A stretch of 64,000 nt of DNA from Thiotrichales bacterium (GCA_050329935.1 JBHJOI010000080.1:437-64436); one strand, 5' to 3'. Shown: positions 1 through 64,000, numbered from the stretch's first letter. Numbers and translations: made by a program. The notes: generated by a model from the sequence alone, not told the origin.

Positions 1-2
1 TT

Positions 3-452
3 TACGGCGGCGGACGCGACAAAAACATCGCCGCCATCGCCCGATTCATCCAACGGTTTTACTTCTTCCCCGTGGTCGGCGCGGCCACTGGACTGCGCAT
101 GCCGGTCCATGCGGACGACCTCGCGGCCGCCTGCCTGCTCGCCTTGAAAAATCCTCGTACGTTCGGGCACGCGTACGATCTGACCGGGGGTGAAACCTTG
201 AGCTACCGCGCGATGGTCGAACGTGTTTTCAATGGGTTGGAAATGAAACCTCGGGTACTGGCCGTACCCAGCGGGATTTTGCGCGCGGCGATACAGGTTG
301 CCACGCTGTTACCCGGCGCGCGCGACTGGACACCGGAAATGGCGGAGCGGATGGCACTTGACCTTGTTTTCGACTGCGCGCCGGCGCGAAAGGATTTCGA
401 CTACGCACCACGGCCGTTTCGACCCACGCGGCGCGATTTGGCCAAAGGATAG
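3..452 (+). CDS. NAD-dependent epimerase/dehydratase family protein, C-terminal part (5' end outside window)
   Basis: Frame is open from position 3 (YGGGRDKNIAAIARF...) into ORF 72..452. PVHADDLA and YDLTGGETLSY are typical of the extended SDR C-terminus. Confidence 0.75.
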   Translation, partial: YGGGRDKNIAAIARFIQRFYFFPVVGAATGLRMPVHADDLAAACLLALKNPRTFGHAYDLTGGETLSYRAMVERVFNGLEMKPRVLAVPSGILRAAIQVATLLPGARDWTPEMAERMALDLVFDCAPARKDFDYAPRPFRPTRRDLAKG

Positions 453-538
453 CTAACGACGGATCAAGCCCTACCCAGGGCTGACTTGAGTTGCCGTGAA
501 CGTTACCGCAGTCGCAGGCTGTTTCGACCTCGGTTGCC

Positions 539-880
539 TTAGGCCTCGAAAAGCCCGCCAAGGTCCACCTCACAAGCGGGCATCGCAGGCAATTTGAGAA
601 TCCCCGGATCGGCCAATGAGCGCGATTCGAGGTAGCCTTTTATCGATGGGCGCGTGAACACATGCAGCCGCGCGGTTTGCAGGTCCACGAGCCAAGACTC
701 CGGAATGCCGTGCCGACCGTACAATGGAATCTTGACGTCACGGTCGGAACCGAGCGTGGAGTCGGCCACTTCAACGATCAACCGGACATCTTCCGTGCGT
801 GGTAACGTTTTGCGATAGCGCAGAAACGCCGCGGCGCTTATTACGTGATGTTTGAGGGATGCTTGCGATACTGCCGACAC
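539..880 (-). pseudogene. Uma2 (DUF820) family endonuclease-like fragment, N-terminally truncated
   Basis: PRTEDVRLIVEVADSTLGSDRDVKIPLYGRHGIPESWLVDL matches the Uma2 C-terminal half. The N-terminal half and the EPxPD motif are not present. Confidence 0.7.
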
Positions 881-970
881 GAATTATCCGATGCGTCGTG
901 GATGTACGTCTGATCTGAAAAGCATGGCAATCACAGACCTCTGCGGCAAAATTGTCATGCTCGCGCCGAT

Positions 971-2053
971 TCAGCCTGCCACTTGGTAGTACGCGCGGTA
1001 CCACTCCACAAACCGGCGCACGCCCTCTTCCACCGGCGTGTTCGGCCGATAGCCGACGTCGCGCTCGAGGTCGGTCGTGTCGGCCCAGGTATCAGGCACG
1101 TCACCGGGTTGTAACGGCAACAACTGTTTTTCAGCCTTGCGACCGAGACACTCTTCGAGCACCTCGATGTAGCGCATCAGTTCAACCTTGTTGCTGTTGC
1201 CGATGTTGTACACCCGCCATGGCGCACGACTCGAACCGGGGTCGGGCGATTCGCTATTCCATTCCGGGTTGCCTTGCGGTACGCGGTCGAGCACGCGCAG
1301 CACACCCTCGACGATGTCGTCGATGTAGGTGAAGTCGCGACGGTGCTTGCCGTGGTTGAAAACCGGAATCGGTTCGCCCGCGAGTATCTTGCGCGTGAAC
1401 AGAAACAACGCCATGTCCGGGCGTCCCCACGGGCCGTAGACGGTAAAAAACCGCAAACCCGTCGTCGGCAAACCATAGAGATGCGAGTAGGTGTGCGCCA
1501 TCAACTCGTTGGCCTTTTTCGACGCGGCATAGAGCGAGAGCGGATGGTCGACGTTGTGGTGAACCGAGAACGGCATCTCGGTGTTCGCGCCGTAGACGGA
1601 ACTCGATGACGCGTACACCAGATGCTTGACGCCGTGATGGCGGCAGCCTTCGAGGACATGCGCGAAACCGACGATGTTACTGTCGACATACGCGAGCGGG
1701 TTTTCGATCGAGTAGCGCACACCGGCTTGCGCGGCGAGGTTGATGACCGCGTCGAAGTGCTCCTCGGCGAACAGTCGCTCCATGCCCGCTCGATCGGCGA
1801 TATCGAGCTTCAGGTGGCGAAACGTGCCCGGCCGAGCGTTTAGGCCGTCACCTCCGGCGATCGGACTGTGCTCCGCTCGCCCGAGCTCAGCGGAACGATA
1901 GGGTTCGAGTCGCTTGAGTCGCGCCAGTTTGACGTTGACGTCGTAGTAATCATTGAGATTATCGACCCCGACAACGTCATCACCCCGCTCGACCAACCGC
2001 AGCGACACAAAGTGACCGATGAATCCGGCGGCACCGGTGACGAGTACCTTCAT
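971..2053 (-). CDS. UDP-glucuronate 4-epimerase (NAD-dependent epimerase)
   Basis: [22 protein letters not shown] and [17 protein letters not shown] motifs; 4-nt overlap with ugd. Confidence 0.9.
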
Positions 2054-3384
2054 GCCGCGCGATCTCCACGACCAATCGCATAGTAGGTCATGCCGTATTC
2101 GCGCACGGTCACCGGGTCGTACAGATTTCGACCGTCGAAAATCACAGGTTCCTTCAACAGGTTCTTCACCTTCTCGAAATCCGGGCTACGGAAGATCTTC
2201 CATTCGGTGCAGATCGCCAACGCATCGGCACCTTCGAGTGCCAGGTCGGGATGGGTGATCAGCGCGAGGTCGGCGCGATCGCCGTAGATTCGGCGCGTTT
2301 CCTCCAGCGCCTCTGGATCGTAGGCTTGCACCCGGGCGCCCGCGGCCCACAAGGCCTCCATCAACACCCGGCTCGGCGCCTCGCGCATGTCGTCGGTGTT
2401 CGGTTTGAAGGCAAGGCCCCACAGCGCGATCGTACGCCCCTTGAGGTCGCCGCGGAAATGTTGCTGAATCTTTCGGAACAACACCTGCTTCTGGTCGTCG
2501 TTTCGCTCCTCCACCGCGGCGAGCAAGCGGGCATCGAAGCCGATCTCGCGCGCGGTCCGCTCAAGCGCCTTGACGTCTTTCGGGAAGCACGAGCCACCGT
2601 AACCGCATCCGGGGTAGATGAACTGGAACCCGATCCGCGGGTCGGAGCCAATGCCAACGCGGACTTGCTCGATGTCGGCGCCCAAGCGCTCGGCCATCTG
2701 CGAGAGCTCGTTCATGAAGCTGATCTTGGTCGCGAGCATCGCGTTGGCGGCATACTTGGTCAGCTCCGCCGAACGGATGTCCATGACGATCAGTTTTTGG
2801 TGACTGCGGCTGAACGGCCCGTAAAGCTCGCGCATGCGCCGGGTGGCATAGTCGTCGTCGGTGCCAATCACGATCCGATCGGGCTTCATGAAGTCTTCGA
2901 TCGCCGCGCCTTCTTTCAAGAACTCGGGATTGGAGACGACGTGATACGGCAGTTCAACTCCACGGCTCGCAAGCGTTTCTGCGACCTTGGCGCGCACCTT
3001 GTCGCCGGTGCCGACCGGCACGGTGGACTTATCGACAATGATCTTGCGCGAATTCATATGAGTGCCGATCGTCTTCGCGACCTCGAGCACGTAGCGCAGG
3101 TCCGCCGAGCCATCTTCATCCGGAGGGGTGCCGACCGCGATGAACTGCATTTCGGCATGCGCGACCGCACGGGCCATGTCGGTGGTGAAATCGATCTTGC
3201 CGAAGCTCCGGGCGCGTTCGATGACCTGCTTCAAGCCCGGCTCGTAGATGGGCAGTATGCCTTCCTTGAGTTTCTGGATCTTGTTCTCGTCGACATCGAC
3301 GCAGAGCACGTCGTTACCGACATCCGCCAAACACGCGCCGGTGACCAGGCCCACGTAGCCAGAACCGTAAATCGCAACTTTCAT
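2050..3384 (-). CDS. ugd: UDP-glucose 6-dehydrogenase
   Basis: [34 protein letters not shown] (catalytic Cys) and [12 protein letters not shown]. Confidence 0.95.
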
Positions 3385-3507
3385 CGTCCAATCGCTCCAA
3401 AATAATCCCTGTTCGAGATGCCGCGAATTCTACCCGATCCCGCCGGGCTTGCGCGTGGCAAGGTTTCAGCGAAATCCTTGGGTTTTGTGAACCCGTACCC
3501 ACAAACG

Positions 3508-3534
3508 GCAAAAGGCCCGCGTGGGGCCTCTTGC
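3508..3534 (-). terminator. Probable intrinsic terminator after rmlB
   Basis: Minus strand GCAAGAGGCCC-cacgc-GGGCCTTTTGC hairpin just after the rmlB stop. Confidence 0.55.
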
Positions 3535-3559
3535 GTCGGAATTGCTCCTCAACCGCGGG

Positions 3560-4675
3560 CTAGGACGCCTTACGCTCAGCGTAGTTGAGATCGATCCAGT
3601 CCTTGTAGCTGCCATCCATCACCGCGCGCCACCAAGCCTCCTGGTCAAGGTACCACGCGAGGGTCTTGCGGATTCCGGTCTCGAATGTCTCGTCGGGCTT
3701 GTAGCCCAATTCCCGCTCGCTCTTGGTGGCGTCGATCGCGTAACGCTGATCGTGGCCCGGACGATCCTTGACGAAGGTTATCAGCGACCGGGCGGACGCG
3801 CCGCGCGCCGCCGGCGCCTCGGGGAAGCGTCGCGCAAGACTCGGATCGTGACTGAACGCCTCGTCGAGCAGATCGCACAGCAGATTGACGATGTCGATAT
3901 TCTGCCACTCGTTCCAACCGCCAATGTTATAGGTCTCGCCGATTTGGCCGCGCTCCAGGATCAACTCGATACCGCGCGCGTGGTCGTCCACATAGAGCCA
4001 ATCGCGAATATTGGTGCCGTCGCCGTATATCGGCAGCGGCTTGCCATGCAAAATATTGATCAAAATCAACGGGATCAGCTTTTCCGGAAACTGGAACGGG
4101 CCATAGTTGTTCGAGCAATTGCTCGTCGTGACCTCGAGCCCGTAGGTATGGTGATAGGCCCGCACCAAGTGATCCGACGCGGCCTTGCTCGCCGAATAGG
4201 GCGAATTCGGTGCATACGGCGTGGCTTCGCTGAACGGCGGATCGCCGCGCTCCAGCGATCCATACACCTCGTCGGTCGAGACGTGATGGAACCGATGCGG
4301 CAGCTCGCCATTCGGGCCGTTCAGCCAGACCGCGCGCGCCGCCTTGAGCAGACTATGGGTTCCGGTCACATTGGTATCGATAAACGCGTCCGGCCCGGTG
4401 ATCGAGCGGTCGACATGGCTTTCGGCGGCGAAATGTACCAGCGTGTCGATGTGCTCTTCGCGCAGCAGACGTTCGACCAACGCCTGATCGCGAATATCGC
4501 CGTGTACGAACCGGAACCGCGGTTGCGCCTGCGCTTCGGCCAGACTCGCGAGGTTGCCCGCGTAGGTCAGCGCGTCGAGGCCGACAACCCGGTCGCCCGG
4601 ATGTCGCGCCAACCAGTAGTAAACAAAGTTCGCTCCGATAAATCCGGCCGCGCCGGTCACCAGTAAATTCGCCAT
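3560..4675 (-). CDS. rfbB: dTDP-glucose 4,6-dehydratase
   Basis: [40 protein letters not shown] and DRPGHDQRY. Confidence 0.95.
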   Translation of the reverse strand: MANLLVTGAAGFIGANFVYYWLARHPGDRVVGLDALTYAGNLASLAEAQAQPRFRFVHGDIRDQALVERLLREEHIDTLVHFAAESHVDRSITGPDAFIDTNVTGTHSLLKAARAVWLNGPNGELPHRFHHVSTDEVYGSLERGDPPFSEATPYAPNSPYSASKAASDHLVRAYHHTYGLEVTTSNCSNNYGPFQFPEKLIPLILINILHGKPLPIYGDGTNIRDWLYVDDHARGIELILERGQIGETYNIGGWNEWQNIDIVNLLCDLLDEAFSHDPSLARRFPEAPAARGASARSLITFVKDRPGHDQRYAIDATKSERELGYKPDETFETGIRKTLAWYLDQEAWWRAVMDGSYKDWIDLNYAERKAS

Positions 4676-5536
4676 CTATAAATACTCCTGCAACATGTTC
4701 CGCAGCGCATCGCGCCAATATAAACCCGGGTAGTCGATCGCGGCACGCAGACTATCCTTGTCCAACACGCTGTAATGCGGGCGCCGCGCCGGCAGCGGAT
4801 AGGCCTCGCTCGGTATCGGCTCGATGCGCACCGGGCGGTCGAACAGACCGTTGGCCAGGCCGAGCTCAAGGATCGCCTGGGCGAAGTCGTACCAACTCGC
4901 GACGCCGGCATCGGTCCAGTGATAGATGCCGCGCAGGTCCGCGCGCATCGTTCGGTACAGCACTCGTGCCAGTTCCGCCGCACACGTCGGCGTGCCCACT
5001 TGATCGACCACGACGCGCAGCACGTCACGTTCGTGCATCAGCTTGATCATGGTCTTGACAAAGTTGCGCCCGTGGGTGGAATACACCCACGCGGTGCGAA
5101 TCAGCAACGTATCGTCGCCAAGGATGCGTTGAACCTCCCGCTCGCCATCAAGCTTGGTGCGGCCGTAAACACTCAGCGGATTCGCCGGATCGTTGGGCTG
5201 GTAGGGATGCCCCTGGCGGCCATCGAAGATAAAATCCGTCGAGACATGCACTAGGCGCGCGCCGTACAGCTTGGCTGCCTTCGCGAGATTAGCCGCCCCT
5301 TCGACGTTGATCAGTCGAGCTTCCTCGGGCTCCGCTTCGGCTTTGTCGACCAGCGAATAGGCGGCGGCGTTGACAATCCAGTCCGGCCGTTCGAGGTAGA
5401 CCCGCTCGAGTACTCGTGCGTAATCAACGATATCGAGCTCCTCACGAGCATAGCCGCGGACGTCGAAATCGCTGGGGGCGTGTTTGACCAACTCATGACC
5501 GAGTTGGCCGCGGGCACCGGTGACCAGAACCTTCAT
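4676..5536 (-). CDS. rfbD: dTDP-4-dehydrorhamnose reductase
   Basis: GARGQLG, NAAAY, HVSTDFIFDG, YGRTK, DQVGTPT and PARRP. Confidence 0.93.
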   Translation of the reverse strand: MKVLVTGARGQLGHELVKHAPSDFDVRGYAREELDIVDYARVLERVYLERPDWIVNAAAYSLVDKAEAEPEEARLINVEGAANLAKAAKLYGARLVHVSTDFIFDGRQGHPYQPNDPANPLSVYGRTKLDGEREVQRILGDDTLLIRTAWVYSTHGRNFVKTMIKLMHERDVLRVVVDQVGTPTCAAELARVLYRTMRADLRGIYHWTDAGVASWYDFAQAILELGLANGLFDRPVRIEPIPSEAYPLPARRPHYSVLDKDSLRAAIDYPGLYWRDALRNMLQEYL

Positions 5537-5548
5537 TGGGCGACCCGC

Positions 5549-6421
5549 TCAGCCCAGGAGGTTCAACAGATACGCCCCGTAACCGCTCTTGCGAAGCGGC
5601 TCGGCGACGGCGCGCAAACCTTCCTTGTCGATAAAGCCCTGGCGAAACGCAATTTCCTCCGGGCAGGCGATCTTTAGACCCTGCCGTTCCTCCACCACCC
5701 GGATGAAGTTCGCGGCGTCGAGCAAGGACGCCATCGTACCGGTGTCGAGCCAAGCCGTGCCGCGACTCAGACGCTCGACATTCAAGCCACCGCGCGTGAG
5801 ATAAACATTGTTAACGTCGGTGATCTCCAGTTCGCCGCGTGGCGACGGCTTGATCGATTTCGCGACCTCCACCACGTCGTTGTCGTAGAAATAAAGCCCC
5901 GTCACCGCGTAGTTGGACTTGGGATTGGATGGCTTCTCCTCGATGCTGGTCGCGCGCCCCGCCTCATCGAAGGCGACCACGCCGTAGCGCTCGGGGTCGT
6001 TGACCCAGTAGCCGAACACCGTCGCACCCGCGTCGCGCGCGTTCGCATGTTGGAGGCGTTTCGCGAGCCCTTCGGCATAAAAAATGTTATCGCCCAATAT
6101 CAACGCCGCCGCCGCGTTGCCGATGAACTGCTCGCCGATGATGAACGCCTGCGCGAGGCCATCCGGGCTCGGCTGCACCGCATATTCAAGATTGATGCCC
6201 CAACGTGAGCCGTCACCGAGCAGGCGTTGAAACGCCTCGGAATCCTGCGGCGTTGTGATGATCAGAATGTCCTTCAACCCCGCCAGCATCAGAGTTGACA
6301 AGGGATAGTAGATCATCGGCTTGTCGTACACCGGCATCAACTGTTTACTCACCGAGATCGTCAGCGGATACAGTCGGGTACCGGATCCACCGGCGAGAAT
6401 GATGCCTTTGCGTTGCGGCAT
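5549..6421 (-). CDS. rfbA: Glucose-1-phosphate thymidylyltransferase
   Basis: [35 protein letters not shown] and [10 protein letters not shown]. Confidence 0.96.
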
Positions 6422-6749
6422 GTGATGGGTCCTGTCGGGTAATAAAGGGGCGCTGTTGGAACCGCGATCAGTTTCGCGATCTCGAAGGTGACTTATCCCA
6501 AAAAACGGGTGTCATTGTCGAGTAACGCCGCGCTATTTTGAAGCACACAGACTACGATGCGCGCGGAACTGTGAAGGAGTTCGCGTGAGATCGCAATTGC
6601 GGCGAACCGGGTGCGGCTCGTTGAAGTGCTGGGTGAAGGCGCGACTCGTTCGCACCGATCTTCACCTCCGAGGCGTTGACCTTGTCCTTGCGCCCGCGCT
6701 TGGTCTGCCCGAACTAGCAGACCCCTTCCCAGGTTACGGAAGCTATTTT

Positions 6750-7259
6750 CTAAAACGGAATATCATCATCAAAATCATCGGCCATCGGTTCGCGCGCGGC
6801 GGGCTTGCGTGGTGCTTGCGCCGGCGGCGGATTGCTGCTCCGTTGCGGTGGGTCGTACATCGGCGCCGAATCGTAGTCGTCGCCTCCTCCACTCGGCATG
6901 CCTCCACCGCCGGCGCCGGCGCGACCACCTAGCATCTGCATCTCGTTGCCGACGATTTCGGTGGTGTAGCGGTCCTGACCGCTCTGATCCTGCCATTTTC
7001 GGGTGGTGAGTTTGCCCTCGATATAAACCTGTTGGCCTTTGCGCAGGTAGTCGCGCGCCACTTCCGCCAGCCGGTTATACATCACGACGCGATGCCATTC
7101 GGTGCGCTCCTGGGCTTCGCCGGTGGTGCGGTCGCGCCAGCTTTCGCTGGTGGCGATCCGCAGATTGGCGACGACCCCCCCGCTGGTGGGCATCTGCCGT
7201 ACCTCGGGGTCCGCGCCGAGGTTGCCAACCAGGATTACTTTGTTGATTCCTCTTGCCAT
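6750..7259 (-). CDS. ssb: Single-stranded DNA-binding protein
   Basis: [23 protein letters not shown], Gly/Pro-rich linker and DDFDDDIPF tail. Confidence 0.97.
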
Positions 7260-7571
7260 GACTGTTTACCTTTCTGATGATGAGTGGCGCCGGTCCGACC
7301 GGTCGCGGTCGTCAAACGCGTTCGCGGTAGGGAGACATTTTCTAGCTTACGTCCTTTGCCGTGCGAGCAATGCCTGCGGCGGCAAGCCTCCGTGGCCGCG
7401 GCGGTGGTTGGCCGCTGCCACGATCATCGACCTCCGCGATCGAGGCGCTGCGTTGCGATCCGGGTCCACGCGGCGCGTCACAGCGCTGCGTCGGTTTGCA
7501 TGAGCCGTGTATATTAGCAACTCCGTGACCTTTCGCGCATTATCGCACGCTCACCCGACTCCGGAATCCGC

Positions 7572-10430
<2,859 letters not shown>

Positions 10431-10770
10431 ACGAATCCTGCGTGACCCCCGTGGCAATCGGTCGAGTCATCGAGAGGCGCAAGATACCGGTCATCAGGCA
10501 GCAGAACCCGATCGCGGGGGAAACGGCCCGGCCCAACGGTTCCGCGATTCAGCGCGGGAAAAAGGAGCAACACATCCGATTCCTGTTAAACCGCGTGTAA
10601 TTACACCATCAAGCGGAGGAATTTCGGCGCCAGATCTCATTTGCCATGGTTGTAAACTCGACCGATCACTTTAAACTTGCGGATATGTTCATGTGCGCTC
10701 TAACCCGTCCTACAAAAATCCGACTACCTCGTTGGGTAGCCGGCCGTATCGACGTGACCAACCACCGTTG

Positions 10771-11664
10771 ATGGAAAGTCTCATCATCAAGCATCTCACC
10801 GGATCGCGCAGTCCGCGGCAGGAAAGTTTTCCGCTCGATCAACTGAGCGAGTTGACCCTGGGACGGGATGCGGGCTGCGACCTCGTGTTCGACGACGAGG
10901 GCGTGCATGCCGCGCATGCCAAGATCGTTCGCGATATCGACAAGTCCGGCAAGTTCTGGCTGCATGACCTAAGTGGGCACAAGGCCCTGCTGGTGAACGA
11001 TGCCTTCGTCAGTGGCTATGTCAGTGTGCGCCCGGGTGATCGCGTCCGCCTGGGCCGCGATGGCCCGGTGTTGGAGGTTCAGATCGGCGAACCGATCGCA
11101 CCGCCCGCGCAGAACGCGGATCACTTCAACGCGGGTTCGAACGACCGCAGGCGAGCCAGATCAGTGCTTTGGCTGCTGCCGTTGGTCGCACTCGCCGTGC
11201 TCGCGAGCGTGCTGCTGACCCGCGAGTCGAGTCTCGATACGGCTCAATCCCCAGGCGCCGAACCCGCTCCCGCGACGCCCATCGCCGACGCGGATTTCGG
11301 AGTTTTGCGCGCGGCAACCCCGGTCGAGGCGGCGCAATCGGTCGAACCGGTGGAAACCGCCACCGAAGCGGACGTACCCAACGACACCGTGACGCCGATC
11401 GCAGCCGGCGACGCCGCGTTTAACGCCGAGCCCGGTATCGCGGCCGAGTCCGCGCCCGAACCCGAGTTAGTTGCCGTACCGCTGGAGCCGGAGCTGGAGG
11501 TACTGCCAATCAAGGCCGACCGACGCAGAACCGTCGAACCGCCCGCGGAATCCTACGTCGGCACGATTCAGATCGTGCCCAGCGAACCCGCACCGCCCAC
11601 CCGCGCCGCCGTGCCGGTCGAGGAGCCGATCGCGGACGGCTGGAAAGTCATCAAGGATATGTGA
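10771..11664 (+). CDS. FHA-domain single-pass membrane protein with Pro/Ala/Glu-rich C-terminal region
   Basis: LTLGRDAGCDLVF...HAKI...LHDL...VRPGDRVRLG FHA-like pattern, then RRRAR and the TM helix VLWLLPLVALAVLASVLL. Start taken at ATG 10771; the ORF is open from 10693. Confidence 0.7.
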   Translation: MESLIIKHLTGSRSPRQESFPLDQLSELTLGRDAGCDLVFDDEGVHAAHAKIVRDIDKSGKFWLHDLSGHKALLVNDAFVSGYVSVRPGDRVRLGRDGPVLEVQIGEPIAPPAQNADHFNAGSNDRRRARSVLWLLPLVALAVLASVLLTRESSLDTAQSPGAEPAPATPIADADFGVLRAATPVEAAQSVEPVETATEADVPNDTVTPIAAGDAAFNAEPGIAAESAPEPELVAVPLEPELEVLPIKADRRRTVEPPAESYVGTIQIVPSEPAPPTRAAVPVEEPIADGWKVIKDM

Positions 11665-11682
11665 GGACCTGCTCCGCAGCCG

Positions 11683-12252
11683 ATGCGCATGACTGACACC
11701 TTGAATTTCCTCGCTCGGGTCGCTCCCCGCGTGCTCGGAGCGGTGGCCTGCGTCATGGCCATCAATGGATGTGCCATGTTCCAGACCGTCGAGTCTGGCA
11801 TCGAGCAACTCGATCGCAAGGTCAGCACCGCCATGAAAAAGCGCGGCTTGCAACCCAAGGTTGAACAGATCGCCACCATCGACGAAATCTGGGAATCGGC
11901 CGATTGCGCGAATCGCCGACTGCCTTACCTGAAACTCACCCGACACGACATGTTTCCCGCGGAGATCGTCGCCGGCGCCACGGTGAATCACCGGTTCGAG
12001 TACACGCTGTGCCTGCGCGGCAACGATCGTCCCATCATTGGCGATCTTACCCGCCGCATCTACTTCGGCGGCAAGCCGGTCCTGACCGACACCTCATCGA
12101 ATGTCGAGCTCAAGCCGGGACACTGGGTGGTCGACGCCTTCATTACCGTACCCGAGCAGGCCCCGCCCGGCAGCTACGAGATGGAGGTCAAGTTCGACAG
12201 CATTCGCGCCCCTTTCCGCGACCGCCCCCGCCTCGAAATCGCGAAGCCTTGA
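11683..12252 (+). CDS. Putative lipoprotein of unknown function
   Basis: Hydrophobic signal ending in the lipobox AINGC; GAGGA RBS just upstream; beta-rich C-terminus (PPGSYEMEVKF). Confidence 0.65.
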   Translation: MRMTDTLNFLARVAPRVLGAVACVMAINGCAMFQTVESGIEQLDRKVSTAMKKRGLQPKVEQIATIDEIWESADCANRRLPYLKLTRHDMFPAEIVAGATVNHRFEYTLCLRGNDRPIIGDLTRRIYFGGKPVLTDTSSNVELKPGHWVVDAFITVPEQAPPGSYEMEVKFDSIRAPFRDRPRLEIAKP

Positions 12253-12297
12253 TACCGCCCAGGCTTACCGGGATGACTACCCATCCGCGATCGTGAA

Positions 12298-13026
12298 CTA
12301 TCGCCGCGAGGTCTCTTGGCCCGGAACGACCACGATCGGCTTACTGAATCGCAAAAAATACTGCGTTCGCATGAAATCGACTTCCTCGACGAACACGAAA
12401 CCCACCGAGGTGATTTCATCAACAAACGTTTCCTTGCCCGCCCGGACATGGCTCAGCACCCAAGGACTGGACCAGCCGGGAACGCGCTTGTAATCGACGA
12501 CGATCAGATCGGCGCCTGGACGTAGCGCGCGGAACAGCGACGCCATCGTCGATAACGGAAACTCGAAATGGTGGTAGGTGTCGCTGATGAACGCCAGATC
12601 CACGCTCGCGTCCGGCAATTCAACGCTGCGTGCGGTATTGACAACGCCTGTGACGTGTTCCACGCCGGCCGAACGCGCACGATTTTCGATCGACGCGACA
12701 AAGCTCGGCGAGATGTCGACCGCGTATACCCTGCCCTTAGGGCCAACCGCCTCGGCGAACAACATCGTGAACAACCCGGTCCCGGCGCCAATGTCCGCCA
12801 CGCTCATCCCTTCTCGCAACTTGAGCTGGGCAAGAATATCGGCGCGGCGGTCATAAACCTCCCGCCCCTCGCGCTCGAACACCGATAGCCAATGTTCGAC
12901 GTTGGGATTCTCGTACTGCTGATTGATCCCGGGGCTGATGCTGCGCTCCTCGAGCGCCACCGCGGCGGTACCAAGGCCACCCGCCAACACCCATACGCCC
13001 CACCACAAAATCGTCCGCAACCACAT
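12298..13026 (-). CDS. Class I SAM-dependent methyltransferase with N-terminal signal peptide
   Basis: VADIGAGTG motif I, VYAVDI and DTYHH; AGGAGG RBS before ATG 13026. Confidence 0.85.
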   Translation of the reverse strand: MWLRTILWWGVWVLAGGLGTAAVALEERSISPGINQQYENPNVEHWLSVFEREGREVYDRRADILAQLKLREGMSVADIGAGTGLFTMLFAEAVGPKGRVYAVDISPSFVASIENRARSAGVEHVTGVVNTARSVELPDASVDLAFISDTYHHFEFPLSTMASLFRALRPGADLIVVDYKRVPGWSSPWVLSHVRAGKETFVDEITSVGFVFVEEVDFMRTQYFLRFSKPIVVVPGQETSRR

Positions 13027-13162
13027 CGCCAACCTCCTGAATCGTCTGAACGTCGGTACGCCGTGACGACGGCCATACCATTTTTCCCGCGAGCGGGCGT
13101 CCGCGCCCGGGGCTTCGAAGTCTATACTCGAGCTTCAGGATAACACTCGCCGGAGACCGTCC

Positions 13163-13549
13163 ATGCAACACCTCACGCCGCAACAGGCGTTCGACTATAT
13201 CCAAACGCACCCGGAAGCGGTGCTGATCGATTGCCGCTCGGAGATGGAATACCTGTTCGTCGGCCACCCGAAAGACGCGATTCTGATCCCATGGCAGGAT
13301 GGTCCCGATTTTGATATCAACCCGGATTTCCTCGGCCATGTGCGCAAGGCCGCCAGCATGAACCGTCCGATCGTGCTGATCTGCCGATCCGGCAACCGCT
13401 CCCGCGTGGCCGGGGCCTATCTGGAAAAATACGGCTTTCCCGAGGTGTACAATGTGCTGCACGGGTTCGAGGGCGATCTCGACGAACACCGCCATCGCGG
13501 CGGGCGTAATGGCTGGAAATTCGACCGCTTACCCTGGGAGCAGACCTGA
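13163..13549 (+). CDS. Rhodanese-like sulfurtransferase
   Basis: LIDCRSEME, GHP, active-site loop ICRSGNRS and YNVLHGFEG. Confidence 0.88.
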   Translation: MQHLTPQQAFDYIQTHPEAVLIDCRSEMEYLFVGHPKDAILIPWQDGPDFDINPDFLGHVRKAASMNRPIVLICRSGNRSRVAGAYLEKYGFPEVYNVLHGFEGDLDEHRHRGGRNGWKFDRLPWEQT

Positions 13550-13573
13550 GGTTATTGCTGTCACACCGTTGAT

Positions 13574-15814
13574 TCAGGCGTGCGCCGCGACACTCAGCCG
13601 CGGTTCGGGTTCGACGGTCACCAGTTCAGGGTGACCGATGAAGTGACCCTGCATGTAGTCGACGCCAATCTCGCGCAACCGCGCCGCGACCTCGGCCGAT
13701 TCCACATATTCGGCGATGGTCTTGATCTTGAGCACGTGCGCTAGTTCCTGAATCGTGCGCAACAAACCGAAATCCACCGGATCGGTGTTGATGCCCATGA
13801 CGAACATGCCGTCCAGCTTAAGAAAGTCGACCGGCAGACTCTTGAGGTAGGCCAGTGATGAAAAGCCCGTGCCAAAATCATCCAGCGCGAAGCGCACGCC
13901 GATGCGGCGCAGCGACTGAATGAACTCGATCGCGTTGCCGATATTCTCGATCGCGGTCGACTCCGTCACTTCAAAACACAGACGTGCCGCGACTTCGGTG
14001 TTTTGTTCGAGGCGATGACTGACGTATCGCCGAAAATCCGCATCCCCCAGCGAATGACTGGTGAGATTGATCGAGTAAAACTCCTCGGTCCAGCCACCGA
14101 GACGCGCGCGATTCGCGAGCCAGTCGACCACCTTGTCGAGCACCCAACGGTCCAGCACCTGCGCCAACCGATAACGCTCGAGCACCGGCAGGAATTCCTT
14201 GGGTGAAATCAGCCGCTCACCGTCGTCCAGGCGCACCAACACCTCATAGGCACAGGCGCTCGAGGCCGTGCCACGGCTACGTTTGATCGGTTGTCGAAAC
14301 AGTTGCAGCTTATCGTTCTGCACCGCGTGGTGAAATCGCTCCAGCCAGTAGGCGTCGCCGCTGAGTTCGCCATCTCCGCCGTTGCCGCCGCCATAGATCT
14401 GGATCTGGTTCTTGCCCGCTCGTTTGGCCGCATAACAGGCCTGATCGGCAAAGTCCATCAACTCGCGGCCGGTCAGGGCGGACTGAGAAACCTCCACCAG
14501 GCCGAAGCTGACACCTATCTCGAAGGTTCTACCCTCCCAAATGAACTGGAACGTCTTGACCGAGTGATGCAGGTCCTGAATCAGACGACGTGCCTGATCG
14601 ATGCTGCAATGCTTCAGCAACGCCGCGAATTCGTCGCCGCCGACCCGCGCCAGCATGTCGTTGGCCCGCACCTTGCGCCGAAACAACTGCGCCAATTGAA
14701 TCAACAGCTCGTCGCCAGCCCGGTGCCCGAAGGTGTCGTTGACCACCTTGAAGTAATCGAGGTCCATCATGCATAGCACGTGGTACTCGGCATCGCGCAA
14801 GTCCTTGATCGAGGCCTCGAGCAGACCTTCAAAGGCGCGCCGATTGAACAGCCCGGTCAGGACGTCGTGGTGCGCCTCGTACTGAAGCTGTTCCGAGCGC
14901 AATTGAATCTCGGTGATATCGGCCAGACTGCCGCGATGACCAAGCAGTCGACCCTCCATCGAGTAAAACGGCTGCGCGACCAGACGCACGATCCGTTCCT
15001 CGCCGACGTTGAGACGCAACGTCAATTCCAGCGGATCATCCGTCTCCAGCGCCCGGATCAATACCTGCAATTCCTCCGCCGCCACCTGAGCTTCTAGAAA
15101 TTGCGGCAGGGTTTGTACCGCGTTGAGTTCGCGCGGCAGACGCAGGGGATTGTTCGGTGCCGCGGCGACGAACCGCAAGCGCTGCTTGGCATCGGTTTCC
15201 CAAAAGAAATCCGCCGCCCCCTGCGCGAAATCGCGGTACCGACTCAAGGCGCGGCGAAACGTGTCGCGCTCCTTGTGCAACTGGCGCACCTGCTCCAGTA
15301 GCTTGCGCCGAATCAGCTCCTCCTGGGTGTCGTCACCGAGTTCCTCGAGCAGGGTATAGCCCTCGGCCTCGATCAGGTGTTGCGCGCATTTCTCTGCGTG
15401 CACTTCCTTGATGGCGGCGATGATCTCGTTGAACGGGCTATTGCGCGGCAACAACAGATCCGCCGCGACTTGCTCGGAGCGCTGCCGGTCTACGCTGGCG
15501 ATGTAGCCGGCCTTGTACAGGATGATCGAGGTCGCGCTCAGCCCCGCATGTGCACGCAACTCGGCACACAGCGCAAAACCATCGCTATCGCGCAACTGCA
15601 GGTTGGCGAGCACGATGTCGGGGGTTTCGCGGTGAACGAATTCCAAGGCCTCGCGCGCGGTCGCGCGGGCCTGGACGCGGGCGAACTCGCGCTCGAACTG
15701 GGCGGTCCAGTACTGGCGCAAATCGGCGTCGTCGTCAACCAGGAGAATCGAGAGTTCGTCACCGCGCTGCATGTTACTCGTCCCACAACATTTGGACGCT
15801 ATTAGCGCCGGCAT
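13574..15814 (-). CDS. REC-PAS-GGDEF-EAL c-di-GMP signalling protein
   Basis: ILLVDDD receiver, FWETD PAS, HDVLTGLFNRR...RVGGDEF, YEVLVR, DDFGTGFSSLAYL and AEYVE. Confidence 0.9.
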   Translation of the reverse strand: MPALIASKCCGTSNMQRGDELSILLVDDDADLRQYWTAQFEREFARVQARATAREALEFVHRETPDIVLANLQLRDSDGFALCAELRAHAGLSATSIILYKAGYIASVDRQRSEQVAADLLLPRNSPFNEIIAAIKEVHAEKCAQHLIEAEGYTLLEELGDDTQEELIRRKLLEQVRQLHKERDTFRRALSRYRDFAQGAADFFWETDAKQRLRFVAAAPNNPLRLPRELNAVQTLPQFLEAQVAAEELQVLIRALETDDPLELTLRLNVGEERIVRLVAQPFYSMEGRLLGHRGSLADITEIQLRSEQLQYEAHHDVLTGLFNRRAFEGLLEASIKDLRDAEYHVLCMMDLDYFKVVNDTFGHRAGDELLIQLAQLFRRKVRANDMLARVGGDEFAALLKHCSIDQARRLIQDLHHSVKTFQFIWEGRTFEIGVSFGLVEVSQSALTGRELMDFADQACYAAKRAGKNQIQIYGGGNGGDGELSGDAYWLERFHHAVQNDKLQLFRQPIKRSRGTASSACAYEVLVRLDDGERLISPKEFLPVLERYRLAQVLDRWVLDKVVDWLANRARLGGWTEEFYSINLTSHSLGDADFRRYVSHRLEQNTEVAARLCFEVTESTAIENIGNAIEFIQSLRRIGVRFALDDFGTGFSSLAYLKSLPVDFLKLDGMFVMGINTDPVDFGLLRTIQELAHVLKIKTIAEYVESAEVAARLREIGVDYMQGHFIGHPELVTVEPEPRLSVAAHA

Positions 15815-15922
15815 CCCTGTTGCCCACCGCTAGCGTCTCTAGCCGGTCACCGACGCGTCCCTCGCATTGCCGGATTGAATCAAAAGCATGGGCCATAGCG
15901 ATCGCCCCGGGCGTGAACCTGC

Positions 15923-17113
15923 TCACGTTTCGAGCCATCGGCGTATTCTGGAAACGCCCTGCTCGAGGCGATCGAAATCCGTGGTGTAGGCCAATCGCAG
16001 ATAGCGCTCGGATTCGTGAGTGCCAAAGTCGCGACCGGGGGTCGAGGCGACTCCGACCTCGTGCAGCAGGCGTGCGCCAAGGGTATCGCTGTCGAGGCCC
16101 GTCGAGGATACATCCGCATAGAGATAAAACGCGCCTTCAGGCCAGTACGGCAAGCCGAAGCCAAGCTCGCGCAACGCGGCGCCAAGAAAATCGCGGCGCG
16201 CTTCGAAAAGCGCGCGGCGCTGCTCCAGAATCGCGCGCGTGCCGGGGGCGAATGCCGCCAACGCCGCGTGCTGCGCCGGCGTCGATGCGGCGAGAAACAG
16301 GTTTTGCGCCAACTTGTCGAGATCTGGTATCGCTGCCTCGGGCGCCACCAGCCAACCGAGCCGCCAGCCGGTCATGCCAAAGTACTTCGAGAAGCTATTG
16401 ACGACGAAAACGTCCTCGCCCAGCGCCAGCGCGGTGTGATCGACGGCTTGATAGGTCAGCCCCTGATAAATTTCATCGACCACCAGATGACCGCCGCGCG
16501 ATCGGACCACCGCGTGTAGCGCGGTCAGATCGCTGCGGGTCAACACACCGCCGGTAGGGTTCGCCGGCGTCGTGACCAAGACCGCGCGGGTTTGCCCCGA
16601 TTTCCAGTTCGCGTCGACTTGCGCCGCCGAGAGCTGAAAGCCGGATTCCGGTCCGACCGCGAGCCCCGTTGGCCTGCCGTTCTGCAGCGCGATGAGATTG
16701 CGATTGCAGGGATATCCCGGATCCGCCAACAACCACTCGTCCCCGGGATCAGTCAGTAACGCGCTCAGAAGCTGCAGGGCACCGGACGCGCCCGGCGTGA
16801 CCAGGATGCGTCGCGGCGAAATCGTGAGGCCATAGCGTTCTTGATAGTAGGCAGCGATCGCCTCCCGTAGCGCCGGCAGACCCAGCGCCGGCGTGTAATG
16901 CGTCAAACCCGCCTGCAAGGCGCGTATGCCGGCATCCAGTATCGGTTGCGGACACGGGAAGTCGGGCTCGCCCACCTCCATGTGCACGATATCGCGTCCC
17001 GCCGCCTCCAGAGCGCGCGCCTCGGCCAGCAATCGCATGACGTGAAACGGCTGAATCCGATCGAGCTTGGTCGCGTAAGTTGGTGACTCGGTCGAATCGC
17101 ACACGGCCATCAA
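15923..17113 (-). CDS. PLP-dependent aminotransferase class I/II
   Basis: [29 protein letters not shown] and [15 protein letters not shown]. Confidence 0.9.
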
Positions 17114-18504
17114 CGCTGCCGCACGTGATTGCGCAGGCGCGCGCGTTTCCGCTGCTGGGTGGGGGTCAAGGTATTGCGTCGCCCAGCGAACGGGTTCTCG
17201 CCCGTCTTGAACTCCAGCCGCAGTGGCGTGCCGACTAACTTCAGCGCTGCACGAAAGCTGTTGCCGAGGTAGCGCTTGTAGGCATCCGGGAGCCGCTCGG
17301 TTTGATTGCCGTGAATGACGATCAGCGGTGGCAATCGTCCGCCCTGGTGCGCATAGCGTAGTTTGATGCGGCGTCCGCCGACGAGTGGCGGTTGATGCGT
17401 GCCGACCGCGCGCTCAAGCAGCTGGGTCGCGAAGGTCGTCGAAATCTTGAGCGTCGCGGATTGATGAGCGCACCGCACCGCGCCAAACAGCAAACCAACA
17501 CCCGAGCCGTGAAGCGCGGAGATCAGAAACCGCTCGGCAAAATCGATGAACGGAAGCTTCAGGTCGTATTCGCGCAGCGCCCGTTCGCGGTCTTCGGGTT
17601 GCATGCCGTCCCATTTGTTCAGCGCCACCACGATGGCGCGACCGGTTTCGAGCGTCAAGCCGATCAGATGCGCGTCCTGATCGGTCACGCCCTCGCGCGC
17701 ATCGAGCACGTGCACCACGACGTGCGCCTGTTCGATCGCCGCGAGTGTCTTGACCACGCTGAATTTTTCCACCACCTCGTCGACGCGCGAGCGGCGTCTC
17801 ACGCCTGCGGTGTCGACCAGTACGTAGTGTTGTTCATCGCGTTCGAACGGCACGGCGATGCTATCGCGCGTGGTCCCGGGGAGATCGCTCACGACCACGC
17901 GCTCCTCACCGAGCAGACGATTGACCAAGGTCGATTTACCAACATTGGGCCGCCCCACGAACGCAATCCGGATCGCGCCGTCGGGATTGTCGCTGTCGTC
18001 GAGGCGATCCAGGTCAGTCTCGACGCCCTCCAGCACGCGTGCCATCAGCGCGACGAGTCCTCGCCCATGCGAGGCGGCGATCGGTATCGGGTCGGCGAAC
18101 CCGAGCGCATAGAATTCAGTCAGCGCCTGGTTGGGGTCAATGCCATCGGTCTTGTTGATCGCGAGAAACACCGGTTTGCCGGCCTCGCGCAGGGTTTGCG
18201 CGATCGCGTGATCGCCGGGTGCCAGGCCATCGCGCCCGTCGAGCAACCAGATGATGCGATCGGCTTCGGCGATCCCCTGCTCAGTTTGCCGCACGATCTG
18301 GCGATCGAGACCCTGCGCCGACTCGATCAATCCGCCGGTATCGATCAGCAGATAATCGCCACCGAGACGACCAATACCGTACTGGCGATCCCGCGTCAGC
18401 CCAGAAAAATCGGCAACCAGTGCGTCACGGGTCCGTGTGAGCTGGTTGAATAGCGTTGACTTGCCAACGTTCGGACGCCCGACAAGGGCGACTACCGTGC
18501 GCAT
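17110..18504 (-). CDS. der: Ribosome biogenesis GTPase Der
   Basis: Two [10 protein letters not shown]-domains, DTGG/DTAG, NKTD/NKWD and the [11 protein letters not shown]-like domain. Confidence 0.96.
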
Positions 18505-18525
18505 CGCACCACTACGCTTGCCATA

Positions 18526-19671
18526 TCAGCGGGTAACGCCTGTTTGCCACAACGACAGTTCCCCACTGCGACCCAGTACCATCAGCCGTCCATCAACCTG
18601 CACGGGATCAGCCAGTACGCCATCCTTGTCGGCACGCACCCGCGCCGTAATACGGCCACTGTTACGGTCCAGCCAATGGAGATAGCCTTCATAATCGGCG
18701 ACCACGACCGCGTCGCCTAACACCGCCGGCACGGTCGCACGCCGAAACTTGAGTGCGTCCTGCTTCCACAGCGACGCGCCATTGCGGCGATCAAGCGCCC
18801 AGACGACACTGTTCGCATCGGTGTAGTAGACGCGCTCGCGATCGACCGCAAGCCCGTAAACACTTGAGGCATCCTGCGCCCAGGCGAGCTGCCCACTGAC
18901 CGCGTTCACGGCGGCGATCCGTCCCTGGTAGGTCACCGCATAGACTGTTTCACCATCGAGCACGATGCGGCCATCGATATCGACCATCCGCTCTAGTTCA
19001 CTGCGGCCTTGGGCGACGGCAACACTGCGATCCCACACCATCGATCCATCCGCGAGGGAGACCATCGCCAACCGGCCGTCGTCGAGCCCCACGAACACCA
19101 CGCCACGGTCCACCACCGGCACGCTTTGCGTGTGGAGACTCAAGGCCGGCACCTGTCGATTGAATTTCCAGTTGATCTCGCCGTTGCGTGCGTTGAGCGC
19201 CGTGACATAGCCATCGCCGCTGCGCACGACCAGCACACCGTCAACCGCGGGCGCGATCGCCGTGATCATGCCGGATAGCGCTCGCCGCCACAGCGGGCTG
19301 CCGTCGTTCGCCGCGAGCGCAATGACCTCGCCCTCGCTGGTGCCGAAAGCCACCATCCCGGGTCCGCCAGATACGCCCGCTGAGATCGTCTGTTTCGTAT
19401 CGATACGCCATGACGGCGCGCCGTTCGCGAGCTGATAGCCGCCGATGGCCCCGTCATGGCCGGCCACGAATACCTTCTGATCGAACACGAACGGCTGGAG
19501 CCTGAAATAGGCCTTGCCGGTGCCCGCGCCGGTGTCGCGCGACCAGACCGAACCAACGCCGAGCGTCGTCTCGATGTCACCCAGCGGCGTGGGTGGATCG
19601 GCGTTGTCGGTGCCCCCGGCGCAGGCGGACAACACCCCCGCCAACGCGATTGTGATCAGGAATGCCTTCAC
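18526..19671 (-). CDS. bamB: Outer membrane protein assembly factor BamB
   Basis: GTG start overlapping the yfgM stop, lipobox LSAC, PQQ-type propeller repeats and ELERMVDID. Confidence 0.92.
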   Translation of the reverse strand: MKAFLITIALAGVLSACAGGTDNADPPTPLGDIETTLGVGSVWSRDTGAGTGKAYFRLQPFVFDQKVFVAGHDGAIGGYQLANGAPSWRIDTKQTISAGVSGGPGMVAFGTSEGEVIALAANDGSPLWRRALSGMITAIAPAVDGVLVVRSGDGYVTALNARNGEINWKFNRQVPALSLHTQSVPVVDRGVVFVGLDDGRLAMVSLADGSMVWDRSVAVAQGRSELERMVDIDGRIVLDGETVYAVTYQGRIAAVNAVSGQLAWAQDASSVYGLAVDRERVYYTDANSVVWALDRRNGASLWKQDALKFRRATVPAVLGDAVVVADYEGYLHWLDRNSGRITARVRADKDGVLADPVQVDGRLMVLGRSGELSLWQTGVTR

Positions 19672-20306
19672 GATTCGCTCTCCCGCGCGCTGCCTAGATC
19701 CTCGCGCTTGAGTCGTAGGTATTCGACTGGCGCACCGGCCGTGAGCAGGGCGCGATCGTAGGCGGCGCGCGCTTCGTCGATCCGACCCAGCTTGCGAAGT
19801 GCGTCGCCTCGATACTCTTCGAGCAACGACGTGTAGCCGGACGGCCAGTCGCCCTGCAACAGGGTCAATGCTTCCTCGGCCTTGCCGTCGGCGGTCAACA
19901 CCTGCGCCAGACGCAACCGGGAGAGCTCGCGCAGTTCCAGCGTCTTGCCGTTGGTGCTGGCCCATCGCAGTTGTTCCGCCGCGGCGTCAAGCTGGCCTTG
20001 CTGCGTCAACGCCTTGGCCTGAAGTAGCGCACCAAGCGTGGCATAGGCTGAGCCCGCATACTCGGCACGCAGACTGGCGCCCAGGCTTGCGACTTGGTCA
20101 AAGGCGCGGTTCGATACCGCACGCTCCAATTGCTGGTACTGCCAGGACGCCGCTTGCGCGGTGCGCTCCTGGTAGGCCTTCCACTGGTTCCACCCGACCA
20201 AGAGCGCAATGCCCAATACGACGCCGGCGATCAGGAAGCGACCATTTTCCGCCCACCATTTGCGTATGACCTCGGCTTGTTCTTCGTCGGTGTTGTAAAC
20301 GTTCAT
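19668..20306 (-). CDS. yfgM: YfgM family TPR protein (ancillary SecYEG subunit)
   Basis: TDEEQAEVIRKWWAENG, TM helix, TPR helices; position between hisS and bamB. Confidence 0.9.
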   Translation of the reverse strand: MNVYNTDEEQAEVIRKWWAENGRFLIAGVVLGIALLVGWNQWKAYQERTAQAASWQYQQLERAVSNRAFDQVASLGASLRAEYAGSAYATLGALLQAKALTQQGQLDAAAEQLRWASTNGKTLELRELSRLRLAQVLTADGKAEEALTLLQGDWPSGYTSLLEEYRGDALRKLGRIDEARAAYDRALLTAGAPVEYLRLKREDLGSARESES

Positions 20307-20323
20307 TCTCTAATCGATCTCCG

Positions 20324-21604
20324 TCAGCTTGCCGCCACAAGGTCGGCCAAACGATTGCAGATTTGTAATAAATCCAGGTTCTCCTGGGTCGCCGCGGCAT
20401 CGCGCAACGGCTTGAGTCCGATCACGCCGGAACGCATCTCGTCCTCACCGAGCACCAACGCGACCTGTGCGCCGCTACGGTCCGCGCGCTTCATCTGCGA
20501 TTTGACACTGCCGCCATCGGCGTTCATCAATATCCGTAAGCCGGGGACCGCATCGCGTAGACGTTCGGCAAGGTCGACGCCTTCCTGCTCGGCTGCCTCA
20601 CCGGCGAGGAGCAGATAGGCATGCAGTGGCTCGACCATAGGCCTGGTGCCTTGCGCCTCCAGCAGTTCCAGCAGGCGCTCGATACCCATGGCGAATCCCG
20701 CCGCCGGTGTCGGCTTGCCGCCGAGTTGCTCCACCAGGCCATCGTAACGGCCGCCGGCGCAAATCGTGCCCTGCGCCCCAAGGCTCGCCGTGACCCATTC
20801 AAAAACGGTCCGGTTGTAGTAGTCGAGGCCACGCACCAGACGGGGGTTGCGCGTGTAGGCAACGCCCAGGCGGTCGAGCATATCGCACAAGCGCGCGAAG
20901 TGCTGGACCGATTCCGGATCCAGATGATTCTGCAGCAACGGCGCGCCCGCGACGATCTCGGCCAGCGCCGGGTTCTTGCTATCCAGGATCCGCAACGGGT
21001 TGGTATCGAGGCGGCGACGACTGTCTTCGTCGAGGTGTTCACGGTATGCCGAGAAGTACTCAACCAAGTGCGACCGGTAGCCTGCACGTGCCTCCGCGCT
21101 GCCTAGTGAATTGAGCTCGAGGCGGACATCCTTGATGCCCAGTCGACGCCACAGACGCGCCGTCATCGCGATCAGTTCGGCTTCGAGCTCAGGTCCGCCG
21201 ATACCGAACGCTTCGACGCCGATCTGGTGAAACTGGCGGTAGCGCCCCTTCTGCGGACGCTCGTGGCGAAACATCGCGCCTTGATACCAGAGACGCTGCT
21301 GCTGGTTGTGCAGCAAGCCGTGCTGCACGCAGGCGCGCACGCAGCTCGCCGTACCTTCGGGACGCAATGACAGGCTGTCGCCATTGCGGTCGACGAAGGT
21401 GTACATTTCCTTCTCGACGATATCGGTTACCTCACCAATCGATCGCTTGAACAGCTCGGTGCGTTCGACAACAGGCATCCGAATCTCAAGATAGCCATAA
21501 CTCGCCAGGACCTGTCGCGCGGCGCGCTCGAACCACTGCCAAACCGGCGTGAATTCCGGCAAGGTGTCGTGCATGCCACGTATCGATTGCAGCAAATGCG
21601 CCAT
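20324..21604 (-). CDS. hisS: Histidine--tRNA ligase
   Basis: [32 protein letters not shown] and AGGRYD. Confidence 0.98.
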
Positions 21605-21613
21605 CCCTGCCTC

Positions 21614-22660
21614 CTACTCGCTGACCAACGCGAACCGCGCGGTCAGGCTTGACTTGGTGTAAGGTTCGATGTCGAACGGTTTGCCGTTGAACTCAAGTCG
21701 CGCGCCGGGCGCGAAACCAAGAAACACCTGGAACGGCGCATTGCCCTTGACGGTCTTGACGTCGCCGGTCTTGTACAAGCCGTAGAGCAGTTTGTTGCGC
21801 GACGAATCATACAGCTCGACCCAGCAGTCCTCGACCATTTTGAACTGGACAACGTCGTCGCCTTCGCCAACGGTTTGCAATACGTTGAGCGTCTCCTCGG
21901 GCGTTTCATCGACGACCGTCGTCACCGGCAACGCGCTCGATGCCGCTTCGCTGGGCGTCGGAATCGCGGCGACTGCCGCCGGCGGAACGTCGGCAACGCG
22001 CGCCTCCAATGGGACATTGTCACTTGGCAGACGCCCGATCTCCGCGTCAGGCGCGGGTTCGCGCGCCGACACCGGTGCGGCGAGAGGATTGCCGTCGTTC
22101 GCCGGTTCGTTCGCAGCGCCGACGCCTGCCGCCATTTCAACCGTCGTGACCGCGCGCGCGATCGGCGGCGGACTGACCGGAGTTTGCGGGATAACGGCCT
22201 CGGCAACGCCCGGGTAGTCGGGCACCTCACCGCGATCAACCAAGCGGTTGAGGTAACCGCTGTTCAACAGCCAGACAACAAACAATCCCGCCAGCAAAGC
22301 CACCACGACAATCGTGCCGACGCCCAGCAACCATTTGTTCGGACGGCGATCCTCCAACGGTGCGTGGGTGGTCCAGGTGGGTTCCTTGGTATCGACGCGC
22401 GAGAACTCCGTCAACAACGGTTGCGCGTCGATGCCGACGATCTTGCAGTAACTGCGGAGGTAGCCCTTGACGAACGCGGCGCTCGGAAAGAACTCGAAGT
22501 CATCCTGCTCGAGCGCGTTGATCTGTTTGACGTGCATGTGCAATTCGCTGGCAATGTCCTCCACTGACCGTCCCGCGGCCACGCGCGCCGCGCGTAACGT
22601 CGCGCCAATCCCCTGCGCCGACGCGGCGGATGTCTGTAAATCCGGATTCTGATACGTCAT
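21614..22660 (-). CDS. rodZ: Cytoskeleton protein RodZ
   Basis: HTH region IGATLRAAR...FVKGYLRSYCK, TM helix, Pro-rich linker and C-terminal DCWVE...GNAPF. ATG 22660 overlaps the pilW stop. Confidence 0.88.
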   Translation of the reverse strand: MTYQNPDLQTSAASAQGIGATLRAARVAAGRSVEDIASELHMHVKQINALEQDDFEFFPSAAFVKGYLRSYCKIVGIDAQPLLTEFSRVDTKEPTWTTHAPLEDRRPNKWLLGVGTIVVVALLAGLFVVWLLNSGYLNRLVDRGEVPDYPGVAEAVIPQTPVSPPPIARAVTTVEMAAGVGAANEPANDGNPLAAPVSAREPAPDAEIGRLPSDNVPLEARVADVPPAAVAAIPTPSEAASSALPVTTVVDETPEETLNVLQTVGEGDDVVQFKMVEDCWVELYDSSRNKLLYGLYKTGDVKTVKGNAPFQVFLGFAPGARLEFNGKPFDIEPYTKSSLTARFALVSE

Positions 22661-23406
22661 CTGTAAAGCGAGCTGGCTTCTTCGGAGGTGGGAAATTCGC
22701 GCTTGAGTCGATCCTCGCAACGATGCGCTTCATCGAGGTTGCCGAGGCGCCGTTCTGTGACCGCACATAGCCACAATACCCTCGGATCGACCTCATTCAT
22801 CGCCTGTTCGAGTCGCTGCCGATACGCTCGGGCCGGAAGATACCGCTGCTCGTTATACGAGAGCAAGGCCATGTGATAAAGCGCCATCGCGTAAATCGGA
22901 TTCTTTTCAAGTGCGCTTCTGAAGTACGCATCCGCCTGCGCCGGATATCCATTTTGCGCCGCGCAGATTCCGGCATTGGTGTAGGCGTACTCGGGCGTTG
23001 GATAGAGCGGGTTGCGCACCGCCCGGTCGAAGGCATCAAGCGCTTCGGTCACGTTGGACTGCCTGCAAAGGAATACGCCGAAGAAATTGAGCGCCTCGGA
23101 ATCCGTCGGATTGAGCCGGACAGCCTCGCGATAATGTGCCTCCGCCTTGGCGTTGTCACCGAGGCGCTCCTCGAGCAGCGCGTTCGCCCACCGCACCTGG
23201 GACGAAAGCGGATCCTCGGTCAACGCGCGATCGAGCTTGGACTTCGCAAGATTCAAGTTACCATTTTGCAGGTAGTCGAGTCCGAGCTTGGTGTTGATCT
23301 CCGCGACCTGCGCATTGCGCGTGGACGTGACCGGGTCGAGCATCGCACACCCCGTTCCCGCCGCCAGCACGATAAGCGCGATCGACCCTATCGCAAAACG
23401 CTTCAC
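22657..23406 (-). CDS. pilW: Type IV pilus biogenesis/stability lipoprotein PilW (PilF)
   Basis: GTG start overlapping the rlmN stop, lipobox GTGC, TPR repeats with NFFGVFLC and NAGIC. Confidence 0.9.
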
Positions 23407-24506
23407 ACGCTTTGCTCCAGCCGCGTGAAATGCAGCACGCGACGGCTGCGATCCTGAAACCGACCCGCGAGTTGGCCGCACGCCGCGTCGATATCGTCGC
23501 CGCGCGTCTTGCGAGTGATTGTGTTCATGCCATGGCGCATCAGTATGTCCCGAAAACGATTGATGGTATCGAGATCCGAACGCTCGTAACGCGCAGCCGG
23601 AAATGGGTTGAACGGAATGAGGTTGAGTTTCGATGGCATGCCCTGCAGCAGCCGGACGAGTTGTCGCGCGTGCTCCGGCTGATCGTTTACGCCCTTTAAC
23701 ATGACGTACTCGAACGTCACCCGATCGCGTTGCGCCTTTTTCGCGAGAAAGCGACGACACGCGGCAAGTAGCTCCGACAACGGGTACTTGCGATTCAAGG
23801 GCACCAGCTGGTCGCGCAAGGCATCATTTGGCGCGTGGAGCGACACTGCCAGGGCGACATCGATCTCGTCGCCAAGCCGATCAAGTGCCGGCACCACACC
23901 CGAGGTGCTGAGTGTCACCCGCCGTTTGCTGAGCCCATAACCATTGTCATCCAGCAAAATGCGCATCGAATCGACCACTTGGGTGAAGTTGAGCAGCGGC
24001 TCGCCCATCCCCATGAACACGATGTTGGTAATGGCGCGCTCACGGTCTACCCTGTGCGCGAGGGTGCGCTTTGCGATCCAGACTTGCCCGAGAATCTCGG
24101 ACAGACTCAGGTTGCGGTTGAAGCCCTGCCGCGCCGTGGCACAAAACGTGCAATCGAGCGCACAGCCCACCTGAGAGGAGACACACAAGGTGCCACGCGT
24201 ATCCTCGGGGATGTAGACGGTCTCGATACACTGTCCGTCGCCGAGTCGCAACAACCATTTATACGTGCCATCGCTCGACGGTTGCTCCGACACGATCTCG
24301 GGCGCGCGCACCACGGCGGTTTGCTCCAGCGTACCGCGCAGGCTCTTGCTGATATCCGTCATCCGCTGGAAATCATCCACGCCCTGTTGATGGATCCACT
24401 TGAACACCTGCTGGGCTCGGAATGGCTTTTCGCCAATATCGACGAAAAACTGACGTAATCCGGGAATACTCAGATCGAGTAGATTGGTCGGCGTGCCGCT
24501 ATTCAC
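23403..24506 (-). CDS. rlmN: Dual-specificity RNA methyltransferase RlmN
   Basis: [27 protein letters not shown] and DIDAACGQL; start taken at GTG 24506. Confidence 0.96.
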
Positions 24507-24510
24507 AGAC

Positions 24511-24942
24511 TTATCGGGTTCTCGGGCAGAGCTCGATCGCGCTGAAAAAATACGCGATCTCCGCCGCCGCGGTGTCGGGTCCATCGGAACCATGCACCGC
24601 GTTCTCGTCGATCGTGCGGGCGAAATCGGCACGAATCGTACCCGGCGCCGCCTTGGCGGGGTCGGTTGCGCCCATGACCTCGCGGTTGATCGCGATCGAG
24701 TTCTCTCCTTCGAGCACCTGGATCATGACTGGCCCCGAGGTCATGAACGCAACCAGATCCTGAAAGAATGGACGCTCACGATGCACCGCATAGAAGCCCT
24801 CCGCCTCGGCGCGAGAGAGGTGCTTCATCTTGGCCGCGACGACACGCAAGCCGACCGCTTCGAAGCGGCGGTAGATTTCGCCGATGACGTTCTTCGCCAC
24901 GGCATCGGGTTTGATGATGGAAATCGTGCGTTCCAGGGCCAT
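24511..24942 (-). CDS. ndk: Nucleoside diphosphate kinase
   Basis: [12 protein letters not shown] and NAVHGSD (catalytic His). Confidence 0.97.
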
Positions 24943-25345
24943 ACCGGACTCCAGTCTAACAGGGTGATCGAACCAGATGAAACCACGGACGCGCGCTCCG
25001 CGAGTGATTCGGATTGGGGATTTTACTGATTCGGCTGATACTTAAGCAATCAGAAGGCAATCAAGAAGCGCGATGCGCGCTGGCAAAAGGATGCGGACGA
25101 CGATAAAGACCGGTCAATGCAGGGCGCGTGACGCGTGCCGAAGCTTCGCAGGCAGACCTCAAAAGCGCGCCACGCGTCTGGCTAGAAGAACCGTTCGTGT
25201 CGGCCCGAAAATGTCCGAGGTTGTCCTTGTGGCGATTTCGCCGCGCGTATGGTCGCGAAATAAGAATCGTTCGCGCAACTCTTCGTGCCGCGTGTCGACC
25301 GGGCTAGATGCCCGGCCAACGCATTCAGTCAAATACCACCGCCGG

Positions 25346-25807
25346 CTAAATCGACACCGGACGCGGAAACACGAAGTTCTTACGCCGTGTTTCTTCATCA
25401 TGGCGCATCGCGATCTCACGTATACCCTGGCGCTGCACGAATTGGTCCAGGGTGATACCGTCGAGGAAGGTGTACATACGCTTGCTGAGGTCACCCCACA
25501 ACTGGTGACTCTTGCAACGATCAGCGTCAATCGTCCCTTCCTCGTCATTCTCTTCGTCAACGGCGGTTATGATCTCGGCGACCGAGATCTTATGTGGCAT
25601 CCGCGCTAGACGGTAGCCGCCACCGGGGCCACGAACACCCTCGACGAGTTTGTTCTTGCGCAGCTTGGCGAACAACTGCTCGAGATAAGACAATGAAATA
25701 CCTTGAGTTTGAGAAATGTCCGCCAACGTCACCGGGCCGTCCGCGTCATGCAGCGCGAGATCCATCATCGCGGTTACGGCATAACGGCCTTTGGTTGATA
25801 GTTTCAT
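25346..25807 (-). CDS. Rrf2/IscR-like transcriptional regulator lacking two of the three Fe-S cysteines
   Basis: MKLSTKGRYAVTAMMDLA...ISLSYLEQLFAKLRK...VRGPGGGY matches the IscR N-terminus. The cluster loop retains only C-x-x-H (RCKSHQLW). Confidence 0.88.
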   Translation of the reverse strand: MKLSTKGRYAVTAMMDLALHDADGPVTLADISQTQGISLSYLEQLFAKLRKNKLVEGVRGPGGGYRLARMPHKISVAEIITAVDEENDEEGTIDADRCKSHQLWGDLSKRMYTFLDGITLDQFVQRQGIREIAMRHDEETRRKNFVFPRPVSI

Positions 25808-25846
25808 AGTTGACACCTCACCTATGGTTAAACAGGGTAAAACGTT

Positions 25847-25904
25847 AAATCCGACCGTTTTGGTTAAGGTGAGTATGGAATAACCAAGCAATTTAGTCAA
25901 ATAT
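25847..25904 (-). promoter_or_regulatory. Two tandem IscR type-1-like operator sites
   Basis: ATATTTGACTAAATTGCTTGGTTAT (25880-25904, minus strand) matches ATASYYGACTRWWWYAGTCRRSTAT at 20/25 by my count. AAATCCGACCGTTTTGGTTAAGGTG (25847-25871) matches at 17/25. Confidence 0.65.
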
Positions 25905-25953
25905 AAAACCGGAGGTAACGTACTGATATTAATCAGCACCCAACGACTATTAT

Positions 25954-26481
25954 TTATCCGATGATTCCATAGCCAAAAACCTCCGGATCGCCGGCTGGCA
26001 CCGACGCCGTTTGTGAGGGCTCGAGTGAGAGAAAATTGTGCCCTTGGCGGTGGCAGTAGTTCAGCCATTTGTAGAGAAAGCGATTCATTCGCCAACGGCA
26101 ACTCAACGCCGAATCAATGTCGGCGTCGCGGGCGTCGATTCGGTGCCCGGGCGTCAGTCGGCAACGCCGGCTCAGCACCTCGGCGACCCGCGCATCGTGG
26201 TAAATGCGGACGGTGACATCGGGTCGGAGGTCGCCGTTCTCCATCTCGTAGGTCAGCACCAGGGTCGTGGTGTGGCGGGCCTGGTCAAGGATCGTGAGGT
26301 GCAAATCGTGCGCGCGCGGTGCGTGCGATACGATGTGCCCGCGCGCGCGCTTGACGTCCGGGCACAGACATTTCAGCCGCATGTAGTTATGCTCATACAT
26401 CTCCATGAGTGCGGCAAAACTACGCGGCTTGGGCTGTTCACAGCGGACGCAGGTCTCGGGCCATCGCATGGTTTTCAGCAT
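25954..26481 (-). CDS. DUF1249 (YqiB-like) protein
   Basis: LMEMYEHNYMRL, HTTTLVLTY, PDVTVRIYHDARVAEV and WRMNRFLYKWLNYCHRQGH. Confidence 0.85.
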   Translation of the reverse strand: MLKTMRWPETCVRCEQPKPRSFAALMEMYEHNYMRLKCLCPDVKRARGHIVSHAPRAHDLHLTILDQARHTTTLVLTYEMENGDLRPDVTVRIYHDARVAEVLSRRCRLTPGHRIDARDADIDSALSCRWRMNRFLYKWLNYCHRQGHNFLSLEPSQTASVPAGDPEVFGYGIIG

Positions 26482-26507
26482 AACACAGCGCAAACCTTTC
26501 AAACTGA

Positions 26508-28163
<1,656 letters not shown>

Positions 28164-28408
28164 GCGATGTGCCGCGCGCCGCCCGTCCCGAAAACGGGCG
28201 GCACCGAAGCGTCAACGCCCCGACTTTCATGGCGAGGATACCGCATCGGAGGATGAAAGCCGTTCCGGTTTGGATAGGCAGGAGCATCGGCCGCGGAGGC
28301 AGCCGACGCCCCCCAGGGATGATTCACGGTTTCTCCCACCTACCCTGCCCGGAACGGCAATGCCTGAATTTCCGGTATTTCACGTTAAATTACTCGCTCG
28401 CGCTTGCT

Positions 28409-28834
28409 TTAGGTACGCCGGCCGCGGAGCGCATCCAACGCCGCGATTCGGAGCCGCCGATGCAGCTCGGGCGTTACGCTGTCGGCCGCGACCAATACGG
28501 TGCATCGCCCAAACCGGGTTTGAAACACCATAATCACCAACCAGCGAAACACCTGCGCGCGCTTCAACTCGACCGCCGAGGCGGGTCCATCCCGCAGTCG
28601 AAGCGACCATTCCCCAGCGGCGCTCAGGCCCAATTCCGATACCGCGCAACGGCCGCGCCGCCCGCTTTGGCGCCCGATCTGGTATATCCCACTCGCGCCG
28701 ATCACGGCGATCAGCACGGACTTGAATGCAAGTCCGAACGGCGACGCCAGTAGCGCGACCATCGCGGCAAGGTGGACAATCACCAACGCCGCGATCAGGC
28801 CGTACGAGACCTCAAGCGGTATACGCAGCGGCAC
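28409..28834 (-). CDS. ygfX: YgfX (CptA)-like membrane protein
   Basis: Two N-terminal TM helices and C-terminal DSVTPELHRRLRI; overlaps the end of sdhE. Confidence 0.7.
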   Translation of the reverse strand: MPLRIPLEVSYGLIAALVIVHLAAMVALLASPFGLAFKSVLIAVIGASGIYQIGRQSGRRGRCAVSELGLSAAGEWSLRLRDGPASAVELKRAQVFRWLVIMVFQTRFGRCTVLVAADSVTPELHRRLRIAALDALRGRRT

Positions 28835-29081
28835 GGATCGCTTCGGCCAGACGCGCCATCGCCGGATCGCTCGGCGTTTGCCGCCCCATCAGGATGTCCA
28901 GCAACGTGGCATCTGGGTACTCAAGTAGCGCGACGAAGCGCGCCTGATCCACGGAATCGAGCCGGGGGTAGTGATGTCGCGCGTACCCCTGCAACAACCA
29001 ATCGAGCTCCAGCATCCCGCGTCGGCAGCGCCACAGAATCTGCCCCTGGTTTATCGTCGGCTGCGTTGTATCGCCCGTCAT
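28812..29081 (-). CDS. sdhE: Succinate dehydrogenase flavinylation factor
   Basis: WRCRRGMLELD signature. Confidence 0.92.
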   Translation of the reverse strand: MTGDTTQPTINQGQILWRCRRGMLELDWLLQGYARHHYPRLDSVDQARFVALLEYPDATLLDILMGRQTPSDPAMARLAEAIRAAAYTA

Positions 29082-29100
29082 CGCTGTTGAACGCTCGTGA

Positions 29101-29802
29101 CTACACTAACCGCTGTAGCATCGCCTTCTTGATCTCGCCAATCGCCTTGGTGGGATTCAAGCCCTTGGGGCACACCTGAACGCAGTTCATGATGCTATGG
29201 CAACGATAGAGCTTATAAGCGTCATCCAGTTGGTCGAGACGCTCCTCGGTGGCTTGATCGCGACTGTCGAGAACGAATCGCGCCGCCTGCAACAGAGCCG
29301 CCGGCCCCAGGAACTTGGTCGGATTCCACCAATAGGACGGGCACGACGCCGAGCAGCACCCGCATAAAATACACTCGTACAAGCCATCGAGCTTGTCGCG
29401 ATCCTGGGGGCTCTGTCGGCGCTCGACCTCCGGTTCCGGGTCGAGATTGATCAGGTAAGGCTTGGCCCTGCGGTACTGGTGGTAGAAATTGCTCATATCG
29501 ACCACCAGGTCGCGGATCACCGGCATTCCGGGGAATGGACGCACCTCGATCGGTTCCTTCAGCGACGCGACCGGTGTGATGCAAGCCAGTCCATTGCGAC
29601 CATTGATGTTCATCCCGTCGGAGCCGCATACGCCCTCGCCGCAGGAACGCCGAAAAGTCAGCGACGGGTCCTTTTCCTTAAGCTTGAGGAGCGCGCCAAG
29701 CAGCATCATGCCCGGCTCGAGATCGGCGCCGGTCAACTCATAAGCCTGCATGTAGGGCTGCTTGTCCGTCTCGGGGTTGTAGCGGTAGATCGAAAAGCGC
29801 AT
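29101..29802 (-). CDS. sdhB: Succinate dehydrogenase iron-sulfur subunit
   Basis: FRRSCGEGVCGSDG, CILCGCCSASCP and CHSIMNCVQVCP. Confidence 0.96.
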   Translation of the reverse strand: MRFSIYRYNPETDKQPYMQAYELTGADLEPGMMLLGALLKLKEKDPSLTFRRSCGEGVCGSDGMNINGRNGLACITPVASLKEPIEVRPFPGMPVIRDLVVDMSNFYHQYRRAKPYLINLDPEPEVERRQSPQDRDKLDGLYECILCGCCSASCPSYWWNPTKFLGPAALLQAARFVLDSRDQATEERLDQLDDAYKLYRCHSIMNCVQVCPKGLNPTKAIGEIKKAMLQRLV

Positions 29803-31571
29803 CAATAAACCCTCTTTTTCGGCGGAAAGCTCTCGACGGTCAGCGGCTTGGTGCGCACCGGCTTAAAGTCGACCGTATCGGTCTGAAGTGAATAAAGACT
29901 GTGTTTCATCCAGTTCACGTCATCACGTTCGGGGAAATCCACCCGCGAGTGCGCCCCGCGACTCTCTTGTCGGGCCAGCGCGGATGCCGCGGTCGCCAAC
30001 GCGCAGCCGATCAGATTATCGAGTTCCATCGCCTCGACCCGCGTGGTGTTGAACACCTTGCTCTGGTCCTGAACCCGCGCGTCCCGATACCGCGCGGCGA
30101 TCCGCTTGACCTGCTCCAGACCCTCGGCCATCACCGCCTCCTCGCGATAAACGCCGCAATGGATCTCCATCACCTTCTTCAATTCGGCGCGAAGCTCGTC
30201 CACCGACTCGCCCTTGCCGGGCGTATCCCATTGCGCCATTCGGCTCAGCGGTCGCTCGATCGCCGAATCCGGCAACGGCCTGTGATATGGGTTTTCGGCG
30301 AGCGCCTGCAACATGCTCTCGGCGGCCGCCTTGCCGAACACCAAAATATCGAGCAGCGAGTTACCACCGAGTCGATTCGCGCCGTGGACCGACACGCAGG
30401 CGCACTCACCCGCGGCATACAGCCCCGGCACGACCTCCTCCGGATTGTTCTTGTGTGGCGCCACGACCCGAGCCTGGCGGTCGGTCGGGATCCCTCCCAT
30501 GGTGTAATGCGCGGTCGGATAGACCGGTATCGGCCGCTCAACCGGATCGACGCCGACGAAGGTAATACTGGTTTCGCGTATGCCGGGCAGGCGCTTCTTG
30601 ATGACCTCAGCGCCGAGGTGATGCAGCTGCAGGAACACATGATCCTTGTTTGGCCCACAGCCCCTGCCCTCGCGTACCTCCACCGCGATCGCCCGACTGA
30701 CGACATCGCGGCTCGCCAGATCCTTCGCATTGGGCGCGTATCGCTCCATGAAGCGCTCACCCTCACCGTTGACGAGAAAGCCGCCTTCACCACGACAACC
30801 CTCGGTGATCAACATGCCGCGGCCGGCGATTCCGGTCGGGTGGAACTGGAAGAACTCCATGTCCTGTAACGGGATCCCGGCGCGCAATGCCATCCCCATA
30901 CCGTCGCCACTGTTGATCAGGGCATTGCTGTTGGTACGGAAGATCTGTCCGACACCACCGGTGGCGAGCAGGGTATTCTTGGCCTCGATGATGATCGGTT
31001 CGCCGCTCAGGATCTCGAAAGCGAGCACGCCGAGAACATGACCCTCCTCATCCTGCAACAAATCAACGGCGAAATACTCGTCGAAGAAATGGGTGCGCGC
31101 GCGAATATTTTGTTGATACAGCGCATGCAGGATCGCGTGCCCCGTTCGGTCGGCCGCGGCGCAGGTCCGCGCCGCCTGGGCACCGCCGAAATTCTGACTT
31201 TGGCCGCCGAACGCCCGCTGGTAGATATTGCCGTTGTCGAGACGTGAGAACGGCACGCCCGAGTGTTCGAGTTCATAGACGATGCGCGGCGCGGCCTGAC
31301 ACATGAACTCGATCGCATCCTGATCGCCGAGGTAATCGCTACCTTTGACCGTATCGAACATATGCCAATGCCAGTTGTCGGGCGAGACGTTGGCTAGCGC
31401 CGCGTTGACACCGCCCTGCGCGGCGACGGTGTGTGAGCGCGTCGGAAAGACCTTCGACATGACCGCGACGCTGGCCTCGGCCTGCGCCAGCTGCAACGCG
31501 GCGCGCAGCCCCGCGCCACCGGCGCCGATGATGAGTGCGTCGAATTTTCTACGCGCAATGCCGTTGCTCAT
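29802..31571 (-). CDS. sdhA: Succinate dehydrogenase flavoprotein subunit
   Basis: GAGGAG, RSHTVAAQGG (FAD His), QFHPT, HYTMGG and HGANRLG. Confidence 0.97.
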   Translation of the reverse strand: MSNGIARRKFDALIIGAGGAGLRAALQLAQAEASVAVMSKVFPTRSHTVAAQGGVNAALANVSPDNWHWHMFDTVKGSDYLGDQDAIEFMCQAAPRIVYELEHSGVPFSRLDNGNIYQRAFGGQSQNFGGAQAARTCAAADRTGHAILHALYQQNIRARTHFFDEYFAVDLLQDEEGHVLGVLAFEILSGEPIIIEAKNTLLATGGVGQIFRTNSNALINSGDGMGMALRAGIPLQDMEFFQFHPTGIAGRGMLITEGCRGEGGFLVNGEGERFMERYAPNAKDLASRDVVSRAIAVEVREGRGCGPNKDHVFLQLHHLGAEVIKKRLPGIRETSITFVGVDPVERPIPVYPTAHYTMGGIPTDRQARVVAPHKNNPEEVVPGLYAAGECACVSVHGANRLGGNSLLDILVFGKAAAESMLQALAENPYHRPLPDSAIERPLSRMAQWDTPGKGESVDELRAELKKVMEIHCGVYREEAVMAEGLEQVKRIAARYRDARVQDQSKVFNTTRVEAMELDNLIGCALATAASALARQESRGAHSRVDFPERDDVNWMKHSLYSLQTDTVDFKPVRTKPLTVESFPPKKRVY

Positions 31572-31906
31572 GGCATGACCCTCGATAGCAGGATCGCCGC
31601 CGCCCAGGCCGCGCAACCCGTTAACACCAAACCCACCAGCGTAAGCGTTGCCAATCGGTACGCCAAGGGATGCACGTAGTCGATGATCACATCACGCACG
31701 CCGATCCACGCATGGAGCAACAGCGCGCCGAAAAACAACATGAACGCAATCGCGACCAGCGGCGTGCCGACAAACGCCCGCCAGTGCTCATAGGTCCAGT
31801 CGCCGAACAGCACGAGCAGGATCAACGCAACCGTACCCACCCCGACCACTACTGCCGTGATTCGCTGCAACAGCCACGGCCGAAATCCGCCCAATCCGGC
31901 GCTCAT
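31568..31906 (-). CDS. sdhD: Succinate dehydrogenase membrane anchor
   Basis: WLLQRITAV and LHAWIGVRDVIIDYV; ATG overlaps the sdhC stop. Confidence 0.92.
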   Translation of the reverse strand: MSAGLGGFRPWLLQRITAVVVGVGTVALILLVLFGDWTYEHWRAFVGTPLVAIAFMLFFGALLLHAWIGVRDVIIDYVHPLAYRLATLTLVGLVLTGCAAWAAAILLSRVMP

Positions 31907-32280
31907 AGATAAACTCCCAGCGCGAGCAACAGCGCCAGAACGCCTCCACCTATCAGCACCCATCGCGCCGAACGTTCGGCGGCTGCCTTGTCGATGCCGA
32001 TGTCGAGATCGAGCAAGAGGTAACGAATACCCGCCAATAGATGGTGCGACACGGCCCAGAGCAAGCCCAACACCACCAGGAACATTAACGGATGCGTCAG
32101 TAAGACCCGCACCGCGGCGAACTCTGTTTCGCTCGCGAGGCTTCGCTGCAACAGCCAAAGCAGAAGCGGGGTCGCGAAAAACAACAGCACACCGCTGACT
32201 CGGTGCAGAATCGATGCGATTCCGGGGAGCGGTAACTTGATCTTCAGCAGATCGAGATAGACAGGTCGAGTATCGTGCAT
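31903..32280 (-). CDS. sdhC: Succinate dehydrogenase cytochrome b556 subunit
   Basis: RPVYLDL, SILHRVSG and HHLLAGIRYLLLD. Confidence 0.93.
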   Translation of the reverse strand: MHDTRPVYLDLLKIKLPLPGIASILHRVSGVLLFFATPLLLWLLQRSLASETEFAAVRVLLTHPLMFLVVLGLLWAVSHHLLAGIRYLLLDLDIGIDKAAAERSARWVLIGGGVLALLLALGVYL

Positions 32281-32464
32281 GATTTCGGTTCCATACGCGC
32301 GAACAGGGACGGATTGAATCTTCAGGTCGGGATTAAGTGTAATCCGTGGGCGGGCTGGATTCGTTGTTATAATCGCAGCAGACACGCGGCACAGCTTTCA
32401 GCCTTGGGCGCAAGTATAAACAACATCAATACTGAATCCATATACCCTCAAACAGATTAATTAT

Positions 32465-33535
32465 ATGAAACCGGAATGGAAACGTTTCCTGAGTGACAAC
32501 GGCGCGGAGTTCGACGCCAACGACGATGTGGTCGCTAGCCATGGGAACCCGGAGCGTGAGTTGCGCATGTCCGTCAATGGCGATGTGTTCTACGACCTCT
32601 CCCATCTCGGACTGATTGAGGTCTATGGAGACGACGCACGCGCCTTTCTGCAATCGCAAACGACCAACAACCTCAATCAGGTCACACCCGAACGCAGCCA
32701 ACTCGGCGCCTATTGCTCGGCGAAGGGTCGTGTTTTTGCACTGTTCCGTTTGCTTCAACGGGGCGAGACGTTCTACCTCAGCTTGCCGCGTGACACCCTC
32801 GAATCGACGCTCAAGAAACTGCAGATGTTCGTGCTTCGCAGCAAGGTCACCCTGGCGGACGCCGACGACGCGCTGGTTCGCATGGGCCTATCGGGACCCC
32901 GAGCCGAGGAGGAACTGACCGAGGCGCTTGGCGGCTGTCCGCAAAATGTCGACGACACGCTGCCCCTGAATGGCTACACCTGCGTGCGGGTTGCCGGAGC
33001 GATGCCGCGTTTCGAGATTTTCGGCGAACTCGAGCCCATGCAGCAACTCTGGCACAAGCTTAACGTGCGCTGTGCGCCGGTCGGTCTCGAGGCGTGCATG
33101 TTGCTGGACGTGCTCGCGGCGGTACCGATGGTCAACTCGGCGAGTCAGGAAGCTTTTGTGCCGCAGATGCTCAATTTACACCTGGTCAACGGCATCAGTT
33201 TTACCAAGGGGTGCTACCCGGGTCAGGAAATCGTCGCGCGCACCCAGTACCTCGGTCAACTCAAACGCCGCATGTATCGGGTTCAATTCGCGGCCTCCGC
33301 GCCACCCGTCGGCACCGAACTCTTCTCCCCGGCCGATTCGCTCGGTCAAGCCGTGGGTCGTATCGTCAACTCGGCCCGACATCCCGACGGCGGTAGCGAA
33401 GCCTTGGCCGTGCTCCAGGTCAACGTCGTGGAACAAAGCGCCGTGATTCACCTCGGCGCGGCCGACGGCCCGGAGGGCTCGGTGTCGACGCCACCCTACG
33501 GCTTTGGCCGTGTCGAAAACGCCGACAACAACTAA
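32465..33535 (+). CDS. ygfZ: Folate-binding Fe-S maturation protein YgfZ
   Basis: ISFTKGCYPGQEIVAR signature. Confidence 0.93.
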   Translation: MKPEWKRFLSDNGAEFDANDDVVASHGNPERELRMSVNGDVFYDLSHLGLIEVYGDDARAFLQSQTTNNLNQVTPERSQLGAYCSAKGRVFALFRLLQRGETFYLSLPRDTLESTLKKLQMFVLRSKVTLADADDALVRMGLSGPRAEEELTEALGGCPQNVDDTLPLNGYTCVRVAGAMPRFEIFGELEPMQQLWHKLNVRCAPVGLEACMLLDVLAAVPMVNSASQEAFVPQMLNLHLVNGISFTKGCYPGQEIVARTQYLGQLKRRMYRVQFAASAPPVGTELFSPADSLGQAVGRIVNSARHPDGGSEALAVLQVNVVEQSAVIHLGAADGPEGSVSTPPYGFGRVENADNN

Positions 33536-33599
33536 CTGGCGTTAAGCGATGCGTGAATGAACCATTCACGCACGGCGGCAAACCGAGGTCACGGCCGCG

Positions 33600-34100
33600 C
33601 TATTGCAACATGACTGGCCGGTCGCCCCAATCTGGCCGTGCTCGATCGTTGTGCGCCGCCACGGCCGTCATCGTACCGTGACCCTGATTCGAAACATCGA
33701 CCAAGAAGTCTCGCAGAACCACCAATTGCTCGTCATCGAGCGTTTCGAGGTGCCTCAAGGTGTCGCTCAAGCGTTCGAGGGCAGTCGAAAGCGCGAGCCT
33801 AGTGCCTCGCGACCCCGGATCGAGTTGCTCGATGACCTGGAACAGCATCGGATTCGCCACGCAATCGGTACTTGTCCGAAGTTCAGGCGAGTGCGTCTTG
33901 ATCCGGTCCGCCAGGCAGTACACGCAACGGCCAAGGTTCGCCGAGGGACGCGATATCAATGCCTGGGTATCACAACGCCCACCGTGCCTGCGTTTGGCAC
34001 GGAGCACATCGATTTGTGCCGCCAGCACCGCCGACGCGGTGCGTATTTCGACCGTAAGGTACGCGTCGTAGTCAACTCCGGAAGACGATTTCTTACCCAT
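33600..34100 (-). CDS. Hypothetical protein
   Basis: 166-aa ORF filling the ygfZ-yccA gap, with an amphipathic helical C-terminal half and an AT-rich upstream region. No family recognised. Confidence 0.45.
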   Translation of the reverse strand: MGKKSSSGVDYDAYLTVEIRTASAVLAAQIDVLRAKRRHGGRCDTQALISRPSANLGRCVYCLADRIKTHSPELRTSTDCVANPMLFQVIEQLDPGSRGTRLALSTALERLSDTLRHLETLDDEQLVVLRDFLVDVSNQGHGTMTAVAAHNDRARPDWGDRPVMLQ

Positions 34101-34231
34101 CCCGCTCTATCCGTACCGTGTTTTGCGCGAACCTAATTAATAGCACCAATTGTGGAAAAGTGTGGACGGATTCGAATAAATGGTTGCAAAGTGGGGATGA
34201 GTGCTTCGAGCGGACAAACCCCGCATTGCAC

Positions 34232-34265
34232 AAAAAAAACGACCGCGTCCTTTCGAACGCGGTCG
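34232..34265 (-). terminator. Intrinsic terminator after yccA
   Basis: Minus strand CGACCGCGTTC-gaaa-GGACGCGGTCG followed by T8. Confidence 0.85.
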
Positions 34266-34315
34266 CATGAAGCGCGAGCGCAACGCCCCAGCGTCACGCC
34301 TCGGTGCGAGCGGCG

Positions 34316-34981
34316 CTAGTCGCCGCTGGCGAATCCGAGCAAGTGCATCAGACTCATGAACAAATTGAAAATGGAAACGAACAACGTGACCGTCGCCATG
34401 ATGTAGTTTGTTTCACCGCCATGGATGATGTTGCTGGTCTCGAACAGGATCAATCCGGACATCAGCAGCACGAACATGGCCGACACCGCGAGCGAAAGCC
34501 CCGGCATTTCAAAGAAGTACGCGCCGAGTCCGGCCACGAACGCGACCATGATGCCGACGAACAGGAACCCGCCCATGAAGCTGAAATCGCGCTTTGAAAC
34601 CAGCACATAGGCCGACAGCGCGACAAAGATCGCGGCCGTGCCCGCCATTGCGGTCATTACGATCTGGGAGCCGTTCGGCAAGCTAAGATAGGCGCTCATC
34701 ACTGGACCCAGGGTCAGTCCCATGAAGCCGGTCAGACCAAACACCGAAGCCAGACCCCATACGCTGTTGCGTAGCTTGTAGGTCAGGAACAAAAAGCCGA
34801 AGTAACCCGCGAGCGTGAGCAACAGGCCAGGATGCGGCAAACCCATCGCCATGGAAATGCCCGCGGTCAGGGCGCTGAACGCCAGCGTCAAAGCAAGCAA
34901 CAGATAGGTATTGCGCAGCACCCGATTCGTCGCGAGTACCCCGCGCTCGGACCGGGTGGTGGAAGTAATGACTTGACTCAT
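34316..34981 (-). CDS. yccA: Bax inhibitor-1/YccA family membrane protein (FtsH modulator)
   Basis: NRVLRNTYLLL, about 7 TM helices, KRDFSFMGGFL and IIHGGETNYIMATVTLFVSIFNLF. Confidence 0.92.
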   Translation of the reverse strand: MSQVITSTTRSERGVLATNRVLRNTYLLLALTLAFSALTAGISMAMGLPHPGLLLTLAGYFGFLFLTYKLRNSVWGLASVFGLTGFMGLTLGPVMSAYLSLPNGSQIVMTAMAGTAAIFVALSAYVLVSKRDFSFMGGFLFVGIMVAFVAGLGAYFFEMPGLSLAVSAMFVLLMSGLILFETSNIIHGGETNYIMATVTLFVSIFNLFMSLMHLLGFASGD

Positions 34982-35018
34982 GAATGGAACCTCGCTGATA
35001 ACGGATCAAATTGCAGGG

Positions 35019-35100
35019 AGCATGATCGAACTAGGCGCGAAAGAAAATCGAATCGAACCCAAATTTTACTCGAATATCTCGTATCGATCGAAAAACCTAA
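35019..35100 (-). promoter_or_regulatory. LysR-type boxes and -10-like hexamer upstream of yccA
   Basis: TCGaatatctCGT at 35070, further TCG half-sites at 35048 and 35088, and minus-strand CATGCT at 35019-35024. Confidence 0.5.
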
Positions 35101-35123
35101 CAAACTGCAAGGAGCGACGTCGT

Positions 35124-36023
35124 TCAACCGAACAAGCCGCCTCGCGAAGCATCGGTGATCATGGCAACCGCGGGATGTTTGATGCGCCGCTCGGCCGAAA
35201 TCACGTAGTACCGCTCCATGACGTCCCGGGTCCGTCCGATCACTTCGACGGCGTATTTTTTGAGTACATCGCCTTCGACGATTGTAGGTGACGTGAAGAT
35301 CCCTTCATTCGCTTCGCCAAAGACCTTCATCAACGCCCGATCCTCGAATTCCGCGACGATCTCGGGCCGTAACTCGCAGTGCTCGAACCACGACTCCAGG
35401 GCACGACGCAGCGCGCTGCTAGCGGTCGGCATCAGCATCGGCGCGCAGTCTAGGCACGCCGGAAAGTTGTCACAATAGCGCGCGGCAGAATCCCGCGCGA
35501 CGAAAAAACTGATGCCCGATTCGCCCAGCAGATGGTTGTACGCGCGCACGCTCAACGCCGGGCTTACCGGACTATCGGCAATCACCAGGTCGAGTTTATG
35601 CACCGCAAGATCCGCAAGCAGATCCGCGAATGGCGCCTCATTGCACACCAGGCGAACCTTCTCACCCATCTGTAGTACCGGCTCGAGCACCTTGTAGGCC
35701 AACAACTTCGGAACGACCATCGCGATCCCGACATGCAAGGATATTGCAGTGCCCGGCGTGCGGCCCGCGAGCATGTCCTGAAGTTCGGCGCTGAGGCGAA
35801 ACATCTCGTCCGCATACGAGAACACCACCCGGCCGGTATCGGTCAACACCAGGTTTCGACCTGACTTCTGGAACAACTTGTTGCCGATCTGCTCCTCAAG
35901 TTCGCGTAGCTGACCGCTGATAGTCTGCGGCGTAAGGTGAAGAATTTCGGAAGCGCGCGCGATCGTGCCATGCGATGCGACCGCCCAAAAATAACGCAGA
36001 TGCTTCAGATTGATGTTGTTCAT
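35124..36023 (-). CDS. nhaR: NhaR-like LysR family transcriptional activator
   Basis: INLKHLRYFWAVA...LHLTPQTISGQL, VVPKLLAY, HLLGESG and VAEFEDRALMKVFG are typical of the NhaR subfamily. Confidence 0.85.
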   Translation of the reverse strand: MNNINLKHLRYFWAVASHGTIARASEILHLTPQTISGQLRELEEQIGNKLFQKSGRNLVLTDTGRVVFSYADEMFRLSAELQDMLAGRTPGTAISLHVGIAMVVPKLLAYKVLEPVLQMGEKVRLVCNEAPFADLLADLAVHKLDLVIADSPVSPALSVRAYNHLLGESGISFFVARDSAARYCDNFPACLDCAPMLMPTASSALRRALESWFEHCELRPEIVAEFEDRALMKVFGEANEGIFTSPTIVEGDVLKKYAVEVIGRTRDVMERYYVISAERRIKHPAVAMITDASRGGLFG

Positions 36024-36117
36024 GACTGTCGCTCCGCGAATGGTTCGAACCACGCGTTGGCATCGCGCCAAGACATGCTGCCCATGGGTCTTGACGCGCA
36101 CGAACCCGCGTCCGCGC

Positions 36118-38049
36118 TCATGAGGGTTGCTCCGCGACGCCGCGTAGCGTGGCTATTTCCGCGCGTGGCTCGACCTGCCCCGCGGGTCCTGGCCCGGCCG
36201 GATCCGCAGGGTCAATCGTGTCCGTCGCTGACCCGGCGCTCAGACCTTCGCCATTCATGATCGCATCGATCTGCTCACGATCCAGGGTCTCAAACTCCAC
36301 CAGCGCGGCAGCCATCTGGTGCAGACGATCCAGATTTTCGGTGAGCAGGCGGCGACTGCGTTCGAGGTTACGCTCGATGATCAAGCGCACTTCGGCATCC
36401 ACCTGCTTGACCGTATCGTCGGCCATATGTTTGCGTTGGGACACCGACTGCCCCAGGAACACTTCGCCCTCTTCGTCCTCGTAGGCAAGCGGACCAAGGT
36501 TATCGGAGAGCCCCCATTTCGTGACCATGTTGCGCGCGATCTCGGTCGCCCGGTGGATATCGTTCTGCGCACCCGTAGTCACCGCTTCCTCGCCAAAGAT
36601 CAGCTCCTCGGCGACTCGGCCACCGAACAGGCTGGAGATCTGACTCTCAAGATAACGCTTGCTGGCGCTATACCGATCCTTTTCCGGTAGAAACACCGTC
36701 ACGCCAAGCGCACGTCCACGTGGAATGATCGAAACCTTGTGGACCGGATCATGCTCTGGCACGAGCCGACCCACGATGGTATGCCCTGCCTCGTGATAGG
36801 CCGTGAGCTGTTTCTCGGTCGGACTCATTGCCAGGCTGCGACGCTCGGCACCCATCATGATCTTGTCCTTGGCGCGCTCGAACATTGCCATCGTAACGAC
36901 CGACTGACTCGCACGGGCGGTCAACAATGCCGCTTCGTTGACCAGATTGGCGAGGTCGGCGCCGGAGAACCCAGGCGTGCCGCGCGCGATCGAGCGCGCA
37001 TCCACGTCATCGCCTAGTGCGATCTTGCGCATGTGGACCTTGAGAATCTGTTCGCGCCCAACGACGTCAGGCAAACCGACGACTACCTGTCGGTCGAAAC
37101 GACCCGGGCGCAACAGGGCCGGATCGAGCACATCGGGGCGGTTGGTCGCGGCAATGACGATCACACCCTCGTTCCCCTGGAAACCGTCCATTTCCACCAG
37201 CATCTGGTTCAAGGTTTGCTCGCGCTCGTCGTGTCCACCGCCCAGTCCAGCGCCGCGCCGGCGTCCGACCGCATCGATCTCGTCGATAAAGATGATGCAC
37301 GGCGCCTTCGCCTTGGCTTGCTCGAACAGGTCGCGCACACGAGATGCGCCAACCCCCACGAACATCTCGACGAAGTCCGAGCCGGAAATCGAGAAGAACG
37401 GCACCTTGGCCTCGCCGGCGATTGCCCTTGCCAACAGCGTCTTACCGGTGCCCGGCGGGCCAACTAGTAACACGCCGCGTGGAATGCTACCGCCGATCTT
37501 GCGGAACTTATCGGGATTACGCAGAAAATCCACCAACTCGGCAACTTCCTCACGCGCCTCATCGACACCGGCGACATCGGCCAAGGTCACCTTGACCTCG
37601 CCTTCAACCATTTCCCGCGCCCGACTCTTGCCGATATTGAAGATGCCGCCACCCGCGCCACCCTGGAGGTTTTTGCGCATGAACCAGATCCAGACGCCGA
37701 TGATCAACGCGATCGGCAATAAAGAAAGTAGCAACTGGCCCAGGAAGCTGGGGCGTTCGGCCGCGAGCGCGACGATTTCGACCTTGTGTGCCAGCAGATC
37801 GTTGACCAGCCCTGGGTCGTTGGGCTCGATTGTCTGGAAGCGCGTGCCATCGCCGCGTTCGCCGCGAATGCGCTCGCCTTGCACCTCGACCTTGCGCACG
37901 CGTTCCTGTTTCACCTCGCCGATGAACTGGCTGTAGCTGATGGTTTCACCGCCGGAATCCCGCTTGGGGCCGCCAAACAGCGATATCGCGAACCACAGGC
38001 TCGCAAGAATGACGAACCAGTTCACCGCGTTCGCTTTAGGTTTCTGCAT
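36118..38049 (-). CDS. ftsH: ATP-dependent zinc metalloprotease FtsH (probable paralog)
   Basis: Two TM helices, [35 protein letters not shown] and HEAGH. Confidence 0.96.
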
Positions 38050-38319
38050 GATGTCCTCGTCGTGTGGAGCGTCGCCTCTGCACGTAATGGGGGCAGTCTA
38101 AGTCGAATAAACCCCCAGGTTGTTCTGTTTCAACGACTCAATACATCGTAAACTCCTGCGCATTGCGACCAAACGCTCAATCTCGCCCGAAGCGCCGTGA
38201 AGAAAATTCCACCGGTGTGCCTTACCGTGGCCCCAGCGCGGAAACCTCGCGTGACCTCGATCGGAGCAGAGTGATCGCGTGCAGGTTACAAATGATGGGG
38301 TTCGTGAGCGCAACGCTCC

Positions 38320-38406
38320 GGGTTGGGCGTGAGGTGCGTGGATGCGTGGGCCGCGGCCGTCGCGTTCACAGAAATGATTTCACACTATCACCGGCCTACC
38401 CAACCC
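38320..38406. repeat. REP/MITE-like element with GGGTTGGG...CCCAACCC ends (copy 1)
   Basis: 8-bp terminal inverted repeat; the ends resemble those of the element at 56793-56852. Confidence 0.45.
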
Positions 38407-38474
38407 TGAGCAGCTTTCAACCCTCGGCGCGGCGTCCTCGTCTTTCAGGCAGGAAGCCGTCCCGCGGCATGGAT

Positions 38475-38828
38475 TCAGGGCCGTCCGGATTCCGGCGTTG
38501 CACCCGCCGCGTGCGAACGACGTCGCGTTACCGGCAGCGCTACGCGCCGCGCGAGCGTGCGTCCAGCGCGGGCGACCGCGCGGTCGAAGGCCAGGTACAT
38601 ATCGGACTGCACGTCCTCAACCACGATCTCGGGCATGCCAGAAAGTCGGATCTCGATTTTGCAGACCTTGTCGAGCCCACCCTTGGGCCCGTTCACGTCA
38701 GACAACCGGACGATGACCCGTGTGATGCGATGCCCGACCCGCGCCATAATCATACGCAATCGAAGGTCGATGTGTTTCCGTAGGGGTTCGGTGAGGGTGA
38801 GGTGATTTGCCTGTAAGTCGATGTGCAT
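38475..38828 (-). CDS. HPF/RaiA family ribosome-associated protein
   Basis: MHIDLQANHLTLTEPLRKHIDLRL...VRLSDVNGPKGGLDKVCKI...DMYLAFDRAVAR. Start taken at ATG 38828. Confidence 0.85.
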   Translation of the reverse strand: MHIDLQANHLTLTEPLRKHIDLRLRMIMARVGHRITRVIVRLSDVNGPKGGLDKVCKIEIRLSGMPEIVVEDVQSDMYLAFDRAVARAGRTLARRVALPVTRRRSHAAGATPESGRP

Positions 38829-39088
38829 CTGGCGCCTGTGTCGATCGTTGATTCCAAATTGAACTCGCGTCGTTCCGCGCGAGGCGTCGAGCAGATCCCA
38901 TTCAGCCGCACAAACGCGGTAGCCGTATATCACTATCAAGGCACCACGATCACTCAGAAATGCTGCCCCGTAGCCACACGCGTACGCCGTTTCGCCGTCG
39001 CCTGGTGCCAGAATCCGCTCGTCCGCGCTCGCGCCGTGCTCGCCGCGCACTAGGCGGCTTGCGACAAGACGCGTCAAAGTCTATTTGC

Positions 39089-39152
39089 AAACTAACGCCG
39101 CACGGACCGAGCGACTACTCAAATCTGACGTCGATAGACTCGAAATAGTCGA
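39089..39152 (-). promoter_or_regulatory. LysR-type box and -10-like hexamer upstream of the HPF-like gene
   Basis: TCGAaatagTCGA palindrome at 39140-39152 and minus-strand TAGTTT at 39089-39094. Confidence 0.5.
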
Positions 39153-39180
39153 AGCGTCCACCGCGCCCAAGGCGGCTGCA

Positions 39181-39684
39181 TCAGTATCCGGCGCCTGCCG
39201 CGGGCTGACCACTGGCGTGGGTTGGAATGATCGGTGCATCGGCGGTCAGGTTGACTTTGAACTGGATCTTGTTGGTCATGCCCATCAGTTGCTCTCGGGT
39301 CGAACCGGAGAACCAGATGCGCACGGGTTGGTACACCCCGTCATCGACCGCGATCGTCAGCGGTGTATCACCGCCCGCGACGACGACTTCGAACTGGTGC
39401 TCGCCCGGCGTGACCACGACGACACGATTGTGCTTGGTCGCACCCTCGTCCCGATTCTTGCGCGTCATACCTTCGAACACGCGCTTGCCGCCTTCGATGC
39501 GGTAGATCGACGCATCGACCTTGTATTTCTCCTGCACCGGGTCATCGCTGGGTATGTAGAACTCCACATACGCCTTTGGCCCCGCGATGAAGTGCTCCTC
39601 GCTGGGCTCGCCGCAACCGGCCATGCCCAGCAGCACGATCGGCATCAACAAGCCCCACGTTTGCTTTTTTCCTATCCTCACCAC
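39181..39684 (-). CDS. Putative lipoprotein of unknown function
   Basis: Basic N-terminus, hydrophobic stretch and lipobox MAGC; beta-rich mature part (VTPGEHQFEV). Confidence 0.6.
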   Translation of the reverse strand: MVRIGKKQTWGLLMPIVLLGMAGCGEPSEEHFIAGPKAYVEFYIPSDDPVQEKYKVDASIYRIEGGKRVFEGMTRKNRDEGATKHNRVVVVTPGEHQFEVVVAGGDTPLTIAVDDGVYQPVRIWFSGSTREQLMGMTNKIQFKVNLTADAPIIPTHASGQPAAGAGY

Positions 39685-39875
39685 TCATGACTCCGAATGT
39701 GCTTGAACGCCGGGTGATTATCCCTCAGACCCACTGGTTATCGCGAATTTCGCCGCCACCCGCGGCGCTGGCAACAACAGCGCTCTCCACGGTGGAACTC
39801 AGGACCGCGATCGGATCCGCGGCATGCCGGGTTTGACGACCCCTTCGCCAGGCGCGAACGCTCAAGGCGCTGAAA

Positions 39876-40538
39876 TCATTCGCCAACCAGTAGCACGATC
39901 AAAACCTTGGGGCCGTGTACGCCGTAAGCCAAGGTCTGTTCGATATCCGCCGACTTCGACGGTCCGGAGACCAATAACGCGTTGGTCGGCATCGCGGCGA
40001 CCCAATTCTGGCGCGCGCAGGCCTCGGCAAAAGTAGAGAATAGCTTGTCGACCTCAAGCACCGCGATATGCACCGGCGGCACCAGCGACATCAGGCGCGG
40101 TTCGTCCGCGGTGGGCCAAAGGATCAGACTGCCGGTTTCGGCGACTCCACCCAGCGTGCTCGTCAACGCGGCGTCGACTTCGGCAAACAGCGCCTGCTTC
40201 CATGCCTCGATCGGGTGCTCGTATCGCTTCGCGGGCGGTAGCGCCGCACCCGCTCGGGCCGCCGCATCGAGCGCTTGCCCCCACGGCGTCGCGCTCGCAT
40301 ACAACAGGTTGCGCAACTGCAAGCGCGCGCTGACCGCAACGCAGGCATCGATCCAGTTCGCGCGCGAGGCCGGAATCACCTCGGCTCGCACCGCAGTCAT
40401 ACGCTCGGTGAAGCGGCGCACTTTTTCCTCTGTATCCCAATCGAACCTGCGCACCGGGGCGCGGATCAGGGTCTCGCCGCCGGCGGCGAGACGCCCATCG
40501 CGCAAGCGCGCGAAAATGCGGTCGCGAGCGTCACTCAT
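39876..40538 (-). CDS. lutC: Lactate utilization protein C (LutC/LldG)
   Basis: GVAETGSL, RLMSLVPPVH and SGPSKSADIEQTLAYGVHGP. Confidence 0.9.
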   Translation of the reverse strand: MSDARDRIFARLRDGRLAAGGETLIRAPVRRFDWDTEEKVRRFTERMTAVRAEVIPASRANWIDACVAVSARLQLRNLLYASATPWGQALDAAARAGAALPPAKRYEHPIEAWKQALFAEVDAALTSTLGGVAETGSLILWPTADEPRLMSLVPPVHIAVLEVDKLFSTFAEACARQNWVAAMPTNALLVSGPSKSADIEQTLAYGVHGPKVLIVLLVGE

Positions 40539-41949
40539 GATCGAACCCCTGTTGCCGCGCGAGGCGATGCAGGGATCGCTCGGCCAGGCGCGGTGCGGCG
40601 CGCGAGCGGGTCCATGCCCCTAGGCGCCGGGGCACCCAATGGCGTAGCCAAGCCGCAAGCCAAGTGCCCAGGCGATAAACCGCCGGATGCGCATGCACCA
40701 GCGCCCATCCACGCCAGATCAAGGCCTCACCCGCATGACGTCGACTCCCGTGACCACGCGCCCCCTTGCCGTCGGCACGTACCGCATCGAAACGCAGGCG
40801 ATTGATCAGATTCGGTAATGGAATGCGAACCGGACACACTTCGCCGCACGCGCCACACAAGGTCGACGCCGAGGTCAGTTCGCCAATCGCGTCCAGGCCT
40901 TCCTTTTGCGGTTCGAGCACAATCCCGATCGGACCGGGGTACACCGTGCCATAGGCATGACCGGATATCCGCGTATACACCGGACAGTGATTCATGCACG
41001 CGCCACAGCGGATACACCGTAAAGTCGCCTGCAACTCCGGATCGCCATAAATCGTCGACCGGCCGTTGTCGAGCAGTACCAGATGAACCTCGTGGGGGCC
41101 GTCCTTTTCGTGTAGCTTGCGGGGCCCGGAGATCATATTGAAATAAGTGGTGATCGGTTGCCCTGTGGCGGAGCGGGTCAACAGCGTAAGTAACGGGGGA
41201 ATATCCGCGAGACACTCGACCACCTTCTCGATGCCGGTCACCGCGATATGCACCGCAGGCGCGGTCGTGCTCATGCGCCCGTTGCCTTCGTTCTCGACCA
41301 GGCACAGCGTGCCAGTTTCGGCGACCGCGAAGTTCACTCCGGAGAGCCCGACTGGCGCGGTGCGAAACTTGTCGCGCAGCAACTGGCGCGCGTTTTGGGT
41401 TAGCTGGTCGATATCGTCCGAGTAAGGGATGTGCGGAAACTTCTCGCGAAACAGCTCGGCGACCTGGTAGCGATCCTTGTGAATCGCCGGTGCGACGATG
41501 TGCGAGGGCGGCTCATGGGCTAGCTGGAGGATGAACTCGCCAAGATCGGATTCCAGCGCCTCGATGCCCTGTTCCGCGAGAAAGGCGTTGAGCCCCATCT
41601 CTTCCGAAACCATCGACTTGCCCTTGATGATCATGCGCGCGTCATGCCGGCGCATGATCCCGAGGACGATGCGGTTGGCGTCTAGGGCCGTCTCGGCCCA
41701 GTGCACCTGGATGCCATTGGCGCTGCAACGCGCTTCGAGTCGTTCCAGCAACCCGGGCAGATTTCGCAACGCGTGGGCGCGAATCTCCAGGCCTTGCGTA
41801 CGCAGACGTTCGAGCTCTTCGCGATCGGGAAATTGGTCCAGTCGGCGGGCCATGAGCCCGTCCATCGCGCTGCGAAAATTACGTCGCACCCGCGCATTTG
41901 CAAGTGCCTCGTCAATTCGCTGTCTAAACTCGCCAGGGCTGGATTGCAT
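40531..41949 (-). CDS. lutB: Lactate utilization Fe-S protein B (LutB/LldF)
   Basis: KGKSMVSEE, PSHIVAPAIH, ENEGNGR, CIRCGACMNHCPVY and LCGACGEVCPV. Confidence 0.92.
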   Translation of the reverse strand: MQSSPGEFRQRIDEALANARVRRNFRSAMDGLMARRLDQFPDREELERLRTQGLEIRAHALRNLPGLLERLEARCSANGIQVHWAETALDANRIVLGIMRRHDARMIIKGKSMVSEEMGLNAFLAEQGIEALESDLGEFILQLAHEPPSHIVAPAIHKDRYQVAELFREKFPHIPYSDDIDQLTQNARQLLRDKFRTAPVGLSGVNFAVAETGTLCLVENEGNGRMSTTAPAVHIAVTGIEKVVECLADIPPLLTLLTRSATGQPITTYFNMISGPRKLHEKDGPHEVHLVLLDNGRSTIYGDPELQATLRCIRCGACMNHCPVYTRISGHAYGTVYPGPIGIVLEPQKEGLDAIGELTSASTLCGACGEVCPVRIPLPNLINRLRFDAVRADGKGARGHGSRRHAGEALIWRGWALVHAHPAVYRLGTWLAAWLRHWVPRRLGAWTRSRAAPRLAERSLHRLARQQGFDHE

Positions 41950-42165
41950 TCGGGTTGACCGCTGGTTGTCGTTTGCTCGGCGCAACTCCGGTATCGGCCA
42001 CGCGTTATTCGCAAGCCGATCACGACCGGGGCACGGGCCGGTTCGCGCCCGCCGCGCGGACCTACCGCTCGTCTCGACTACGGGACGCGTCGGCTACCCA
42101 AGTGTAATCGACGCAGCGCATCCCGCCATATCACCCCCCGCCCCGACTACCGGTGCGACGTTGCG

Positions 42166-42609
42166 TCAGCTCTTGCTTTTCTGCGGCCGTCCCGTCTTGA
42201 TCGGCAGGAGTCGCGCCAGATGCTGTTTGACCTCTTCCGCCGGCAACCGCGCGATCATCGCGACACCGATGCGCAGGATCTCGCTTTTCTTTATGCTGAA
42301 GCCGTCGCCCAGGCAACCGCGCTTGATGTCGTCGATCTGCGCATACTCGAACTCAGGCATCGTGAAGCTGTCGCGAACCACTTTCGGCTTCTTGAATTTG
42401 GCCGGCTTTTTGTCTTTCTTGGGCTTTTTGGCGACCGCCTTGGGCGCCTCTTCGGCAATAGCCGAACTGGCGGCATTGACCTCGGCGGGCGGTTCCACTT
42501 GCGGCGCTTCAGCGGGCACCGTTGATGCCACGGCCGCTACGTTGTCGGACTTGATCTCCTGGACTTCGTCAACGGTGTTGGATTGCTCGTTGTTTTCGTC
42601 TTTCATCAT
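42166..42609 (-). CDS. Hypothetical protein with Lys/Ala/Glu-rich region and probable ribbon-helix-helix-like C-terminal domain
   Basis: KKPK repeats followed by VVRDSFTMPEFEY...IKKSEILRIGV...KTGRP; GGAGG RBS. Confidence 0.75.
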   Translation of the reverse strand: MMKDENNEQSNTVDEVQEIKSDNVAAVASTVPAEAPQVEPPAEVNAASSAIAEEAPKAVAKKPKKDKKPAKFKKPKVVRDSFTMPEFEYAQIDDIKRGCLGDGFSIKKSEILRIGVAMIARLPAEEVKQHLARLLPIKTGRPQKSKS

Positions 42610-42618
42610 AGGCCTCCA

Positions 42619-42645
42619 AAACTATATATACCGTTTATATAGTTT
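42619..42645. promoter_or_regulatory. Palindromic operator candidate
   Basis: Perfect 10-bp inverted repeat AAACTATATA-N7-TATATAGTTT just upstream of the RBS of 42166..42609. Confidence 0.65.
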
Positions 42646-42753
42646 ACACTACCTGCGATCGACCCGAGCAACTCGACCCCAGGGCTTGTCAGGTATTCCC
42701 ATCCGTTAAGAGTGATGAACATCCGGCGACCAATGCGAGTCGGAAGCCGCCGC

Positions 42754-43341
42754 TCAAGTCAGTTGCCCACCGAGGTAGGCCTTGACCAACGCGAGTAGCC
42801 CAAACACCATGAACAACGAAGCGGCGGCCCGATGCATCCAGACCTGCGGCAATCGACGCATCACGGTGATTCCGAGCAGAATGCCCAGCAACGAGACGGC
42901 CCAAAGCGCCAGCGTGCCGCCGATAAAAACCGAAATCAGTTCACCGGTTCCGCTTGCCAACGCGACCATCGCCAGTTGTGTCTTGTCTCCCAGCTCAGCA
43001 AGGAAAATGATCGCGAAGCTGGCCAATAACGCATTCCGCACCCGTCCGGTAACATCGCCGTCACCGTCGCCTTCATTGGAATCGCTCCAGGCGCGATACG
43101 CAAACACCAGAAACAATACACCCGCCACGATCAAAACCAGCCGCTGTGGCACGTAGCGGAACAGTACCGCGCCCAACAGCACAGCCAGCAGATTCAATGC
43201 CGCGAATGCGAGAAACACACCTCCGATCACGGGCCAGACTCGGTAGCGATGCGCCAAGGTCATCGCCATCAGTTGGCTCTTGTCGCCCATCTCCGCAAGG
43301 AACAGCAGGCCAAATGAAGACAGTATGATTGAAGGATCCAT
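42754..43341 (-). CDS. TMEM165/GDT1 (UPF0016) family Mn2+/Ca2+ transporter
   Basis: Two signature motifs, EMGDKSQ and ELGDKTQ; about 6 TM helices. Confidence 0.92.
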   Translation of the reverse strand: MDPSIILSSFGLLFLAEMGDKSQLMAMTLAHRYRVWPVIGGVFLAFAALNLLAVLLGAVLFRYVPQRLVLIVAGVLFLVFAYRAWSDSNEGDGDGDVTGRVRNALLASFAIIFLAELGDKTQLAMVALASGTGELISVFIGGTLALWAVSLLGILLGITVMRRLPQVWMHRAAASLFMVFGLLALVKAYLGGQLT

Positions 43342-43532
43342 GACGAAAACGACCCGGTGATTGGTAGACCCGCCCTCGGTTGCGCGGAACACCGGAGCGA
43401 GTGATTCGACCGTTTGCGCCGGCGCGCGGATTGTAGCCGATGCCTGTGCCAATCTCGAACCAAGCTAGCGTTCGCCTTACATCCATTGCGCGGACGCCGC
43501 CGAGAGTGTAAGGCACTCCGAGTTCGGTTGGC

Positions 43533-43568
43533 GGGAGCGACGGCCGCGTGGACGCGGCCGTCGCTCCC
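43533..43568. repeat. Perfect 17-bp GC-rich hairpin, REP-like
   Basis: GGGAGCGACGGCCGCGT-gg-ACGCGGCCGTCGCTCCC with no U-tract, between divergent genes. Confidence 0.6.
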
Positions 43569-43787
43569 CCAGGGGTGCGTTCACGGGTCGCCTGCCTACC
43601 TGGCCGGGAGCCAAACTGCCTTTGAATCGGGCACTTCGCGTTAAGGCGCGCTGGTATCCCGCCGCCCAATCGCGTGACACAAGTGCCTATCGTTGCCAAG
43701 ACCAGATGCCGCGGCCTCGAATCCACTCGGCCGAACGGATCACCGGATGCGTTTATGCTGGATCGATCTTCAGTTTAGCGACCTTAA

Positions 43788-43855
43788 ATATCGATATCAT
43801 CGATATCATATAGCGAATAATATCGTTTGATTGACCTGAAACGACTTCGTATAGT
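43788..43855 (+). promoter_or_regulatory. Sigma70 promoter with upstream LysR-type palindrome
   Basis: ATATCGAT-atc-ATCGATAT at 43788-43806; TTGATT (43827) -17 bp- TATAGT (43850). Confidence 0.65.
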
Positions 43856-43888
43856 CGAGCCACAGGTTCACCCAGTCGGAGAGAGGCC

Positions 43889-44221
43889 ATGACTGCCACC
43901 ACATACTACACGCTCGATAATGAAGGCTATTTAATAGATCCCGAGGACTGGACCGAGGCCGTTGCTGACATCCTGGCCGAACACGAGGGGATCGCGTTGA
44001 CCGCCGAGCACCGTCAGGTTCTGCAATTTATGCGTGTTTATTGGAGCGAGCACCGCATCGCGCCCGATGTTCGCCACGTGATCGACCAGCTCGCGCGAAC
44101 GCAGGGTATCGGAAAGACACTCGCCAAGGAGCGTCTGTTCAAGCTGTTTCCCTACGGCTACGTGCTACAGGCTTGCAGAATCGCCGGGATGCGACGCCCA
44201 CGCGCGTGGAGCACGGGCTAA
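43889..44221 (+). CDS. DsrC/TusE family sulfur relay-like protein lacking the terminal Cys
   Basis: LDNEGYLIDPEDW, LTAEH, LFKLFPYG and ACRIAGMRRP; ends in RAWSTG. Confidence 0.88.
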   Translation: MTATTYYTLDNEGYLIDPEDWTEAVADILAEHEGIALTAEHRQVLQFMRVYWSEHRIAPDVRHVIDQLARTQGIGKTLAKERLFKLFPYGYVLQACRIAGMRRPRAWSTG

Positions 44222-44261
44222 ACCACTGGACCGGCAAGGCCACGCACCGTGGCGCTAGACG

Positions 44262-44885
44262 CTACCCGGAAACGGCAGGCAGCATACCCTCGCGAATCAC
44301 GAAATCAACGACTTCGGACACGCCCTGTCCCGTCCGTAGATTCGTGAACACGAACGGCCTATCGCCACGCATGCGCCGGGTATCGCTTTCCATGACGTCG
44401 AGCGACGCCCCGACATACGGGGCGAGATCGATCTTATTGATCACCAGCAGGTCTGATCGCGTGATGCCAGGACCTCCCTTGCGCGGAATCTTTTCGCCCT
44501 CGGCCACATCGATGACGTAGATCATCAGGTCCGCGAGTTCCGGGCTGAAGGTCGCCGACAGATTGTCGCCGCCACTTTCGATGAACACGAGATCGAGATC
44601 GGTAAACCGACGCTGCAGATCCTGCACGGCGGCTAGATTCATCGATGCGTCTTCGCGGATCGCGGTGTGCGGGCAACCCCCGGTCTCGACGCCGATGATC
44701 CGCTCCGGTGCCAAGGCTTGGCTGCGGATCAGGAACTCGGCGTCCTCACGGGTGTAGATGTCATTGGTGACGACCGCGATTTGGTACGCGTCACGTAGCC
44801 GTTTGCATAGCACGTCAAGCAAGGCCGTCTTGCCGGAGCCCACTGGCCCGCCGACGCCGATACGCAGGGGTGATGTCTGCTGCAT
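44262..44885 (-). CDS. ureG: Urease accessory GTPase UreG
   Basis: [23 protein letters not shown] and NKID. Confidence 0.96.
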
Positions 44886-44898
44886 GAACCGTATCTCC

Positions 44899-45591
44899 TC
44901 AGGATCGAAACAACCGCGTGTACTGAGTTTCATGTCGGCAACTCGCCAAGGTCGCGGCCGGCGAGGACGCGCCGAGTGCGTCATCCTCGAGCGCAAAGGC
45001 TTCCGCGACCGAATGCGCAACCACGCCCGCAAGATCGCGCAGCACGCGTTGGCCCGCCGATTGCCCCAGCGGCACCAGCTTGACGCCCGCGAGCACCTGA
45101 TTCTCCAGCCAACTCCAGGCATATCCCGTCATCGCGTCGGACACAGGAATGTCCCAAACCCTCGCCGCGTGACCGAAGCCGGCGAGCTGGCTCCGCTCCA
45201 ACGCGGCGAGCCAACTCTCATCGCGCTCCACATCCAGCGTCGCCAGCAGCTGGGCCAACGCTCGGCCGCGCTGCCGCTCTTCTTCCCTCAGTTCGGCGGT
45301 TTCGCGCCCTGCGACGAGGTAATCGATCCAGAAATTCAGCCGCACGAGATCCGACGCCGCACTAGCCTGATAAACGCGCTGAACGAGCGGTAGATCAAGG
45401 TGAGTCAAGGTCGCGGCGAGTTGCGATTCGAGCCAGTCCGCCAACTCGGATTCGGTGCGAACCCAGCCGCCCTCCACCGCCCATTCCAATCCCTGGGAGT
45501 AGGCAAATGCCCCGGTCGGCAACGATGGGCTAATCAACTGGAGCAACCGTAGCCGCGCGATCGCGGCCGGGTCAGTGCCCGTGGGGTGCAT
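44899..45591 (-). CDS. ureF: Urease accessory protein UreF
   Basis: [23 protein letters not shown] and [11 protein letters not shown]. Confidence 0.94.
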
Positions 45592-46018
45592 GCGTGTATC
45601 CACCATAAGCGCCCGACTCGGGTTCAAACGGCAAGGACTCGGTACTCACCTCAAAGCCCATGCACCGCAGCATGTCATCCAGGACATGATCGTGGGGATA
45701 ACACAACCGACCGGCTTCGATCTGCAACGGCACATGTCGATTGCCGAGGTGGTAACAGGCACGGGCAAACGCGAGTGGATCCTCGCTACGCACGCTCGAA
45801 AGTATTTCCGCGGCCGCGACCACGCGAACGATCTCACCCGTCTCGGCGCGCAGGCAATCCCCGTCGCGCAAGGTCAGGCCGCGCTCTAAAAACAAGCCGG
45901 CGTCGGAACCGTCGTCCAACGTCACTCTGAGTCGGCTTCGAATGCGCTGCTCGTAGCCTAACGTCACGGTCCCGCGCACGGCTGCAACGGGCGAGGTTTT
46001 TTCAATCAGCTTCAACAT
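45572..46018 (-). CDS. ureE: Urease nickel chaperone UreE
   Basis: LRDGD, ACYHLGNRH, DHVL and PFEPESGAY with a short His tail. Confidence 0.93.
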   Translation of the reverse strand: MLKLIEKTSPVAAVRGTVTLGYEQRIRSRLRVTLDDGSDAGLFLERGLTLRDGDCLRAETGEIVRVVAAAEILSSVRSEDPLAFARACYHLGNRHVPLQIEAGRLCYPHDHVLDDMLRCMGFEVSTESLPFEPESGAYGGYTHAPHGH

Positions 46019-46020
46019 GG

Positions 46021-47739
46021 TCAAAACAGAAAATAGCGTTGCGCGAGCGGTAGTTCGGTCGCCGGCTCGCAGGTGAGTAATTCGCCATCCGCGCGCACCT
46101 CGTAGGTCTGCGAATCGACCTCGATCAGCGGCCGGTAATCGTTCAAACGCATGTCGCCCTTGCCGATGCCGCGACAGTCACGTACCACGCCGATCAGTGA
46201 ACGCAGACCCAGGCGCTGCGCGATGCCGGCGTTGTAACCCGCCTGCGACAGGAAGGTCATCCGGGTCGCCGTGCGCGCGCCGCCGAGCGCGCCAAACATC
46301 GTCCGATAATGGACCGGTTGTGGCGTCGGAATCGAGGCGTTCGGATCGCCCATCGGTGCCGCGACGATCATGCCGCCCTTTAGAATCAGACTGGGCTTGG
46401 CGCCGAAAAACGCGGGCCGCCACAAAACGATGTCGGCCAATTTTCCAACCTCGATGGAACCGACCTCGTGGCTGATGCCATGCGCGATCGCAGGGTTGAT
46501 CGTATATTTAGCGACATAACGCCGGGCGCGAAAGTTATCGTTGCGCGCATCGGCCTCGACCGTTGCGGTGCCCGGCAAGTGACCACGTTGGACTTTCATT
46601 TTGTGCGCGGTCTGCCAAGTGCGGCAAATGACCTCTCCGACCCGCCCCATAGCCTGGGAATCCGATGCGATCATCGAAAACGCGCCCAGATCGTGCAAAA
46701 TGTCCTCCGCCGCGATGGTCTCGCGGCGAATACGCGACTCCGCGAACGCGACATCCTCGGCGATCGATGGGGACAGGTGATGACAGACCATCAGCATGTC
46801 GAGATGCTCATCGACGGTGTTCACCGTGTAGGGTCGCGTTGGATTGGTCGAGGACGGCAGCACATTGGCGTGCCCGCAGGCCTTGATGATATCGGGTGCA
46901 TGCCCGCCGCCGGCGCCTTCGGTGTGGTAAGTATGGATCGTGCGCCCGGCGATCGCGGCGAGTGTGTCCTCGACGAAGCCGGATTCGTTCAGCGTATCGG
47001 TATGGATCGCAACCTGAATATCGAAGTTTTCCGCGACCGTCAGACAATTATCGATCGCCGCCGGCGTCGTGCCCCAGTCCTCGTGTAGTTTAAGTCCCAT
47101 CGCACCCGCCTCGATCTGCTCGACGAGCGGCGCCGGACGTGACGCGTTGCCCTTGCCGAGAAATCCGAGGTTCATCGGCAACTCCTCGGCCGCCTGCAAC
47201 ATACGATGAATATTCCAGGGGCCAGGCGTGCAGGTGGTCGCATTAGTGCCGGTCGCCGGCCCGGTGCCGCCGCCCAGCATGGTCGTGACCCCCGACATCA
47301 GCGCTTCTTCGACTTGTTGCGGGCAAATAAAATGGATATGCGCGTCGATGCCGCCGGCCGTCACGATCATCCCTTCACCAGCGATCGCTTCGGTACCTGG
47401 TCCGACCAGGATATTCACACCCGCCTGCACATCGGGATTGCCGGCTTTGCCAATGCCGGCGATACGCCCGTGCTTGATCCCGATGTCTGCCTTCACGATG
47501 CCCCAATAGTCGAGTATCAGTGCATTGGTGATTACCACGTCTACGACCTCGTCCGCGATACGCTGGCATTGACCCATACCGTCGCGGATGACCTTGCCGC
47601 CGCCGAATTTCACCTCGTCGCCGTAGACCGTATGATCATGCTCAACCTCGATCCAAAGCGCCGTGTCCGCCAAGCGGACTCGATCACCGACGGTCGGCCC
47701 AAACATTTCGGCGTAAGCCTGTCGTGAAATCGTGGCCAT
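46021..47739 (-). CDS. ureC: Urease subunit alpha
   Basis: [35 protein letters not shown] and SDSQAMGR. Confidence 0.98.
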
Positions 47740-47741
47740 CG

Positions 47742-48050
47742 TCAGAGCGCTCCCATGATCTTGCCGTTGAAACCATAGACCTTTCGGTCCCCCGCGTAGG
47801 CCACCAATTCAACTTCGCGCGTTTGCCCCGGCTCGAACCGCACGGCGGTGCCCGCCGGAATGTTTAGGCGAAATCCGCGCGTGGGTTCGCGATCGAAACG
47901 CAGCGCGGCGTTGGTTTCATAAAAGTGATAATGGGATCCGACCTGAATTGGCCGATCTCCGGTGTTGGCGACCGTCACGATGATCGTCCGACGCCCCACG
48001 TTCAACTCGATCTCGCCTGCCGCGCACTGAATCTCACCTGGATGCATCAT
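47742..48050 (-). CDS. ureB: Urease subunit beta
   Basis: [15 protein letters not shown] and GTAVRFEPG. Confidence 0.96.
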
Positions 48051-48098
48051 CGACTGCCTCTTGCCTGTTGTGGATACACCAACGAAAACGTATTCGAT

Positions 48099-48398
48099 TT
48101 AGCTGCGCGGCCCGTACTTGTACTTCTCCGTGGTCGCCGGCGTCTCCGGTTTGGAAGTTGCCTCCGCCCGGAGGTCTGGAAACAGACGCTCGCGCAGCAG
48201 GATGACCGCGACCAATAGCTCTTCGTCGTCGGCCATTGCCTCGATTTCAGCCAAGCGTTGTCGGGCGTAATGCAAATCGGACCGCATCGATTCCAGATCG
48301 ATTGATTGGTTGAGCTTGCGCCGCACTTGCAGTTTGAATCGCGCCAGTGCCTGGGCGAGTTCCAAACGCGCGCCGATATCGTCGGTTTCATTCGTCAT
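48099..48398 (-). CDS. Hypothetical helical protein inserted between ureA and ureB
   Basis: 99-aa co-oriented ORF with a GAGG RBS, filling the ureA-ureB gap. Confidence 0.7.
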   Translation of the reverse strand: MTNETDDIGARLELAQALARFKLQVRRKLNQSIDLESMRSDLHYARQRLAEIEAMADDEELLVAVILLRERLFPDLRAEATSKPETPATTEKYKYGPRS

Positions 48399-48426
48399 TC
48401 GCTGAACCTCGCGTCATTGGTAACGG

Positions 48427-48729
48427 TCAAACGATGGGGTCGTGTACCGTCACGAGTTTGGTGCCATCCGGAAAGGTCGCTTCGACCTGCACCTCGTGCA
48501 ACATGTCCGCTATACCCTCCATGACGTCATCCCGCGCAAGCAGTGTGCGGCCAAGATCCATTAGCTCCGCCACACTGCGACCGTCGCGGGCGCCTTCAAG
48601 GATCGCCGCGCTGATGAACGCGACCGCCTCGGGATAATTGAGCTTGAGACCGCGCGCCTTGCGCCGCTCAGCCAGCAAAGCCGCGGTGAACAACAACAAC
48701 TTGTCTTTCTCTCGTGGGGTGAGTTCCAT
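48427..48729 (-). CDS. ureA: Urease subunit gamma
   Basis: [17 protein letters not shown] and [14 protein letters not shown]. Confidence 0.97.
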
Positions 48730-48756
48730 GGTTACGCCTCATGTAATCCGACCGAT

Positions 48757-49605
48757 TCAGGTCGCCCATATTCTTGGCAAACACGCCGCACGGCCGAGCG
48801 CTTCCGCGCGAATCAACCGCCACAACTTAATAAATATGCCTCGCGCCTCTGCGGTGGAATCTCCCACGTACCGCGCGACTAGAAAATCCCCCAGCAGGGT
48901 TAATCCAACACGCACGTTCTCCGGGTTTGGCAAACCCGCCCGCGCATGGTGCAACAGGGCCTCGGTCACATCGGTCGCCCAAAAGGTTGCCGTTACCGGC
49001 CAACCGCGCAGGCCGGACGCCCGTGACAGGCCGCGCACACCATCGATGCTTAGGCGTTCGTGCAGCAACGGCACACCGCCGCGTCGTACCTCGATACGAC
49101 TGTCGAACCAGCCCAGCGCGAATGCCTCACCGATCGCCGGACGCCCGAGACAAACAGTGTCCCAACCCACGAAGTGCGCGCCAACCTCAAGCTCCACCTG
49201 CATCCGCGCCGCGACACGCGCACCGGGAAACCCAATCGTCTCCTGCGGCAACCACTCGAGCGTCGCGTTTCGTCGTACCCTTAAATTCACTCGTTGCGAC
49301 GCAAGCGCGCCACTCGAACGATAAAACTTCGTCGCGCCGGGGGTGGTCAACAACGCCGCGCTACCTTCGTCGGCGTCGACGTCGATCTGTAATTCATCGC
49401 CGCCGACAACACCACCCGGCGGGTGCAACAAGTAGAGATGACACACTTCGCCTTCCGGATAAAACGGACGCTGCACCACGAGCGGTCCGCGTTGACGCCG
49501 ATTCGCAAGTACCGTTCGGTCACCGCGCCGACGCAGATCCAGCGCGAGTTCAGCGCGCCAATTGTCGCTAACCCCGAGCGCGGACACTCGCTCACTTGCT
49601 GGCAC
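48757..49605 (-). CDS. ureD: Urease accessory protein UreD
   Basis: GPLVVQRPFYPEG, LHPPGGVVGGD, TTPGATKFYRS and PRIWAT. Start uncertain (GTG 49605 or 49587). Confidence 0.92.
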   Translation of the reverse strand: MPASERVSALGVSDNWRAELALDLRRRGDRTVLANRRQRGPLVVQRPFYPEGEVCHLYLLHPPGGVVGGDELQIDVDADEGSAALLTTPGATKFYRSSGALASQRVNLRVRRNATLEWLPQETIGFPGARVAARMQVELEVGAHFVGWDTVCLGRPAIGEAFALGWFDSRIEVRRGGVPLLHERLSIDGVRGLSRASGLRGWPVTATFWATDVTEALLHHARAGLPNPENVRVGLTLLGDFLVARYVGDSTAEARGIFIKLWRLIRAEALGRAACLPRIWAT

Positions 49606-49795
49606 GTTGCGCGTAATATCGCCGCCGCGCGAACCCTGCGATCGCAACGGTCAGCATGAGCAAGGTAACCAGGGTGGTGCTCGGATTGTGCGCGATCAAA
49701 TGCGATAACGCCGTGCCAGGGCCATGGTGAGCGAATGCCGGGGTGACAGGGATCGCTATCAGTATCGCCGCCAGGATGATTCCGGATTTATTCAT
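49592..49795 (-). CDS. Small His-containing membrane peptide
   Basis: Signal peptide ending AFA, then HHGPGTALSHLIAH, a TM helix and an RRR tail; lies between urtE and ureD. Confidence 0.55.
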   Translation of the reverse strand: MNKSGIILAAILIAIPVTPAFAHHGPGTALSHLIAHNPSTTLVTLLMLTVAIAGFARRRYYAQRASK

Positions 49796-49815
49796 GGTGA
49801 ACGGCTCGGTTCGTA

Positions 49816-50511
49816 TCAAACGGTTAAGTATTGTTGTACCAGTTGTTCGTTCAGCTCATCGATCGCACCTGCCGCGACCGCACGGCCGCGATCCATGATA
49901 CAGAATCGATCGGCCACGCGTCGCGCAAAGGGCAGCTTTTGTTCGACCAGCAACACCGTGAGCCCGATATCCCGGTTCAGGCGTCGGATGATTTCACCGA
50001 TCTCGTGCACGATATTCGGCTGTATGCCCTCGGTTGGCTCGTCCAATATCAGCAATCGTGGATCGGTGACCAACGCACGCCCAATCGCAAGCTGTTGCTG
50101 TTGCCCGCCAGAGAGGTCTCCGCCCCGACGCCCCAGCATCTCGCTCAGCACGGGAAACAGTTCATAAATATAATCCGGTACTCTGCGTAGCCCATCGCGA
50201 CGCGCCGGAAGGCCGATTTCAAGATTCTCCCGCACCGTCAGCAGCGGGAAAATCTGGCGCCCCTGTGGCACGTAACCGATACCCAGACGAGCGCGGTGTT
50301 CCGCCGGTCGCTGCAACAAATCCACGTCACCGTACTCGGCTCGCCCGGAGCTCGCGACCAACAGGCCCATGATGCACTGAAGCAAGGTTGTCTTGCCGAC
50401 CCCGTTCCGTCCCATCAGGCAGGTGCACAAACCATCGGGCACCTCGAGCGCTAGATCCCACAGGGTATGACTTCCACCGTAGTATTGATTGAGCCCTTCG
50501 ATTTTCAACAT
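49816..50511 (-). CDS. urtE: Urea ABC transporter ATPase UrtE
   Basis: GRNGVGKTT, LSGGQQQQL and DEPTEGIQP. Confidence 0.93.
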   Translation of the reverse strand: MLKIEGLNQYYGGSHTLWDLALEVPDGLCTCLMGRNGVGKTTLLQCIMGLLVASSGRAEYGDVDLLQRPAEHRARLGIGYVPQGRQIFPLLTVRENLEIGLPARRDGLRRVPDYIYELFPVLSEMLGRRGGDLSGGQQQQLAIGRALVTDPRLLILDEPTEGIQPNIVHEIGEIIRRLNRDIGLTVLLVEQKLPFARRVADRFCIMDRGRAVAAGAIDELNEQLVQQYLTV

Positions 50512-50614
50512 GCAAACAGGCCTCCCGCATCGATACGCGCCGCAATCGTCATTCCCGTGCGCCGCAGCAAGTAGTGAGGAACCTTATCGCGACAGTAATC
50601 CCCATTCACACTCA

Positions 50615-51445
50615 TCATGCCCCCAGATAGACCTCGATCACGCGCGGGTCATTCTGCACTTCGTCCATCCGACCCTCCGCGAGCACGCTGCCCTGATGCA
50701 ACACAGTGACCTTGTTGGCGATTGAACGAACGAAGTCCATGTCGTGCTCGACCACGATCACCGTGTGCTTCCCGGCAAGTGAGGTCAGTAATTCGGCTGT
50801 TCGCTCCATTTCCTGATGGGTCATACCCGCGACCGGCTCATCCACGAGGAGCAGGTAAGGGTCCTGCATCAACAACATGCCGATTTCCAGCCATTGCTTT
50901 TGCCCGTGCGACAAGGCACCCGCGACATCGTGAACCTGTTCCCGGAGACCAATTATCGCCAGCACTTCGTCAATTCGCTCCCGTTGTGGCGCACTGATCC
51001 GCGCGTTCAGTGTCGACCAAACCCCTTTGTTGCCGACCATCGCCAGTTCGAGGTTTTCGAACACACTATGCTGTTCGAAAACGGTGGGCTTTTGAAACTT
51101 TCGACCGATTCCGGCTTGCGCGATTTCCGGTTCGGTGAGTTTGAGCAGATTAATCTGTTGCCCGAACCAGGCCGTGCCGCTGTCGGGACGCGTCTTTCCG
51201 GTAATGATGTCCATCATTGTTGTTTTGCCAGCGCCATTGGGTCCGATGATGCAACGGAGTTCTCCCGCATCGACATACAAGTTGAGGTCGTTGATCGCCT
51301 TGAAGCCATCGAAGGCGACTGAGATTCCGTCCAGGTAAAGAATCGTGCCGTGACTCGCATCGATTTCCAAACGTTGCCGCGGCATCATGAAACTCCAGAC
51401 TTGATCCCGACGCATGATCTCGCGATAGCGTTGCAGAGAGTTCAT
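50615..51445 (-). CDS. urtD: Urea ABC transporter ATPase UrtD
   Basis: GPNGAGKTT, GRKFQKP and LSHGQKQWLEIG. Confidence 0.93.
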   Translation of the reverse strand: MNSLQRYREIMRRDQVWSFMMPRQRLEIDASHGTILYLDGISVAFDGFKAINDLNLYVDAGELRCIIGPNGAGKTTMMDIITGKTRPDSGTAWFGQQINLLKLTEPEIAQAGIGRKFQKPTVFEQHSVFENLELAMVGNKGVWSTLNARISAPQRERIDEVLAIIGLREQVHDVAGALSHGQKQWLEIGMLLMQDPYLLLVDEPVAGMTHQEMERTAELLTSLAGKHTVIVVEHDMDFVRSIANKVTVLHQGSVLAEGRMDEVQNDPRVIEVYLGA

Positions 51446-52530
51446 GCCAGCTGCCTCCGGCGCCTGATCAAACCCGCGAATCCCTGTGGCAGTAACAACG
51501 TCACCAGCACGAACAGTCCACCTAGCGCAAACAGCCAGAATTCAGGGAACGCCGCGGTAAAATAGGTCTTGCCGTAGTTCACCAAAAATGCACCAGCAAT
51601 CGCACCAAAGAGTGTCGCGCGACCGCCGATAGCCACCCAGATAACGATCTCGATCGAATTCAACGGCGAGAATTCGCCTGGATTAATGATGCCCACCTGC
51701 GGCACATACAACGCGCCGGCGATTCCGGCGAGTATCGCCGAGAACGTGAAAATCCAAAGCTTCACCCGCTCGACGCGGTATCCAATAAAGCGGGTACGAG
51801 ACTCCGCGTCGCGAATGGCGATTGCTACCCGCCCAAGACGCGACGTGACAATATATCGGCATACGAGATAACCTGCCGCGAGCGCGATGGCCGAAGCGAT
51901 AAATAGCGCTATTCGGGTCGAGTTCGCTTGCAGACTAAATCCCAGAAGATCCTTGAAGTCGGTCAGTCCGTTATTGCCTCCAAAGCCCATTTCATTTCGG
52001 AAAAACGCCAGCATCAGCGCATAGGTCAGGGCTTGGGTGATGATCGATAGGTAGACGCCGGTCACTCTCGAGCGAAACGCGAGCCAACCGAATACAAACG
52101 CGAGCACACCCGGGACCACGATTACCATTAGCATCGCGAACCAGAACATATCGAAGCCCTGCCAGAACCATGGCAGTTCCGACCAATTTAGAAACACCAT
52201 GAAATCAGGTAACTCTGGATTCCCGTATACACCGCGATCGCCCACTTGACGCATCAGGTACATGCCCATTGCGTAGCCACCGAGCGCGAAGAACGCGCCG
52301 TGGCCTAGACTCAGGATGCCCAGATAACCCCAGACGAGATCCACGGCCAGCGCGAGCAGCGCAAAAGTCAGGTATTTGCCAAGCAATGTCACGGTATAGG
52401 TGGACACATGCAGCGGATGCGCGGGCGGCAACATCAGGTTGCAGACGGCTACGTAGAGCGTCATTAATGCCAACACAGCGAGCATCACCTGCCCTCCGCG
52501 ATCGTTCTGCAGCAATTTTATGAGACCCAT
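51442..52530 (-). CDS. urtC: Urea ABC transporter permease UrtC
   Basis: DLVWGYLGILSLGHG, LPDFMVF and FGGNNGLT. Confidence 0.93.
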   Translation of the reverse strand: MGLIKLLQNDRGGQVMLAVLALMTLYVAVCNLMLPPAHPLHVSTYTVTLLGKYLTFALLALAVDLVWGYLGILSLGHGAFFALGGYAMGMYLMRQVGDRGVYGNPELPDFMVFLNWSELPWFWQGFDMFWFAMLMVIVVPGVLAFVFGWLAFRSRVTGVYLSIITQALTYALMLAFFRNEMGFGGNNGLTDFKDLLGFSLQANSTRIALFIASAIALAAGYLVCRYIVTSRLGRVAIAIRDAESRTRFIGYRVERVKLWIFTFSAILAGIAGALYVPQVGIINPGEFSPLNSIEIVIWVAIGGRATLFGAIAGAFLVNYGKTYFTAAFPEFWLFALGGLFVLVTLLLPQGFAGLIRRRRQLA

Positions 52531-52533
52531 CGC

Positions 52534-54210
52534 TCAACCCTCCGCGGCACGGCCTTTTTGCGGGAACAAGCCCCGCGGCCGCTTCTGAATGAACAAGATG
52601 ATAAACACCAGCACCAGGATCTTGGCGAGCACCGCGCCAGACCAAGGCTCCATCAATTTGTTCACAATCCCGAGGGTCAGACCTCCGACGAGTGTGCCCA
52701 TTAGGTTGCCGACGCCGCCGAACACAACCACCAGAAACGAATCGATGATGTAGGCTTGACCGAGGTTTGGACCGACGTTGGTCAACTGACTGAGCGCGAC
52801 GCCGGCGACGCCGGCAATGCCGGACCCGAGGCCGAACGTCAGTGCGTCGACCCGCCCGGATCTTACCCCCATCGCCCGCGCCATCGCTCGATTCTGCGAC
52901 ACTGCGCGCACCTGCAAACCAAGGGTCGTGCGTCGCAACACCCAGTACAAACCCGCGAAAACGATCAGACAAAAGGCAATGATGTAAAGACGGTTCAAGG
53001 TCAGCGAAAGCACGGCGTTGATTTCCAGTGAACCGGACATCCAACTCGGATTAGCAACCGGAACGTTCTGTGGCGAAACCAAGGTCCGCACGAGTTGCTG
53101 CAGGATCAAGCTGACCCCGAACGTCGCGAGTAGCGTCTCAAGTGGTCTACCGTACAAAAAGCGAATGACGCCGCGTTCGATCAGTATCCCGACGAGACCC
53201 GACACTACGAACGCCGCCGGTACCGCGAGGAGTAACGAGATATCGATGAATTGCGGGAGCCATTGCTGGATCATGTAGGTCGTATAGGCGCCCAGCATGA
53301 TCAGTTCGCCATGTGCCATGTTGATCACCCCCATGACGCCGAAGGTAATCGCAAGCCCGATCGCGGCCAACACCAACACCGATCCAAGACTGACTCCGAA
53401 AAACAAGGTCTCGAGGCCGCCATAGAGCTTGAGTTTGCCCTCGATCGACATCAGCGCATCGCTCGCCGCGGCGATGACTTCAGCGCTGCCATTCGACTCC
53501 GCGAGCTCGGTGAGCTTCACCCGAACCGCCGGATGCAAACTGCCCCGCAGGATCTCAATCGCCGCGAGTTGTACCGAAGCATCGTCACTCCGCAGGTCGG
53601 AAACCGCGATCGCGGCCGCCATGACGTCTCGCACCTTGTCGTCGGCTTCGCGTCCGATCAGCCCGCGCAGCAGTTCAATCGTCTCCGGTTGCGGCCGGTC
53701 CAATACTTCGTTCACCGCCGTCAGGCGCAACCTGGCGTCCTCGTGATTGAGCTGAAGTCTCGAAATTCCGGAGCGCAGTTGCGCCCTCAACGCGTTATTT
53801 ACGGTAATTTTCGCGACATCATTCTCACTCACCGTCTCGGACCGTTCGCCCGTCAGCGCATCGTTGAACGACCTTGGGGCAGCGGAAGCCGATGCGATGA
53901 TCACCGATTCAGTTTTGGGATGAAATAGCAGTCGGCTATCAAGCATCGCCTGTAATATGTCGACCGCGCGCGCCGCCCCACTGGCGACGATAAGGTCTAC
54001 CGCTTGCGATTTTTCAGTAAATGATTTTCCCGCCAGAAGTGGCAGTGATTCGGCCAGATCCTGGCCATCCGCGTGCGCCGCGTTCGGTCCAACCGAAGCC
54101 ACTAGCAGGAGGATTATCAAGAGAACCCGCGTGATCAACGTAGTCCACGGTCGCGCCACGCCATGGCCATCTACGTCGCCGGAGGGAAGTATGCGCCTGC
54201 AATTGCTCAT
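52534..54210 (-). CDS. urtB: Urea ABC transporter permease UrtB (long form with periplasmic N-terminal domain)
   Basis: AITFGVMGVINMAHGE, YGRPLETLLATFG and FIQKRPRGLF. Confidence 0.93.
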   Translation of the reverse strand: MSNCRRILPSGDVDGHGVARPWTTLITRVLLIILLLVASVGPNAAHADGQDLAESLPLLAGKSFTEKSQAVDLIVASGAARAVDILQAMLDSRLLFHPKTESVIIASASAAPRSFNDALTGERSETVSENDVAKITVNNALRAQLRSGISRLQLNHEDARLRLTAVNEVLDRPQPETIELLRGLIGREADDKVRDVMAAAIAVSDLRSDDASVQLAAIEILRGSLHPAVRVKLTELAESNGSAEVIAAASDALMSIEGKLKLYGGLETLFFGVSLGSVLVLAAIGLAITFGVMGVINMAHGELIMLGAYTTYMIQQWLPQFIDISLLLAVPAAFVVSGLVGILIERGVIRFLYGRPLETLLATFGVSLILQQLVRTLVSPQNVPVANPSWMSGSLEINAVLSLTLNRLYIIAFCLIVFAGLYWVLRRTTLGLQVRAVSQNRAMARAMGVRSGRVDALTFGLGSGIAGVAGVALSQLTNVGPNLGQAYIIDSFLVVVFGGVGNLMGTLVGGLTLGIVNKLMEPWSGAVLAKILVLVFIILFIQKRPRGLFPQKGRAAEG

Positions 54211-54283
54211 GAATCGATATAACCGTTCAATCGGGCATGGGGGCGCCAGATGTTCCGGCGCCCGTTATTATGTCAACAGCCGA

Positions 54284-55573
54284 TCAGTAGTTTTGACCCG
54301 CGCACTTTTTGGTAACAGTGTTGTAGTTACCGCAGGCAATTGGCGCGGTCCAATCCGCGGTAATGTCCTTTGAACCTTCCAGGAAATCCGACCACGCGTC
54401 TCCGGGAACTTCCTTCTCGGTTTTCCAGACGACCTCGAACTGTCCGTCGTCCTGAATTTCGCCAATCAGTACCGGCTTGGTCAGGTGGTGGTTTGGCAAC
54501 ATCTTCGCGGTACCGCCGGTCATGTTCGGAACCTCGATACCGATCATCGCATCGACCACTTTATCCACCTCGGTACTCTTGACCGCCTCGACGGCCTTGG
54601 CCCACATCTTGAAGCCGATGACGTGTGCTTCCATAGGGTCATTGGTCACGCGCTTCTTGTCCTTGATAAAGGCATGCCATTGGTCGATGAAGGCCTTGTT
54701 CGCCGGATCTTCCACACTCATGAAGTAGTTCCACGCGGCAAGGTGTCCAACGAGCGGTTTCGTATCGATTCCGCTCAATTCCTCCTCGCCGACCGAGAAC
54801 GCAACCACCGGAATGTCCGACGCTGAAATGCCCTGATTACCCAGTTCCTTGTAGAATGGGACGTTGGCGTCACCATTGATGGTCGACACCACGGCGGTCT
54901 TCTTGCCGGCGCTGCCGAATTTCTTGATGTCAGAAACGATACTCTGCCAGTCGGAGTGACCGAACGGCGTGTAGTTGATCATGATGTCGTCGGCCTTGAC
55001 CCCCTTAGCCTTGAGGTAGGCTTCGAGAATCTTGTTGGTCGTGCGCGGATAGACATAGTCCGTTCCGGCAAGCACCCACCGTTTGACACCCAGATCGTTC
55101 ATAAGGTAGTCGACGGCCGGAATTGCCTGCTGGTTCGGCGCGGCCCCAGTGTAGAACACATTACGAGACGATTCCTCGCCTTCATACTGCACCGGATAGA
55201 ACAACAGTCCATTGAGCTCTTCAAACACCGGCAACACCGATTTGCGCGATACCGACGTCCAGCAACCGAACACGACGTCGACTTTATCCTTGGTCAGTAA
55301 CTCGCGCGCCTTTTCCGCGAACAGCGGCCAGTTCGAGGCCGGGTCGACAACAACTGCCTCGAGCTTCTTACCGAGCAACCCACCCTTTTTGTTCTGCTCG
55401 TCCACCAGCATCAGGACTGTGTCCTTCAGCGTGGTTTCGCTAATGGCCATTGTGCCTGAAAGCGAATGTAGTACACCTACCTTGATGGTGTCGGCGGCGC
55501 TCACCACACCACCGATTGCCACGCCATACGCCGCGACCGCGGCGAGCGCAAGTCCCTTCACAGAAAATTTCAT
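54284..55573 (-). CDS. urtA: Urea ABC transporter substrate-binding protein UrtA
   Basis: Signal peptide, LHSLSGTMAISE, GCWTSVSRK, YPVQYEG and GTDYVYPRTTN. Confidence 0.95.
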   Translation of the reverse strand: MKFSVKGLALAAVAAYGVAIGGVVSAADTIKVGVLHSLSGTMAISETTLKDTVLMLVDEQNKKGGLLGKKLEAVVVDPASNWPLFAEKARELLTKDKVDVVFGCWTSVSRKSVLPVFEELNGLLFYPVQYEGEESSRNVFYTGAAPNQQAIPAVDYLMNDLGVKRWVLAGTDYVYPRTTNKILEAYLKAKGVKADDIMINYTPFGHSDWQSIVSDIKKFGSAGKKTAVVSTINGDANVPFYKELGNQGISASDIPVVAFSVGEEELSGIDTKPLVGHLAAWNYFMSVEDPANKAFIDQWHAFIKDKKRVTNDPMEAHVIGFKMWAKAVEAVKSTEVDKVVDAMIGIEVPNMTGGTAKMLPNHHLTKPVLIGEIQDDGQFEVVWKTEKEVPGDAWSDFLEGSKDITADWTAPIACGNYNTVTKKCAGQNY

Positions 55574-55634
55574 GATCTACCTCTTGGAGTCACGTTTTGC
55601 AAACAAATTGGTGCAGATACGACCACGCATCCGC

Positions 55635-56315
55635 TCAGAGATCGAAACTCAGGCTGTAGGAAACCACGAACAACGGATCTTCGTTGACCTCGTAGTCATC
55701 CGACATGGCCTTGCTCAATTTGAAATTAAGACTGTCAGTCGCGTTGAAATCGAGCGTGATGTGCGACCAGAGTCCATCACCGTCGTTGGTTGCGTTCCCA
55801 TAAGTCACGCCAAACTTTCCGAACTCGTAGCCCAGCGTATAGTAAAGGCTGTCTTCCAGCGCATCATTGGCGCCTATGAGGGCCTTGGCGCTAAACCCGC
55901 CATAACCGACCCCAAGCACGACCTCGGCAAGGTCCGTATCCGAAATACTCACGTCGGATCCCGGCGGCAGCGGTAGCGCTTCATCCTCGGCGCTAGGATA
56001 AAAATAGGCTACATAGGAGGCATCGTAGGAAAATCCACCGATCTCGCCGCCGTAACCTAAATAAAGATCGAACTCACTGGAATTGTCGAACCAGCCTTCA
56101 CTTGATCCCCAAATGCCTGCATAAAAGCCGCTTTCATGGGAGTAGTCCAGCGATCCCGATACGGCTGGACTTGGGTCGCTTATATTGAGACCTCGCCAGA
56201 AGTACATATTGCTTGCGGCGAAACTCGCGGAAATATCCGCGTATGCCGTCGGCGCGCCCATCGTACCGATGCCCATAATAGCGACCGCCGTTGCCAGTAT
56301 TGCTTTCTTACTCAT
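55635..56315 (-). CDS. TorF-family (TIGR02001-like) putative outer-membrane porin
   Basis: Signal peptide, SNMYFWRG, DYSHESGFYAGIWGS, EFDLYLGY and C-terminal beta-signal YSLSFDL. Confidence 0.85.
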   Translation of the reverse strand: MSKKAILATAVAIMGIGTMGAPTAYADISASFAASNMYFWRGLNISDPSPAVSGSLDYSHESGFYAGIWGSSEGWFDNSSEFDLYLGYGGEIGGFSYDASYVAYFYPSAEDEALPLPPGSDVSISDTDLAEVVLGVGYGGFSAKALIGANDALEDSLYYTLGYEFGKFGVTYGNATNDGDGLWSHITLDFNATDSLNFKLSKAMSDDYEVNEDPLFVVSYSLSFDL

Positions 56316-56433
56316 AGGTCTCTTGATCTCCTCGATTTTATTAGAGCGAACTCAACAAATCGTCACGATGCCGCGCCGATAAATATCCAAGGCTTTTTCC
56401 AGGCAGTTCCGATTTATTGTCGGAACGTTACTT

Positions 56434-56450
56434 AGCAACTCGTATGCCAA
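56434..56450 (-). promoter_or_regulatory. Sigma54 -24/-12 promoter of the porin-urt-ure operon
   Basis: Minus strand TTGGCAT-acgag-TTGCT. Confidence 0.85.
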
Positions 56451-56542
56451 ATACGACAAGCCGGGTTTGTGGCGCTTTTTCTACGCTTCGGTGGCTAAAA
56501 AGGTACGGGTGGGACACATTTAAGTGCGACGCGTCTGCGTAG

Positions 56543-56559
56543 CGCACCAGGACAGTGCG
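56543..56559. promoter_or_regulatory. NtrC-type enhancer site
   Basis: cGCAC-caggaca-GTGCg (GCAC-N7-GTGC) about 100 bp upstream of the sigma54 promoter, with a weaker GTGC half-site 31 bp closer. Confidence 0.65.
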
Positions 56560-56792
56560 TTGATCGGATTTGGCACTTCGTGAAAAGCGGAATGCCTTCG
56601 CTGCTAGCGTCTCATCAACGGTCACGACGGACGCGAAAGCCTTGGCACAGTCGGTTCTGAGCGCCAAGCCATGACGAGTGAAGACAGGGGCACTCGATAA
56701 TAGACCCAATCAGGCCATTACCAGCGGGGTGACCGGGATGCGCCGTGACTTAAATATACCGATAATGCCGGGTTCAGATGGGGGCGCCGCAC

Positions 56793-56852
56793 GGGTTGGG
56801 TAGACGGAAGCGGCGGCGACAGGGACGGCTTCAAGGCGCCTCCTCCCAACCC
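56793..56852. repeat. REP/MITE-like element with GGGTTGGG...CCCAACCC ends (copy 2)
   Basis: Terminal inverted repeat plus inner GAAGC/GCTTC stem; shares GGGTTGGGTAG with the reverse complement of copy 1. Confidence 0.45.
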
Positions 56853-56900
56853 TGCCTAGAGCGGCTTTTATCTTCCTGGGCGGCATCCTCGCCGTGAAAG

Positions 56901-57782
56901 TTAGACCGAGACGTCGACAACGAAACCGGTCGACCCGCGCAGCGCTACCAGCACGGCATGACGCTGCTCGGGCGTCAGATCGAGGTCGCCCCGGCGTAGC
57001 AGGCAGTCGATAATGACCAGATTGCAATTGGGTTTGAAGTCACGCGTGCCGGCAACCGTGCGCGCGACTCTCTCCAAAGGCCAGCGCTCGAATGCATCGA
57101 CTTCGCCATCCTGATTGACGGGCGTCAACGCCTCCGGAAGTAACAGATCGAAGATGAATATCGTGTCCTGTTTCAGGCCCTTGTCGCCGTCGGTGCGGTA
57201 TCGCAACTGACCGACAAATTCAGCCTGTGCGGCGAGCCACGAGGGTATTCCGGCCTCCTCGGCGCATTCCTTGGCAACGTTGTCCCGCAACGACAGATTC
57301 GCCGGTTGTCCGCCCGCGGCCAGGTGATCGAGCATGCCCGGAAAATTTGGCCGATCAAGCGCGCGTCGCGCCACCCACATCTCGAGTCCGCGCTCGGTTT
57401 GCACCAAACCGTTGACATGGATCCCATGGGCAGGCAGCCCGAAATACACCACCGCGGCACGTTCGAGCTCAAACAGTGTCGGTGCTTGCCAGCCGTGGCT
57501 GATCGCGTAGGTCTCGCCATACCAGCCTTGAATCACACCCCGCGCGCGCAGATCTTCCACGACCTCCGCCAGGGCTTGGCTGCGGGTCCTCGGCTCCGCG
57601 AGCTCGGTGCGCAGACGCACATCCGTGGGCGTAACCGAAAATACGCGCGGAAACGCTGTCAGTGCATCCGCGAAGGCGTGTCGGACCCAACCGATCTGGC
57701 GCGCACCGACGATGAAGGGCCGATAGCGCTCCTGGTGACAGCGATTCGACTCCTCGATCCGACTCAGAAACCCTTGCAACAT
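56901..57782 (-). CDS. NUDIX hydrolase with N-terminal DUF4743-like domain
   Basis: ELERAAV, GIHVNG, PGMLDHLAAGG, KECAEEAGI and NQDGEV. Confidence 0.85.
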   Translation of the reverse strand: MLQGFLSRIEESNRCHQERYRPFIVGARQIGWVRHAFADALTAFPRVFSVTPTDVRLRTELAEPRTRSQALAEVVEDLRARGVIQGWYGETYAISHGWQAPTLFELERAAVVYFGLPAHGIHVNGLVQTERGLEMWVARRALDRPNFPGMLDHLAAGGQPANLSLRDNVAKECAEEAGIPSWLAAQAEFVGQLRYRTDGDKGLKQDTIFIFDLLLPEALTPVNQDGEVDAFERWPLERVARTVAGTRDFKPNCNLVIIDCLLRRGDLDLTPEQRHAVLVALRGSTGFVVDVSV

Positions 57783-57833
57783 GCCGCGCCCTCCAATGGT
57801 GGTCGGGGCATTATGGAGAGAATGGCGGGCAGT

Positions 57834-57857
57834 AAAAAGCCCGCCAAGGCGGGCTTT
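57834..57857 (-). terminator. Intrinsic terminator after DUF3501
   Basis: Minus strand AAAGCCCGCC-tt-GGCGGGCTTTTT. Confidence 0.8.
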
Positions 57858-57884
57858 CAGCTTGTGTCGACCGAAGTAAGCGCG

Positions 57885-58469
57885 TCAGTTCACGAGATCC
57901 TTGATCAAGCTACCGCGACTTTCCGCCCCAAGTTCCACTTCATGACGGTAGTTCGCGTGGTCAATCCCAACGAGAATCGTTTCACCATCGCGAGCACTGT
58001 TGATCATTTCCGGACTGAGTTCGAAACGCAAAAAATGCACGCTGGAGGTCTTGGTGTCGTTCTCGCGCTCGAGATCCTCGTCCGCGATCGCATAGCTGCG
58101 CGCGTGCGCGCCGATCTGCACGTAGGTAACATCCTCGATTCCGATCAACCGCGACAGCTCGACCTTGCGCTCCTCCGGATCGGGAAACTCCACCATCATC
58201 GTCGCCTTGAAGTTAGTGCCATCCGGAATCAGCGGATTGTAGGCTTCAAGCTCCTCCTGGATGCCAGCCGCCTCGAAGATGCGCTCAACCCGCAGCATTT
58301 CCTGAACCTGGTATTGCACGATCAGGCGATCCTCGAAGTGCAGGGTCACGCTGGGTCCGACCGCGATGTTTCGGGGCTTCTTATGCGCCATCACCGTTCG
58401 GCGAAATTCCGGGCGCGTCACGGCGTATTGCTCCAGACTCATCAGGTCTTCACGCGTCAGTTTTTGCAT
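57885..58469 (-). CDS. DUF3501 family protein
   Basis: YQVQEMLRVE, ELEAYNPLIP and KTSSVHFLRF. Confidence 0.88.
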   Translation of the reverse strand: MQKLTREDLMSLEQYAVTRPEFRRTVMAHKKPRNIAVGPSVTLHFEDRLIVQYQVQEMLRVERIFEAAGIQEELEAYNPLIPDGTNFKATMMVEFPDPEERKVELSRLIGIEDVTYVQIGAHARSYAIADEDLERENDTKTSSVHFLRFELSPEMINSARDGETILVGIDHANYRHEVELGAESRGSLIKDLVN

Positions 58470-58526
58470 CGTTGAGTACCTCATTTTTTGATCTTTAACT
58501 TGGATTGGAGCGCGGCTTGAACCGCA

Positions 58527-59873
58527 TCAGATCCCATAGGCAAGGCGAATCAGGGTCAACGGGTGCTCCGCCTCGGTGCCGTTATTCGCGCCATGGGCGA
58601 TCTGGGTGCCCGCCATCGGGCAGTCGCTGCCGTAGTGATCGGGTTGTCCGGATTTGACCTTGTTGACAATTGGCCGACAGATCTTCATCGACAGCTCATG
58701 AAATTCGGACTTCACCGCGTACGTTCCGTCATGGCCGGAACAGCGCTCGTAGAGTTCGATGGTCGTATCCGGCACCAGCTGCAACAGATCGCGGGTTTTC
58801 AGGCCAATGTTCTGCACCCGCAGATGGCAGGAAGCGTGATAGCCGACCTTGCCGAGCGATTTCTTGAAATCGGTTTTCAACAAGCCTTCCTTGTTTCGCA
58901 GCATCAGGTATTCGAATGGATCGAAGATATGCTGGCGGACCGTGGCGACGCCCGGGTCATCCGGGAACATCAGCGGCAGTTCCTGCTTGAACATCAGCAC
59001 ACACGACGGCACCGGCGCGACGATATCCCAGCCCGCCTCGATCATTTTCAGCAGCGACGGAATGTTCGCATTCTTGGCGCGCTCGACCGCGGCGAGATCG
59101 CCCAGCTCAAGCTTTGGCATACCGCAGCATTGTTCCTTTTCCGCGAGCGTCGTGGCGATTCCGTTGTGCTCGAATACCGCCACCAGATCCTCAACCACCT
59201 GTGGCGAGTTGCGGTTGCCGTAGCAGGTCGTGAACACTGCGGCTTTGCCGCGGGTACGTCCAACCGGCACGGCGTCCGCATGATTTGAAACGTGCCCGGC
59301 CAAGCGTTTGCGCGCGGAATCGCTGTGGTAGGTCGGAATGGCGGCCGCATGGTGCACGCCTAGAACCTTCTCCAGGCCCTTGCGGAAGGCCGAATTTTTG
59401 TTCGCGGCGTTCACCAAACCCGCAACGACGGGGATTCCGGCCAGGTTACCGACTGTGTCGGTGGAGGTTAAAATCTTGTCGCGCTTCAGCACCTCACCTT
59501 TCTTGAACTTGACCGCCTTGGCGCGCAACATCAGGTGCGGGTAGTCAACATTCCACTCGTGCGGCGGCACGTAGGGACATTTGGTCATGTAACAGAGGTC
59601 GCAGAGATAACACTGATCCACGACCTTCCAATAATCCTTCTTGTCGACGCCATCGACCTCCATGGTCGTCGATTCGTCGACCAGATCGAACAGGGTGGGA
59701 AAACTCTGGCACAGACTCACGCAACGACGACAGCCGTGACAGATATCGAAAACCCGCTCCAATTCCTTGTTTAGCGACTCTTCGTTATAGAAATCCGGGC
59801 TTCTCCAATCGAGTGGATGCCGGGTGGGCGCCTCGAGATTGCCCTCGCGAATGCCTTCAGTCGGTTGCGCCAT
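58527..59873 (-). CDS. Rubrerythrin-associated Fe-S oxidoreductase (CCG domain, GlpC/HdrD-like)
   Basis: CHGCRRCVSLC, CYLCDLCYMTKCPY, QCCGMP, RCSGHDG and SDCPMA. Confidence 0.9.
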   Translation of the reverse strand: MAQPTEGIREGNLEAPTRHPLDWRSPDFYNEESLNKELERVFDICHGCRRCVSLCQSFPTLFDLVDESTTMEVDGVDKKDYWKVVDQCYLCDLCYMTKCPYVPPHEWNVDYPHLMLRAKAVKFKKGEVLKRDKILTSTDTVGNLAGIPVVAGLVNAANKNSAFRKGLEKVLGVHHAAAIPTYHSDSARKRLAGHVSNHADAVPVGRTRGKAAVFTTCYGNRNSPQVVEDLVAVFEHNGIATTLAEKEQCCGMPKLELGDLAAVERAKNANIPSLLKMIEAGWDIVAPVPSCVLMFKQELPLMFPDDPGVATVRQHIFDPFEYLMLRNKEGLLKTDFKKSLGKVGYHASCHLRVQNIGLKTRDLLQLVPDTTIELYERCSGHDGTYAVKSEFHELSMKICRPIVNKVKSGQPDHYGSDCPMAGTQIAHGANNGTEAEHPLTLIRLAYGI

Positions 59874-60030
59874 CTTGGTTCTCCATTGCGTCGTTCAGGT
59901 TCGATCCAATCCCGCGTCCGCATTCCCACGTACCGCCTTTCGACGAACGCAGTCTGGGCCGGAGTCCGGTATCACAAATGCCGGAAACCGCGATAAGCCA
60001 AGTGGTGGTAGAGGATTCGACGGGTTCCGG

Positions 60031-60064
60031 AAAAAACGCAAGGCGGCCAAGCGGCCGCCTTGCG
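60031..60064 (-). terminator. Intrinsic terminator after rubrerythrin
   Basis: 12-bp stem CGCAAGGCGGCC-gctt-GGCCGCCTTGCG followed by T6 on the minus strand. Confidence 0.8.
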
Positions 60065-60076
60065 CAAAGACTGATG

Positions 60077-60496
60077 TTACTCCATCGAGTCCAGGGCTTT
60101 CTGGAAACGGTTGGCGTGCGAACGCTCAGCCTTTGCCAGCGTCTCGAACCAGTCCGCGATTTCGTCAAAGCCTTCGTCGCGAGCCGTCCTCGCCATGCCG
60201 GGGTACATATCGGTGTACTCGTGAGTCTCACCGGCAATGGAGGCCTTCAGGTTGTCGGAGGTCGCGCCAATCGGCATACCCGTCGCCGGATCGCCGACTT
60301 CCTCAAGGTACTCAAGGTGGCCGTGAGCGTGTCCGGTTTCGCCTTCGGCGGTCGAGCGAAATACCGCGGCGACGTCGTTGTAGCCTTCAACATCCGCTTT
60401 TGCCGCGAAATACAGATAGCGACGGTTCGCTTGCGATTCGCCCGCGAAGGCCTCTTTCAGACTCGACTCGGTTTTGCTGCCTTTCAGAGCTGTCAT
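60077..60496 (-). CDS. Short rubrerythrin (di-iron, no rubredoxin domain)
   Basis: [33 protein letters not shown] and AERSHA. Confidence 0.93.
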
Positions 60497-60539
60497 ATTC
60501 AATCTCCTTGTTGGTTGAAAATCAGGTTGTTACGAATGG

Positions 60540-60556
60540 TTTAGACTTGGTCTAAA
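60540..60556. promoter_or_regulatory. Fur-family (Irr/PerR-like) operator candidate
   Basis: TTTAGAC-ttg-GTCTAAA 7-3-7 palindrome 44 bp upstream of the rubrerythrin start. Confidence 0.6.
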
Positions 60557-60706
60557 ACGTGGCGGAATGTTAGCCGAATTAACCCCAGAGTCAAGTCAAT
60601 TAATCCCTGGAGCGATTCAATCCCGCTGGACCGCGCGCCGTTTGACCCTTCCCCTATTTACCATTAGGTTAACGCATCTTCCTTAGCCGTTAACAAGTCC
60701 AAGACT

Positions 60707-60937
60707 ATGAGCACAGAGACGGTCGACGGTCTCGACTTTGAGCAGGCGCTGACCGCGCTACAACAACTGGTCGAACGGATGGAAACCGGAAAACTCACTC
60801 TGGAAGACAGCCTGGCGGAGTACGAACGCGGGGTGCGGCTGTCGCAGCGATGCCAGTCCCTGCTCGACACCGCAGAGCAACGGGTGCGCATCCTGATGGA
60901 TAACAAACAACTGGCCGATCTCGATGAAAAACCCTGA
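60707..60937 (+). CDS. xseB: Exodeoxyribonuclease VII small subunit
   Basis: FEQAL..L..LV.RME.G.LTLEDSL..YERGV.L...C...L..AEQRV pattern. Confidence 0.93.
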
Positions 60938-60947
60938 AAGCGCGACG

Positions 60948-61841
60948 ATGCCTAGTCTCCAAGCGCTCATGCCTGAATGGCAGGCGCGCATAGAGTCGCG
61001 GCTCGATCATTGGCTCCCCTCGGCCGAACGGCACCCGTTACGCCTGCATGCAGCGATGCGCTACGCATGTCTCGGCGGTGGCAAGCGAATTCGGCCGCTG
61101 TTGATTTACGCAACGGGACTGGCGACTGGCCAGGATCTGCGGCACCTCGACGGTATCGCCTGCGCGGTCGAAATGATCCACGTCTACTCGCTGATTCACG
61201 ACGACCTACCCTGCATGGACGACGACGATCTGCGGCGCGGTAAACCGACCTGCCACAAGGCATTCGATGAGGCCACGGCGGTGTTGGCGGGAGACGCGCT
61301 GCAAGCGCTGGCGTTCTATATCCTCAGTCACGACCCGGACATATCGCAGGATCCGGCGATTCGGCTCAGTATCGTAGCGGCGCTCGCTCGCGCGGCGGGC
61401 TCTCGGGGCATGGCTGGCGGCCAGGCGATCGATCTCGCCTCGGTAGGCAAGCGGCTCTCGATCGTCGAACTCGAGGCGATGCATATCTTCAAGACGGGCG
61501 CTCTGATACGCGCCAGCGTGATGATGGCGGCCTCGACTCGCCCCGAGCTGGGTGGTGAACGTTTGGACGCACTGGACCACTACGCGAAGTGCGTGGGTCT
61601 CGCGTTTCAGATTCGTGACGACATCCTTGATGTTGTGGGCGATACGGAAACCTTGGGAAAAACCGCTGGCGCCGATCATGCGCTCGACAAACCGACATTT
61701 CCGGATACTATCGGGCTTGAGGCCTCGCGCGATCGGGCGCGCGAGTTATGTGAGGAGGCCTTGGCCCATCTCGACGGGTTCGGGTCCTCCGCCGACGTGT
61801 TGCGGGATATCGCACGTTACATCGTCGAGCGAATTTATTGA
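60948..61841 (+). CDS. ispA: Farnesyl diphosphate synthase
   Basis: GGKRIRP, HDDLPCMDDDDLRRG, GGQAID, FQIRDDILD and GKTAG. Confidence 0.95.
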   Translation: MPSLQALMPEWQARIESRLDHWLPSAERHPLRLHAAMRYACLGGGKRIRPLLIYATGLATGQDLRHLDGIACAVEMIHVYSLIHDDLPCMDDDDLRRGKPTCHKAFDEATAVLAGDALQALAFYILSHDPDISQDPAIRLSIVAALARAAGSRGMAGGQAIDLASVGKRLSIVELEAMHIFKTGALIRASVMMAASTRPELGGERLDALDHYAKCVGLAFQIRDDILDVVGDTETLGKTAGADHALDKPTFPDTIGLEASRDRARELCEEALAHLDGFGSSADVLRDIARYIVERIY

Positions 61842-61910
61842 CCGGATGAATCTGCCACCGCGGCGAGCACTGGAACCCGCTCGACCGACCGCGGCGACCA
61901 CGGACGCTAC

Positions 61911-63797
61911 ATGCCAGACACGCTGCTGAACAAGATCGATTCGCCCCACGACCTGCGCCGCCTGCCGGAACATGCGTTGCCACAACTCGCGCGGGAATTG
62001 CGGGTATTCCTGCTGGACTCGGTCTCGCGCACCGGTGGGCACCTCGCCTCGGGCCTTGGTGTGGTTGAACTCACCCTTGCGCTGCATTACGTCTTCGACA
62101 CCCCGAACGATCGTCTGGTTTGGGACGTTGGCCACCAATGCTACCCGCACAAGATCCTAACCGGGCGGCGCGCGGCAATGGATTCCATTCGACAATCCGG
62201 CGGCATCGCGGGATTCCCCAAGCGCGCCGAAAGCGAATACGACACCTTCGGCGTGGGACACTCCAGCACTTCGATCAGCGCCGCGCTCGGCATGACGATC
62301 GCCGCTCGGCACTTGGGAACGGCGCACAAAGCGGTGGCCATCATTGGTGACGGCGCGATGACCGCCGGCATGGCGTTCGAGGCGCTTAATCACGCCGGAG
62401 CGACCAAGGAGGACCTGCTTGTCGTGCTGAACGACAACGACATGTCGATCTCGCCGAATGTCGGTGGACTCTCGAATTACATGGCGCGAGTGCTTTCCAG
62501 TCGGCTCTACGCGACCGTACGCGAGGAAGGCAAGCGCTTCCTGCAAGCGGTGCCAGGCGTTCAGGCGTTTGCTCGCCGCGCCGAGGAACATGTCAAGGGC
62601 ATGTTGATTCCCGGCACCCTGTTCGAGGAACTCGGCTTCAACTATATCGGCCCGATCGATGGCCATGACTTGCAGGAGTTGGTGCGCACGCTGCGCAACA
62701 TACGGCAACTGCCAGGGCCGCGCCTGCTGCATGTCGTCACGCGCAAGGGCAAGGGCTATTCGTTGGCGGAACAGGAACCGGTGCGCTATCACGGCGTCGG
62801 CAAGTTCGATCCGCAAAATGGCCTGGGCGGGGAGAAGAGTGGGGCATTGACCTACACCGAGGTGTTTAGCCGCTGGATCTGTGACCAGGCCGCGTCGGAT
62901 CCGCGCTTGATCGGGATCACCCCGGCGATGCGCGAGGGTTCGGGTCTGGTCGCATTCTCCGAGCGCTTTCCCGATCGCTACATCGACGTCGCGATCGCGG
63001 AGCAGCATGCCGTCACGCTGGCCGCCGGTCTTGCCTGCGATGGCATGAAGCCGGTGGTCGCAATCTACTCGACCTTTCTGCAACGCGCCTACGACCAACT
63101 GATCCACGACGTTGCCCTGCAAAATCTTCCGGTCCTGTTCGCAATCGATCGCGCCGGCCTGGTCGGCCCGGATGGACCGACACACGCCGGCAGTTTCGAT
63201 CTCCCCTACCTGCGCTGTATCCCGAATCTGGTGATCATGGCACCTAGCGATGAACGCGAGTGTCGGCGGATGCTCTGCACGGGTTTTCAGCTTAACCAAC
63301 CCGCCGCGGTGCGATATCCGCGCGGCACTGGCGTTGGGGCGAATCCGGGAACCGATTTCACACCACTGGCGCTGGGCAAGGGGGTGGTCGCTCGCTCAGG
63401 GCGCGAGATCGCCCTACTCGTGTTCGGCGCACCACTGCCCGCCGCGCTTGAGGCCGCGGCGCGGATCGACGCGACGGTCGCGAACATGCGTTTCGTCAAG
63501 CCGCTGGATGCCGATCTGCTGCGCGAGCTGGCCCTCAGCCACGCCGCCTTGGTGACCCTTGAGGACGGCGCGGTGATCGGAGGCGCGGGGAGCGGTGTCA
63601 ACGATTGGTTGGCGGCCGCAGGCATACCGACGCCGGTGCTCAATCTCGGGCTCCCGGATCGCTTTCAGGACCACGGTAGCCGCGAGGAACTGCTGGCCGA
63701 AGCGGGGCTGAACGCGGACGGTATCGTTTCCGCTATAATGTCGCGCTTTCCGCTGGCAAATTGCGTCTCGGCCGCCGCTCGACTAGCATCCAGCTGA
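61911..63797 (+). CDS. dxs: 1-deoxy-D-xylulose-5-phosphate synthase
   Basis: [37 protein letters not shown] and DRAG. Confidence 0.97.
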
Positions 63798-63817
63798 ACT
63801 ACCCGGTCTCTCGATAC

Positions 63818-64000
63818 ATGTCGGAAAAGTACACGCTCAAGATCGAGGCGGATTTTGCTTCCGCCCATACCCTGCGCAACTACCCGGGCGATTGCGCGCG
63901 GATGCACGGACACAATTGGAAGGTCGAGGCCGAGGTGGAAGCCACCCGGCTTGATAGCTCCGGGATGGGCATCGATTTTCGCGAAATCAAGCGCGTCGCC
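63818..64000 (+). CDS. queD: 6-carboxytetrahydropterin synthase QueD, 5' part (runs off window; absent from ORF track)
   Basis: My translation: MSEKYTLKIEADFASAHTLRNYPGDCARMHGHNWKVE...MGIDFREIK, with the C-x3-HGH motif. Confidence 0.88.
   Translation, partial: MSEKYTLKIEADFASAHTLRNYPGDCARMHGHNWKVEAEVEATRLDSSGMGIDFREIKRVA

Follow-up and report, generated by a model that had tools for sequence, protein, structure and literature searches.

The NhaR-type regulator encoded in a 64-kb window (the whole stretch of DNA analysed) from a Thiotrichales bacterium lies within a row of four co-oriented minus-strand genes, hpf-like, ftsH2, nhaR and yccA-like, and we consider it probable that this row represents a conserved NhaR regulon which was rearranged locally and into which ftsH2 was inserted. 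The regulator would bind a two-part operator, with box 1 (TCG-N7-CGA) near -65 and box 2 (ATTCGAyTTT) near -38, and would control the sigma-70 promoters of a dedicated HPF/RaiA-like paralogue and of a membrane protein of the BI-1/YccA kind; NhaR would probably govern htpX and a DsrC-like gene, too, in this genus. In the genome under study (G000, a 92%-complete assembly) and in that of its sister species (G001), ftsH2 together with nhaR now sits between hpf and yccA. A first-pass annotation of the window had described the four genes, three boxes and 51-bp spacings, all of which were found at the positions claimed, and had read them as an NhaR-controlled module with one shared promoter architecture. 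Overall, its observations were partly confirmed and its interpretation was partly supported. All features given below lie on the minus strand unless stated otherwise.

Assignment of the regulator (299 aa, 35124-36023) to the NhaR type, as originally proposed, was borne out by its score against the NCBIfam equivalog NF008284 (277.9 bits, cut-off 219), with the runner-up family at 88.7, and both Pfam domains, HTH_1 and LysR_substrate, were found. With E. coli NhaR it has in common the family model, 40% identity, the operator type and the recognition helix (LTPQTISGQ in the window, LTPQTITGQ in E. coli). The E. coli protein is a Na+-responsive, LysR-type regulator of nhaA, pgaABCD and osmC, control of nhaA being its textbook role. 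In contrast, the predicted targets here are yccA and the gene of the HPF paralogue, with htpX and the dsrC-like gene as probable further ones, and do not include nhaA, and nhaR is located downstream of ftsH2 instead of nhaA. The window was said to contain no nhaA, and a search for PF06965 gave no match there, nor anywhere else in the 92%-complete assembly. The suggestion that such a module acts “rather than Na+ export” is not supported as a general rule, since nhaA was found in the same locus at 11 of 80 NhaR loci and G000 has four antiporter genes of CPA-type. By analogy with E. coli, Na+ or alkaline pH may be the signal of the regulator.

Linkage of NhaR with the HPF-like gene and yccA proved to be widespread across the 80 loci surveyed: an adjoining divergent HPF-like gene was present in 29, yccA in 22 and both in 16. 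The proposed neighbourhood of nhaR, HPF, ftsH and yccA thus recurs in part, as nhaR with the hpf-like gene, yccA or both, and ftsH lies beside NhaR in none of the 80 loci. In the reverse survey, the NhaR-associated hpf-like subfamily was detected in 8 of 151 genomes of the class; among its seven carriers other than G000, NhaR adjoins in six, and yccA as well in four. Most relatives have nhaR in divergent orientation to hpf-yccA, and HtpX orthologues were divergent NhaR neighbours in three loci. Cultured isolates with the divergent hpf locus are Marinomonas lutimaris and M. alcarazii, and those with the divergent yccA locus are Undibacterium terreum and U. luofuense. It should be added that in the clade of the closest NhaR proteins, at 65-72% identity, most loci are without hpf, yccA and strong motif matches.

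The operator model was trained on 28 orthologous promoters, mostly from genomes AT-richer than G000, and was anchored on the pattern that it then describes. A PWM with G000's own background was dominated by AT-rich DNA, so that the background of the training set was used instead. Common to the 28 promoters is ACTTCG-N7-CGAA...AATAATATTCGACTTTT, in which box 1 is TCG-N7-CGA and box 2 has the consensus ATTCGACTTTT at +31; a TAnnnT hexamer at +59 is present in 25 of them. The expected conservation of the motif upstream of orthologues was therefore found. Sites of at least 8 bits were detected at 56 of 87 NhaR loci, half of these (28) outside the training set. The top model match in the E. coli nhaA locus (4 kb) is situated ~105 nt before nhaA, and that in the pgaA locus (7 kb) ~306 nt before the ATG, which would fit the long 5' leader of pgaA; the upstream regions of E. 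coli osmC, yccA and rmf gave no convincing match. Since the same model recovers the promoters of nhaA and pgaA in E. coli, TCG-N7-CGA is supported as the predicted operator of the regulator, and the published NhaR consensus TCgaAAAAatCtA agrees with the model (PMC6307784), in an article that at one point calls the NhaR DNA motif “not well characterized”. Given a start ~7 nt past the hexamer, the predicted box centres would be near -65 and -38, which fits the LysR-type geometry suggested at first pass. Scores of the window's sites are far lower overall: orthologous sites typically attain 35-58 bits, the yccA site of the window scores -2.7, and the maximum in G000 is 6.0, no position attaining 8.

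Judged by its sequence, the predicted NhaR site at yccA is strong. The yccA-like gene (221 aa, 34316-34981) is the only Bax1-I gene of G000, and its product is 95% identical in G001. It scores 157 bits against Pfam Bax1-I (threshold 34.1) and 244.9 against the NCBIfam equivalog NF007765, below the cut-off of 353, and was for that reason filed as a BI-1/YccA-like protein. Upstream, the candidate recognition site ACGagatattCGA (box 1, 35070..35082) is found where TCGaatatctCGT had been reported at 35070, followed by the activation-site-like ATTCGATTTTCTTT (box 2, 35040..35053), which matches the consensus and has its TCG 31 nt past box 1. The -10-like hexamer CATGCT (35019..35024) begins 58 nt past the first base of box 1, completing a predicted two-site LysR-type layout. 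All three elements are kept in G001, where box 2 is identical at 14 of 14 positions and the hexamer reads CATGAT. The 47-nt site ranks 14 of 7,022,422 positions in G000, with ~0.0004 such matches expected in the region. A weaker box 21-22 bp closer to each gene had also been described: at yccA it corresponds to the conserved box 2, and hpf and ftsH2 have no box 2.

The HPF/RaiA-like paralogue (117 aa, 38475..38828) belongs to the S30AE family, in an NhaR-associated subfamily. Like HPF/RaiA (YfiA) proteins, its product scores above the gathering score for S30AE (PF02482, 40.5 versus 23.7 bits), and its closest solved relatives are ribosome-bound (7m4z chain v, 27 bits; 8rd8 chain D, 22.5 bits; E=3e-5 to 5e-3). 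Unlike canonical members, it falls below TIGR00741 (29.7, cut-off 40.9), and its defining trait is the proximity to NhaR, seen in 6 of 7 genomes; the canonical hpf of G000 lies beside rpoN on contig C96. It differs also from RaiA paired with Balon, as the NhaR-linked paralogue is usually followed by yccA. A 200-aa ORF starting with TTG (38475-39077) was rejected as hpf, and the ATG at 38828 was taken as the start, because S30AE begins at residue 84-86 of that ORF and a tblastn search with the N-terminal extension found nothing in G001, where the intergenic gap is 145 bp.

At the predicted hpf promoter, box 1 TTCGactatttCGAG (39139..39153) is conserved in G001, and the earlier box TCGaaatagtCGA at 39140, ~310 nt upstream of the ATG, was confirmed in place. 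The -10-like hexamer TAGTTT (39089..39094), 58 nt past box 1, reads TAGGGT in G001. Box 1 ranks 260 of 7.03 million (0.025 expected in the region) and 22 with the flexible model; under the fixed 47-nt model the site is at chance level (0.84 expected in the region), with no box 2 at +31. We therefore regard the predicted NhaR site at hpf as moderately supported, box 1 alone being good, but conserved. The predicted 5' leader (38829..39088) would be ~254 nt long, which is unusual, orthologues having ~30-50 nt by the same prediction; ~213 nt of it are absent from G001, and it contains a stem-loop at 38864-38883.

Further candidates were found elsewhere in G000. On the plus strand, a further NhaR-type promoter was predicted at 43788..43855 (ATCG-N7-CGAT, AATAATATCGTTTGA and TATAGT at +59), 98 nt before a DsrC/TusE-like gene (43889-44221), and htpX carries a conserved box. 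At both genes the half-sites are kept between G000 and G001 and the spacers vary. With HtpX as an NhaR neighbour in relatives and a boxed htpX in G000, the proposed theme of membrane protein quality control gains support. Other strong box-1 matches include C67:27793, which precedes a multihaem cytochrome gene, and C65:57802, located ~280 nt before a CPA antiporter gene and without box 2 and hexamer. The match at C14:11883 was discarded as an NhaR target, for it belongs to another LysR gene, HdfR-like and divergent from purM.

The gene ftsH2 (36118..38049) encodes an intact accessory FtsH, with 848 bits against TIGR01241 (cut-off 600) and an FtsH_ext domain. The motifs checked were all intact, namely Walker A (GPPGTGKT, 197), the pore loop (MFVG, 229), Walker B (DEID, 256), the Arg finger (RPGR, 314) and HExxH (419). 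It is the third ftsH copy of G000 and shares 67% identity with the housekeeping ftsH of contig C6, which sits in rlmE-ftsH-folP; against the gamma-type equivalog PRK10733, ftsH2 scores 930, below 1008, and the C6 copy 1057. The FtsH2 type occurs in two of 14 family genomes (G000 and G001), and a scan of 400 class genomes at E<=1e-285, in which G260 could not be scored, returned G000 as the sole positive and no orthologue among the 399 others. The best tblastn match on plasmids (68%) was the ftsH of a Methylomagnum plasmid. In the tree, where the row hk_G005 is in a wrong reading frame and was disregarded, FtsH2 branches outside the housekeeping FtsH clade of the family (99/99 support), and its identity between G000 and G001 is 86.9%, versus 97.7% for housekeeping FtsH. 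Accessory FtsH copies are known from stress and proteostasis islands, e.g. FtsH2 of P. aeruginosa clone C, which the present one resembles in being divergent, catalytically intact in its motifs, placed beside stress genes and restricted to a narrow lineage; unlike in clone C, no small heat-shock protein, ClpG or island context was found around it, nor any base-composition anomaly. In E. coli, YccA is known to modulate FtsH, and the two genes are unlinked. The present arrangement is like the E. coli YccA-FtsH (-HflKC) system in that a Bax1-I protein, whose sole NCBIfam match is the YccA model, lies near an intact FtsH, and unlike it in that this FtsH is an accessory third copy and the YccA score is below the equivalog cut-off.

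As to transcription, the only terminator-like site 3' of the four genes is an intrinsic terminator after yccA (34239..34266, 12-bp stem and T run), and the 94-bp gap between ftsH2 and nhaR holds no recognisable promoter or box for nhaR. With no terminator between any two of the four genes and no box in front of nhaR, transcription of ftsH2-nhaR would most likely start at the hpf promoter and read through, or at a degenerate promoter before ftsH2, or at both; read-through from an NhaR-dependent hpf promoter would imply positive feedback. The analysis shows the identity of the genes, their conserved linkage and the conserved motif with its geometry; binding and activation by NhaR and co-transcription are predicted. 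An Rfam scan of 33000-40500 returned nothing at E<=1, hence no known riboswitch or leader there, the RNA fold of the hpf-ftsH2 spacer was no better than shuffled (z = -0.46), and a sigma-70 consensus scan of the region gave 0 promoters versus 1.8 expected. The promoters discussed are thus weak sigma-70 matches, as is often the case for activator-dependent promoters. In the metatranscriptome X7, 6% of words were present, solely as contigs, which carry no start, end or strand information; two near-identical pieces fall within ftsH2 (36411-36679 and 37704-37961), and DNA carry-over is possible. Read depth across 36.7-37.6 kb was rejected as an ftsH2 signal, its source being ftsH of other organisms.

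The place of ftsH2 in this arrangement is where competing explanations diverge. It is rather improbable, though it has to be weighed seriously, that ftsH2 is unrelated to NhaR, being an acquired or ancient protease gene with its own, e.g. sigma-32-like, promoter and only accidentally adjacent. Its narrow distribution, its position outside the housekeeping clade and its faster evolution speak for this, as do a dispersed REP/MITE-like repeat in the hpf-ftsH2 spacer (38314..38440, no strand assigned; copies 68-82% identical on >10 contigs), which roughly coincides with the spacer sequence extra relative to G001, and a conserved block upstream of ftsH2 (38085..38100), composed of TAGACT (38095-38100) and CCCCCATTA (38085-38093), the latter with GTGAA-N15-CTCCAT as its counterpart in G001. 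The sigma-32-like promoters of G000 at dnaK and htpX are TTGAA-N14/15-CCCCAT, so that the block may be either a sigma-70 or a sigma-32-like -10; the sigma-32 fit is partial, however, with GTTTA instead of TTGAA at the required distance in the window. Against accidental adjacency, no terminator was found on either side of ftsH2, towards hpf or towards nhaR, the promoter-less gap before nhaR ties the two genes transcriptionally, and a YccA-FtsH neighbourhood makes functional sense given YccA's role in E. coli.

That hpf, ftsH2 and yccA each have an NhaR-dependent promoter of one architecture, with ftsH2 a direct member, as the first-pass annotation proposed, appears unlikely. The box TCGtaaactcCTG at 38146 was confirmed in place, and the right half-site plus flank, TTTACGATGTATTGA (38138..38152), scores 11.6 bits; 121 of 7.03 million positions are as good (0.014 expected in the 425-bp region) and just three of these 121 have TAnnnT at +58/59, but both the half-site statistic and the sub-model were picked post hoc. 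CGATGT and TAGACT are kept in G001 at the canonical spacing (48 nt in G000, 49 nt in G001), the CTTAG -10 context is like that of other NhaR-type promoters, e.g. L116, and HtpX, another membrane quality-control protease, is a recurrent candidate target of NhaR. Nevertheless, the left half-site reads CAG or CAA in place of TCG in both species and box 2 is missing in the window, for which reason 38138..38152 may be regarded as a possible relic NhaR site. The site ranks 4478 by the full model and 28,760 by box 1, with 0.48 expected in the region, and the aligned site in G001 is worse (-40); as a whole, a predicted NhaR site at ftsH2 is thus not significant, at chance level under the promoter model; the first-pass annotation had itself called the ftsH box and the yccA -10 weak matches. 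With ftsH also lacking beside NhaR elsewhere, a shared architecture that includes ftsH is not supported. Very improbable is the last explanation, that the boxes are without function, being chance occurrences or sequences that resemble a generic LysR T-N11-A site, and that the genes are constitutive or otherwise regulated. The exact 6-base core is indeed common at 61% G+C (~1200 expected per genome, estimated from base composition), the top box-1 matches of G000 are mostly intragenic, and a similar palindrome occurs at the other LysR gene on contig C14. On the other side, half-sites, box 2 and hexamers are kept between two species in which the rest of the intergenic DNA aligns poorly, the geometry equals that of the 28 training promoters and of E. 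coli nhaA and pgaA, the further 28 NhaR loci score high, and three of the top 65 flexible-model matches in 3.5 Mb cluster within 9 kb around nhaR (Poisson estimate ~7e-4, post hoc). We therefore keep to a conserved, locally rearranged NhaR regulon, with ftsH2 as a gene gained recently and in this lineage only, its control by NhaR being putative.

For the NhaR family, this analysis provides a sharper operator, with two boxes and a fixed promoter geometry, and recovers nhaA and pgaA, targets already known from E. coli. Outside enterics, the conserved targets of NhaR would comprise YccA, a special paralogue of HPF/RaiA and, in many cases, HtpX; such a set suggests that ion or alkaline stress is wired to the silencing of ribosomes and to the quality control of membrane proteins. 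We found no paper linking NhaR with YccA, HPF/RaiA hibernation or FtsH in the literature, RegPrecise-type databases being outside the scope. In E. coli, NhaR is reported to bind the rmf and rsd promoters, and nhaR deletion to lead to more RMF and 100S ribosomes (PMC10003395), which sets a precedent for a link of NhaR to ribosome hibernation. The claim on ftsH catches the eye most and is the weakest of all, and it concerns one small lineage. Tentatively, in many gamma- and beta-proteobacteria NhaR could act as master of a regulon for proteostasis and hibernation under cation or alkaline stress, by which an FtsH paralogue would have been captured here. If true, the regulon would comprise a ribosome-silencing factor, YccA, HtpX and sulfur-relay proteins (DsrC-like, YgaP-like rhodanese), and NhaR would not mainly be an antiporter switch in those bacteria. 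With nhaR located behind the captured ftsH2, the unit would then amplify itself, and the HPF paralogue, YccA and FtsH2 may act jointly within it on stalled membrane-protein synthesis.

Four minus-strand genes at 34.2-39.2 kb encode an HPF/RaiA-like protein, an FtsH, a LysR-type regulator and a YccA-like protein. The regulator passes the NCBI NhaR equivalog model (277.9 versus 219; runner-up family 88.7), and the ftsH gene, hereafter ftsH2, is intact and scores 848 on TIGR01241 against a cut-off of 600. The HPF/RaiA-like product (the hpf gene of this text) reaches 40.5 bits on Pfam S30AE (gathering score 23.7) and 29.7 on TIGR00741, under the cut-off of 40.9, while YccA is the sole NCBIfam match of the Bax1-I protein, at 244.9 and under the cut-off of 353. 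Since S30AE homology starts at residue 84-86 of the TTG ORF of 200 aa, and since the N-terminal extension of this ORF has no counterpart in G001, the sister species, whose entire gap upstream of hpf measures 145 bp, the start codon is assigned to ATG 38828, with a predicted product of 117 aa. The flanking genes, 39181-39684 and 33600-34100 (both minus strand), match no Pfam or NCBIfam family; they are conserved at the same positions in G001 (68% and 63% identity), and the upstream one carries an LAGC motif of lipoprotein-like type.

NhaR-like genes were patchily distributed in the relatives (7/41 genomes at E<=1e-40, this genome included). The gene order hpf-ftsH2-nhaR-yccA is the same in G001, and in five further loci from four genomes nhaR is divergent from yccA or hpf-yccA. 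A wider scan confirmed 586 NhaR stretches, and among the best 80 of these an hpf-like gene was present within the locus in 29, yccA in 22, both in 16, nhaA in 11 and ftsH in none; 41 loci had none of the four, counting L068, whose S30AE gene is detectable by Pfam only. Other recurrent neighbours or motif-driven genes encode HtpX-type M48 peptidase, tandem Usp, CPA antiporters, carbonic anhydrase, YgaP-like rhodanese and GTP-PEPCK. Among cultured isolates, Marinomonas lutimaris and M. alcarazii carry nhaR divergently from hpf, and Undibacterium terreum and U. luofuense carry it divergently from yccA. In the reverse test the hpf-like protein was taken as the starting point and was present in 8 of 151 class-level genomes: in six of the seven carriers besides this genome NhaR was divergently adjacent, in four of the seven together with yccA, and the HPF paralogue is therefore essentially an NhaR-associated subfamily. 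The gene behind it is thus variable, being GTP-dependent PEP carboxykinase in one locus (L035:5546-7949) and M48 peptidase in another (L086). The suggestion that such a module serves instead of Na+ export went too far, given the 11 nhaA-bearing loci among the best 80 and the four CPA-type antiporter genes of this genome; nhaA itself (PF06965) was not found in this 92%-complete assembly, a metagenome bin.

The divergent intergenic regions share a motif, ACTTCG-N7-CGAA, about 17 nt and AATAATATTCGACTTTT, in which the TCG of the second, activation-site-like box (box 2) is offset by 31 nt from that of the recognition site (box 1, TCG-N7-CGA). A TAnnnT hexamer stands exactly at +59, counted from box 1, in 25/28 promoters, and in most of the 28 the target start codon follows at approximately +100 to +120. 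If transcription starts about 7 nt past the hexamer, the centres of the two boxes would fall near -65 (box 1) and -38 (box 2), which is the classic LysR layout. A position-weight model built from these 28 promoters gave a match of at least 8 bits in 56 of 87 loci, 28 of them outside the training set, with one of the latter (L066) on the same contig as a training locus (L016). Alignment of the training promoters was anchored on ten fixed letters, which inflates the information at these letters, the other conserved columns being independent. No position in this genome reached 8 bits under the model (maximum 6.0). In E. coli K-12 the top match in 4 kb of the nhaA locus was AGCTCGTAAAAAACGAAT..., about 105 nt before nhaA, and the top match in 7 kb of the pgaA locus lay about 306 nt before the ATG, a position compatible with the long leader of pgaA; the upstream regions of E. 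coli osmC, yccA and rmf gave no convincing match. The recognition helix reads LTPQTISGQ in the window regulator versus LTPQTITGQ in E. coli NhaR. The accessible text of PMC6307784 calls the NhaR motif “not well characterized” and proposes TCgaAAAAatCtA, in agreement with box 1. The two-box motif is accordingly put forward as the predicted NhaR operator.

The boxes and hexamers reported by the first-pass annotation upstream of hpf, ftsH2 and yccA are real and lie at the coordinates it gave, 51 bp apart within each pair. At yccA, box 1 (35070-35082, minus strand) is conserved in G001, box 2 (35040-35053, minus strand) is identical there at 14/14 positions, and the hexamer is CATGCT (CATGAT in G001); conservation does not extend from boxes and hexamer into the surrounding DNA. 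This 47-nt site ranked 14 of 7,022,422 positions, with about 0.0004 such matches expected in its 142-bp region. At hpf, box 1 (39139-39153, minus strand) and a TAG..T hexamer at +58 are kept in G001, and box 2 at +31 is missing in both genomes. Box 1 alone ranked 260 of 7.03 million, against an expectation of 0.025 matches for the region, or of 0.0015 when a hexamer is required too, the fixed full model placing the hpf site at chance level (0.84 expected). With a flexible model, in which box 2 may shift by one base, hpf ranked 22, yccA 65 and ftsH2 16,446 of 7,021,262. For hpf and yccA, predicted control by NhaR is upheld. The distance from promoter to ATG of hpf exceeds that in G001 by about 213 nt of non-repeat sequence (within 38829-39088), predicting a 254-nt leader. 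In this leader a stem-loop resembling a terminator (38864-38883) precedes the start codon by 36 nt and might serve as an attenuator.

The third gene of the proposed regulon, ftsH2, fared differently. The left half of its box is a poor match, CAG (CAA in G001), and box 2 is lacking; the full model ranked the site 4478 and the box-1 model 28,760, the region being expected to contain 0.48 such matches. TTTACGATGTATTGA, the right half plus flank, matches unusually well, equalled by only 121 positions genome-wide, 3 of them with a hexamer, under a sub-model chosen post hoc, after the match had been seen; CGATGT and TAGACT are conserved, 48/49 nt apart, which is the canonical distance. The conserved upstream block, CCCCCATTA in the window and GTGAA-N15-CTCCAT in G001, could instead represent a sigma-32-like -10 element, the sigma-32-like promoters of this genome at dnaK and htpX reading TTGAA-N14/15-CCCCAT. 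With the left half-site and box 2 missing and ftsH absent from the best 80 loci, counting ftsH as a regulon member was an overreach. Transcription could plausibly continue from hpf into ftsH2 and nhaR, since of the four genes yccA alone is followed by a terminator-like site (34266-34239), the 94-bp gap before nhaR contains no box, and the spacer between hpf and ftsH2 harbours a dispersed repeat; with such read-through nhaR would control itself. This repeat (about 130 bp, 38314-38440) has copies of 68-82% identity on contigs C79, C65, C23, C42, C51, C74 and others, and coincides roughly with the stretch by which the spacer exceeds that of G001.

Three M41/FtsH genes are present in this genome. 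The housekeeping one is located on contig C6 in the order rlmE-ftsH-folP-glmM and scores 1057 on PRK10733 against a cut-off of 1008; ftsH2 shares 67% identity with this copy and retains Walker A, Walker B, the pore loop, the Arg finger and HExxH. The third type, which has 45-50% identity to both others, is represented by a copy truncated by the contig end (C95:52349-53629); in another genome, G002, this type lies 1.6 kb beyond nhaR-yccA (L017:10440-12269), which may be a coincidence. There are also three S30AE genes, the canonical hpf adjoining rpoN on contig C96, whilst yccA is the sole Bax1-I gene. Among 14 family genomes the ftsH2 type is found in this genome and G001 only, and a search of 400 class genomes detected it in none but this one (E<=1e-285). 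In the tree it falls outside the housekeeping clade of the family (99/99), its exact position not being fixed by the tree. Between this genome and G001 it diverges faster than the housekeeping copy (86.9% versus 97.7% identity).

Sequence comparisons point to htpX and a DsrC/TusE-like gene as likely further members of the regulon in this genome. HtpX orthologues, 60-67% identical to the HtpX of this genome, are divergent neighbours of NhaR in L050, L065 and L081, with motif scores of 17.9 bits and 55.0 bits in the first two and no match of at least 8 bits in the third. The own htpX gene (C25, at 11698) is preceded at C25:11471-11540, upstream of its sigma-32-like promoter, by TCG-N7-CGAA and TAGTAT at +58/59; G001 retains both half-sites and the hexamer with a different spacer, and box and hexamer were not seen in G002, G003 or G012. 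The DsrC/TusE-like gene (43889-44221) has an NhaR-type promoter at 43788-43855 (plus strand), 98 nt before it, with ATCG-N7-CGAT, AATAATATCGTTTGA and TATAGT at +59. Its half-sites, box 2 (15/15) and hexamer are conserved in G001, where the site is on the same contig as the hpf-yccA cluster. Three of the 65 best flexible-model matches in 3.5 Mb fall within 9 kb around nhaR (post hoc Poisson estimate ~7e-4).

In the NhaR clade closest to that of the window, genes for YgaP-like membrane rhodaneses have the motif upstream (L023:1512 and 3159, L024:5985, L031:5942, L034:1543); these genes and the DsrC-like target suggest that the regulon may have a sulfur-relay branch, as yet unexplained. The DsrC-like gene has as its divergent neighbour a gene for a GDT1-family divalent cation/proton antiporter (42754-43452, minus strand), situated about 340 nt from the palindromic box. 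Elsewhere, one of the best box-1 matches of the genome (C65:57788-57805) is found some 280 nt upstream of a gene for a CPA-type Na+/H+ exchanger, with neither box 2 nor hexamer at the canonical places.

We found no publication linking NhaR to YccA, HPF/RaiA or FtsH as targets; the sole literature match for NhaR with YccA (PMC4222967) was, in its accessible portion, coincidental. According to the accessible part of PMC10003395, NhaR binds the rsd and rmf promoters, and deletion of nhaR in E. coli leads to more RMF and 100S ribosomes. The membrane quality-control theme is broader than proposed, as HtpX joins it, and the whole constitutes a predicted set of new targets for a regulator family already known, to which a lineage-specific insertion of FtsH has been added.
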